Of a DNA stretch of 64,000 nucleotides, positions 1 to 64,000 are shown piece by piece. The notes beneath the pieces are model-generated. The model was not told where the DNA came from and searched no databases. It saw only the letters and a list, made by a program, of their open reading frames with translations. The translations under genes were made by a program, and so were the position numbers. The stretch lies in NCBI GenBank assembly GCA_965112155.1, contig OZ218100.1; one strand, given 5' to 3'. The stretch is from Podarcis liolepis. Its lineage: Eukaryota. Within the stretch, counting starts at the first letter, position 1, and every line of letters begins with the position of its first letter.

Positions 1-1005
1 TCATTGTGCAATCAGTGCTGCTCATGCATGCATCATGCAGTTTTTAATCATCATCAAAATGCCAGCGCGTACTTCTTCTTCTTCTTCTTTTAGATTTAAT
101 CCCTTTTGCTCTACTGTGGAAAATTGGGTGCATAACGATAGCCCATTCTACATCTGCAACATTGCCAATATAAAAACTCATTAGCTATTGGGCTATGCGG
201 GTTGGTGGCGGTGGCATTCTGCCACATGTGCAAAGACATTTCTGTGGGTGGCCTCTCACACCGCACAGCAACTTCCATTTTCTCCTCTCTTAGGTACAAT
301 ATGGCCATTTTATTTCTGGAGGCCCAAATGATACCATGTGTGCCTATTTCCACCGTTTGCAGGATGGGGACAGCATCTCCAGATTTTAGCAACCTGGTTA
401 GGAGAGTGCTCTCTCTCAAGATTTCCACAACAGTACATCTAAGGGCTTACCCTAGAGACTGTAATCATCAGGCTTTAAAAAATATTATTATGTATTAATT
501 TGTGGGTTGCCTTTTACATGATTTACAAACATACAACTAAAAAGGCTAAAAATAACAGCACAAAAAAATTAAGATAGGATCAATACACAGTACTGCTTCA
601 TTGCACTTCTGTGAGCCTTTGCCAGATAACTATCACTCTTTTACAAGACCCCAATATTAAAAAAATTAAAATGGGCATTTCCCCCTCCATTTTGCCCATT
701 ATGAAGCGTTATAAGTAACAGAGCAATGTAACCCCCGTTGTCTGAGTTTGTCAAGAGCTGGGGCACAGCAGTGGGGGCAGAAGTGGAGTGTGGTGCTGTG
801 GGCCTGGAAGTGGCAATTCCCATTTTGCTTTGGGCGGTGAGATGGGGTGGGCTGCCCTTGCACCAGACAACACTTCAGCCCCACAAGAACCATTGTTTTA
901 GGAATCTCCGTTGTTCTAAAATGTGTCACCAACCACTTGAGGGTTTTTGAACAAGTGCCAATGGGCACCACCTTCTTTTAGTCCTTTCTCTCCTCAGCTC
1001 AAAAA

Positions 1006-1358
1006 GGGACACGGGTGGCTCTGTGGGTTAAACCACTGAGCCTAGGGCTTGCCGATCAGAAGGTTGGCGGTTCGAATCCCCACGACGGGGTGAGCTCCCG
1101 TTGCTTGGTCCCTGCTCCTGCCAAGCTAGCAGTTCGAAAGCACATCAAAGTGCAAGTAGATAAATAGGTACCGCTCCGGCGGGAAGGTAAACGGCGCTTC
1201 CATGCACTGCTCTGGTTCGCCAGAAGCGGCTTAGTCATGCTGGCCACATGACCCGGAAGCTGTACACTGGCTCCCTTGGCCAATAAAGCGAGATGAGCGC
1301 CGCAACCCCAGAGTTGGCCATGACTGGACCTAATGGTCAGGGGTCCCTTTACTTTTTA
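1006..1358 (+). mobile_element. Sauria SINE, full length
   Basis: tRNA-like head with B box (GGTTCGAATCC), Sauria core, CCCTTTAC tail; 14-bp TSD ctcctcagctcaaa at 990-1003 and 1359-1372. Confidence 0.9.
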
Positions 1359-3298
1359 CTCCTCAGCTCAAATCAGCCTTCCTTTTCCCAAGAGACAGAA
1401 AGTGTGTGTCACTCTTCCAGCTTCTTCCTTCAGCTCCATATACTTCTCAAGGGTGAAAAAGATTATCATCCATGCCACCTCATGACCATGGTGGCAGTTG
1501 GTGGTGACTCAGAAGTTTTGTGGGCACCAGGAGAAGATCTCAAGGGCACCATTGCCTCCAAAACCACTGTGTCTTCCTTATAGATGTATGTTAATACATA
1601 ATATATAAATGTAACTTCTCATCCCAATGGCTTATAGTAAGACTCCAGTTTATTCAATTCCATGAATATGTGCCATTTCATGTGGCAATAGTGTTGTGCA
1701 GAAATAAATTCACTTTTTTTTAGCAACATGTTTTTTGTCGCTTTATCAGTCCAACCCAATCTGAGAATAGTTGAAGGCACCACTATTTCCATCTTTAGAT
1801 GTTTCTATTATTTTTATTTCTATTATTTTTTCCTATTGCCTTTTCATCTCTTCTGCTTTCTGTGTCTGTTCCACTGATTTAAAATCAATGTTCATGATAG
1901 TTTTTTTGATGCTATCCTCACAGAAGCCAAGAGAACTAAACTAAAATTTAAAAGTCTAAACAACAAAATCTTGAAGCATCTCAAAGGACTATTATGGTGT
2001 AATCTTTATGTGCAAGCAGAAATATTACGCCGTGATAAATGTGTTAGCCTGCAAGATGTGACACAACTTTTTCTTTGCGGCAACAGACTAACATGGCTAC
2101 CACTCTGTAAATTAAAGTCTAGCACTTCAGCTTAACTGGGTTTAAGATTTCCCTGTGTTCATGCAATTAAGTTACAAAGGCAACAACACAACTCTCATTC
2201 CTCACACCCTTTATTTATTTTTTTGAAAAAAGCTAAATTTTCATAAGGAAAATATACAGCGTTAAATAATTCATGTGTATCCTAAATGTTTTATGATATG
2301 ATTTTCAAGTTCTAATTGAAAAACCTTTTGCTGCCTTTCACACACAGAACTGTGCCAGAGAGTGGCACAGCTCAGGGGGATTCTAATGGGCCTCATAGCC
2401 TTTCAGTTCTAGGTCACTGATTTCAGATATGGGCTGGTAAAAGATTACTAAAGGGCACATTTCTGTTTTCTTGTGCACTGATAGCACACTTACAACGTGT
2501 ACGAGTCATCTGTCTGTAACTCTGAAGACTGAAGGGAAGAAAAGATGTATTATTTGTTTGGATTAAGATGGAACTATAAGAACTGCTATGCTAGGTAACC
2601 CCAATATTCTAGATAGAAGCCCCAGGACATGACGCTGCCATGCATTCTTTGTTGTTTGCGTTCTGTGAACATGGGGGCATTGATCGACCATTCAGTGCTT
2701 GAATGGCAAGAGATGCTTGAAGGCCTGGCTGAGCTCATTACTTTTTATTTTGTCATCCTTAGCATAGGTGCCAACCCCTAGGGGCTCAGCTCTTTTGGCC
2801 CCCAATTTCTTTTGGAGGGGAGGTCCCCGATGTTTTTAAAAAACCAGGGTGCAGAGGAAGCAAAGCACAGAGTCAAGCATGACAAGACTTCAGTGGCCAG
2901 CTACTTCTTCTCCTGCTGTTGCTGCGGAGGGGAAGGATGGGGGAAGCAACCCCTAGCTGATGGAGGAAAAGGAGGGTACTTAAGGAAGACTGGAAAACAT
3001 TTGTAGAATAGTTGAAGAATAATTGTGAACAGGCTAGAACGTTAGCAGGACTAGAGTAAATTCAGCAGTAAACATTCCGTTGAGATAAAATGAGGAAGGT
3101 GAAACATCGAGTAAATATATGCAGCAGTAAAGGGTAATCTGAAGGAATGATGGAATGGGGGAAGTCAATGTTTAATTTAATGTTTTGCTCTGTTTATGAG
3201 AATTATAAGTAAAATGTATAATAATAAAAAAGGAGGTCAGTCGTGGAGCCAAGTGCAGTCAGTGGCCGGCTGCTCCTCCTCCTCCTCCTCTTCCTGCT

Positions 3299-3365
3299 TA
3301 GAATCATAGAATAGAATCATAGAGTTGGAAGAGACCACAAGGGCCATCGAGTCCAAATCCCCAAC
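3299..3365 (-). mobile_element. CR1-type 3' tail fragment
   Basis: tagaatcatagaatagaatcatagagttggaagagacc. Confidence 0.6.
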
Positions 3366-6300
3366 CCCCTTGCTTGGTAAGGAAAAGACAGGGGAGCAGC
3401 CCCCAGATGTTGGTAGCAGCAGGAGGAGGCCGAGCACCAGAGAGGAGGAGCCACCAGCCCTTGAGGCTGCGCTAGCAACACATTCAGCTCTGCCACTGGT
3501 TCCTCCTGATGTCCTGACATTGCATGTGTGATGCGCGACATCACACATGCGACATTGCCCCCCCCATCTCCCTCTCTTGGTGCCTCTGCTCCTTAGCTAC
3601 TATTTTCAGAAAGTTTCAAGGGCACATAGGGTTGGGGAGGATGTTAGATCTCATTAATATATTTGCTGAGCCAAGCCCCTCCCCCACACCGAATAATTTG
3701 AGTACAGGACACAGTTGCCATGAATTTGTTTCATCCTTTTAAAAGGCCACATCATAAAATGGTTATGCTAATTTATCGTGACACTGACTTTATAAGTTAA
3801 TTATGCACAGTGAGAAGTACTTCCTTGTGATTTCCTGATCCTACTGTCAGGCTATTTAATTGCTTCTTAAATACTAATGTTTGCCAATGAGCGAGAAAGA
3901 GTCATTTCTTCATTTGTTTGATTTCTCTCCCCCACCCCCACCCCTTAATCAGATAAAGGAGAAAAAAAGGATTTTAACAACTTCATAAATTTATAACAAG
4001 GGGAAAAAACTCCCCTGTCATTTAATGCCCAACTTGTATCCGGCCCTAATGAAGTCAATATAAAGGTGTCTGTAACGTGAACAAAACAGTTTTGGTGCAC
4101 ATTTAGTTGGAATACCTCCTGCTTAATTATTTTCGGGAAAATGTTATGTGCAGTATTTGCATGTGTTTCTCAATGTTATGTGGGGTTTCTATATTATCTG
4201 AACTTCTGACCAACAGATAGCTCAGATAGATAGATATGTAAAATCTTGTTGAACCAAGGTAGTTCAGTGACCAAACCCAGATCTTTGTAACTACAGCTTG
4301 AACTTTCAATCACCTGATGAACTTTCCATTGTGTAATGATAGATGATTAGCAGGTGGATGACCCCACGTGTCAAAGGGGTCTGTGGAGATTTGGCCACTT
4401 CTGGATCTGCCCTCTTATTAGATCCACTTGCCCATACCTGAATTAGTTGAATCACTGATGATAGTTTATCAACAGTTGGTAGCAGAAGTAGATTTAGGGC
4501 AGCAAGACAGGTTCCCCCGCACAGGGAACAGAGGTCAAGGGAATGCCTTCCCACCTCTATTCCGAGATCTAGTAAGTGCTGGGCTTTGGGAAGGAGGTGC
4601 ATGGTTCTGACAGGGTCCTAAAGCCCTCCTTCCTCCTTCCCAAAGCCTAGTTAGTGCTTGCCCAGCTTTGGGAAGGAGGCATGAGGACTAAGACCCTGCT
4701 AGAGCCTTGTGCCTCCTTCCCAAATCCCAGTGTCCTCCCTTACTCGGCTTCAGGAAGGCATCACAAGGGCTGAGGGGGTGGGGCCTCACATTTTGGCCTG
4801 GTTGATAGCAATGATAGCTGAATCAAACTTATTTACTCAGACGTAGGGGTGGAGGAGAATTAATTTACTGAGAAACTACCTAATTCTATTGTTCATTTTG
4901 CAAACAACAAACAACAACAACCTAATTCACATTTCTTGAATCCATATGCGAACCAAATCACATTCTTTGAAATTTATCTGAATTTTGCAATGTAATTCTC
5001 AAATCAAATAATATGTACAAAATGCATATAATGGGGCAACATTGCATAAAACACATATATTTGTTACAAAACAGCATCATATTAGGGAATTTTTTTTGCA
5101 AAAATGTGTATATTGGTCAAAATGTCATATAAAATGTATACATTAGGAGAAATTCACATTGACATTTTTTCATAAGGTGTTTGTTTCTTTGTTTGAATGA
5201 AAATTGCTGCTGAAATGTGGAGATTTAAGTCTGGAAAAATGGGAAACATTGAGAACTGAAGTGGGCAGATTCTTCCGTCTCAGCAGAAAGAAGTGACTGA
5301 ATAACAGTTACTGGAACAAAAAAAATGGAGGAAGCATTATTGAATTCATGTCCTGTGCTTGTATGATTCCTGGAAACATATAGTTGGCTGCTGGATTAAA
5401 TATAACTTTAGCCTGATCTAGTAGAGTTCTTCTGAATGTATTTAGATGGCACTTCTTATTCCTTAAACGTGCATGAAAAATCTGTGAACAGAAAACAGGC
5501 TCTTGCACATAGCTGAAAATACAAAGAGTTGCTGTGAGATGTGAGGTTACATCAGGAGCCAAAGGTGCATACCTGATGCTTTGCATCATTCACTTGCTGC
5601 TTCAGCTCTCTGAGCAGCACTGTAAGCCTAAGGCAAAGGCCAGTCACCAGACCCAGGGCAGGTGCTTTTCTCCCTTGCTCTTTCTGCTTGCCTGGTTAGA
5701 GATGTCAAGACTGACAACATGAATCACATCTTCGAAGGGGGATGAGGAGGGTCTCCATTTGTGTTGCAACTGCACACACTATATTCTGCTCCACTCTCTG
5801 ATCTCTAGATCGAGACTTTGGCATTTGGAGTCCTACATGGCTGAAATACACAGGAGGTGGAACAGAAGCTTTAAAAACAAAGGATTGACGTTCCATTTCT
5901 CTCTTCTGCATTTTAGATGTTGGTGGTTGATTGAATATGCACACCAATTGTGAAACGTGGTGAGCATCAGAAATAATCGGTGCAAACAGCACAGCATTCA
6001 GAAACAGCAGGTGTGTGATCCGGCAGGTAAAACTCCTGAGCCATAGTTCACCTTCACCCCACAGCATCCAATGTTGTCCTTCCTTGAGCAAGTCACTGTA
6101 CTTCATGGGCGTTCCCTACAAATACAATGGGAATAAGGGCAGCCTACTTTGAAGGGTTGGTAATTATGATGCATATGGGGAAAACTGTTTTAGGATTTCT
6201 TAGAAAAGCAGTGGGAAAAGCTTAGTAAATAATGGTACCTGGCAGCAACCATTCCATCAGGCTAAAGTAGAGGGAAACAGAGCTACTCCACTGGCTCTGC

Positions 6301-7759
6301 TGAGAGAACTTTTGCCTCTTCCAGTTTACATTCCAGTTGCTCATTATCAGAACTTTGCAACTGAGAGGGCAATCCAAATTCTGACTGCTGACTGGTGAGG
6401 TGATACATAGCCCAGCGATGCACAATGGCCAGGGCAGCATTGAGGGTGGGTGGCAGGAGGACCATCACTGCCACCTTAAAACTGTTGCAACAACTAGGCC
6501 TGGACGAGACTTGCTGTTGTCACACAATGGCAGTTAAACCAGCTCAGAATCCAATGACTCTCAGGCTGGCTTAGTCCCTCCTGCTCCTGGCATACCTGGT
6601 TCTGCAACTTTAACCCACCTGCATGTTTGGCTGTGGCAGGGGAAGTGCTGCACTGAAGTGATACTTGTTTGTGTATTTTGGCCTGTGGGAGTCTGGATTG
6701 CTATGTAAGAATTAGTGTGCTTTTTACCTCCTCCCTCCCACTTACCTTTCCTTTTGTGTTGTGCATTTAGGTTGTAAACCTGAGGGCAGAAGATATCTTA
6801 TTATTGACCTTTGGAAGGCACTCTGGGACCCTTTCTGGGGATAGCAAAAGTGCTTCAGATAAATAAACCACAGAGAACTGAGAAATTAAAGCTTATGCTG
6901 AAGAGAACCATCTAAAAGTTCCATGGAAATATTTTAACAAATAAATTCCAGAGAGTTGACACAGTGCAGGTTCTTTCACATACCCTTACATTTTTTAAAT
7001 GGCATTTGTTGTCAAGCATTTCTCTCATAAGCATTTCACAAAGGAGTTTGCAGGATGATAAATTGATGTCCTTGGTAAAAGTGTGGGTTTAGAACAGTTT
7101 GCTGCTGTTGTGACGGCTTGAAAGATATTTTGTATTGATGATGTTTGAATTGTGTCACTTGTCACTTCTATTCATTTAACAAAGTCTTATTTTATCCTTA
7201 TTGTATTTTAAAGAGGAATTTTTTGGGGGGAGCTTTACATTGTGCAGGAGAGAGTGTAGGCTTTGACAGAGATGAGAGGAAGATACAGCCAGAAGGTTAT
7301 GTGTGCCTATTCTCCTTGAATTCTCTCAGGCACAGTAAGGTATCCTTCAGTGCTATCCCATTTCTCTTAATGAGTGTCCTTTAATACCAGGGGTTACTGA
7401 AAAGCTGAAGGAGCTGAGGAAACGATCCCCGTAGACAGAAGAAATGGGAAAATGAATACCTTTTGCTATTTATGCTTATTTTAATGTTCAGGGATAAATC
7501 ATCTTCCTGTGTCTCGATCCCTCAAAATGATGAAAAATTTATAGCTTGTGTATCTGCAATAGTTTTGATGTCAGGCATAATGTTACAAAATACTGAGAAA
7601 AGCATACATCAAAGCGGTACTTCACTCTGAGGTCTTTATCTGTTGCTTCTTCATGCCATTTGATATAGCAGCATCTTTTCAAGGCAGTGCCAGATTTAGG
7701 GCGGTACGGGTGGTTCCCCCCCACAGGGTGCTAAGCTGAGGGGGCACTAAATAAAATAT

Positions 7760-7778
7760 AATAATAATAGTAATAATA

Positions 7779-7828
<50 letters not shown>
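7760..7828. repeat. (AAT)n microsatellite
   Basis: Seen directly. Confidence 0.95.
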
Positions 7829-7830
<2 letters not shown>

Positions 7831-10800
7831 CTATATTTATATGGCTCCCTACTGAGAAGATCCATTAAAGAAGCAACTGTACCAAAATGAATTATTTAAT
7901 TTTTGTCCTCACTTAAGGCACCATATTACTATATTATTGGAAGTGCAAACATTTCCAGTTCTGTATATGGGCCTCAGGGCTGTATTCAAACAAGTTTTTT
8001 TGAGGGGGGAGCCACATCCAGCAGCCAGTAGTATTTATGAAGTGTTCTTATCCTCCACGCAGACACCCCCTGTGTCCTTTTTGTAGGTGAGGAACTAATA
8101 CCCTTACTACCCCCTCCCATCAAGAATGAGGGCTGTGCTCATTTCTGCAAAATTTAGGATCCTTTGCTGAGAGACATATAAATGTTACCATTTCTTTCTT
8201 TCTAAAATAGTATAATATTTTTGGATGTCTGTTATTATTGCTGCTGGAGTTTTTTTTAGTTTTTTTTAAAGGGAGGTTGCCTACTGGGACGTTATTAGAC
8301 ATGGCAAATTGTAACCTTTATGAGCAAAAAAAAAGCCGCTGTAAGTGTATATTTATAAATTCTAAATGCACAGGGGTTTTTGTTTTGTTTTTTGTTTTAA
8401 AAAACATATTTAGCAGAGAAATGTGTTAAATAGTAAAATATGGGTGTTTCTGCCCAGTGGATTATGACATATTTTCTTTGCGCTTTTGAGAAGAAATACA
8501 TTTTAAGATTATGATTTCTTTGACACAGACCTTCAGCACCACTGGAGATAATTACTGTTCAAAGATGGATTTCCCCTTCCTGCCATGATGAGCCTTTTCT
8601 TTTAGAAAATCCAGATGGCAAAATGCAGCAAAGCTCTATATCAAATATAAAACAAAGAGAAATACTCAATTGCAAACGCTTTCGCCTACCCTGTCACAGA
8701 ATTCTACATTTTACTGCTTGGGCAACACACACAATTTTCTAATATAAAACATCAAGCTGAAGGAAGATATTCAGTATCAAAGTATGAAAGTAAATGATAG
8801 CTCACAATACATCCTAGGAACCAGTTTTTTCTGCTGCCACCAATGTCTTCTCCTCCCCACCCCCCTCTGTTAGCATCTCTAGATATAAATTTAGAATATT
8901 TAGCATAAAATGTCAGCCCTTACTTCCCTCCCTTTTGCCATAGTTTCAAAACACTCTGCTTTGCAAAACAAGAATCTGCCTCGAAGAAGAAGGACTAGGC
9001 AGTAGGAATGCTCCAACAGAGGTGTATTCAGACCTTCAGCGGGAAGAAACAGCCCATCACCCTCCGTTTGGGAATCCGAAAAACAACCCAGTGAGGACTG
9101 GGAGTATTCCGTTTCCATGGAATGGAAGAATATATGGGAAAGGGGATAGAACAGAGCATGGCTGACTGATGGAAACACCAAACAGGAATATTCCACACTG
9201 CAACGTATTGCTGTAGGCCTCATCTCTAGTTAGAATTGGCAACAACACAGTTTTGTTATCAACTTCTGGGTGGCATCTCAATGGAAAGCAAGACTGTAAC
9301 TTCTGTCTTGCAGATTTGCAAGCAACTTCCATGCCTGAATGAGCACAGGCTTTTGGAGGCCAAGCTGTTAGATGCAAGGCTTCTCAGTTTGATGAGTGTA
9401 ACCTTAGCGGAGCCAGAAGTCTGAGTGGGGGAAAAAAATGTTTCTGGGTCAAATCGAAATGTATTATTCATTCCCTCTGTGCATTATTCTTGCTGTCAGG
9501 GAATAGAAGGCCCTGGAGGTGGAATGAGATGACAAGAAAATCATAGAGAGTCTCAGATGCACTCCAGAGAGTGCTGCCAGATGTTTTATGTAGAAGATAG
9601 TTAAATCACAGCTGCATCTAACTAGAGCACATGGGGACTGCTCATCTTTTGCAGCATAGAAGCAGCTATGGCATTATTGAGACCAAAGGGACGATATTTT
9701 CTGCTTCTGGACGGTGATTTATTGAGTCTTTCTGGCTTTCACGAGACAGTATGAACAGTAGTCTTGCATGCATGAGCTCACACACAGAGCAACTATACCA
9801 TCTTATGCAAAAATAACAGTATATATGTCAACATTTTAATGGAACCATAATGGAGGACCTCTGGGTTTCAATGTGAATCTCTGATTTTCAATTAATATGC
9901 AGTTATGCCTTGTTAAACATTTCTTCCCCCCACCCCTTTCTACTAATTAGGTATGGTGAAATTTCAGTCCTGGGGGACATGGCATGAGGATGGTGTATCA
10001 GGAAATCCAGTTGGCAGGCTTTCATGTTTTAAATAAGCTTTTCTGATTTCACGCTGTATCTGAAAATGCTGTGTACTAGTGGAAGGAATCCAGATAGTGA
10101 TAAAATTATTATCAATGTGAAACTAGGTAATCTTATTTCTTTTAAAAGTCTGCAGAATGGCTAACTCAATGGGGCAGAAGATTCAGTTAACAATGGTATG
10201 AATACTTACTTTTAGTAACAATGCGGGTTTTTTTTAAAGTTAACAAAGGGAGTGGCAAATGACAGTGATATAAAAAATAGCTGTCAGCAACATAATGTTA
10301 AAAATCTGAGAGAGCTGTTATTGTAGAACTCAATAACACACCATAAAGGGTGCAAAAAATAGGCAGTTAAAAAATGAATAATGCAAAATTCTCTGAGAGC
10401 CAAATTCTTTTATTTACTGACAGTGCAATCCTATACACATCAACTCTTGAGTAAGACCCATTGAGTGTATATAGGATTGCAGCCTTCAAGTTTCAATTAA
10501 TAAACACTGTGAAGTACCTCTATTATAACTCTCCTCCATGCTACTTGCTTGTTCACCTAACTGCCATTCTTCATGCTGTAGTTGGTGTTGCCTCCTGTTG
10601 ACAACCATGTGAACTGCAGCATGACAACAGCCTTACATTTTTCTGTATATAGGAAAACAATTTGAATTCTATGGAATTACAATTGCCACAACAGGCAGAA
10701 CAATTCTGCCATGACCCTCAGCATTTTCCAACTGGTCCAGGGGGAGGGGAGTTAGGGAAGCACTGGAATCGAGATTAGCCTCTGAGAATATGGAGGTTGG

Positions 10801-11544
10801 GTCCTTACATGGGGAAAGTGCTGAAAACCAGAGCAAAGTTGGATATTATTTACGCAATCTGTGCAGGAACCAATGGGCAGGGTTGTTGCTTCGCCGCTGT
10901 GCTTGGTCTCATTACTGAGAACGGTTCAAGAAAGCGAGCAATTTTCCTACCGCATGAAGGAAATTGCCACCTTCAGAATTACGCACTTTACAATAGGGAA
11001 AATGCCTACACTGTTTCACCCTTTCCATAAGTGGCAGTTACTAGCGTCAACAGATGTATTTGAGAAAAGCACACAGAAGGCCTCTAATTGATAGGTACCG
11101 CACTCACAGCTGCAACATAACTCTTCCCTGTTTGCACTGTGGTCTGCTTTACTTTTAGGCTTTGGCTTAGCTGCAGCTGGCCTTTTTGATGCATTGCTTC
11201 TCAACGCCATACCTTTCTTCCTGATGAGCTGAACTGCTGTGACTGGAAAATCTTCCTGTGGGGGGCTGCTGATAACCTTGAATTGCATGCAAGGGGGCAG
11301 AACACACATGCTTACTTCTGGCCTAGACAGATTGAAGCCTGCTCAAAAATAGTGACAGCCTGGAAGTGCCCTCAAAGACTACATCAGCTTCTGATTTCCT
11401 ACTCATTCCTGCTAAGTCTCCAAATGCTCTTTCCTCAGAAGGAAACTGACCCTGCAACACCCATTCTGCTCTGAGAATGCATAGCATGAAACAACAGAAG
11501 AGGTGTGATGCTACCAGGCCGACTAGTTATTCACAGCTTTTGAT

Positions 11545-12010
11545 ACTCTAAGGTTTGTTGTTGGCATCTGTCTGTGTGCCTCCAGGAGTGAAGTCAAACT
11601 GCTGTGTTAGCTGCACCAACATGACCTCCTCAGGATGCAAGCCGGGACAGCGTGTATGGAAGAAGTCCTGGGTGGCCCAAATGACAGTATTCCCCTCTTA
11701 GCCTCGCTGATCGTGGTCCAAAGGAAAGCAGAACAATATGTTTGGCACCAGCTTGGCTGCAGGAGTTGCCAGGAGGCGGCTTACAAGGCGTCATCCAACT
11801 GTCTTAGGGACTCCACTCTGGATTTGTGTAGGGTTTACTCCTTAGCCTTTTCTTCTCTCGAAGAGGTTTAGACCAGAGTTTTCCTTCTCCTAGATGGGCT
11901 ACCTTCCCAGGTTGACAAGCTCCATCTGCCCCTCACTTCCTTCTACAGCACATGCAGAAACCACCTTCTTGACTGTTGGACACACTATTGGTCTCATCCG
12001 CTCAGTGGTT
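11545..12010. mobile_element. Dispersed repeat, RTE/Vingi-like LINE derivative (second copy at about 40290-40935)
   Basis: Shared blocks gtgaagtcaaactgctg, cagcttggctgcagga and ccttctcctagatgggctacc; family assignment is inference. Confidence 0.6.
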
Positions 12011-13466
12011 AATGCTTGATGGCACAGAAGAATCTAGCCTACTGGAAACATAACTCTCCCATATTGACCACAGCAGGTGCTGCAACCCTACATCAGTTTG
12101 ACTCCACCCCTCCATTGCCTCCAGAGACAGACGGATGCCAACAAAGGCAGAAAGGAAAAATGTGCCTGAATTACTCTGCCCACTTTTGCCTCTTTCTCCA
12201 CCCACCAAGTGACCCTTGGAAGGCTACACAGAAGGGAATGTGGCTCTTTGGATGGAAAAGCTTCCCCATCCCTGGACTAGAGTGAGATGGCAGAATCAGG
12301 TGGGCTGCAAGAGAGATGAGAGCTGTCTCTTGTCTCTCGGAGTCCCAATACACCATCTTTCCCACTGTGGCAGATGGAGCCGGAGAAGATTCTGGGAGGC
12401 GGGGGAGAAAAGTTGACAATTTTTGCAACACAAGTGTGTATTTTTGGATTTACTGTCAGCACAAGCTCCTTTCACTTCTACTCAAGAAATGACTATGAGC
12501 CAACATAATCTGACTAAGATGCACAGTACCAAAGTATGAGGCTAAAAAGTGTAATAACGTACAATATTCTCGGTACGCTTAGCCAAATAGCATCCCCTAA
12601 TGACCCTCTGCTCAGTTCTTTGATCAGATGCCTGTTTAAAGAGCCTAAGACAGACAAATCAGCCATATTTCTGAAGGTAACAGCTGTTAATATCCCAATA
12701 CATATGGCCATCTTTCAGAATGGCAGCTTCTCTGGGTTTTTTCAGCCTATCCTTCAACCCTTGGTGGCTTCTGTCCCCCTTCTCAAATATTTTTGTATCT
12801 ATCTTGGACTAGGTTCTGTTTCCAGTTTGCAGCTGAATGCAGGGTGGCTGACATCGAGGTCTTTCTTGGAGGGGGAACGACGACTATGACACATGCTGAA
12901 ATGAGCTTGTCTGATGAGATTACTTCCAATCTAGATGTGAAGACAGCTTCTAAAACTGCATTGTTCCTTCACATGCTGTAAGAATACAGGACTCATTTGT
13001 ATCCGTAAAAAAACTGCATAGTAACAGAGAGTATATGTTTGTGCTCTGCTTGCAGATAAAATTTGCTACTTGTACATTAAAAGAAAATCTTTAAGGGTGG
13101 TTATTTGTCTCCCTGCCCTCCCAACAGATTATTTTGCAGGTCCACCTTGTAAAATTTAGGCCGCATCCACACCATACATTTAAAGACATTTCCTCCCACC
13201 CAAAACAATCCCGGGAACTATAGCTTGTTATGGATGCTGGGAATTGTAGCTTCGGGAGAGGCAATTAGCAGGATTCTTTGGGGAGCCTGTGCTCACTCTC
13301 CAGTATGGACTATTGGGGATCAAAATGGGTGATGGCATAACTTTGTATTTAAGAGAGACCCACATTCAGATTCTTAACTGAGCAATGGGAAGTTGGGTAA
13401 TCTATTTTCTAGGAGATGTTCAAGGAGCAAAAGTGAGCTGGTATCTTCTGTGGGTGTTTGAAATAT

Positions 13467-13650
13467 CTGTGTACACACTATACCTTTAAAGCTCATTCAA
13501 ATCCCATTCCTTCCCACAAAGAATTCTGGGCACTGTAGTTTATCCCTTCAAAGAATTACAATTGCCAGCAACCCTTAACAAACTACAGTGCCCAGAATTC
13601 TTGAAGGGTTTCTCACTCATGTGTTCTAAAGGTATACTGTGTACACAGCC
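13467..13650. mobile_element. Palindromic MITE
   Basis: ctgtgtacac termini; internal gaattctgggcactgtagttt / aaactacagtgcccagaattc inverted pair. Confidence 0.65.
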
Positions 13651-15131
13651 ATAGGATATCCTGCCTTGGGGCAACCGGATGACCTGCTATATTCTTCCTT
13701 TCAGATCTAGGATGCTTTTTCTTCTTTTTTATTGCACATATATATCCCATCACAATGACAACAGAGGTAGATATTTTGATTCCAAATACAAACTTATCCT
13801 AGTATATAGCAAAGCTCTTGGGCACCATATTGTTTTATTCCTTATCTTTTCTTAGCAGTAGGGACAGCCCAGGTTTCAGACATGTCTCCTGCTTCCAGGG
13901 CTTATGCTTATCAGTGGGCTGCAATGTTGCCAGATAAGACAATACAATTACCTCTGAAATATTTTGATTATTCTTAGTTCTTTTTTGTAAAGCCAAAGTA
14001 ACTTATTTTAAAATAAAGCTGCAAGGGCTCATGGGCTGATTTACACAACACTTGGCTTCTGTGGGGGAGAATAATATAATGGTTGGAAATCGGTTTGCAT
14101 ACTTGGGTGTGCTATAGTTGGGAATGAGAAAGATGCAAAGAGGATCAAAGGGTGGGATTTGCATTATTACAAGGCAAAGCTGAATGAGGAGCAGATATGA
14201 ATTTGCATGGGGAGGCTCAAGATTCAAAGTAGATTAGCCTAAAGCAGTGTGCACACAGTCATGCAGCATTCTGCTTTTTTAAAAAAATATTTGTTTGTTT
14301 ATTTATTTATTTGTTAATTAATTAATTCATTCATTCATTAATTGCACAGGCTTGAATTTTGTAGTAAGAGTGTTATCTCCATATAAACTTTGCATTTTTC
14401 TTCCAGTTCCTTGTATTTCGGAGTCCATTCTGAACGCTGCCATCTTTGGGTAAATAAACTTTGGTTTTTAATCTTTTTGAACATTAATTGGCCAGTTTAA
14501 AAGTTTGGAAGTTTGGAAGACATTTTGATATTGCCTAACAGAAATGTTTCTGGGATCACTCGTAAAGTATAGCAAGTATTTTGGGTAATGATATATATGA
14601 CTTCTTGAAACCAGTCCTATTGATTGATTGATTGCATTAGCTGTAGATAGCAATTGCAGTTACATCTATTACAATTACATCACCTCTGAGCTGTTTTCTG
14701 GATACACAGCAAATTACAGCCGGTACTTTCTTGTATTATCTAAAATACACTATTCCAGAATTTGTTTATTTTTTATTACACTTCCAGAAAAATTGCAAGT
14801 AATCTATGAATGATTCACTCCTCTAGCATTATATATATATATAATATTCTGGTTAATCTAATGACACCGCTGTTAAATTATCTCAAAGACATTCCCTTTG
14901 AGAATCTGATGTATATTTTTCAAATTATATCTGAAAAGTATATCTTGTGCTGTTTGTGTGTGTGCGCATTTATGAAGTAGTTGAACATCTGAAGCTGAGA
15001 CTGGCTGTGTTGATTGGCTGGCCTGCTGTGATACTTCTGAAACACCCCTCACCAAATATAGAGGGAGCAAATGTGGACATTTTTCATTTTAAATAATGAA
15101 GAAGGTGATGAATAAACAGATATACAGAAAG

Positions 15132-15133
<2 letters not shown>

Positions 15134-15165
<32 letters not shown>
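15134..15165. repeat. (GT)n microsatellite
   Basis: Seen directly. Confidence 0.95.
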
Positions 15166-15167
<2 letters not shown>

Positions 15168-15982
15168 ATATATTAGAAAATCCCAAGAAAGCAGACATCT
15201 CGGATTACTGACAGCTAAGTCAGCATTCAATTTGTTGAAATTATACACCTATCATTTTGGTTGCCAAGCTGGGAGAAAGCTGGGCTCACCCTGAAGCTAA
15301 AGGGTCTTTTTTATATTTAAATCTGAGTTCACCCTCTGAGTTCTTGAGTACTTTACACCCATCAGTTTATTCATTATAGGGTTTAAGGGAGAAGCGTACA
15401 TTAGTGATGGTGCTTGCTTTCCATATCATCTACATACAGTGCTACAATATTATTGTATCTTCTTTTAGTCTTTATTTTGGCCAAATTGTTTTAATTGCAG
15501 CTCAACAGCTAGAGTAAATCATGGGGCTGATAAATGGACAATCCTAATTTGCCCTCTTCTTTCATTTAAATCCACTGATTCCTGCATCTAACAACCCAAA
15601 AACACAACAACAGCTGAACCCAGGAGTCTGTTCAGCAGCCTCAGTTTCTGCAGCTGGAGTCAATCAAGGCCCTACACTCCCAGGCCAGGTATAAAAAGGC
15701 CTGCAGGGCAGGTAGCAGGACTCACAGCCAAGATAGCCCTGAAACACACTTGCTGTGGAATATCCTGTGGTGATTGCTGGAGCAAGCAGTCTGAGGTCCC
15801 GCCCTGTGCAGAAATGAAGCTTCAGGTGCTGTTTCCTGTCTGTCTTAGGTAAGGCTTGTGGACCATGGCATTGGCTAGAGGGGGGGAAGCAGCAGGCTCT
15901 CTTTAGCTCTGCTTGCAAGGGGTCAGTCCTCTCCTTTTGATTCTTCATGGTGGCAGCAACAATGAAAGGATAAATGCCCAGG

Positions 15983-16245
15983 TGTTATGTACTGAAGTTC
16001 TCACCCTGGGCCAGCAGGGAGATACTGTAGATAGTTTTCACTCGGGTCCACATGTGCAAATAAGGGATTGAAAGTGACGTTCAGTGATTGGATAGTTACA
16101 GAAAGTGTTACAGTTGCGTTGTAGTGGAGCTCTATATAAGCAGGCTGGCTGAACCCTTCAGTTCAGTTCTGGCCTGGCCTGTGAATAAGCAAGAGCTGTT
16201 TGAAGAATCGCTGCGTCGTCTGATATGCTCACCCACAATTTAACA
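15983..16245 (+). mobile_element. Solo LTR
   Basis: TGTTA...TAACA termini; 5-bp TSD ccagg/ccaag; internal ATTGG, TATATAA and AATAAG. Confidence 0.75.
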
Positions 16246-18169
16246 CCAAGGTCATTGATTCAATCTTACTGAAAAAGACAAAAAAAGTCAGTATATTGAA
16301 GAAGCTCCTTCTGTCACCTGAATCTGCTTGAATGGGATGTGTGCACATATGAATGTCTGAAGAGAGTGTGCAGGTGTGGATGTATATTTTGGCCCAGCTA
16401 GTCTGTGGCCCCTGCTCACTTTTTCCCCCATGGGAAGAGGGAAGACTCCCTACCTCTGGCCTAAACCACATGGTCATAGCGAGAGGCTTCTCTTGAGTCC
16501 CCCTGCCTTCCAAAGTCAGGTAAGCAGTGACTAGCGAGAGAGCATCTTCTCAGTCCTGGTCCCTTGCATTTGAAATGCTCTCCCCAGAGATGCTTGCCTG
16601 GTGCCAACTTTGATGTCCTTGTGCTGCCTGGTGAAGGATTCTTAAAAATTTGCCCAGGCATCCCAGCATGTTATATAGCTGTGTTTGTGTTTTTATGGCT
16701 TCTGTTGGATTTTTGCTCATCTGGTTAAAGGCTTCTTCTTCGGTGACTTTTATTACTCCCATTGATTTTGCCTTTTTATGGCTTTTGCTTGGGGTTTTTT
16801 TCATCTGAAAAAGGCGATGGCTGCTTCATTGGTTTTATGACTGCATTTTGTTGTATTTAATTTGTTCTTGCCATTGTATGCTGCTCTGGGAGCCTTATGC
16901 TGGGAGGGAACTGAAACATCTAAGAAATAAATAAAACATTCAGGAGGAGCAAAGCTTTATTAGCATATTAGCCAGAGCAGGCATGGGCAAAGGGAGAAGA
17001 AAGGAACCTAATGGCACAGGATTATAATTAAAACTTGGTTGCAATTCAGGAAATCAGTGTTTATGTTGCTTTTCAAACTGAAAATGAATAACAATTTGAG
17101 CAACAATTGATGTCTGACTTTGCCGTTCTGGTGCCTCCTTGTGGTCTGCTGGATTCATTCAGTCATTCATAGTTTAAGATGACTTTGACAGCCTGGGGCT
17201 GGATGGACCTAAGTTGAGTTGTAGTCTAAAACATCTGGAGGGTACCAGGTTGGCAAAAGCTGGAGAACACTCACCCTACCACTTCCCTTGTAAACAGGGA
17301 TTCAAACGCCTGCAAAACCTGGGAAATTAAATACAGAAGCAAAACAAAAACAGTCCCATTTGACCAGAAGCAAAAGTGGGGCAAGATAAATGTTTTTATG
17401 GCATGGGAAATAACTCCTTTCATTTATCAATTTTTAAAACCTGTTCTGGACTTAGTAAACATCTTTTTATAAATGATTCCCTGTGCTTGAAAATGAAACA
17501 TTGGCCTCTGCCTGCATAATTGTCACCAAGATTTCAGCAACGTTGCTTTGTGAAAGCACCTTTCTGACAAAACATCCAAAATATGCTGCAAAGCCCTTTT
17601 TGACCTCAGCTGTCACTCGGGCACAATGAAGCCCTCTTTCAACTATACTCTGGCTATGTCTATTTGGAATTAAATATGATATTACTTGTCATTTATCATA
17701 ATACCATTTAGGCTAACTTATGTACCTCTTATCTAAAAAAAATACAGAATGTGAAACAAGTCTTCTGAAATAGATTAACACCACTGAACTAAATTACATT
17801 ATGGTTTTATTGCTAGACCTGGTACTCAATCTGTGATTATATCTGAGCATGGAGTTTCATTAAATATTCTTACCTTCAGTTTTAATGTGCTTCTCTAGAA
17901 GGTCGTTTCAGTATTTGAGGTCTGTTTTCATATTGTACTCTGCCCTGATAGAAATAGCTTTAATGTGGAAAATGGAACCAAGTGTTCTGGAGTAGATTTT
18001 TCTGCCACTCATGGGACATAGGACTAGCAGAGGACAAAAATAGCTCTGTATGTTTTTCCTTCCCTTTCACTGTTTCCACTGTTCCCTTTTCATTGTTCTG
18101 CAAGGCACTGCTGCATAGGCTGTCAGGCACCCCTTGATAAAGGTGAAATTCCTGAGTGGTTGTCTCGTA

Positions 18170-18305
18170 CAGGCTTCCCCAAACTCAGTCCTCCAGATGT
18201 TTTTGGCCTACAACTCCCATGATCCCTAGCTAGCAGGACCAGTGTTCAGGGAGGATGGGAATTGTAGTCTCAAAACATCTGGAGGGCCGAGGTTGAAGAA
18301 GCCTG
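18170..18305. mobile_element. hAT-type palindromic MITE
   Basis: caggcttc...gaagcctg termini; internal inverted repeat; degenerate 8-bp TSD gtctcgta/gtctagtg. Confidence 0.8.
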
Positions 18306-19400
18306 GTCTAGTGGATGAGAAGAAGCAGCCATACCTTGATCCTAGTTAGAATTCCAGAACACCTGTATTGCCAGTGAATCCATTTTGAGTCCTTTACTGG
18401 ATTAGTAAGCAAGAAGACACTCTTGAGAAGAAAAGGCAGAGTGGTATCTTATCTCAATTTCTGTATGGGTCTGGAGACAAGAAAATGGTCTGGGGTTTGT
18501 GGGCTTCCTGCCTCAATGTCTATTGTTTTTCGGAGTGTCCTGGTGTCCTGGGACACCACAGGTCACCTGCAGGGACAAATATATAATGTGAAAATATAAA
18601 GATTGTACAACTGCCTTTCTTCTTTTACTCTGAGTCTGTTCCTTGATTGGGAGTTCATTGTGCAAATACTATTCTTTGGGCTTGGTGTGTTCTGGCCCTT
18701 TGCAACGGCCCTTTGTGTTATGTAGTGAGAGAGCAGTGGAACTCTTCGTCTTTCAGCCTGCATTCTAGATGTGTGCTTTTTTTTTTTTTGGTAGCTGCTA
18801 ATGTGCTTGGACTGTCAAAACACACCACCTGTCAAAAGCTTGGCAGAACAGGAGTTCTCACCAAAGTGATATTGCAAGGTGGTTACTGCATTTCCCCCCA
18901 TGCCTTTGTACCCATTTTCCTCTATCTGCTGCTGCTTGGGTGGGTGCCATTTTTTCACTTGAAAAGGCACATTAACTGCAGGATTACAGCCAATTAGGAA
19001 TCATATAGTGAAAACAATGACATCACTACATTGCCAATCAGAGGTGGTTATATCACCACGTCATACATGCTGTGATAACCTGCTTATTGCTACACTGATT
19101 ATTATGGCAACAGGAATGCATTCCTTCTGACACTCTATTCCTTTTTTCTGCCTTTTTGCAAAGGGGCAACAACAACAAATCACCCAAAGGGCAACATTCA
19201 TTCCATACAGGCAAAACATTTTGTGAAATATCCCATCCCCCCCCCATTTTTGCTGTGTGCTATTGTGTTTATCGTATGAATAACATGGCAAGATGGTGGA
19301 GGGGGGGGGAAAGAAAGCCATTTTTTAAAGCATTAAAGACAATGTTATCTCCTAATGATTTAACATTAAAGTGGAGGTGTTCATATATTTGAACTGAAGT

Positions 19401-19743
19401 GGGACACGGGTGGCGCTGTGGGTTAAACCACTGAGCCTAGGGCTTGACAATCAGAAGGTCGGTGGTTCGAATCCCTGCGACGGAGTGAGCTCCCGTTGCT
19501 CGGTCCCTGTTCCTGCCCACCTAGCAGTTCGAAATCACGTCAAAGTGCAAGTAGATAAAAAGGGTACCGCTCCAGCAGGAAGGTACACAGCGTTTCCGTG
19601 CACTGCTCTGGTTCACCAGAAGCAGCTTAGTCATGCCGGAAGCTGTATGCCGGCTCCCTCGGCCAATAAAGCGAGATGAGCGCCGCAACCCCTGAGTCGG
19701 TCACGACTGGACCTAATGGTCAGGGGTCCCTTTACCTTTACCT
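19401..19743 (+). mobile_element. Sauria SINE
   Basis: Highly similar to the 1006 copy, with a small internal deletion; tail ccctttacctttacc. Confidence 0.9.
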
Positions 19744-20558
19744 ATGCTTAGGATTGCAACCTACAGCTATTTTGAGGAAACTATAATCTGAATCTCAATT
19801 TGTATTGTATTATTTTATGTGCTGTGGCTTGCTGTTGTTTTATTGATTATAGTTTAGAAATTATTTATTGTAACTGAGTGTTTAACTTTTATGTTATTAT
19901 TATTTAATACTATTATAATGATTGTTGAATGTTACTTTAAAATATGACTATTTTAAAGTTGTTTTATTATCACATTTTTGTATTGCATTAGATTGTTATA
20001 AGATGTATATTTTTTGTTTCTTCAGCTTGTAAACCACCTTGAGTATTGTAAGATAGAAAGACAGTATACAAATTAAAGATGATGATGATGATGAATCATA
20101 TGATTCATATGAGTAGAATGATTATGCGAAGCTGTCCCAACTAGGTGTGTCTAAGGCTTTAGGTTCCGTTTCAGATATAAAGGGCCCTGGCTTTGCAGCT
20201 CAGGCACCAAATGATGAAGCTCTGAACTGCACTAACATTTGGAAATCAGACTTCTTGTTTCCCTTGACTTCCCCTCATGCACAGCCTTGCAGCCTGTCAC
20301 TTGAGGAAGTGAGACTCTAACCATCGATTTATCCGTTGTTTGTGGAACACACAGGTGTCACCTGTTAGCAGAGCAGCTACTTTGTTGTGACAAAGGTTGA
20401 TCTCGGTTTGTCATCTGCAGTCAAATTTGGAGGGTAAGTGGTTCTGTCAGGTTGACTACAAGCTCATTTCCTTGAGTAGATAAAGGAAGCGGAAAGGATG
20501 GCATAAGAAAAAAAAGAAGTGCATCACTGTTTTATTTGGGTTGTTAATATTGTACATT

Positions 20559-20720
20559 GAGCCAGTGTAGTGGTTAGAGTGTTGGACATGGATGACCAGG
20601 GTTGAAATACCCACTTGGACATGAAGCTCATTGGGAAGACTTTCAGCAACTCACTGTCTCTCAGCCTAACCTACCTCACTGGGTTGTTGTAAGGAAAAAA
20701 TGAGGAGCGAGAGAACCATG
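20559..20720 (+). mobile_element. tRNA-derived MIR/CORE-like SINE, 5' part (3' part at about 22135-22187, split by the L2)
   Basis: gtgtagtggttagagtgttggac head and ctcagcctaacctacctcac core; tail ccttgagctcc...aataaataaataa resumes after the L2. Confidence 0.65.
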
Positions 20721-22095
20721 GTCGACATGGTCAACCACGAACTTTTGGACCGCTGCCTTGCTGACGTGGGGATTCAGGGCACAGCCTTACAGTGGCTGCG
20801 CTCTTTTATCTCAGGTCAGGGACAGAGGGTGGTGATAGGGGAGGAGTTGTCGTCGTGGCACCCCTTGGTGTGTGGAGTGCCCCAGGGCGCAATCCTCTCC
20901 CCAATGCTTTTTAACATCTTTATGCACCCCCTTGCCCAGCTTGTCCGGAATTTCGGGATGGGTTGTCACCAATATGCTGATGACACCCAGCTCTATCTGT
21001 TGATGGACGGCCATCCTGACTTTGGCCCCAGACACACTGATCAGATGTTTGGAAGCTAGGGCTGGATGGCTGCGTGGGAGCCGATTGAAGTTAAATCCTT
21101 CAAAGACAGAGGTCCTCTGGCTGAGTTGGGACGACTTGGGGTTGGGGGGCCTACTCCCATCTTTTGCGGGGGTGCAATTAGTGCCAGTGCCTTCTGTCAG
21201 GAGTTTGGGTATAACCTTTGATGCCTGCCTTTCTATGGAGGCGCAGGTTGCAACTGCGGCAAAGGCAGCATTTTTTCCACCTCCGCCTTGCTAAGCAGCT
21301 GGTCCCTTAACTTTCTCTCCCTGATCTTGCCACAGTGATCCATGTGACGGTCACCTCCAGGCTTGATTATTGTAATTCACTCTACGCCGGACTGCCCTTG
21401 AAGCTGACCCAGAAACTCCAGCGGGTGCAGAACGCTGCAGCGAGGCTCCTTACGAGGTCCTTGCCATGGGATCACATTAATCCAGTGCTATACCAGCTGC
21501 ACTGGCTCCCAGTGGAGTATAGAGTCGGGTTTAAAGTGCTGGTTTTAACCTTTAAAGCCCTATACAGCCTAGGACTCTCGTACTTACGGGACCGCATCTC
21601 CTGGTACGCACCGCAGAGGACCTTACAGTCCACAAACACTAATACTTTGGAGGTCCTGGCCCTCAAGGAGTTTAGACTGGTCTCAACCAGAGGCAGGGCC
21701 TTTTCAGCCCTGGCCCCAGTCTGGTGGAACGCTCTGTCACAAGAGACCAGGGCCCTGCAGGATTTGACATCTTTCTGCAGGGCCTGCAAGACGGAGCTGT
21801 TCCACCAGGCCTTTGGTCCAGGCCCAGTCCGACCCCCTTCTTTTTGTGGGACACTGTAAGTGGCCTCTTTGGCTCTTTCTATCGGCCCATAAGGGACCAG
21901 CAGGGGTGGCCGGGCCTGGTGAAATTTTAATTCCTTACCCCTACAATTATGATTTGTGGGTTCCCACTTAATTTTACTTTGATTTTAAATGATTCAAAAT
22001 GTATTTTAAACTAATCGTTTGATTTTGTGTTTTTAAGGAATTTTATATATTTGGTGTTAGCTGCCCTGAGCCCGGTCTCGGTCGGGGAGGGTGGG

Positions 22096-22134
<39 letters not shown>
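20720..22134 (+). mobile_element. 5'-truncated L2-clade LINE (RT fragment plus 3' UTR and (TAT)n tail)
   Basis: GVPQGAILSP, YADDTQLY, LKLNPSKTE, SRLDYCNSL and LHWLP motifs across frameshifted ORFs 20700-21859. Confidence 0.92.
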
Positions 22135-22136
<2 letters not shown>

Positions 22137-22249
22137 TCCCTTGAGCTCCATGGAGTAAAGATGGATACAAATGTAATAAATAAATAAGTAGTAAATGGTT
22201 TGTCATAAAGAAGAGGCTGCATTGATCACAGCTGTATGGTGTATGTGTA

Positions 22250-22513
22250 CAGTGGTGCCTCGCAAGACGAATGCCTCGCAAGACGAAAAACTCGCTAGAC
22301 GAAAGGGTTTTTTGTTTTTTGCGTTGCTTCACTAGACGATTTTCCCTATGGGCTTGCTTCGCAAGACGAAAACATCTTGCGAGTTTGTTCGCTTTTTTCT
22401 TAAAGCCGCTTGAAGAGGTGCAGTTGCGACGGACCGTGCTTCGCAAGACGAAAAACATCGCAAGACGAAAAGACTCGCGGAACGAATTAATTTCGTCTTG
22501 CGAGGCACCACTG
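22250..22513. mobile_element. Tc1/mariner-type MITE
   Basis: 22-bp perfect TIR cagtggtgcctcgcaagacgaa; TA TSD on both sides; internal gcaagacgaa repeats. Confidence 0.9.
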
Positions 22514-23919
22514 TATGTGGATATCATACCACAAACCAATGGAATCTCTTCTTGTTATGTGGGCTGGTTCAAACATCCATGTTCTTAATTTGATGACTGC
22601 AGTATATTGTGGTTTCCTCCATGAGCTGTCAAACACCAAAAATGACATTATTATTTTTAACCTCAACAGTTCACACACATTATTTTGTGACTCACTGAGC
22701 ACTGGATAATTAGCTGGTGAAAAAACAAGTTGTATAGTTAATAGCTGACTATCTGTGTACAATTCTGTGATAGTAGCGGCACCTGCCTCATATAATAAGG
22801 ATTAAATTTTGAGTGCTCTTAGCATGAAACCATTTCTATCGCCCAGTGGAAAATTATTAGCTATAAAACTGAACTGAAAGAGAACATTGACCATTTTCTG
22901 GAATACAGTCATGCCCTGTATCAGAAAACAAAGGCCATGAATCCAAAATACTATATAATCACTTTGGTAACGACAAGGTGACCCACTGCGCTGCTGCTAT
23001 GTAAAAATATGGTATGTCATGGTCCTAGTCATTTGACTGAGGTCTACAAAGGTTTATGTTCCCATCACCTGACAGAGATCAATAAACTTTCACTTAGCTA
23101 CAAGCAGAGTCAGCACACTAATGAGACTGAGGAAGTAAGTTTGATTGAACTCACTGGGAATTACTTCTGATACAAATAATACAAACGTTAAAACCATGGC
23201 TATGTAACAAATTGAAATGCTTCAGTTAAGATTATTATTCATTTCATTTCTATGCAGCTTTATATTTTAAAGAAAAATCTCAAAGTGGTTTACAGCACAT
23301 TAAAACATCGATAAAACAATCCAGAATAAAACATTACTGAAGAAAGTCAGATATAAAGCATACAATCAAAGCAACATAATGAACAAGAAACTAAAATATT
23401 GTCTTAAAGATTTCAAAATAAAATATTACAAAGAAGGTCAACTACAAAATGCATATTTAACACAAAGTTAACAAAAAAGCCCCTCAAGCATTTCAAAAGA
23501 AAATATTGTATTATTATACAACTTCACTTTAAGAGTAAATAGTTTTAAGTTGTGCTGGGGGACACAATGTACCAATTAGAAATCATTCCCTTTCGAAAAC
23601 ATTCAGGAAAACCGGCCCCACATGAACACAATTTGCACATCAGTGAACACAATTTGCATGTCAGTTGCAAATGACTCCATGTTTGCAAAGTGGGTTTGTT
23701 TTTCAGCCTGAGTTAGCATTTCCAGGCAACCTGAGCATGTTCCAGACAAGGCAGCTCGATTCAAAAGGCAGCCTTCAAAGATTTCTACACATTATGCTTC
23801 CTGGTCTTTTGGGGTGTTCACATGCAGCTAGTATCACGAGAGGCAGGCGAGCGGAGCTGCACTTCCTCAGTCTCTTGCCGCCACCACATGGCTGTGTCCT
23901 ACTCCTGCCCTCCCCAATA

Positions 23920-24100
23920 CAGTGGTACCTCAGGTTACATACGCTTCAGGTTAGTCGCTTCAGGTTACAGACTCCGCTAACCCAGAAATAATGCTTCAGG
24001 TTAAGAACTTTGCTTCAGGATGAGAACAGAAATCGAGCTCTGGCAGCGTGGCAGCAGCAGGAGGCCCCATTAGCTAAAGTGGTGCTTCAGGTTATGAACA
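23920..24100 (+). mobile_element. Truncated Tc1/mariner (Tigger-like) MITE
   Basis: ta|cagtggtacctc terminus; repeated gcttcaggtt; no right TIR found. Confidence 0.7.
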
Positions 24101-25181
24101 TATTTGGAGTTTTGAGTGAATGTTGTGTGTGCCACACCTTCTGGTTACTTTCAATTGTTCTGTTCTGAGTAAAGGTTAGTTGAATAAAACCCATTGCATT
24201 TTTAAAGGAAGAAGGAAGGATCTTCATCCTCGATGCCTCACAACGAAAGGGCAATGAATGTGGTGTGGGGCTTGGAGATTTTGTGGGCACTGGGCATCAG
24301 GCAAAGACCTTAAAGGTGGTATGTTGGCAACCCGAGCACCCTGAATTATGCTCAAAAGCTAATGTATAGTCTGGAACATTGCGGTAACATGATGGCACCA
24401 TCCCACCAGCATCCGGGCTGAAAGCCTCTTGGTAATTCCATGTTATTGGAGTAGCCTTGGTATGTAGGTTTATGGGGATTCTTATCACCTGTTTCTTAAA
24501 TGGTCCAGTGTATGTCAGGCACCGAGACCAATCTATGCTCTCTCCTTTTCCACAAGAATGGGAAAACCCGAGTGTATGCAACCCAAGTGGATCTGAAAAT
24601 GTAGCAGGCAGGGTAGCCAGCCTGGATTTTGCTGCTAGAACAAGGACAGCCCTTTAAAAATACCAACAACAACTTTTCACTTATGGAACATTTTAAAGGA
24701 AATGTAAGGTTATACTTCAAAAAGGAATTGCATAAATGAGAAGCGTTTAAGCTGGTATTTGATTCCGGACAAAAGCTGTGTCATTCCAAGTACATTAAAT
24801 AAACATTAGAACAAATTGTGCGGCGCATTCATTTTTAAGATAATTTGAAGCCTTTTCCATGTAGGATGGAGTCCAGAGTAAATTAGCAAAGCTTATATAA
24901 ATTGTAACCAGTGGGAGTTCTGAACATTTAAGAATGCAAGTCGCACCAATTTCAGTGATGTAGGCATGGAAAGCAACTAGGTTGTCGTATAATTACTAGA
25001 AATGCACAAAACTTGAAAGTAAACATGTATTAACTGTAAGATACTGGAAAAAGAGAAACTTCCATAATATATTTTATTTTTATTTTATTTATCAGGAGGT
25101 GAATACCCTGATGATATCCAGTAAAAGGAGAGTCTTTCTGGAGATCCAGCTAAGAAGAATTACTGTGGGAGCAGTCTCAAG

Positions 25182-25229
25182 AATAAGTCCTCCATTAGGA
25201 TAACTGGAGCTTCGTTTTCAAAAGGAGAG
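25182..25229 (+). pseudogene. ARG1: Decayed arginase-1 exon 1 relic (NKSSIRITGASFSKGE|gt versus mammalian KSRTIGIIGAPFSKGQ|gt)
   Basis: Motif similarity to recalled ARG1; phase-0 GT donor at the homologous position; syntenic position and orientation next to the MED23 3' end; in-frame TAA at 25122 with no ATG before the motif. Confidence 0.68.
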
Positions 25230-25569
25230 GTAATCATTGTTCTGTTAGATTTATAAATGCTGCTATTTATATATGAATGTTCAAATTGTCTTTAGACTCT
25301 GTTATATAAAGGGGATGCTTCTTGTGACTTTATTTCTGTTTTTTTAAACAAATTTGTAAACGGCGATAATTCATAAATTAAAAGCTTAAAATGATAATAG
25401 AAATAAACTAACAATGAGGTAGATTTATGAATGAGTCTACTCTTATTTTCTGCACTTTGAATTAAGGAGATCCTTTTCTAGTCTGAGACTAGAACTGTGT
25501 CACTCTTACTTTGCATCCCAGGGATGGGGACCTGGTGGCTTTCCAAATGTTGGATTCCCAACTCCTTTT

Positions 25570-26255
25570 TAAAAAATTTAAAAAAAGTTTTTACAAATAT
25601 CATTTACATTCAGATACAGTATGTTCAATTTTATACATATATAGGATTCCCTGAATCCGTGGACTTGACTCCCCCCTCCCCCTGTGGTTTCCATAGTACT
25701 TCATTTTATACTACATCTTATAATATTATACAAATTGTCTTCAGATTTCCATTCGTAACCATAGAATTATTATATTACAAGTGTTATATTAATCCTGCTA
25801 ACATTTTTAACTGTGTACAGTATTCTGTAACAGAATTGATAAATGTTTTCCATTCTTTATTAAATTTCCCATCTTCTTGGTTTCTGATCTTCCCTGTCAG
25901 TTTTGCCATTTTGGCATAGTCCATCCACTGGCAGAGGAAGAGGAGTGCGGGCGGCACGCCACACCCCCAGGGCACGTGCCAGCCCCGCCCCGCCTGCTCT
26001 CCGCCACTGAGTCCATCATCTTGATTATCTATTCTTCTCTGGTTGGAACTTTATCTTCCTTCCATCTCTGGGTGAAAAGCATGCTTGCAGCTGTCGTCAC
26101 ATACATAAACGGTCTCTTCTGCTCCTCCGGTATTTCATCAGCTATAATTCTTAATAGAAAAGCTGCTGGTTTTTCCACAAAAGTTATTTTAAACATTTTC
26201 CTCCAACTCATTATATATCATTTCACAGAATGCTTTCGTTATTTTGCATGTCCCT
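25570..26255 (-). mobile_element. L1-clade LINE 3' fragment (ORF2 C-terminus plus 3' UTR)
   Basis: MYVTTAASMLFTQRWKEDKVPTREE and WMDYAKMAKLTGKIRNQED...EWKTFI resemble the squamate L1 ORF2 end; T-rich left end corresponds to an A tail. Confidence 0.75.
25926..26009. mobile_element. 84-bp mini hAT MITE inside the L1 fragment
   Basis: Perfect 8-bp TSD agtccatc (25918-25925 and 26010-26017); imperfect TIR cactggcagag versus cagtggcggag. Confidence 0.8.
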
Positions 26256-28027
26256 CACATGAATTCCTGGCTCCTGTCCGCTGTGGCCCAGCATGTCTGG
26301 TGGCCAGGGGTTATGGAAGCCATAGTCTAACAATATCTGGAAGGTCACAGACTCCCATCCCTGTTGTTGTCCAAGCCAGAGAGAAAAGAAAGTTAAAAAT
26401 CTCTTCCCTGTTTTGACTTATTAAAACACAAGAAAGCTGTTTCATTCCTCTGAGAGCGCCCCCTCATTAACATTGTGTGCTTGTTTTGAATTCAGACATT
26501 TGTAATGACTGCTGCCTCTGAGGTGGTTCTATACATAGCTGAATTGTGAGTCAATCAGAAGAATTTCTAAAGAATTCTTTACAAAGAAATTATGCCTCCT
26601 GTTTTTAGAAGTCTACCGAACTACTTCCATGTCTCTGTAGAAGGGCTGTTTCAATTTTACATTGCTGTTCTTAAATTTTTAAGAAGATGGTCCGGTTTTT
26701 TGAAATAATGCAGACTTATGCTTTGGGGCACTTTCCATCCACAGCCCCATTAATGTCCTAAATCAAGGAGGTATGGGGGAACCTCTGGACGCCTGGGCCT
26801 AATAAGGCCCACTAGGGGCCCTTATTTGGCCTGCTAGGCTGTTTCACTCAAGCCACGCCCACCTGTCCTACACCTGACATCATATGACATCAGTTGTGGG
26901 GCTGGTAAAGGCAGGGCTTAGATGAAATAGGTTTGCAGCCACCACTGATCAGCTGATCGGTGGTGCCTGCAAAGCCACATACACAGCACTTTTGAAGCAT
27001 TGACTTTAAACTCATTGACTTATAAACCAGAGAAGCGTGCTATAGGGGTCTGGCTTGTGGGCCAAGTTTGCCCACCCATCAAAATCAATTGCAGTCCGAT
27101 ATCTGATGCTTAAAAGTGGGAGGAGACTCACAAAGCCTTTCCTAAGTCTTCCTGTGTTTCCTTTTAAGCCCCCATAGTCCTGTTTGAGCCTCCAGAGTCT
27201 CAAACATGGGCATAAGGGCTCTCTTAAAGCTTTTGCAGAAGCCTCCTGTGCAAAAGCTGCTTCAAAGGTTGCTTTTGCACAGGGCTTCAAGCTCAGCCGG
27301 TGAATGGGGATGAAATTCTGCTGCTTTGGCTTAATGTGGAATTAACCCCTATTATCCTGCCCATCAGCTGATGTGGGCCTGTTTTGGGGAGAATGGCCTC
27401 ATTGCAGAGGTTCCCCACCCTTAGCATAGGGGTATGTGTATGTCTAAGGGGCATATGCAGGGAAAAGATGTCTCTCACCCACACTAGTCTAGAGCAATTT
27501 TCTTTTTAAAAAGAATCTGACTATAAATTGCTGAGTGTCCCATTAATGTTAACAGACTCACAGCATGCACCACTAATATTCTTCTGAGAAATATTATCCA
27601 TTAGCATTTTAATAAGACACCGCAGTGTAATTAAACCAGAGAACTTCGATTTATAAGCTACTGCAGGGCACGTTCAGCCTTTTCAGAGCCTGTTGATGTG
27701 ATAAATTTTATCAAGTGAAAGCTTGAGGAACCATGATGGCCTAGGTGAAGATTGATAGGGAAACCCGATAAACTGCAATGGCTGATGGCCTTAGGCTATG
27801 ACAGACTTTTTAAAAAAGGATTTCTACTGCAGAAGTATTATGCCAGAGGACACTTCCTAGCCTGTGGCACAGTTGTGGTGCTTCAGCACAACAGTTGATT
27901 TTGGACTTGGTGCTGCTCATGCCTGCAAGTTTATCGCAGTGCCCATATAACATTAACCTCAGAAAAATGCCAATTCAAAATCCCCCCCCCCATTTAATCA
28001 GGATTTACTGTTTTCCACGGGGTGGGG

Positions 28028-28031
<4 letters not shown>

Positions 28032-28080
<49 letters not shown>
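28032..28080. repeat. (GA)n microsatellite
   Basis: Seen directly. Confidence 0.95.
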
Positions 28081-28085
<5 letters not shown>

Positions 28086-28729
28086 TTGCTTATCAGATTT
28101 TCTGTGGAAATGTTAAATCTGGAGCAAAAGGGAAAATATTGGACAGTCTTTTTGATGAAGACAACATTGCATGGATGCTGCAAAGAACATACATTCATGC
28201 ATAAGCACCAGAGTCTGCAGTAAACTTCCCTGCAGAAGTGCCCTTGCATGCATGCGAATGCACACACTAGAGAAGTGGTTTGCCACCCCACGACTACTTA
28301 ACAATTGCTGAGGGTCTTGGTGGACCACTTAATGCAATTGCTACAAGCAGCAGAAAAATGATTGTGTTGTGCTAGACGCTGTATGGTTTGTATTGGTATT
28401 TTACTGCTGCTTTTATTTATTACATAGTGGACTTTATTGTAGAATTCAAACGGTGACATAGTAAAATACAATAAGAAATAAAAGCAGCAATAAAAATATA
28501 ATTAAAAAACCTATATGAATACGTAATCTGGTGTACCATCTCCTGGCTGCTTTCTCCAACTAGACTGGTAGTCCAGTAGGCACAAGTCTGGATCTAACCC
28601 ATAGTTGCCTGTAAGCAATAATGGGCCATGACTGCAGCCCAAACTTCAGCAAGTCTCAAATTAACACAATACAGATCAGATTAGCTAAATCAGCAAATAA
28701 GTGTTTCGGGGACCACTGGCATTAAGAAC

Positions 28730-28860
28730 CAGGGTGGGGAGCCTGTGGCCTTCCCAGTTATTGTTGGGCTACAACTCCCAATAGCCCTGGCCAGTGGTTG
28801 GGGATGATGGGAGTTTGTATTCCAGGACCTCCTGCAGGACCTCCAGTTTCCTCAGTGCTA
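28730..28860. mobile_element. Degenerate hAT-type MITE (family related to 18170)
   Basis: ctacaactccca...gatgatgggagtt core. Confidence 0.6.
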
Positions 28861-30276
28861 CTTTAGGATGAGACTGGAAATGATACCTTTGCAGTCTTGA
28901 AAATGACTTCAAATTGCATTTTGGCAACAGTTGTTGCAGTTTTAGGTTACATACAATGTCAACCTGTCTTCAGTATGAATCCTTCTGACTGACCCGTTTA
29001 TCATGCATTCATCCTAACTGGCTTGCAAAAAAGCTTAGTTGTTGGTTTGATTATAGCTGTTCTTTATTGAGCATTCATTCTGATTTCCTTGCCAGATGGT
29101 GACAATGAGCATTCGTACAACATACATCCAGATTTGCTTGCAGTGTGTTTACACGTCTGCATGTTAATGTTTTGTTCCATCTCACATTTCATATATTTAC
29201 CAATCGCTTTCCTAACTGCAAAACGTCTGATCCCCCTCCCCCAAACTCAAAACAATTTCTTGCATTAGGCCGACAGACTCCTTTTAACTGTGCAAAGCTA
29301 AAGTTCCAGTATGTGCTTGAATTATATTCCCACAAAAAAATGGCAGTCTGGAGGTGTCATACAACTGTTAGAAAGGACAGGAGGATCCAGCTGTTGCAAG
29401 AAAAGGGCTTATTGGGAGAAATTCCTCAATAATCTGTCTCTTAGATATCCCTTGCCTCTTGTGCTTCAGAGTCAGAAGGGCTGAAAAAAATGATGCAGTA
29501 ATTTTTGGCTTTTTAATTAGATGTTAAGCCAGTAAAGCAGTGTGAAAGCATGGCTTCTGTCTAGAAAAGAACTAGTTTTGCTTTTGAAGTTTTGCCACCT
29601 AAATGTCAGCCTACGATAGACTTCAAAGGGAAGTGTACCGTGTGACCTCTTCCTGCAGCAGCCCAATTGCCAAATTTCTGCAGCAGCTGGAAGTCTAAGA
29701 AGTTTAACAGCAAAAGAAAATCCAATTTATTTATCGGCTCGGTGCTTATTGGTAATAGCCTTAACTTACATATATATCAGAACTGTTTGGAACAAACTGA
29801 AGAGTCAGAGCTGGCTTTGCTGTAATGTTGTCACTGCGGGGGATCACAGCACAGGATCAAATCAGGACTGAGAGCCCCCAAAGGGATTTTTTTGGGGGGG
29901 CAGTTTTGTTCGTTCAACACCCTGGCCCAACTAGGGTCAGAGTTTCAATGATGAAAGAGCCAAAAAGGGAATGTTCTTGGAAGTAGTTGTGATCTAGTGA
30001 CCTAAACCCTCCCAGCTGCTCACCTGAACCCCAATCTGGGTGGACATATTTGTGAGCAGGTTTAAACTCACCCCTCACTTCCCCTTTTGTTCCAATGGCC
30101 AATTAAAGAAGTAACTTTACTGTTCTGAAACAAGGAACACACACTATGTTCCACAGGGAGCTTAGTTTAGAAACAGGGACAACCTTCTAATTCCCAGTCT
30201 TACAGGACTGGTAAAGTTACAGTGTAAAATGAGTACAACAGTCAAGCAAAATAGGTCAGTAGTTATAAAAACTATT

Positions 30277-30282
30277 TTTATT
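30277..30282 (-). terminator. Probable MED23 polyadenylation signal AATAAA (3' UTR about 0.95 kb)
   Basis: tttatt on + strand, followed on the minus strand by a U/GU-rich stretch (ctattttgcttgactgttgt). Confidence 0.65.
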
Positions 30283-31202
30283 AAACACTTTTTTCATTGT
30301 TATGAAATAAGAGCAGTATTTTACAAATCTTATCTTCACGAGCAGTTGAAACATTATCTGGTTAAAAATCTTTCTACCCCACCAACCTCAATACGCAAAA
30401 ATAAAACCTGAACAAAAGTTGTATAGTACAAGTCCAAAATAAAATGTAGTTATTACACAAATTCAAAACACAGGTGGCTGATTAAAACCACCACCACCAC
30501 TTCACATAAATATACTGGTTGTAAACCTGGAGGCCTGCTCATTTGTGATTTGGATAGACAGTGTTTTAATCACCATATTGTATCCCTGACTGCAGCAGGA
30601 TTGCTGGCGGAGTAAGACAGCACCAGCTAATTCTGGCACCATGGTCAGAAGTTGTTTGTGTCTGCCTTTTGCACCAACACTTCAACTAGTTTTCATAGAA
30701 AATCCAGCTAGCAGGTTTAATAGACTTGGCTTTAAGCCAACAGGATCTCAGCAGCTTAAGCTTAGCTTATTCTTCCTTATGAGGGTTGCAGCCTTTATAT
30801 TTGCCCAAGCGTCATCATTTTCCAAAGCTGAAAAAAAGCACAAAATGTTAACTGTTGCCGGTGTAAACATATCTATGCTACCAAAAACAGAAGTTAACCA
30901 CTGGCAAGAAAAATGAGACATGAGCAAAGAAAACAAGGCCAACAATGGGCAGTGTTGTTGTTTAAAGCAGCTGGGTATTTGTAGAGCCACGTTGCTTGCT
31001 GAACTTAAGGAGTTCCTTTGATTTGGAAAAGGGCAGCAGCGCACATATGTAGAATATGTAGGTCCTCCGATGCATTAAAAGGAAGAATGTAATGGGAACT
31101 TTCCTGCACCCAGCTCTTCTCAAATGAAATTCATGCTGGGTGCTGCTTCATCTGGGTCCATGTTGGATGTCCTTGGCAGAGACAGTAGTTTAGTGTCTCT
31201 CT

Positions 31203-31373
31203 CTATTGTGTCACTGGCAAGGCCACGTTCACGGGGACCTGGCTAGGCTGAGGTGCTGGAGACACATTGCTTATGGGTTGCTGAGGAACAGTTGCAGACT
31301 CCATCTTGCTGATGTGTATGAAGCGCAGACGAAGCTTCAAAGCAGGCCTCAGGTTGCAAATAATCTTTTCAAC
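31203..31373 (-). CDS. MED23: MED23 last coding exon VEKIICNLRPALKLRLRF...VALPVTQ-stop
   Basis: AG acceptor; TAG stop at 31203-31205 on the minus strand. Confidence 0.95.
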   Translation of the reverse strand, partial: VEKIICNLRPALKLRLRFIHISKMESATVPQQPISNVSPAPQPSQVPVNVALPVTQ

Positions 31374-34300
31374 CTTTAACGAAAGCCAAAGGAAAATAAA
31401 AAGTGGTTAGAATGCAATAAAGGGCTGGTCCATTTATATATAATGCTATCACCAGCAGTCAGCTAACTTGCGGTAAAGCAAGCCAGCGGAGATTGGCTGG
31501 GCCATGGTGAATGCATGGTGCAGCTGATCCCAGTAGAAAGCGGAGATTAAAATCGGCTTCTATCAGCTCCATGGGTATGACCTCACTAAGGAGTTTCCCA
31601 TGGGAAGCTTCACGGTCAGCATATTCTTGAAGGTGCTTGCAAAGAGCGCTTTTGGCATTTTGAAGTGGCAAAGAACAGCTGATCAGCAGGGCTTCAAAGC
31701 AGTGCGCAGGGCTCTTTGCAAGCCTGGGTTGTGCATTGAAATCTTGATGTTCATGCAGACTTTAAAGCACCCCATTACCTGATGTTTCCGTAACATCAGG
31801 TGACTGATAGGTGGTCAGCACTGCCCACCTGCCAAATGTGGCCTGCTGGTTTAAAGTCTAAAATAAAAATTTAAAGGTCTTCATTTAGCTTCACAATGCT
31901 TACAGAAGAACACTTGTTAATTGAATCAGGATAACAGATTTCTTTTATATACAGGTTTTAATTGGCTCACTAATGGCAGGATGTCTATTGCAAAAAAATC
32001 TGTTTTTTTGTGAATGGCCACCGTTAATAACGTAATTAACACCATCTCTACTGTTCTGCATTTCATTTCTCATTTCACTGTTTATAATTCTAACTACCCC
32101 CATGTTATTGCATCTGACAAAGAGGACTCAAGATTCTTTATTAGTTTTAAACAGTTTTTATGCTATTTTCGTTGACTCACTTCAAAATTTAAAATAGAAA
32201 ACATAATTCTAGTATGTAAGATTTCTTAACCGACATTTTCCCATAATACAGAGATATTACTACTACAAAAGATAAAAAAGAAAAACAGAAGAATGAAAGA
32301 GAGGGACAATAGAAATAAAGAAAGGAAAGAGAAAGAGAAAATAAAGCAAAAGAAGAGAGACTTGGCAAAAAATACAAAAGAGGAACGTCCGGTTTCCCAT
32401 CACTTACTTGGTCTTTTACACTGTCTCCAGTAAACATGTACTTCACATGATACAGGAAATCACATATCGGATCCATGTAGTTGAGATGTGTGTTGCATTG
32501 GTCCACTTCCAGAAGCATTTCATAAAAAGCTACTCCAATCTATTGCCACACAAACAAAAACTGTACTGAATATGCATGGTATTGGTGAGCTGAGGATGGC
32601 GAGCAGTGCAAGCAGGGGCCTACGGTTCAGTGGTTCTCAAACTTTTTTCTCTGGGTCAAGCTTTCAGAATAAAAATTTGCTCGCAACAAGCCTAAAAATT
32701 TTCATGGATAAAAAATTCATTGGAAAACAAAAAGAAACAACTAGCAGTGCTAGATTTGTAACACGTCTACTTTATAATAGGTAAAGGACCCCTGGGCGGT
32801 TAAGTCCAGTCAAAGGCGACTATGGGGTGCGGCACTCTTTCACTTTCAGGCCAAGGGAGCCAGCATTTCTTCACAGACAGCTTTCCAGGTCATGTGGCCA
32901 GCATGACTAAACAGCTTCTAGCACAACAGAACACTGTGACAGAAACCAGAGCGCGTGGAAACACTGTTTACCTTCCTGCTGGAGTGGTACCTATTTATCT
33001 ACTTGCACTGGTGTGCTTTCAAACTGCTAGGTTGGCAGGAGCTGGGACAGAGCAACAGGAGCTCACCCCGTCGTGGCAAGCCCAAGAGGCTCAATGGTTT
33101 AGACCACAGTGCCACCCACACCCCCACTTTATACTTTTTGGATGCCCCATGATCATATTATAAACAATGTAGCTATGTAAGAACGTGAATCATTCCCAAA
33201 ATATAATATTGATTGTCCTTGAATCTTCCCACCACAGTGGCGCATGACACACTTTGAGAACCACTGCAGATCTTGTAAAAGTTTATTAAAAACAACAGAT
33301 CACATTCTTTCAATTTAAAATAAAGTGGCCTGAATCTTGCATACAGATATACTACTGAAGCATTCTGCAAACGGACTAAGCTTTGACGATGAGAGGTAAT
33401 GGGATAGACAACTGTATATAGTTTAGTGGATATGTGTTTGCCGGATACACTGGTGTTCTGTGGTCTACCAAAGAACCACAAGGACATTTCTGGTGGAGAT
33501 TTTTTAAAATTATCTTTATCTAAATTTGGGACTTCTTTTGTTTAAGATGAACTCATCAATCTATAGCCATATGGGGGTTTCAGAGCTGGCAAATGAAAAT
33601 TGGTGGCGCCATGGCAGTAACCCTCACTTCTAGGAGAAGAACTCAGGAATTTTTATTCTTCAAAGATGACAGGAAAAATAGCAGAGAAAAAGCTAATTAT
33701 GCACTTTTCATATCTCTTGCTCTGCCTGGCTTACTACAGAAAGCAGAGTTTAAAAGGCACAGATGTTCCTTCCTGTCTTCAAAGACAGAGCTTGAAGTCA
33801 GCTTTGTTTAGCTACTTATGGCATAAGCATAATTAATTTTAGGATACTGAAAATGTCCTGGAGAGTTTATTTTAAAACTCCTTTGTTGTGCTTGAAGAGA
33901 CAAGCTGATGAATACTGTAATTTGCTTTCTGCTGTGATTGAATGCAAAGTCCATATAATTTGAGGCTGTGCCTGTGGTGATTTCGGGAGAACTGGGCTGT
34001 GTTTCTTTCAACAAACTGACAAAAGCAAATGGGCAGCAAAGAAAAGGAAAATACGCAAAAGATTTTGTAAGATATTCCAAAATTATATAATTATGTGATA
34101 TATGTTCTCTTGCACCTATGACTGTGGCAGGGATATATTAAACCTCCAACTAACTTGCTTCACTGCAAATGTTATATTGGAAGTCCTCCAAAGGGGACAA
34201 TGAAAGATATACAAACTATCTTTTCGTTGAACTAATTTTGTTGGAAGGATAGGAGAGCAAGGTTAATGTTTGCATGGAAAGCCTCACCAGAAAGGCAGTA

Positions 34301-37300
34301 TTTAGCAAAGTCCAAAAGCTTGCTGTCCTACTCTTCTGATGCAGCAATTTCTCTTGATCTCACATACCTCTAGCATGCATCTTGTCCTCTCCTGCTGGAA
34401 CCGCTGTAGGAATGGACCAACCAGGTGGTACACATAGAGTAACTGAAATTCCGTCTTTACTACTGGTATCAATACTTCAGTGAGAAACCTGTAATATTTT
34501 AGAAATTATATTAAGTTAGTGCTTTTATTAGCTTTTTGTTTTATATTTTATACCCTGAAATTTACCAAATTCTGTTAACAGGCAAGTGCCGCTAATAACA
34601 TTAAGATGCATACAATCAAATATTCTGACACACACTTAACAGAGGACATTTACCTATCAGCTATGTCTTATGGCTATATGTGGGCTTTATATACATGCAG
34701 CACATTTTAATTGGCTGAAAATAATATTCAGAGATCATAGAGTATGCCTGTCATGGTGGGAGTCAGGTCAGCGAAAAAGGAAGCATATCTTTGTTGTCAG
34801 TGAAGTTAACTCTTTACTCAAGGAACTGAACATACTTGTTCTCAGCAACACTCCCCAGTAGGTCTTGCTCCTATGAAGCAGTTGCCAGGACTGAAGGTCC
34901 CTGCTTTCACCAGCTCTAAGGCTGCTCCTCAGGTATTTCCCAAGCAGTCTCAAACTGTGTCTGGGCACCTCTGTTCTGCTCTTCTCATTACTTTGCAAGT
35001 TCTTGGAGACCAGGTGAGAGGGGAGCTTGTTGCAGCAGAAGAGGGAGACACTGTGTTCTTCAACAGTCCCTTGACACCCCCTCCTGCTCCAGCCTCAGAG
35101 TCTGAGCTGCTTCCTGTCCCGGGCTCTTCCTGCTCACTAAACCCTGTTGTCCCATCAGCATCTGAAACCTCCCCCCTCCAATCCATTCCCTCCGACTACT
35201 CCTCTGTGTCCCACCATCAATCCTCTGGCTCTGAGCCTTCCTCCTCTGGGGTTTCCCCAGCTTGTGCCTCCCACCACTCCTCTTCATCCAGCCAATCCAT
35301 GACACCTACTTTGGAATGAGGGAAAGTTGGCCAATGCTTGAATGGTGCCAGACCGCATGTGCCAATGCCAGAGTGTAGCTACAGCACATCTCGGAGTAAG
35401 ACTGATGGCAAGCTGTGAAGTCAAACAGCTGGAATGGGTAACCAACCCATTCGGTCTCCGAAGTCAAGCTAGGACTGTTGATAACACTCACAATCCGTTC
35501 GTGAAGGACAATCCAGTAGGGCTCCTGGGAAAAGAGAGCCAAAGCAACTTCAAATCATCAAGACATTGTGGCCCAATTCTAATGTTTTAGGAGCAACGTG
35601 ATTGCCACTCTCTTCTGGCTCCACCCTACACCACATTGTTGTAGCATGGGAATGTAAAAAACACAAGCCCATGTGTGGAGAACCATGTTTGCATCAAATG
35701 GCAACTTAAGTTACTGCTGCAGGAAACTGAGTTTTAATAACAAACATTTAAGAGTTCTTAAAATAGCAACCCCAAGCAATTTCTACACTGCTCAAGGTGT
35801 CCAATTTTCTGAATTGCTTCAGATGCACCACACTCGGTCTTTGATTCTTCACATCCAAATTCCGTTGAACAAACTTACAGTCACAACTAAGAAAAATGAA
35901 GAACGCTACCCTAACTTCCGTATTATACTTCTTGTACAGGGGTTGATGTTTTAGCATGCTTTCTCTTCACTTAAATCAGAATTCAAAATGCAAGATGACT
36001 TACAGGTAACGCAGTGATGATGAGTCCAATTGCGTTCATCCAAGCTGTGATATTGTCTCTGGGCACTAAAGGCTGACTATAAGAAACGAAGGGGGAGAGA
36101 GACACATGACTCTTTTATTTAATATTTTGGCAAAGGCACTTTAAAGGAATTGATACATTGAAATCAACTAAATATGGTTAGCTCAGTTGGTTAGCGCGTG
36201 ATGCTGATAACGCTAAGGCTGCAGACTAGACAATCCTCAGGGTTCCTTCCAGCTCCCCAATTCTGTGATTTGGTTCCTGGGAATCTTTCCATTTTGACAG
36301 ATTATAATAGACAATATTTTGCAATATGTTAACAGGCCCCTAACTTCACAACAGTGTCCCCCACCCCCACCTTTCAGAAAGTTTCACATACCTTTTCAGC
36401 ACAACATTGAGGAGGGCATTGCCCACATCCTTTCCTGGCACAGTCAATGCCATGAGTTCGACACAGGTAACATGGAGAGCGTGGGCAGCTGGGTTGGGAA
36501 ATTCATTGAACCTCCAGTCACAGTTTGGGAATGGGCTAGAGGATTTGCCAGCCATCGGTGACAGCGATTAAGGTAAATGAACAGTTATAGAAACTAGGAA
36601 GCAGCCATTAGAACAAGAAGTTAGCATCCTATCAGGAGCATCACAGTTAGAGTATGATGCGTTGTACACTTTGTGTTTTTCACCAAATAATGCAATGCAG
36701 TGTATTAGAAATTCTGAGCTGGTTTCCCCAGTTCAAGGGACTAAAGGTAGTTTGTTAAGAAAATGACTGGTCCTGTGATCTTTTGGATTTATAAATTTGA
36801 CTTAGGCTGAAATTCCAAGTGTGCTTATTTATTTAACAAAAATTATGTACTGCTTGGCTGTAAAGAAAACATATTAAGTGGTTTACAAGAAATATTAAAA
36901 ATGTCAATTGAGCAAAGGAAAATAATTAGAAAGAAACCAGTCTGGCTCAACTCAGTGGGGTTTACTTCTGGTGAACCTGCCAATGCTTGGGATGACAGCT
37001 ACACATATTTAACACACAAAAAGAGTTAAAAACAGGTATGTTCTACTTATTTTGCAGTAGTAATTTGATAAAAATCTGTGGGCGGGCTGAAGCACGAGAA
37101 AATGGCACCAGAGCATAGCCATTTACCAATTCATTATAATGAGAATAGTTCTTTGGATGCAGCCTGATATTTCACATTTTTTCCTTTTTTTATATAAAAA
37201 AAGGATATTGTCAACCAGTCTTGCAATCAATTTGCAATAATAAATATCTTCAGGAATCCACAGGTTATCTTCTCGTGCATTCATACCACATTTGAGGTAA

Positions 37301-40300
37301 GTATCACTTAAGCACCACCCTTGTGGCCGATTGTCTTTGAGGGAGCCGATGATGGCATGGACGAGCTTTCGTTTGAGGTTCATCCTCTCCCGGAGGTGCC
37401 CCTCATAGTAGTGAAGAGTGTTGTATAGGTAGGTCACTGGACGATCTGCCAAGAGGAGAAATGTGTTCACAAACTTAGAGCCAAGTCTGTGTTTAATCCA
37501 TGTTATAAAACTAAACCTTCATTCAGGAAATCCAAGTTCTGTTCCAATAAATCTGGGATTTGTACCAAATATAAATAATGCACTCTGATCATCTTGGGGA
37601 AAATTTAGCCTGCAATTTTTGCTATCTTGTATACTTTACTTCGCTCATTGCAGGAACTTCAAAGATTTCAACTTGTTTTGTCCACACACTTTCAAGAATA
37701 TGTATACAACCGCAAGGACTAGCTTGCAGTTTTCATAATAATAGAAGCTGAGATTTGTACGAAGCTAAATTGTGCAGCCAGCATCACAGAATGCATTATT
37801 TTTTTTTGCACTCTCGCTGAATCGCTGTATGTACATGTAGCCATGCTTGTAGCTTTAAGAATCAAAGGCAGAAGTTCAAATGAGTAGTAGTACCTGTTGC
37901 CTCTTTAATTAACCCTAGATTGTGAAAAACCAGAGAAAATCTCAAGCTAGGCTCATGTTAGAAATAAATTTTGTGTGCTCATGCTCTTTATGGGATAATA
38001 AATCACATCTTTTAATGATAATCTCTGTGGTAACCCTAATACCCCTCTAAGTAGCATCTCTGGCTAAAACATTTCTTCCCCATTTTTTCGAAAGTGTGCA
38101 GGATTGGCACTGGTAACTCAAATATTTCTCCAAACCCAGAGAATAATATTTGGGTATTTGGAATTGGAAAGAGCATGTAATAGTGACCAAAACGTGGAAT
38201 AAGGTCATCCTAGAGGACAATTCTGCAAATACTTTACAGTGACAACAATGGATTAAAGGCCTTAAATTAAACAAACATCAATATACATTAATCACATTGG
38301 AAAGAATTGCTAGTCTCTGGCTTTTCCAGATTACTATAACAGGATATGTTCATCATCAGTGACAATAAAGAACAGTCTCAAAATATGCTTCATAGTAATT
38401 TGAGCAAGATTCTAAGCAGGAGTGTTTAAATGCTTATATGGTAATGTATGAGGTTTCCTAAATCAATCTATATAGCAACAAGCACACCAAAAAAGGGGAA
38501 ATCTGGTAGTGTCAAAATCTGAAAAATTCTGTTCATTTCCCATGCCCCTTTAGTTCATAAAATGCTAAAAAAAACCAATGAGGCAAAAAAAACAAACAGT
38601 TTCACATGCAGAGTAAATACAAATGCCAACATAATCTATTTTGCATTTATCTCAAATTTAAGCTGTTTGATCACATAATTTGGATTTATTTTTAAGCCAC
38701 GAGGGATTAATACCTTTTTCTTAATCCTTGTTCTCAAAAAGGGAGGGAAGTTATGTGTGGCTGTTATTAGCGGTCTACTCAGCATGGTGACTATTACAAT
38801 TCATGTTGTCCCTCATTACTGAACTACTAATCTTTATGGCTTCTCCTCAGCTTTTGAAGTAATTGGAAACATCAACAATCCAGTCTCATACTTCTCTCCC
38901 CAGCTATTTCAAAAGACGACCACCCCAATTAGCTCTTTCCTGCAACCTCATGAGCTTTGATGCATGCATGCCGTTTGACTACATACAAAGGCTTCCACTT
39001 TGCTTCAATATGCTTGCCGGGGCTGGGAGCGGGGTGGGGGGTGGGGTGGAGGTGGGGGCGACTCAGCATACATACATCTGCTTTGTAACATGCAGAATTT
39101 TTCCAACACTAAACATCAACATGGACAGAACTTGACACCTGCACATATGTGCCTGCAGTTTTGGCTCGGCCAAACATGGATGCTATCATACCAGCTCGGC
39201 TGCCATTTTTGAAACGTATATTGACACAGACTTTTGAAGAGGCCTGCACTTTCCATAGTCTTCCTAGGAGTAGCCCCCCCCCCAGCAAGTCTGACGAAGC
39301 CATACGCAATTACTCCTTTACTATGCTGGTGAGACAAGCAAAATTAGCACAGCTGGAACAAGACTCAGACAGAAACAACGCTTCATTGGTGATATTGTTT
39401 ATCATCCACTCAGTTTACAAAGTAATTCAGGTATTTACAGGAAAAAAGGGGGGGGGAGAAACTTACCATGGAATTTGTATAAGCCTCCTAGATGATCTAG
39501 TAAAGTCTCCAGTGATTTGGACACCGGAAGGAGTTCCAGAAATCTGTGAATCACAATGTCAAATACTGGCAGGAAACGGAGACACACGTTTCCAAAGTAT
39601 ATCGGCAAGTACTGGGGCTGGATTTGTACTGGAGGGTTGACTTGCTCTGCTAACCCTTCAAAATATAACTTTTCAGGATACCTCTGTGGAGGGAAAAGTT
39701 TTTAAAATATTAATTTATCTGCCTTGCTTTGATAATAATCCAAACCTAATATTTTATTCTCTAAATGTTCTGAATGCAGATCCCCCCCCCCCGCTACAAT
39801 CCTGTTGTGCACTTGAAAAGCAATGGTGCTTTACATTCATATCTCACTGCAAAATCTCTAGCACAAACTGAGCTCTGTAATTAGAAACACATACAGGCAG
39901 CAAATCATAGAAGGGCTTTTAAAGATTTCTAACCTTAGGTGGGGTGCTGCTGCTAAGAAAATGAATAGGCATGTTTTTGCCACTGGGGAAGTGGTTTTTG
40001 AAGCAGTGAGATGAAAGCAGGTAAGCCTTAGGGTGATTTCAGCCTCAAAGCCCACATCTCAGGCAGTTCACTGTGGCTGGGTATATCTACACATGCAGGA
40101 AACAAAAGCCCTGATGTGTTCTAGGTGGTAAGGCTTGGCCTAGCATCCTCAACTCCCCTAATACTCCCCAGCATCGAAGTGGTTTTGTGTGTGTCTTTGC
40201 CTGTAAGATCTGCCTGTTATCGAACTATACTCCCAGTTTCAAATGTGAAATACTGCCAGCCTTTCTCAGACATAAGAAAACTAATCTTGGTATTAAGCAA

Positions 40301-43300
40301 ATTGCAGTTGCTAGCATTTGTCCAGCGGTGAAGTCAAACTGCTGCATTAGCAGCACTGAAGTGACCTCCAGCCTGGGCAGTGTGCATGGAGGTCCGAGGC
40401 TAATGTGGACCAAAGGAAAACAGAGCAATACGTTTGGTACCAGCTTGGCTGCAGGACGTGCCATAAGGAGGGACTCCCCTCTGGATCTGTGTATGGTTTG
40501 CTCCTTAACCCTTTCTTCTCTCAAAGGTATCTTGCAAAGCAGAAGATGTTTAGAATCAGAGTTTCCTTCTCCTAGATGGGCTACCTTTCCAGGTTGATGA
40601 GCCCCATCTGCCCCTCACTCCCCTCTACAGCATGTGCAGAAACCACCTTCTCAACCATTAGGCCCCTGTTAGTCCCGTCCGCTCAATCCGTTGGAGCCTG
40701 TCTTTGTCCCTAAAGCACCCAGAGTTTGAGACCCATCAGCTACCCTCACCTGGTATAACCAGCCAGTCTAAGCCATTCCCTGGGTGTGGTTGCTGTCGCA
40801 TGTTGACAGCTTTTAGCAGCCCTAGGTGAGTGCTGAGCGCAGGGTGGGGACCAAAGGTGGACAAACTACCTCAGAAGTAGCATGACATGCCCCCCACCAG
40901 AGGCACTACCCCCTCCCCTAGGACCCCATACACCCCTAGCAATTTGCAGTAATAAACAAATAAATGCCTTGAGAAACAAGGTGTAAAGTTAGAAACAATA
41001 TTCTAACTTTACGTATTTCACCACTAAGTAAAGTAACCGAAAGTACCTTGTGGTAGGACATGTGTTTCGTATGCCAGTCATTCTGCAGCCAATGCTCTGG
41101 GGAGTTGTCTTTCACAAATTCACTCACTCGGTTTCGGAAATCATTAGGTTTAAGTAAGAGCAACTGAATGATGAAGTAGCACACTTGGGCTTCGTTGCCC
41201 TCGTGACTGCGCATTGCCTGGAATGGAGAGGATAAAAAGCATCTAAGAGGACAGAAAAATACTACAAATTAAACATTTGTGGCTCACGGAGGGAAATAAA
41301 TAAATTTGTGAGTCAAATCTGTAGCACATGAGCCTGAGATGTTTGGAGAGAGCCACACTGTGCATAGGCGTTTCTATGCTAACGCTAGACGCCTCCATGC
41401 CAAGATGAGCAAGTTGGAATGGTTGGTTTTAAAGGAGTGCATGGATATCTATTTATCTCACACAATTTGTGCATTGTTTGACTGTTAAAAACCTCTAAGC
41501 AGTTTACAAAAATATAAAACAAAACTTTGAAACTATCAATAAAAACAGTTAAAAACAGATATTTAACAATATTCAGAAGATGATTAAAATCAGCACTAGC
41601 TAAAAAGAAAACTCATGTAAGATATATAGTGGGCATGACAGAGACGACCAAAGAGACAATTGTGTCTTCTTTGCATCTGTCGTCACTGTGGAAAATGTGG
41701 GGTTGATCCTTGTGCCTGAATGGACTTTCTCAGAGTGTCTGAGGATCTGAGGGAAACAGTTGTAAAAATATGAACAAATCACTGGGTCCAGGTAGCATCC
41801 ACTAGACTACTTAAAGAACTCAAATGTGAAATTACTAATTTTCTAACAAAAAATGCAACTTGCCCCTACAATCAGCTTTTTAAATTGTTCATAAATGACC
41901 TAGTTAGGAGTGAGCAGTGAGGTGCTATGTATCATAATCGTTCAGCGTGGTAAAAACAAAAAGGAATTGTGAGGAACTCCCCAGAATCTCACTAACTTAG
42001 GACTATTAGTTTTATGGTCGTCATACAAGAGGTATCCTCTGCTGTGGCGTTACTTACCAAACATAAAATCAACCGGTCCAGTGTCACAATGTTGTATTTC
42101 CACACCATGTCATTGAGAATCTCAATACACTTATTGAGCTGCTGGCCCCCAGCTGATGTGGAAAATTCATAGACCAAGAAATCTGCAAATGTCCTTACAT
42201 GAGCCACCAGAGCTCTGGCTCCGATTCTTTCCAATACCCTAACAAACAGGATAGAAAAATGCAATGGTGGCAAATGCAGAATTAATTTAACAACGTGGAC
42301 TGCTAAATATAGATACTCTACCTAAGGCTGCCATTATCAACCAACTAACCTCTAGAGAGCCACTATTTTTAGAACATTTACTCTCAAAATGCATGAAGTA
42401 GGGCAGAACTGATAAAAACCTGCACTAAAAATAGAGTGGTGATTCTAGCCCCTTCTGTCCTAAAACAGATTTCCTCTGGAGTTAGTAGATAGGTCTGCAG
42501 CAGCCCACTTTGTATTGATTTGCACTGATAATGAATTTGGTCTTTTAGGATATGCCTAGCAGACTATTAACATTATACATAATGAATGCCATGGGGATGA
42601 ACCATTTAACCCTGGGCAGCTGCAGAAACCCCCATCTTTGGCAAATATGTTATGTTTCCTTTTACTAGTGTGCTAACTGAAATGTACCTCTGCTTAGAAT
42701 GTTCTGCACAAATCTACTATGCCAGAAACAATCCATCTTGAAATAACTAACCTGTAACCAATTTGGTTAATATGATCAGTCTCCAGAAGCATCTTCCAGA
42801 GGAGACAAAGGAAGAGGGGTGGGGAGCCCTGCATGGAGAAGTGGGTGATGATGTCATTCTCATTGATCATGGACTTCCATTTTCGGTACTCCTCTTCCAC
42901 GTTTTTCTTCAGGTTAAAGCGGCTCTCTTGCGGTACATTATTTTGTTTGAAGAATGCCTGTAATAAAGTGAATTGTTATCCGTTGTCAGATCTGAAAATG
43001 CCTATTTCATCTGAAATTAAGCAAACTACTGTGAGTCATTCTGCTTCTATAATAGAGACATTCAGAAGCGGGATCTTAAAAACTTGGAGGAAGAAATCTT
43101 CTACCTGAAGATGGGACTTAATTTTGGGGCTCCAGCCACTTCCTAATGCCATCCAAGTTGACCCCTCTTGATTTCCCCCTAAATCTCCAGCATTGCCAAT
43201 ATAAAGACTGCCACTTTTCTGGCTTTCTTTCTCACAAGGGAGCCATGTGTTCCAATTTGTGCCAGAGACAGGCCTGAGTAACTGATAAAATATTTTTAGA

Positions 43301-46300
43301 ATATCGGGTTGTGGAGGGAACAATTATCTCAGAAACCTTGCATCCTGTAATCATTTTGCAACTAGCAAACACTAATCCAGTTATGTCTAATGCCTCCCAC
43401 ATCTCATCTCAAGTCTCTGGCAATGTGTGGACTGCAGGGGTCCTACACCATGCCCACCTTTTTCACTCCTCCAACCCCTTTCACTAACTATTTAGTATGA
43501 AGGCGACTTCTGGAGAGTTTGAAGCTCACTGTTTCGTGATGGAGGAACTGGACATGGCTAGGCTGAATCCTTTCTTTCCCCCCAACACCCATGGCTCAAC
43601 TTTAATAGGTGGATGAGGCTGTCCACCTGTCACTCACCTGATGCCATTATGACCTCAGAACTGGAAAGGGGCTCACTTTCAAAGGGAACAGCTCTTGAAT
43701 ACAAATGGCATGCAAACCTACTTCAAAATGGATGGCTCTCAGTGCCTACACTAGGGAATCCCAGATGGGGAACTACTTTGTATAGCCAATCCTAGTGGGG
43801 TTTCCTATAAGTGAGAGGGAGCCCTGCAAAAGGCAGTTTAAGGTCCTGACTGTTTCTTTGCATCCATGTCTTTACCTGCCTATACCTGACACCACATAGG
43901 ATGTCCAGTGTGGGGCAGGTGGGTGTGGTCTGGGGAAACAGTTTTGCAGGCCAAATCAGGACTCCTAACCAGGCCTAATAATGAGGCCCACAGGGTGGAG
44001 GTTCCTCACCACTGCTTTAGCTGGTCCCAAGAAAGGTATTAGGCTCCTGTGACATCTGGTTTCTTTTTCTGATTTCTTAACGCCTTCTTAGAAACACAGG
44101 GCTTTCTCTATACAGATGAAGGCAGCAGCAATTCAAAGTTCATACTCATTTCACCAGACGAGGCTAAAAGCAAAAATGACCTGCCACACGTTTTGTTATG
44201 TGACTTCTGCAAAAATCCCTAATAAGGGGTACATTTTGTTGGTAGTGATTTCTTGTTTAAACCTTTAAACCTGTACCCCTTTAAATCTCATCCTCCAAAA
44301 TATACAAAAAACACTGTTGGGAAGCTTCCTTCACGTAGTTTTACTGTGAGGTGACTTTTAAAAAGTAAGAGAAACAGTATGTTCTTCCATCCTAACTTGC
44401 TCAAAGGTGAAGACATACTTGCATAATTGGTTCTGGTTTTTTTTAACTACCTGAAGTGGAGCCGGAAAACAGCTCAAGGTGTGTGAAGCCCAGTTATGGG
44501 GAGTAAAGCTCATGATGGTCTGCAGTATATCCTTGCACCAAGTGCCCTGAATGGAATCCGACCCTGTGAAAAAATCTAAGACAGACATCTAAATGTAATT
44601 ACTTACTTAAATAGCTAAAACAAATACAGTGGATTGATCAATAGTCATCTTTATTCCCCACAGATACTATATGCATTATTACTGGTATTGTAATTTTAAC
44701 AATTCAAGACCTCCACAGGTTTCCTTTTCCAGATTTAATTACTCATTCTGACTAGACTCTCTTTTAGATTAACCAGAGTTGAGCGTTATATTTCAATCCT
44801 AAACTGTGGTTAATCTTAGCTATGGTCAGAGAAAACAAGTCAGCTGCATAAACTATAGTTTGAAGGTGGCTTATTTTACATAACTATAGTTTGTCCAGGT
44901 TAAGAGATCATGGCAAGCTGTGATTAGTTTAAAGTGGATCTGAAAGCTTCTAAACCTATTGTGACTATGATGGAAGAGGGCGTAATATGTGAGCCTGAGG
45001 CTAGATGTGGCCTCATAACAGTTCACTCCTTCAAGCATTGTAACAATGCAGTGAAAGCATAAAGAATTCAAGACTTGTAAAAGAAAAATTTAGCGCACAG
45101 ACTGTATTAATGCTCACATCTTGTGCTTTCCTTTGATATATTCAAAACCTTCTGTAAAACTGAGAGATAATGACTGTTACCTGTGACATGCGTTGCTCTT
45201 GCCAGAGTCAAAATAAGTGCTCTGTTAAGTTCCTCCGATTCTGCTGAAAGGACTGTCTTGGGTTCATTAAGGAAGCGGGTGAATTGTGGCTGGACCTCAG
45301 AGCTACCCAAAGCAGTGATCAGTCGTAGAGCAGTGCTTTCAACACTATAAGGAGAATATGTTAGCTATGTTTTCAGGGAGAAACAGGGTTGTTAATGATA
45401 ATTGCAGGAAATCAAAGCAGGAGACATCTTGCTTCAAGCATTATTACAGGAAGCATGGCAAGATTCATTTGACTTCATAATCACGAGATTTGAGTTTTCA
45501 AGTTTTGCACTTTACACGAGTTCGCCCTGAATTGACTACCCATATTTCCATGAATACATATTGGCCTGGTTTGCGTGACTCGGTAAGCGTACCATGACTG
45601 CGCACACTTGTGGGCTCCCAAAGAGGAGCTAGCAGCAGCACTACTCCTCTCTAATCTTGCTTATTCTAGCTCTGCACTGAGCTAAGCCAACCTTTTAGCT
45701 TAGTGTGTTGCCTGAACGTGTGCACATGGTTCACCTTTTTCTTCTCTGTGGCCAAAGTTGGTTCTGTAGTGTTTGAATCATCTTTTGGCCGAGAAACATT
45801 TTTGACCCAATCCCTCTTCCATGGTTTTCTGCTCTGTGTGATGCTTCCAAAGCAGAAATAGATTTACAGTAGCAACACTTACCACAGATGAAGCTGGTTC
45901 TGATTAGTCTGTGCCACAGCGGCTAAGGAATGAAGGTTACTGAGCAGTTGAACTCTGTAATGAGGTTGGATATGGTGCATGCGATAGCTGAACATCTCCA
46001 GGAGAGTATGCAAGATTCCCCAAGCGTGAGACTTAAAAACAGTGGGTAGCAGTTGGCCTGAAAAGAAAAATATGAAATCAACTATTTTTTCAGTGAAACA
46101 TTCAGAGGAATATATTTTTCTTACAGGCACAAATAGAATCAGGCAAGTTCAGGCATGTTTCTTTTTTCCTTTTTTTTAAAGCCCTATGTCCTTTTTTTTT
46201 TTTAAGCCCTACGGCATTGACAATATATGCCACATAGTTAGATCTTAGCAACATTCAGGTAGAATAGGTATACACTATTATGCAATTACGCAGAATACTA

Positions 46301-49300
46301 CATTATTCATTTATATAATGGCTGCCTGAACAGGAGCTTAAAGCAGGAGTCCCTATTATTCAATGCTTGTCATCTCTTCTTTAAAGAAGATATTACATGC
46401 ACTGAGTAATACAAATGATGTAGACAATTTTGTTGAAATATGGCATCCTTTTATAAAATACTTCACTGATAACCCTGAAAACACAGATTGGACTTGGGCA
46501 AACCCAGCAAGGTTAACTGTGAGGTTAAAGCCTGCATGTTATTTGGGTTCCTTGGAAGAAGTGTGGGATAAATATGTTAATAAAAGCAAGAATAAAAATA
46601 ACAAGATAAATTTCCTTCAGTATGCATAGTGTTGAGCTGGTTTGTTCTCAGTTCAAATCCTAGCTTATCAACAAACTAACTGGGTGGTGCCAAGCAAGCC
46701 ATTCCCTTTTTATCCTGAGTCCCCTATCAGTAATTAAGGATAATACTATTGTTTCTGTCTTACACATATCATAAGAATGGTTGAGATGAAAGTGCTTTGG
46801 CTATTCAGGAAAGTACTATATGTATTATTATAATATGCATGCTATTTATTTCTTCTTGATCTCAGATTTTTCTTTGTGATGGTATCACGTATTAGAAAAT
46901 AATTTAAAGTTATCATGCCAGATAGAGAATGCCTGCAAAATAACTTAACATATATCTAAACAAAAGTTATAATAACTGGATCTTGGTCCTGAACCAGATT
47001 GCATAGAAGTATGTATCAATTTACATTATGCAGGGCCCAAAAGTGTAAGCACTTTGGAGTATTCACAGGGCAGCCCAAGCCAGGGATGTTTATGTATATT
47101 GATTTGGCAGCAGAGGCCCAAATTTCAACCATATCTGTTGACATTTTTAAAAATCAATCAAACAAGATTTCTTACTTATAAAACCTTTGATGCCTAGGGA
47201 TTCTATTTCCATATAAACCAGCAAGCGACTATATGTTTCCACAAGCGCTGGAGCCAAGGCTAAGCTAGATTTCGCATGGGCCAGTTTGATCACTCTGGTA
47301 GCTATGCTGTGAATGAGGCTGGGGAGAAAAAGAAACCATGTTATTTTCAAAGCCATTTGGTTGAAGTTAGTTTTCTGAGAATACAGATCTTCTGCACTGC
47401 AATACACACACTTGACTCTTCTGTAACTTTCAGATACTGAGCATACTCTACCTCATCTTGGCATGAACCGTCAGCGAATCCAAGAGGTTCATTGGCAAAG
47501 GTGTGATGGATCCTGAAGCCATACAATTGGTTCCTGGGAGAGGTATTCTCATGTTGCCATTTCCGTAAATAGTTTCCACTAGAACACCCATAGGCAACGT
47601 GAAGCATTCTGAATTGGTGGAATAAGCATTGCACAACAGGGCAATCTTGTAGTCATTCATCTGCAAACTTTTATTTCTTAGACTCTGTTGCAGGAATCTG
47701 CGAGGAAGTTCAATGAAAGGGAAAAGAGTGACTGTCCCAGAAATGCCTGAGCAACGGAAGTTTGCATCTGATGGTAGAGTTGCATCCTAAATCTAAAAAA
47801 CAACAACCTATCAATCTCATTCTAGGTAATATACAGAGGAAATCTATATCTCTGCTGCGTAAAGCCTTTTCTTTTCCACCAGGTCTTTGATTTTGGGAAT
47901 GCCAATTGTTTCTGCATTTTAACATGCTGTGAAGTGCCTAGACAACCCAGTTGGATAAGCAGCATAAGCTAATTAATAACTCAAAGCCCCTTCCTATTTT
48001 CCTGTTGAGTTTTACCACTTCTCTGGTGATGCTTCTGTTCACTTGTTACTTTTTGCTGCAGTGGTTTCTTTTATCATAATTAAACTGCCTTCCACGGTGT
48101 GTTTTTAATGGCTTTTAATGCCTGAGGTGTGTTTTTATGGGAAAGAAGTACAGAAATTCTGCACATGACTATAATAAACAAAACATTCATCTTTTATCGC
48201 CCTTGCCTCTCTCTCCATTCTCTGTTGTGTTCGTTACCCTTCTCTATTCCTTACCCTGTCAACTTTTAAATATTAAGCTCCTTCAGGAAGACACCTAGGT
48301 AACTTTGCAAAATGGCAATTGTGTGAATGCCGCTGCATAAGTGAACAATAAGGAAGCCAAGTGAGCAAGGTAACATGAAGCAGAGCTGGAGTAAGATTTG
48401 GGAGGATACAAGTTATCAGGAAAAGAGAGACCCTGGGTCTAAGACGTCCCAGTACGTTTCTGAGCGCAATTCAAAGCGTTGGTGCTGACCTCTAAAGCCC
48501 TAAATGGCCTTGGCCCTGTATACCTGAAGGAGCATCTCCATCAACATTGTTCAGCCTGGACACTGAGGTCTGCCTTCTGCTGGTTCCTTCACTGTGAAAA
48601 GTGAGGTGGCAGAGGGCCTTCTCGGTTGTGGCGTATGCCCTGTGGAACGCCCTCCCATCAGATGTCAAAGAAATAAACAACTATCTGACTTTAAGAAGAC
48701 ATCTGAATGCAGCCCTGTACAGGGAATTTTTTAAAGTTTGATGTTTTACTGTGTTTTTATTATTCTGCTGGGGGCCGCCCAGAGTGGCTGGGGCAACTCA
48801 GTCAGATGGGCAGCATACTAATACTAAAATACTACTAACGATGATGATGATGATAATGCAGTAGCTACAGCAAAGGTGTGGCAAGCACACTTGACCAGGG
48901 ATCACACAACATGAGATACTATTTGTTAACTGTCAGCTATAGGAGTCAGCTATACAATTGAAAAGAGGTATTATATAGAAAGCAATTACTCATGGTGAAG
49001 CTTGAGAGAATGAGGAATTGGAATTTGTAGCTTAGAATTGTCACTGTGAGCCTTCCTGTTCAGATGTATCCAGATACAGGTCATTGCAAAAGCGTGTGTT
49101 GATTGGGGCTTGTTGATATCAGGTACAGGAATACACTGAGGAAAGAAGAAACATGAAGTTAAATTCTACTGGCTGTCATACAACTTAAAGCATTTAGACT
49201 TGGTGAATCCCAGTTTGACTCTTAGGAGTCTTCACATCAATAAAGGAATTCTCTTGTAAATCAGTAGATAAATACCCCAAAACTGAAACCACTTTCTCTA

Positions 49301-52300
49301 ACGCACTACAGTTAAAAGAACTGAAATGTTGCATGTAGATTAGCATAAAACCAAGGAACAGGACTGGCATATCTTACATTAAAAGCAACAATGAGAATTC
49401 ACATGCAAACACAGAAATAAAAGCACACGTCCTGGCTTGCAGCGGGGGCGGGCGGGGGTGGTGGTGGTGGGAATGGAGATTAACATTGTCAAAGAATTTC
49501 TCTTCTGTGTAAGCTATTCACATCCTAGCTAGGCTGCAGATTTTTTTTTTATAGGCTGGCAATTATCCAAAACATTTTTATCTCACCTTTGCTCAAAAAC
49601 TTCAATGAGCCTTAACGATAAAACCAAAGAATAATGATATGTAAAAAAACAAAACCCAACACACACACACACCAAAAAAAGAAAAGCAGCAGAGCAAATC
49701 ATACAGTTCAAAACACCCAATTAAAAGAGTTTCCAGCAGAGTTAATACATAAAAATTCAATGGGCTTCCTAAAAAGGAAGGTCTTTCTATGGCAAAAAGC
49801 AGCTAATGAGGGGCAAATCACAGCTATGAAGAAGGCTATTTCCCAACCAGATATATTTTTTTTTGGTGGGGGTGGGGGTAAACATGTAGGAAGGACACCA
49901 ATACTGAGCTGAGCAAGATGCCAGTGTAGTAAAGGAGAAGGCAGTTCTTTAGGTCAGAACTTTCCAAATTGTGTGTCGCGACACGTTAGTCTATCGGTTG
50001 CAGTGTGCAGGTGTGTTGCACAAATGCTCCCCATACTCCTCCTGGGGCTGGAAAGGGTTAGTTTAACCTCTTGTTTGCTAGTAAAACTGAATTACTGTGT
50101 CGTAAAATGATGCATATCTAAAAAGTGTTACCAACATGAAAAGTTGGGAAAGTTCTGCTTTAGGGTTATTATTCTGAGCTGGCCCAAACGTAAGGCGACT
50201 GCTCATGGTTAACACATGGCCAGGGTCTGTAGTTTCCAGGACTGTGAGTAGCTGGAGCATCAGCAAAATCTCTTCTAAACCTTGTTCCAATCTCATTTTG
50301 ATCCCTCATCACTTTCTTTGTTATTCTTACAGGCATCGTACTGTCTTATCTGCTTATAGGCATTGTATCAAACTGTTTATGTTCCTCCTCCCTTTTTGAT
50401 TTTGTGTTACAATCCTGGGCAGGGGTCAGCAAACTTTTTTGGGAGGGGGGTGGTTCACTGTCCCCCAGTCCTTTTGGCGGGCCGGACTGTGTGCATGGGC
50501 ACGCAGGGGAGGGCTGGGGATGGGCACGCAGGGAAGGCTTCTCTCTCATCCCCAGCCCTCCCCTCCCCCTGCCTACCTTCTCTGCCGCTCTGCCTGCGGT
50601 TGGGAGCCAGTGGTGGCACCTCTCCTTTCCTTGCCAGCTTTCCCTGGGCAGGTGGCAAGTCTTCCTATTAAAGCCCAGCCCCCTTCCTCAACAGGGCAGG
50701 GAGAAGTCAGGAAGAGGGAGGGAAGAGGGGTTGACACGGTGTGTGTGGAGGGGGGAAATTGTGAAAAAAATGGCGCCCAAATTGTTTTTTTTTTTTTTTA
50801 ATAAAACAGTGATCGCGCCAATCCAAGCAGCGACTCCAGAACCATCCATGGGCCAGATCCAGAGGGCAAATGGGCCTTACTTTGCTGACCCCTGATCTTG
50901 GGTTTCTGTTAATATGTCAATATTCTTCTGCCATGCATCGTTTCTCTTGACAGATCTTGCTTTTTACTATCTCATGTCTCCAAATTTATTCCGTTTCAGT
51001 TGCTTCTTAATTTCATTACACAAAATATAAAAAGCTGCTTGTTTTACTATCTTAAATTTGAGCAAATCAGTATTTCCCATATTCTTGTTCCCAAATCTCT
51101 TCTTTTTCCCTTTCCTTTCAACTGTCACCTTCTTGGGAACTGTAAGACATTTTAAGAAAATACTTGTTTTATTTGCCTGGGGGGGTGTCTTTTCAGGGAA
51201 AATATGAGTAGTAAATCATAATAAACGTATTTCACATAGAAGACTCACTTCCTTCTCTGGGTAGAGGAGGTCAAAAAGCTTCATAACAGGGAGGAAGTCT
51301 GCTAATGCATTTTTCTGAATGCTTCCAGAGATGAACTGTAATAATACCCACATCAGATGGTCTCTGCCTTTGATTAGGCCTCGTCCTGCTAACTGTAAAA
51401 AAGATACACTGAGCAGCAAGTCCACACTCCAAGACAAGAACTGGAACACTGAACATCTTTTCTAGTTTTCTATAAAATATATACTTTCACTTGGGAAATA
51501 ATACACACTCTCACCCTTCTGCAAGATGCTGTGAACTAATGACCTGTCGGTGCATTAGAATTATATAACATGGGCAGACGAAGACTTGTGACTAATATTT
51601 TTAAGTCAACAAATAACAGAAATTTGAAAGGTGTCTGCTGCCTTTTTTTAAAGACAGTTAATACATACTTTCAAAAGGAGAACTGCCTCTCTCATATATA
51701 AACAATACAAAAATGAAGTTGACTGTTCAAATTGCTCAGTTTCACCTGGATGGACTCTGTAAGTGAGGGTAACACATCAAAATTTCCTCAGGATACAGTC
51801 ATACCTTGGTTGTTGAACGGAATCCATTCCAGAAGTCCGTTTGACTTCCGAAAACGGTCAACAACCAAGGCATGGCTTCCGATTGGCTGCATGAGCTTCC
51901 TGCACTCAATTGGAAGCTGCATTGGACATTCAGCTTCCAAAGAACATTCACAAACTGGAACACTCATGTCTGGGTTTGTGGAGTTCGGGAGCTGAAACGT
52001 TCGAGTTGCAAGGCCTTCGGGATCCAAGGTACGACTGTATTTTGCACCTCATTTCTCTTGTAGCAACAAATATTCATTGCTAGGCTTCTTCCTTAATCAT
52101 AGTTCACCATGTGCAGCAGCAGAATGGCAAATCTCTGCATCCACCCACCCACCAATTTATTATTTATTTTCTTTGTTAAATTTGTATACCACCCTATACC
52201 CACAGGTCTCAGGGCTGGTGCTGGTTTTGGGGCATGGAAGCAGATGAAACTGTGAGTGGGCAGGGCAGAAGCTAATTTCATGAAGGTTACGGGATAACCA

Positions 52301-55300
52301 TCTGCTCTTTATTATTGCTAGTGGTAGGTAACCTACCTTTTGATGGAGAGACAGGACCATGTGAGGGAAGCTTGCAAACTGGAAAAGTACAAAGAAGATA
52401 AGCTGGCTGGAAAGGTGCTGCCACAACAACTGGCTGGTTCCCCCGTCATCAAATTTCTCCTCTGTCTCTGACCGCTCCATGGCATAGACCACAAGATCCA
52501 CCAGCTGGTCCTCCAGCACAGGGCACCGCTGTTTGTGCTGCAAAGCAGAAACCAGATAAAGTATTCCACAGTCTAGCATCCATCATTTAAACTCTGCCAT
52601 TTCAGTACAGTTACTTTAATGTAAGTCTGGGAAGCATGAAATGGGATCTGAACATAAAGCTTTACAAGATAAGCCAAAACATTAAAACTGTCTGATGTTA
52701 CAGGTCATAATATTTTTCAAAAAAATAATAATAGACTACTTGTTATACCCGCTCTTACCTAAGCACAATTGTTTATGGAGCCAACAAATATCTAGAAAAA
52801 CACCATGTAAGAGTATGTTTTCAGCCCTGGAGGCTACAGTGTGAAGACTAAAATAATACAATGGACTTTGACCCTTCTGCAGTTAATGGACTTCAGTGTG
52901 GCAGTTCCTGACACCTTAACAATTCAGGTACACTCAAGATATGGGGCCAGTTCAAATATACCATCAAACCATAGTTTGGATTACAAGACAGAGCTTTGTC
53001 CTTGTGTGTTCTACCTCCTCACAAGGAGGTTAAACTATGGTTTTCCACAATTCAGAAAATAACTAATTAAGTGGAGTTTGTGAAAGAGAGCACGTGAGTG
53101 TGAGACTTAGCCATATATTGCCAAGCCATGGTTTGGTGTTACGCATGAAGAAACCGATTACAAAACCTCAGAACAACATAATAAGCCTTTTGCTTGTGCA
53201 CAGAACCCATTCATTCCTCTTTTCACAGCGTGAGCAATCAAACCAGGGAGCCTCTAATAAACAATAGTTTCTCATTTCATCCAAACCAGGAAGCTACGGT
53301 TACCAACTCTGGAAATTAATATCCTGATATGAACTTCAACCTATAGTTTCATTGAGATGAAATGGGAAACTATGGTTGCTTGAAGAATACCTGGATTGTT
53401 TGTTCATGCTACAAAATGGAGAAGTGCATACTGGCAAAAAGCTTGTTCATATCTCAGCTTCTTAACACAGCTTGAACAGTCATTATGTGGGAATACCAAT
53501 TCCTATTCCAGTGGTGCACCTGTTTAGCTGTACACTTTCTTCTGTTTGTGTGCTTGGATGTTTTGCAAACTGCTGGACCCCTTTCATTTTGATCTTCCCC
53601 TATTTAGACTTCATAATGCGCATAATTGGAACATTCCACAGTGGTACAGCATGAAGCCAATTCTTTACAAGCAGCTGGAAGAAACTGTACATTCTAGGCA
53701 CTACGATTGAAGTTACTGAGTCATTTCTGTATATATTATAGAATTTCAGAGTTTCACATAGTGAACCTGTAACATAACACAGCCTTAATAAAAAGAAAAG
53801 AAGTATTATTTTTAAAAGATAATACAGAAAAGGTACGGAGCTGCTCAGAATCTAATCATGAAGATGCCTTGTCCCTTTCTAGAGGCAAAAAAGAGAGAAT
53901 TCATTATTTGTTTTTCGTTTCATGAGAAATGTGCTATGATACCCAAATACGATTTACTCAACACATTTCAGTGCTCCTCTTAACAAATGGTTTCTTGGAT
54001 TAGCAGGCAGTCTAAAAGAAAACCTTCCGAATTTTTTTTAAAAAAACAAACAGAGAAAAAAATCCCAAGGTTGCTGGAAACAGATACTTATTCTGTGCTT
54101 AACAATGTGGATAGCTTTTTGCCATGAAAAAGGGATTATGATTTCAATTTAACAATACAATGCAAGAATGACAAAACTTTGGACAAACTCTGAGAACAGC
54201 ACTCTCTCCTTCACATGCTCTTTGCCAGCTCAATATTGCCAAAAGCTACAAATCTAGCTGTGCTTTCTTGAAGCATGCTTAAAAACGGAATACTTCCAAT
54301 CCAAAGGACATTAGTTGCTTTTGACCCTCTCTTTCAAAAAAACACAATGCCATTATCACAGATCAACCACGTTACAGATTTACAAAGAGCAATATTAACA
54401 CCACCAGTTGAGAATACTTTTTTTTTTCCAAATGCAACTAATTATGAAGCAGAGCAGAATGCAACAGACAGTACTACAAACTATTTCATGATACAGCATG
54501 CAAAACTACTGTGTACAGGGCTTGAAATTCACTAGAATTTGGTAGAGAGGGGGGCAAATTTCCAAGAGCCCAAGAGTGCAAACCTATGTCAGTTTTGAAT
54601 TAAGTTATTTAAGAGGAAACAACTGTCAGTTAATGCAGGTTTCTAACGGCAATAAATTCACGAATGCAATTATATTTTTGAAGTGATTCAGAAGGAACTA
54701 TAAAGGTCAGTTTTTGCTTTCTATAACACTCTTAACTTGACCAGGAAATGGAACTGTGGGATGGAATATGCAGAAAGCAGCAGGCTCAAATATCAAATGG
54801 GCTCAAGCAGAAAGGCTGTAAGGGAAGAACAAAAACTGATCTCCCCTTCAAAGTTGTGGGCACTGAGATCAAGTTTAGTCATGGTCCTCGAGTCATGTTG
54901 TGCATCTCCTGTCCCCAAATCAGAGGGTGAGCGGTATTTATTGCTCCCAATGCAAAAGAAGCACAAGCATATGTGGGGTGGGGGAGATCCTTTTCTCCCC
55001 TGCTGTGATCCTGACACAAGTGCAATGGAGAAAGTCCCCCATTGGTGCCAATGGCAACAGGTAGAAAGAGTTTACATCCCCATCCCCACCCCCACCTGAT
55101 GGAATCTGGATAACCAGCAGCTTCCCCAGTGACTACCATCTGCATGTTAATAATGTGCATGACCTATCAATCAATAGACGTGTTTGTCCTTCCATGCTAT
55201 GGCCTGTCGGCTACGCAAATAAAGTCTATTGACTGCATGCGTTCAATCCAAATATATATTTCACATGATGTCCAGTTTGGCCCTAAGCAAATTCTTCATT

Positions 55301-58300
55301 TTTTCTCCAATGGGGGAAGTTCTCTGACTCTCTCTGCTCAACCCCAAACTGGGCACTTCCACATCGGCCGAAGGAAACTCATGTGGGCTGTGATGCTTGG
55401 AAGTGTGTAGACCAAGCTGGGTGACCTGTGGCCCTCCACACATGGCCTCTTCTATCACCCATCATTAGTCATACTGACTGGGCCTGATGGAAGTTCAATT
55501 CCAGCAACAGTGGAAGATGGAAGCTTCCCAATACCTGGTGAAGACAATGCCTAATGAAATCGTAGCAGCCAGAAAGGTCTGGCTGCTAAGAGCTTCAGTT
55601 TATCTGTAACACAGCATAATTGCACATTAAAGAAGAGAAATTATGCAAATTTGCTTTCAGAATCCAGCATTTCTTGGCACAGAATTTGGATTGCCTAGGA
55701 ACAGATTTTTTTTTCCTTCCTCCAACTTGGAACACATCTAACCCTTGCTCATTCTGTTTCTACTACTAGTGAAGACTGAGAAATGTTGTTATGATGTACA
55801 ATACCAGCACTTCTGGAAACAATTGGAAAAGGGCTTTCTCAAGAGAAATGCTGCTGCAATGCTATAAATGCCCAAATGCACCCACAGACTAGGAGAATCA
55901 GTATGCACACATAGTGCGCAGCAAGCAATTGTACACAGCAAATACTACTGTACTAGCATGACTTTCTTGCACAGTAGCCACCATTTCACAAATCAGTATG
56001 TTTACTGACTCTGAGTGCCTCACAGGGACACTTTTGCTCATACAACACAAGTGTATAGTTATAAAAATCTGAGTTATTTATCTATTTGACATCTGACAGG
56101 AGATTGTTCCACAGGACGGGCACCACTACCAAGAAGGCTCTCTACCTAGTTCCCTGTTAACTTCACTTCTTGCAGCGAGGGAACCGCCAGAAGACCCTTG
56201 GAGTTGGATCAGTGTCTGGGTTAAATGATGGGGGTGGAGATGCTGAGGCCGTTTAGGGCTTTAAAGGTCAACACCAACACTTTAAATTGTGCTCAGAAAT
56301 GTACTGGGAGCCAATGTAGATCTTTTAGGACCAGTGTTCTATGGTCCCCATGGTCAATCCCAGTCACCAGCCCAGCTCCCGCATTCTTGATTAGTAGCAG
56401 TTTCTGAGTCACCTTCAATGATAGCCCCACATACAGCACATTGCAGTAATCCAAGTGGGAGATAATCATCCTGGTGAGACAGGCGGGTTGGGTCTCAGCT
56501 GGCGTACCACATGGAGCTGGTAGACTGCCATCCTGGACACAGAATTAACCTGCGCTTCTATGGACAGTTATGAGTCCAAAATGACCCCAAGTCTGTGAAC
56601 CTGGTCCTTCAGGGGCACAGTTAACCCATTCAGAACCAAGGAGCCCTCAACAACTGCCCACCAGAAACAGTAGTTCTGTCTTGTTGGGATTCAGCTTTAA
56701 TCAGCTAACCAGCATCCATCTTCCAACCACCTCCAGACACTCACACAGGACATTTACCACTGGTTCAGATTTAAACGAGAGGTAGAGCTGGGTATCATAC
56801 TGGGGAACATCCAGTCCAGATCCCCTGATGATCTCTCCCTGCGGCTTCATATAGAAGTTGAAAAGCATGGGAGAGGATGGAACCATTGGAATTATTTAGA
56901 CTACGTGTAGTGTTCAGCACTAACTTTGTGCTGATTTTTTAAAATTCTCAATTACAAAAATGCTGTTTGAAAGGGAGTCTCCTTACTTCAAAATGTTTGT
57001 TCTTAAGGAGTCAGAATCCCTATTTGGATATTGGAGGGTTGTAAAGGAACCATCATTCAGTTTCAAATGAGCTGGGTAGGTGTGAAGGTCACAACTATGG
57101 GCTGATTACGAATATCATACGAGACATATCCTGACAACAGTTTCCTAAAGAGGAACCATAGAGGAATTTTTTTCTGAAGATACGAAAGGAAATTAAAGAG
57201 AGCAGCAGCAGCAGAAGCACAGGAGGAACAGGGCCCAGGAGGACAGCATAAAGAGCAGGGGAAGCGCTCCTGCTGACAGCACACTTCATTGCAGAAACAA
57301 TTGTGTTATTGTAGCACTACACTATTCACGCCATCTGTTTAATAACTGATCTCATGGTAAAGGCCCCAATGCAAAATGGGGTCAAGTCCAACACACAAAT
57401 GTTAGGTGGAGATGTATGTGTGAAGCTTGATTCTATTTAATCATTTTTGAGTCACAAGTAAATTTTTGATGGAGCTGTAGGCAGTTGACATTGTAATGCA
57501 AAGCCAAGGTCTTAATTGCCGAAGTTTTCAGGGAATACAGATTTCCTAGCAGATTGATCTAAAATAAAACCAACTTGCATAGTTTCAGTATTGATCATTT
57601 GATATCATTTGCAGCATTAGCTTTGAATTCCAACCAAGCAATGTCACACACAACCCTTTCATGCTTTTTTTTACTGACAAATGAACAAAACAAAAAAAAG
57701 TTCACAGACTGTTGTTATTATGGCAGCACACCTACAATTCATAGTTTGTCAGCATTTCCATTAAAAAAACCATGAATTTCAAAGTTTTGTTACTTGGCCA
57801 TAAAAGTTTGCTCTGAGTTGAACTGTATGCTGGAGGTAGAAATTATTTCTCCCAATCTTGATCTTTCAATGTACTTAAAAAGGTACATATGTAAAATGGA
57901 TCGAAATGGTAATATCTAGACCTACTATTGTGAAGTTGTTGATGATGTTAAAAAATTAAGCCACTAAATATTTAGTCTTGTTTTATAAACATTTGTCTAT
58001 TGGGAGGCTTAGAGTAGAGGTGAAAGAGGCAGAAGGTGGATCCGGACAATATTTTAATTTCACATTTGCAGAAAGGATCTAAGTATACTTGCAGAGCTCA
58101 GTTTTCTCCTGTGTAACCTTCCTTGGCCAAGCAGAGGGGGAAGAAAAGTGAACAGAAGTACAGGACATGCACAGAGAACTCTTGATTCTTCGTAAGAGCC
58201 TGTTGTGGTACTGTAGTGTGTGCTTTGGCAAGGAAAATGGGGCTCCAATATGCCACATTAGGAACCCAACACACTTGGGTACAACACAGGGGCTTTAATG

Positions 58301-61300
58301 TACTTTAAAACATTTATATTTGGTAAAGATGAATTCAGCAATTTAGTAAAGCAGGGAGTTATTTAACAGATAAGGAAGTGAAGCTGAAAGGCAGTGGCTT
58401 AACCAAAGTCACCCAGTTAAATTCATCAAAGGATTTGGCCTCAGCTTTTCCAGCTTTAAGGTCCAATTCATACTTTATGCAACAAACTTGTCTGCATACA
58501 CCCAGTTGTGCAATGCTAAACATTATAAAAGGATGAAGGAGAGTTGTACATTTCTGAATATTCATGGCAGTGCAGCAGAAATATGCCACGAAGCCACAAA
58601 TTAGACAGCTCCGCGTGCTTGGGCAGTTCCAGTGGTACAGATTATTTTACAATTTAGCATTAAAGAAGCAACTTATAAAAATATTCATTTCTATCTCAAT
58701 AAAAGCTTAGCTGTGAAAATAATCATTTTAAGCATTAACGCCACAACTGACACTGTACCATTCACCAAAGCTTTTTTTTAAAGTTTAACAAACAACACTA
58801 TATTAAATAGCTGTATTATTTTAAAGTGGAATACTACTTTATAATTTCTTTGCAAAGTCAACATACAGCAAATCTAAGTCTAAAAGATTGTTGTTGCTTT
58901 TAAGTAATAACCAAAGTTTTAGCATCAAGCAAATGTTATGGTCAAGTACAATCCCTGAAATGAGTTTTTTTATAAAATGAAAACACTGACACAACCTTCA
59001 CTATAGTATTGCAAACACCAACGCCATTGCACTTTGCTTAAATATCAGTTTGGGTAAACTTGTTAAATTAAAAAAAGAAAAGACTAAAGAGGTCAAAGTT
59101 GAAATATATAAGCAGACTAGTGTGGGTATTAAATAAGTTGTAAATTTATGTCCATCTTCCCAAGGAATTTTTTCCTTTGCTTTTTTTTAGCTCAGCCCAT
59201 TTGGAGATATAAGTTAAAAGAGTTATTGGGTTTTTTTAAATGGAGGCTGAGTATGACCTTTCCTAGTCAAGTTGAATTTTTACATAAATACTTAAGTGTG
59301 CTAATATTTAGCAAACCGAGTTTTCTTTCACATTGTTATACAAACAAGTTTTTCTTTCTTTTCAAGGCAAGGAAATTTTATAGTTGGAACAAAATTGACT
59401 ATGACAGTTTGGGTAAGTCATGGGTAACCCAAGCCAATTATTGAACTGGCTTCATAAGATCCTTTTTAAACTACACAGCATTCTTAAAACCTCAGATTTT
59501 TTTAGGAAGTTAACCGTTTCTTAGCGTCTGATGGTCCCACCAATTTCAAGCCCTGGCCAGACGTGTATTCTCGAACTGGAATCAGCNNNNNNNNNNNNNN
59601 NNNNNNNNNNNNNNNNNNNNNNNNNNNNNNNNNNNNNNNNNNNNNNNNNNNNNNNNNNNNNNNNNNNNNNNNNNNNNNNNNNNNNNNNNNNNNNNNNNNN
59701 NNNNNNNNNNNNNNNNNNNNNNNNNNNNNNNNNNNNNNNNNNNNNNNNNNNNNNNNNNNNNNNNNNNNNNNNNNAGACCAGGCCCTCCCACATGGTAAGG
59801 CAAAAAGAAAGAAAAAAAAGGGGGTGGGGAGTAAAGTAAAATAAATAAATAAATTAAAAAGTTTAACATTAATCCATTCATTACCATTGACGGTAATGAA
59901 AACATGCCAAGGCATTTCACAGACAAATTCAATAGACTAGTGATCTAAGCAGCACATCTACCACCACCACTGCCGCCACCCCTCCAAAAAAGAGGGGAAC
60001 GTTTGTCTGCCATAGGTTCAGGGTATATTTGAGGCTGGCCTTATAGGGGAAAAAAGCAATGCCAATATATATATGTATATATATATTTAAAGTCTCTACT
60101 TTTCAATTTTGAAACCTTTAAAGCAATATATAAATGATAAGAATAATAGTGCCCAATTAACCTAAAGCAATAATACTGAAGGTGGGGGGGGGGTAATCAT
60201 GATCTGATCCTCAACTGTTTTGCTTAGTTAGCTATAGCAAAGAAAAAGAGAAAAGAAAAGTGCAGGTTCTATGCAAAACAAAAGGCATTACAGCACAATA
60301 CAGTACCTGCTTGTTTAGACCTAGCATATTGCAGACCATATCTCTGGAATAGGGCTGCTCCAGCACATACCGCAACAAAGCAGTCTGGGGCTCAAACAGA
60401 TCCTTGAAAACAAAAACAAAAAAAGCATACAAATGCCAACCCTTTTGACACAAAAACATTTAACAGCTGAAATTAAGATTCCCCATTCGATTAAAGCATC
60501 ACCAGCGACAGACATTAAGCAGGCTCCCTTCTTCCCGCTAACATTTGTATTGCGTGACTCTTACTTCAGGTATTGCTCCCTCTGATGGCAGGAGTTGGGG
60601 TAAGTGATTTAATGCTCTAAGACTTAACAAGAGTCTTATTTCAGGTAATCGCCATAACTATTCTCCACCAACCCCGCCCAAATTATTACCTATCAATACA
60701 TATTGATAGGTAATAATTTGGGCGGGGTTGGTGGAGAATAGGCAAGGGTAGGCAATAGATGGCAGCGTTTTTAGATAGGTGGGAACGGAAGCTTTTCACA
60801 GAAGCAGAAACTCATCTTCTGTGACGCAGAATTCATCACCACCGGCTTCATTTCCCAACTTGTATGAACATTCTTGCTGTCTCTCTAGTCCTGCAGGTTA
60901 TTTTATTCTTGCAGTCTTATTATCATGCACTAAGAATATTTGGCTACACCTTCAATCACCTCCAATTTCACCACAGAGACAGTACGAAAAGGACCCACTT
61001 GATTTTCTGGTCGACAGATATGAACAATGGGGCACAGTGAATATGGGGGGGGGGGAAGCTAAGGTGGTCCAACACAACTTACCTTTATGCAACCTTGCTG
61101 AATTTATGCAACAATAAAAGTGCAACACTTTTTAGCTATCACAGTGGCTTGCTTGCTACTTTTCAAAATACCTAAACACCCCAAAGCGTTTCTTGTACGC
61201 ATCCGTGAGAAGTTTGGGCAAAACAGAGAACCAGAGCAGCTGCTATTTCTACCAAACTATAAGGAAGTGTCACCCCCAGGAGCCATTTTCCCTGGATAGC

Positions 61301-64000
61301 ATTAGTCACTCCCTCCAGGGCGGCTCTGTTCTTTGGCAGAGTCCTCCTGTGACATCAAGAACAGTTGAGGTGGCAACACTTGAATGCTCACTAGGCAGAC
61401 ATGCAACTTCCTATTATGGGTGAACCCTCACTGGATGTGCTCTGTGCAAGGAGCTTCTGAAAGCAGCTGACAGCAATAGAGTAAAGCAGGAGATCACATT
61501 TATCAAGCATGAATACTGGATTTGCCTGTATATAGTTGACATGTTCAATTCAATAGCCACGTGCAAGGAGCCCAAACAGGCTTTGATAGGGAGCCAACAT
61601 TCCAGCTCCGTACCAGCCCTACTACTCTGGTGAAAGGAAGGTGTGGTAGGGCTTTGCTTCTGATTTAATGCAGCACTTTACAGATGCTCCAGGTGCACGC
61701 AAGGCCCAGCGCAACTGCAGGGACAAGCCCCTCCCACCTTCACAACTCAAATTCCCGCACATCTTGCCTCGTTTCAAGCCTCCCCAAGGGCCAGTGCAAG
61801 GATCACTTTCTCACAAGTTTCCGAGCATTATGTTCAGGTACACACCCCTGCTTTATAAGCTCAGTAGGGTGGAGATTTTGCAACAAGAAGAAAAACAACA
61901 ACGATAACATACTCTCTTTTTTTAGCACCCTGAGAAAAAGCTGTATGTTACTTTAGGAATCAGAACATGCAATCAAGGGTCTAATCCTCAACAACATTTT
62001 AATGCATTCTCAAAATTGCATAAGCACCAGCACTTTAACCGGTCTACGTGAAAAAGTTCCACAAATTGTTCCCCCTCACATTTCTAAGTTAGAAATATGG
62101 CTTTCACATCTGTCACATGCACATATACCTTATCATATGGCAAAAGGCCTTTCAGTGGGAAACGAAGAGTTGTAGGATCCAGCTTCCATGAATTGCAAAT
62201 AGCACCAGAGTTATTTACTACAGGAAGGAGGCTACATCGCCCTACATGTATTGGAAACCAAAGAGAGAAACCATGAGTCACAAAGTATACCTCTCCCTAA
62301 ATTTGCAAGGCATAAAAACCCTAGGATATTGTTAGCCAATTCTTTTTGTATACAATAGAAATACCAGTAATAGGGCTTTGATTGTTCCCTGCCTATAGGC
62401 ATCTGCATGAAGTTACTACAGATGCTGCATTTTTCAAGCCCCAGGATCAGTTTATTTATTTATTTTATAAAAAATATTTGTATACCGCTGTATCGTAAAG
62501 AACTACCAGCCGTTTACAACAATATAAAAACAGAAGAGCAAATGATAAAATCAAAACAAGTTAAAAGACAAAAAATATAATTAAAAACAAACAGCAGCAG
62601 ACCATCGTGGCGGTTGTACTCTTAATTGTCTGCATAGGTCTGGCAGAATAGAAATGCTTTCAGCAGACATTTGAAAGTTGGCACAGGAGAAGCCAGCTGA
62701 ATCTCTAGTGGCAGGGTGTTCTACAGGACTGGGCCAATGACAGTACAGTGGTACCTCGCAAGACGAAATTAATTTGTTCCGCAAGTTTTTTCTTCTTGCA
62801 AGTTTTTCGTCTTGCGAAGCACGGTTTCCCATAGGAATGCATTGAAAATCAATTAATGCATTCCTAGGGAAACCGCCTTCAGACCAGGTCCGGGGACAGT
62901 CTGTCCCCCGACCTCTTCTGAAGGCTGGGGGGGGGACAAGGGCTTTTCTTCCCACCCCCAGCCTTCAGAAGGCTGTTCTGAAGGCTGGCGCTGGGAAGAA
63001 AAGCCCTTCTTCCCACCTCCCGCCCCGCAAGCACTGGGGATAGGAGGGCTTTGCTGCCGACTGCCAGCATTTTAAAAGCCCCTGCTGTCCCGGGGCGATT
63101 TTAAAATGCTGGCGGGCGGGAGCGAAGCCTCCACTGTCCCGGGGAGATTTTAAAATGCTGGGGGTCGGCAGCGAACGTTTCGCTCCCGCCAGCCAGCATT
63201 TTAAGATCGCCCGGGGCAGGCGGGGGGGGGGAGGCAGGCGGGGGGGGAGCAAAGACTTTTGCCCCCCGCCGGCCTTCAGAAGAGGTCCTCTTCTGAAGGC
63301 CGGCTGTGGGCGAAAGTCTTTGCTCCCGACCGCCAGCATTTCCCTATGGGCTTTCGTCTTGCGATGCAAGCCCATAGGGAAATTCGTCTTGCGAAGCGCC
63401 TCCAAAACAGAAAACCCTTTCGTCTTGCGAGGTATTCGTCTTGCGGGGTACCACTGTAAAGGCTCAATTTATCATTGTTCTCAACCAGAAGTTCCCACCA
63501 GCAATCAGGCCACTGAATTCAGCACCGGTTGGCCCTCCCGAACGAGACCCAAGGACAGCCCCACAGAGAGCACATTACAGTAATCCAGCCTCAAGGTTAC
63601 CAATGCATGGACGACAGCAATCAGGCTAACCTTATCCAGGAACCTGGGTGTAGGTGGTGAACCAGAGGAAGTTGGTAAAAGGCCCTCCTAGACACCATTG
63701 CACAAGTGCTGTCAACACTGGTTCTCACCACAATGATCAAGTTCTGGAGCACTGCTCTAATGGGCAGACTATAATGCTTGATCCCAGAGACCACCAAGTG
63801 GCAGATTAAGGACACGCAGGAATCAGTGGCACATCTAACTAATCATCAGACAAGCTATCTGTATTTAAACATTATGGGCTAGAAATTGCACATTAGATCC
63901 TTCAGCTGCTGCCAACAAAGCTAACATTACATTGCTATATTTAGAAACTCTTACCACAGATGGAATTTATTCTCGCTGTAGGTCTGAAGGAATCCACGAA
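31203..64000 (-). CDS. MED23: Mediator complex subunit 23, spliced CDS span (22 exons in window; 5' end lies beyond the window)
   Basis: Exon translations match vertebrate MED23 as recalled (GRCSLLPVVNNSGAICNSWKLDP, HKQRCPVLEDQLVDLVVYAMERSE, VEKIICNLRPALKLRLRF). Splice phases join in frame; 3489 nt = 1162 aa + TAG. Confidence 0.98.
32408..32539 (-). CDS. MED23: MED23 exon IGVAFYEMLLEVDQC...GDSVKDQ (132 nt)
   Basis: AG/GT; phase 0 to 0. Confidence 0.96.
32628..33266. mobile_element. hAT-like non-autonomous element interrupted by a Sauria SINE
   Basis: Inverted termini cagtggttctcaaa / tttgagaaccactg. Confidence 0.65.
32780..33125 (-). mobile_element. Sauria SINE (different subfamily), nested in a hAT-like element
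   Basis: Reverse complement of Sauria head and core; flanked by actttata on both sides. Confidence 0.85.
34368..34488 (-). CDS. MED23: MED23 exon FLTEVLIPVVKTEFQLLYVYHLVGPFLQRFQQERTRCMLE (121 nt)
   Basis: Read manually; AG/GT; phase 2 to 0. Confidence 0.95.
34749..35304 (-). mobile_element. Solo-LTR-like element in a MED23 intron
   Basis: TGTCATGG...CCATGACA termini; GC-richer than flanks; AGTAAA near the minus-strand 3' end; no clear TSD longer than cc. Confidence 0.6.
35310..35524 (-). CDS. MED23: MED23 exon EPYWIVLHERIVSV...QLSLIPK (215 nt)
   Basis: AG/GT; phase 0 to 2. Confidence 0.96.
36004..36076 (-). CDS. MED23: MED23 exon QPLVPRDNITAWMNAIGLIITALP (73 nt)
   Basis: Read manually; AG/GT; phase 2 to 0. 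Confidence 0.95.
36176..36270 (+). mobile_element. tRNA-Ile-derived SINE remnant with CR1-like tail
   Basis: ggttagctcagttggttag...gctgataacgc head; ccttccagctc...attctgtgatt tail; T arm missing, so not a tRNA gene. Confidence 0.65.
36392..36557 (-). CDS. MED23: MED23 exon T-MAGKSSSPFPNCDWRFNEF...NVVLKS (166 nt), preceded by a U12 AC acceptor
   Basis: AC acceptor with CCTTAAT branch point; GT donor; phase 1 to 2. Confidence 0.94.
36558..37208 (-). other. MED23: U12-type (minor spliceosome) AT-AC intron of MED23
   Basis: 5' ATATCCTTT; branch point TACCTTAAT close to the terminal AC; splicing gives in-frame D-T(A|CG)-M. Confidence 0.93.
37209..37445 (-). CDS. MED23: MED23 exon RPVTYLYNTLHYYE...IARLVD-T (237 nt), followed by a U12 AT donor
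   Basis: AG acceptor; 3' boundary is ATATCCTTT; phase 1 to 1. Confidence 0.94.
39467..39683 (-). CDS. MED23: MED23 exon RYPEKLYFEGLAEQVNPP...GGLYKFHD (217 nt)
   Basis: Read manually; AG/GT; phase 0 to 1. Confidence 0.95.
40290..40935. mobile_element. Dispersed repeat, RTE/Vingi-like (paralogous to 11545-12010)
   Basis: Direct sequence similarity to the 11545 copy. Confidence 0.6.
41047..41217 (-). CDS. MED23: MED23 exon AMRSHEGNEAQVCYF...HMSYHK (171 nt)
   Basis: AG/GT; phase 0 to 0. Confidence 0.96.
42058..42238 (-). CDS. MED23: MED23 exon VLERIGARALVAHVRTF...RLILCL (181 nt)
   Basis: AG/GT; phase 2 to 0. Confidence 0.96.
42752..42957 (-). CDS. MED23: MED23 exon AFFKQNNVPQESRFNLKK...NQIGYR (206 nt)
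   Basis: AG/GT; phase 0 to 2. Confidence 0.96.
44451..44575 (-). CDS. MED23: MED23 exon FFTGSDSIQGTWCKD...FPAPLQ (125 nt)
   Basis: AG/GT; phase 1 to 0. Confidence 0.96.
45181..45344 (-). CDS. MED23: MED23 exon VESTALRLITALGSSEVQPQF...ATHVTD (164 nt)
   Basis: AG/GT; phase 2 to 1. Confidence 0.96.
45883..46057 (-). CDS. MED23: MED23 exon QLLPTVFKSHAWGILH...NQLHLC (175 nt)
   Basis: AG/GT; phase 1 to 2. Confidence 0.96.
47176..47318 (-). CDS. MED23: MED23 exon LIHSIATRVIKLAH...GIKGFIS (143 nt)
   Basis: AG/GT; phase 2 to 1. Confidence 0.96.
47452..47697 (-). CDS. MED23: MED23 exon FLQQSLRNKSLQMNDYKIALLC...HAKMS (246 nt)
   Basis: AG/GT; phase 2 to 2. Confidence 0.96.
48455..48850 (+). mobile_element. 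L2 LINE 3' fragment
   Basis: Similar to the 3' end of the 20720 L2 (taaagcccta, agggccttctc, tggaacgc, gccgcccagag); microsatellite tail. Confidence 0.8.
48990..49135 (-). CDS. MED23: MED23 exon CIPVPDINKPQSTHAFAMTC...LKLHHE (146 nt)
   Basis: Read manually (not in ORF track); AG/GT; phase 0 to 2. Confidence 0.95.
50420..50894. mobile_element. hAT non-autonomous element
   Basis: 14-bp TIR caggggtcagcaaa; 8-bp TSD atcctggg/atcttggg. Confidence 0.85.
51249..51392 (-). CDS. MED23: MED23 exon LAGRGLIKGRD...LYPEKE (144 nt)
   Basis: AG/GT boundaries; phase 0 to 0. Confidence 0.96.
51796..52037. mobile_element. Tc1/mariner-type MITE
   Basis: TIR cagtc(a/g)taccttgg; TA TSD. Confidence 0.8.
52337..52537 (-). 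CDS. MED23: MED23 exon HKQRCPVLED...VLSLHQK (201 nt)
   Basis: AG/GT boundaries; phase 0 to 0. Confidence 0.96.
56085..56880 (-). mobile_element. Degenerate L2 LINE fragment
   Basis: Minus-strand SPMLFNFYMKP...YDTQLYLSF; ttgcagtaatccaag is the reverse of LDYCN. Confidence 0.8.
59587..59774. other. Assembly gap (188 N)
   Basis: Run of N. Confidence 1.
60307..60402 (-). CDS. MED23: MED23 exon DLFEPQTALLRY...LGLNKQ (96 nt)
   Basis: AG/GT boundaries; phase 0 to 0. Confidence 0.96.
60658..60741. repeat. Perfect inverted repeat, 41-bp arms and 2-nt spacer
   Basis: Arms checked base by base. Confidence 0.97.
62129..62241 (-). CDS. MED23: MED23 exon GRCSLLPVVNN...LLPYDK (113 nt)
   Basis: AG/GT boundaries; phase 1 to 0. 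Confidence 0.96.
62446..63830 (-). mobile_element. Degenerate L2 fragment split by the 62746 MITE
   Basis: (ttta)n tail at the left end; ttacagtaatccag (LDYCN reversed) at the right; continuous across the TA insertion site. Confidence 0.7.
62746..63456. mobile_element. Tc1/mariner-type MITE (same family as 22250, longer), inserted in an L2 fragment
   Basis: TIR cagtggtacc(t/c)cgcaagacgaa; TA TSD; GC-rich interior. Confidence 0.9.
63955..64000 (-). CDS. MED23: MED23 exon (partial, cut by window edge): FVDSFRPTARINSIC-G
   Basis: Translation matches MED23; GTAAG donor at 63954, phase 1. Confidence 0.93.

Follow-up and report, generated by a model that had tools for sequence, protein, structure and literature searches.

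Does the DNA that lies beyond the 3' end of MED23 in a lacertid lizard genome hold a dead remnant of ARG1, the gene for the cytosolic arginase of the urea cycle? An earlier note on the 64-kb stretch of DNA analysed here (the window) had proposed that a short plus-strand segment is the fossil of ARG1 exon 1. Our analysis makes this the probable reading: 25182-25229 is likely to be a dead relic of ARG1 exon 1 beside MED23, with the rest of the gene deleted. The proposal draws its strength from the position and strand of the segment in a squamate genome, from the coincidence of its end with that of the exon, and from a donor-like site in phase 0, together with the lack of a start codon, of downstream exons and of spliced reads. 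The coordinates of the features are collected in the table.

Features of the ARG1-MED23 region, in coordinates of the window
Feature	Coordinates	Strand	Remarks
Candidate relic, coding end of ARG1 exon 1	25182..25229	+	48 bases, peptide NKSSIRITGASFSKGE; from sequence and fixed-window score
Phase-0 GT splice-donor-like site, GTAATC	25230..25235	+	abuts the last matching codon; equals the human exon 1 / intron 1 boundary (c.57+1)
In-frame TAA upstream of the candidate relic	25122..25124	+	disabling lesion or former 5'UTR
Interval between relic and MED23, expected site of ARG1 exons 2-8	25236..30312	.	repeats and about 3.5 kb of low-copy DNA; no arginase-like remnant
MED23 3'UTR	30313..31202	-	RNA-type contigs of two species and raw RNA reads cover 30313-30700
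MED23 coding end (...ISKMESATVPQQPISNVSPAPQPSQVPVNVALPVTQ, then stop)	31203..31340	-	stop at 31203-31205; protein ends ...PVNVALPVTQ, then stop

The codons of the candidate relic read aat aag tcc tcc att agg ata act gga gct tcg ttt tca aaa gga gag on the plus strand. The letters, coordinates and reading frame first reported for the candidate exon, followed directly by gtaatc, proved right. So did the in-frame TAA and the lack of any ATG between it and the donor: the 35 intervening codons (KESLSGDPAKKNYCGSSLKNKSSIRITGASFSKGE) contain no Met, and the candidate relic is therefore left without a usable start codon. Its core, ITGASFSKGE, shares 7 of 10 residues with the conserved ARG1 sequence IIGAPFSKGQ, and the similarity to ARG1 as a whole spans just 12-16 residues. 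Within the 64-kb window the segment has no second copy and is thus not a fragment of a transposable element (TE) repeated there; no Rfam family matches it. The occurrence of AAAAGGAGAG both at 25124 and at 25220 had suggested that part of the exon was duplicated, an idea that was dropped because the repeat search gave it no support.

The boundary of the human exon can be read from disease alleles. The ARG1 splice variants c.57+1G>A, c.57+2_57+6del, c.58-3C>G and c.130+1G>A (PMC11613747) show that human exon 1 ends at codon 19 in phase 0 (c.57), the boundary that the earlier note had given, and the match in the lizard ends exactly there. The variants c.23T>A (Ile8Lys), c.32T>C (Ile11Thr), c.34G>T (Gly12Ter) and c.53G>A (Gly18Glu) from the same source (PMC11613747) fix Ile8 (ATA), Ile11, Gly12 (GGA) and Gly18, all four in agreement with the motif used here. 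At 25203-25205 the candidate relic reads ACT, which reproduces the patient allele c.32T>C. For the remaining eight residues of the 12-residue ARG1 motif we rely on the sequence that we take to be that of mammals. Four differences (G>R, I>T, P>S and Q>E) had been placed at conserved residues. Three of them, I11T, P14S and Q19E, do lie in the core, and that part of the claim holds. The G>R change at position 9 affects no conserved residue, because this position presumably varies among mammals, with Glu in the mouse.

We then asked how often such a match would arise by chance. The query was the 12-residue end of mammalian ARG1 exon 1, of which four residues and the exon boundary are confirmed (PMC11613747), and it was scanned as a fixed ungapped BLOSUM62 window over six frames of the 64 kb (128,000 positions). 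The candidate relic scores 37 and the next best matches score 24, 22 and 21; among the scan matches it alone has a GT directly after it. Exact convolution, based on the residue frequencies of the window itself, puts the probability of a score of at least 37 at 3.9e-8 per position. Markov simulations produced 2 matches in 24 million positions, none of them with a GT, and an earlier set produced 2 in 150 sequences of 64 kb, which corresponds to a simulated chance rate of about 1-2e-7 per position and to an overall range of 4e-8 to 2e-7. On the plus strand of 1-30313 the expected number of chance matches is 0.001-0.006, or 6e-5 to 3e-4 with a GT (frequency 0.05). The resemblance of 25182-25229 to the end of ARG1 exon 1 exceeds chance.

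We nevertheless weighed the reading in which the segment is ordinary intergenic sequence that, by accident, encodes a dodecapeptide resembling ARG1 in front of a GT. The match is very short, no second ARG1 exon lends it support, and a Karlin-Altschul estimate for the whole 322-aa query at the scale of tblastn predicts about two such segments per 18 kb. Many windows, and possibly many hypotheses about neighbouring genes, stand behind the initial observation. The lower expectation of 6e-5 to 3e-4, however, belongs to a specific hypothesis, namely the end of exon 1 on the right strand, beyond MED23, with a GT at the homologous boundary; a hundred implicit trials still bring it only to about 1e-2, a liberal correction for further exon ends and hypotheses keeps it at about 1e-2 or less, and the runner-up in the whole window lies 13 units lower. 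Chance is thus an unlikely source of the match, though one that deserves more weight than either of the two alternatives discussed below. The searches that could be cited in its favour, in which no profile or database recognised the peptide, turn out to be uninformative. Pfam and NCBIfam (E up to 10) returned no family for the 35-aa and 43-aa relic pieces, which are too short for them, and neither the PDB sequences (E up to 10) nor the ESM Atlas returned an arginase for the relic peptide; a 27-aa N-terminal piece of a genuine bacterial arginase likewise came back empty from the PDB search. A Smith-Waterman comparison of the relic piece with the bacterial arginase rocF (pTiC58) was not significant, and a full-text literature search for the relic octapeptide yielded no paper.

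The position of the segment is defined by its neighbour. The minus strand carries coding exons of MED23 from 31206 up to the window's edge, recognisable by the MED23 peptides in its stop-to-stop pieces. Turtle, bird, mammal, frog and fish MED23 proteins used as tblastn queries gave 20-22 collinear HSPs each, all on the minus strand, with identities of 82-88% to turtle, bird, mammal and frog that do not discriminate between lineages, and the protein search retrieved relatives of the MED23 family PF11573. Because the MED23 stop codon is placed on the minus strand (see the table), the tail-to-tail arrangement with the candidate relic is fixed. The candidate donor and the MED23 3' end are 5.0-5.1 kb apart on opposite strands. 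This agrees with the distance of about 5 kb given earlier, as RNA contigs of two species reach down to 30313. In human, ARG1 and MED23 are tail-to-tail neighbours on 6q23. AKAP7, which had been named as the neighbour upstream, was not found in the window: the plus strand of the 31 kb beyond MED23 (1-31200) yielded no AKAP7 domain and no further coding exon of a host gene.

Some further observations concern MED23 itself. Raw reads end at 30313, as do the RNA contigs of both species, and the sole canonical AATAAA lies 31-36 bases beyond, at 30282-30277 on the minus strand; either a non-canonical poly(A) signal is used at 30313 or the contigs are cut short. The only gap of the window, a run of N at 59587-59774, falls inside MED23 on the minus strand. 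An open frame of 95 codons (...NTNDVDNFVEIWHPFIKYFTDNPENTDWTWANPARL...) at 46342-46626 on the plus strand lies within a MED23 intron, antisense to the gene.

If the segment is exon 1 of ARG1, exons 2-8 would be expected between it and MED23. Profile scans covered 425 plus-strand stop-to-stop pieces over 1-31463. None of the 135 pieces of at least 20 aa from 23955-31463 matched Arginase in Pfam (E up to 0.1) or NCBIfam (E up to 10), and none of the 290 pieces of at least 28 aa from 1-23990 did so, the latter region giving just TE reverse transcriptase. A six-frame motif scan of the whole window found none of the catalytic motifs GGDH, DAHxD and DxDxxDP. The lack of intact exons 2-8 that had been described is thus borne out. 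A tblastn search of the window with rocF (pTiC58, L001:27254-28225:-), a protein whose PDB search has human and rat ARG1 among its matches, returned noise only. Its best match downstream of the candidate relic, at 27176-27223 on the plus strand, was rejected because it is interrupted by a stop codon and does not extend to the DP.E motif.

As the earlier description of this interval as partly TE-filled correctly had it, repeats make up part of the sequence. Three blocks, 25700-26300, 28300-28500 and 28900-29100, show a congener DNA depth 30-200 times that of single-copy sequence, as expected of high-copy repeats, and a microsatellite lies at 28032-28080. In the first of these repeats the word depth of congener DNA is about 2400, compared with about 12 for single-copy sequence; in RNA, raw reads cover it about 20x, nearly all with the first mate on the plus strand, and many loose ends mark copies elsewhere. 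Outside the interval, a LINE reverse-transcriptase fragment at 20670-21856 on the plus strand is broken into three frame-shifted pieces (RVT_1, E 1.5e-15). The nearest named proteins to its piece at 21311-21856 come from Podarcis muralis (80%) and P. lilfordi, followed by geckos, anoles, Rhineura and snakes. Six closely related species contain 41-77% of the 31-mers of 24000-31500. The TE proteins place the genome among the lacertids, a uricotelic lineage, with Podarcis as the most likely genus. Two segments of 83-98 bases are shared in inverted orientation, at 86-92% identity, between 22274-22515 and 62744-63448; they lie in tracts that translate as repeated ...ARRKTK... and are probably copies of one SINE-like element.

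Several high-copy repeats in the interval, and a stretch at 24701-25500 that is bare of congener DNA contigs (a hole of a kind that proves nothing), could be taken to mean that a misassembly hides the rest of ARG1, or that the segment itself is a TE carrying an arginase-like fragment. The assembly gives little room for this. The sequence between 25235 and 31200 contains no run of N, and the one gap of the window is the distant one inside MED23. Congener DNA contigs reproduce 26183-30700 piece by piece and nearly continuously, with about 3% differences. The segment is single-copy in the window, as noted above, and another congener run contains 25099-25362. We regard an artefact or a repeat as highly improbable. 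With a dead ARG1 exon 1 as the preferred reading, its missing partners were probably removed by deletion and not by decay, because long catalytic exons decayed to the same extent as exon 1 (about 60-70% identity) would be easily recognised.

Transcription was followed at the candidate donor in four runs over 24701-30700, comprising three contig runs and raw reads from a congener sampled at 12%, with tissues unspecified throughout. The MED23 3'UTR served as the positive control for the RNA runs and was covered in all three RNA-type runs. None of the four runs, with their unspecified tissues and 12% sample of raw reads, contained a joint at 25229/25230. One congener contig from an RNA-type run, with a depth of 3, spans 25099-25362 and crosses the donor unspliced. 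Because this contig covers the region, the candidate segment is present in a second species. In principle the segment could be a live exon, spliced at the 25230 donor and standing first, coding or not, in a gene that is still transcribed. Such a gene could be ARG1, its other exons lying elsewhere, or could make a lineage-specific or non-coding transcript. GTAATC is usable as a donor, a TATA-like A/T-rich tract lies about 100 bases 5' of the candidate relic, and the low-depth contig just described could stem from such a transcript. That contig, however, is the very one that runs unspliced through the donor, and raw RNA depth is 0 at 24701-25700 although these runs do cover the MED23 3'UTR. The segment also offers no in-frame ATG and no Rfam match, and no arginase exon was detected downstream or elsewhere in the window. 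The lack of splicing taken by itself is weak evidence, because the tissues are not specified and 12% of the congener raw reads were sampled; with the other observations it makes a live exon very unlikely.

Taken together, these results favour a scenario in which ARG1, the gene for the cytosolic arginase of the urea cycle, has left its first coding exon here in decayed form, in the ancestral spot of the gene tail-to-tail with MED23. ARG1 would be non-functional here: the start codon is missing, and the I>T, P>S and Q>E changes would strike the conserved strand-loop IIGAPFSKGQ. In the RNA examined the putative relic is joined to nothing, and the seven downstream exons, which would encode the whole catalytic site, are undetectable. 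Exons 2-8 were probably lost by deletion, after which exon 1 would have drifted neutrally. For exon 1 to have survived by itself requires this additional event, the deletion of the remainder.

Such a loss would fit the physiology of uricotelic squamates if these rely on the mitochondrial arginase ARG2. Uricotelic reptiles and birds run no hepatic urea cycle, a classical finding, and the liver arginase of uricotelic animals is mitochondrial. To our knowledge, birds carry only ARG2. In the literature searched, no specific account of ARG1 loss in squamates or birds came up. We also entertain, as a tentative and rather doubtful extension, that squamates lost ARG1 independently of birds through one deletion of exons 2-8, so that the stub would be a shared and datable scar of lacertids or of all squamates.

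If the relic is real, it marks the former site of the cytosolic arginase gene in a lizard genome and indicates that the gene was destroyed and not moved; a true loss of ARG1 would be in keeping with the absence of a hepatic urea cycle in uricotelic reptiles and birds. A breakpoint or substitutions shared with other squamates could date the loss and show whether sauropsids lost the gene once or repeatedly, and a scar shared by lacertids or by all squamates, if true, would put a molecular date on the switch to uricotely and be a case of convergent ARG1 loss in dry-adapted sauropsids. Our own rough estimate, four replacements in about 27 non-synonymous sites, corresponds to 40-380 million years at 1e-9 per site per year. 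The dating value that the earlier note attached to the exon is small: with 48 bases, any date would be very rough. The scientific gain is limited, because the loss is physiologically expected, the remnant is 48 bases long and its dating power is poor.

Among known systems, one to be distinguished is the paralogue ARG2, which encodes mitochondrial arginase-2. Its exon 1 presumably has the same intron position and a very similar peptide, ...VAVIGAPFSQGQ. Unlike ARG2, which has Gln, the candidate relic has Lys as in ARG1 (SKG). ARG2, moreover, lies in another synteny block, whereas the relic adjoins MED23.

The likeness to vertebrate ARG1 exon 1 extends from position to codons. The candidate relic has MED23 as its neighbour on the other strand, as ARG1 has in human; it ends in a peptide similar to ...IGIIGAPFSKGQ, and this peptide stops at a phase-0 GT donor as human exon 1 does at c.57. 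The relic codons GGA (Gly12), GCT, TCA and GGA (Gly18) equal the human codons. Two of these are fixed by the variants in PMC11613747. Unlike vertebrate ARG1, the candidate relic has no start codon and carries in its core I>T (the human patient variant Ile11Thr), P>S and Q>E; it also lacks exons 2-8, the catalytic motifs and spliced RNA, and arginase family profiles miss it.

A further parallel is with unitary pseudogenes such as GULO in primates, and with the loss of urea-cycle function in uricotelic birds. The candidate relic differs from these in being one short exon, which leaves little material for shared lesions or for dating. It resembles them in being a single-copy remnant with disabling lesions, in what is probably the ancestral syntenic position, of a gene for an enzyme that the physiology of the lineage makes dispensable. 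It is most likely a new example of a known phenomenon, the remnant of a unitary pseudogene after an expected loss.
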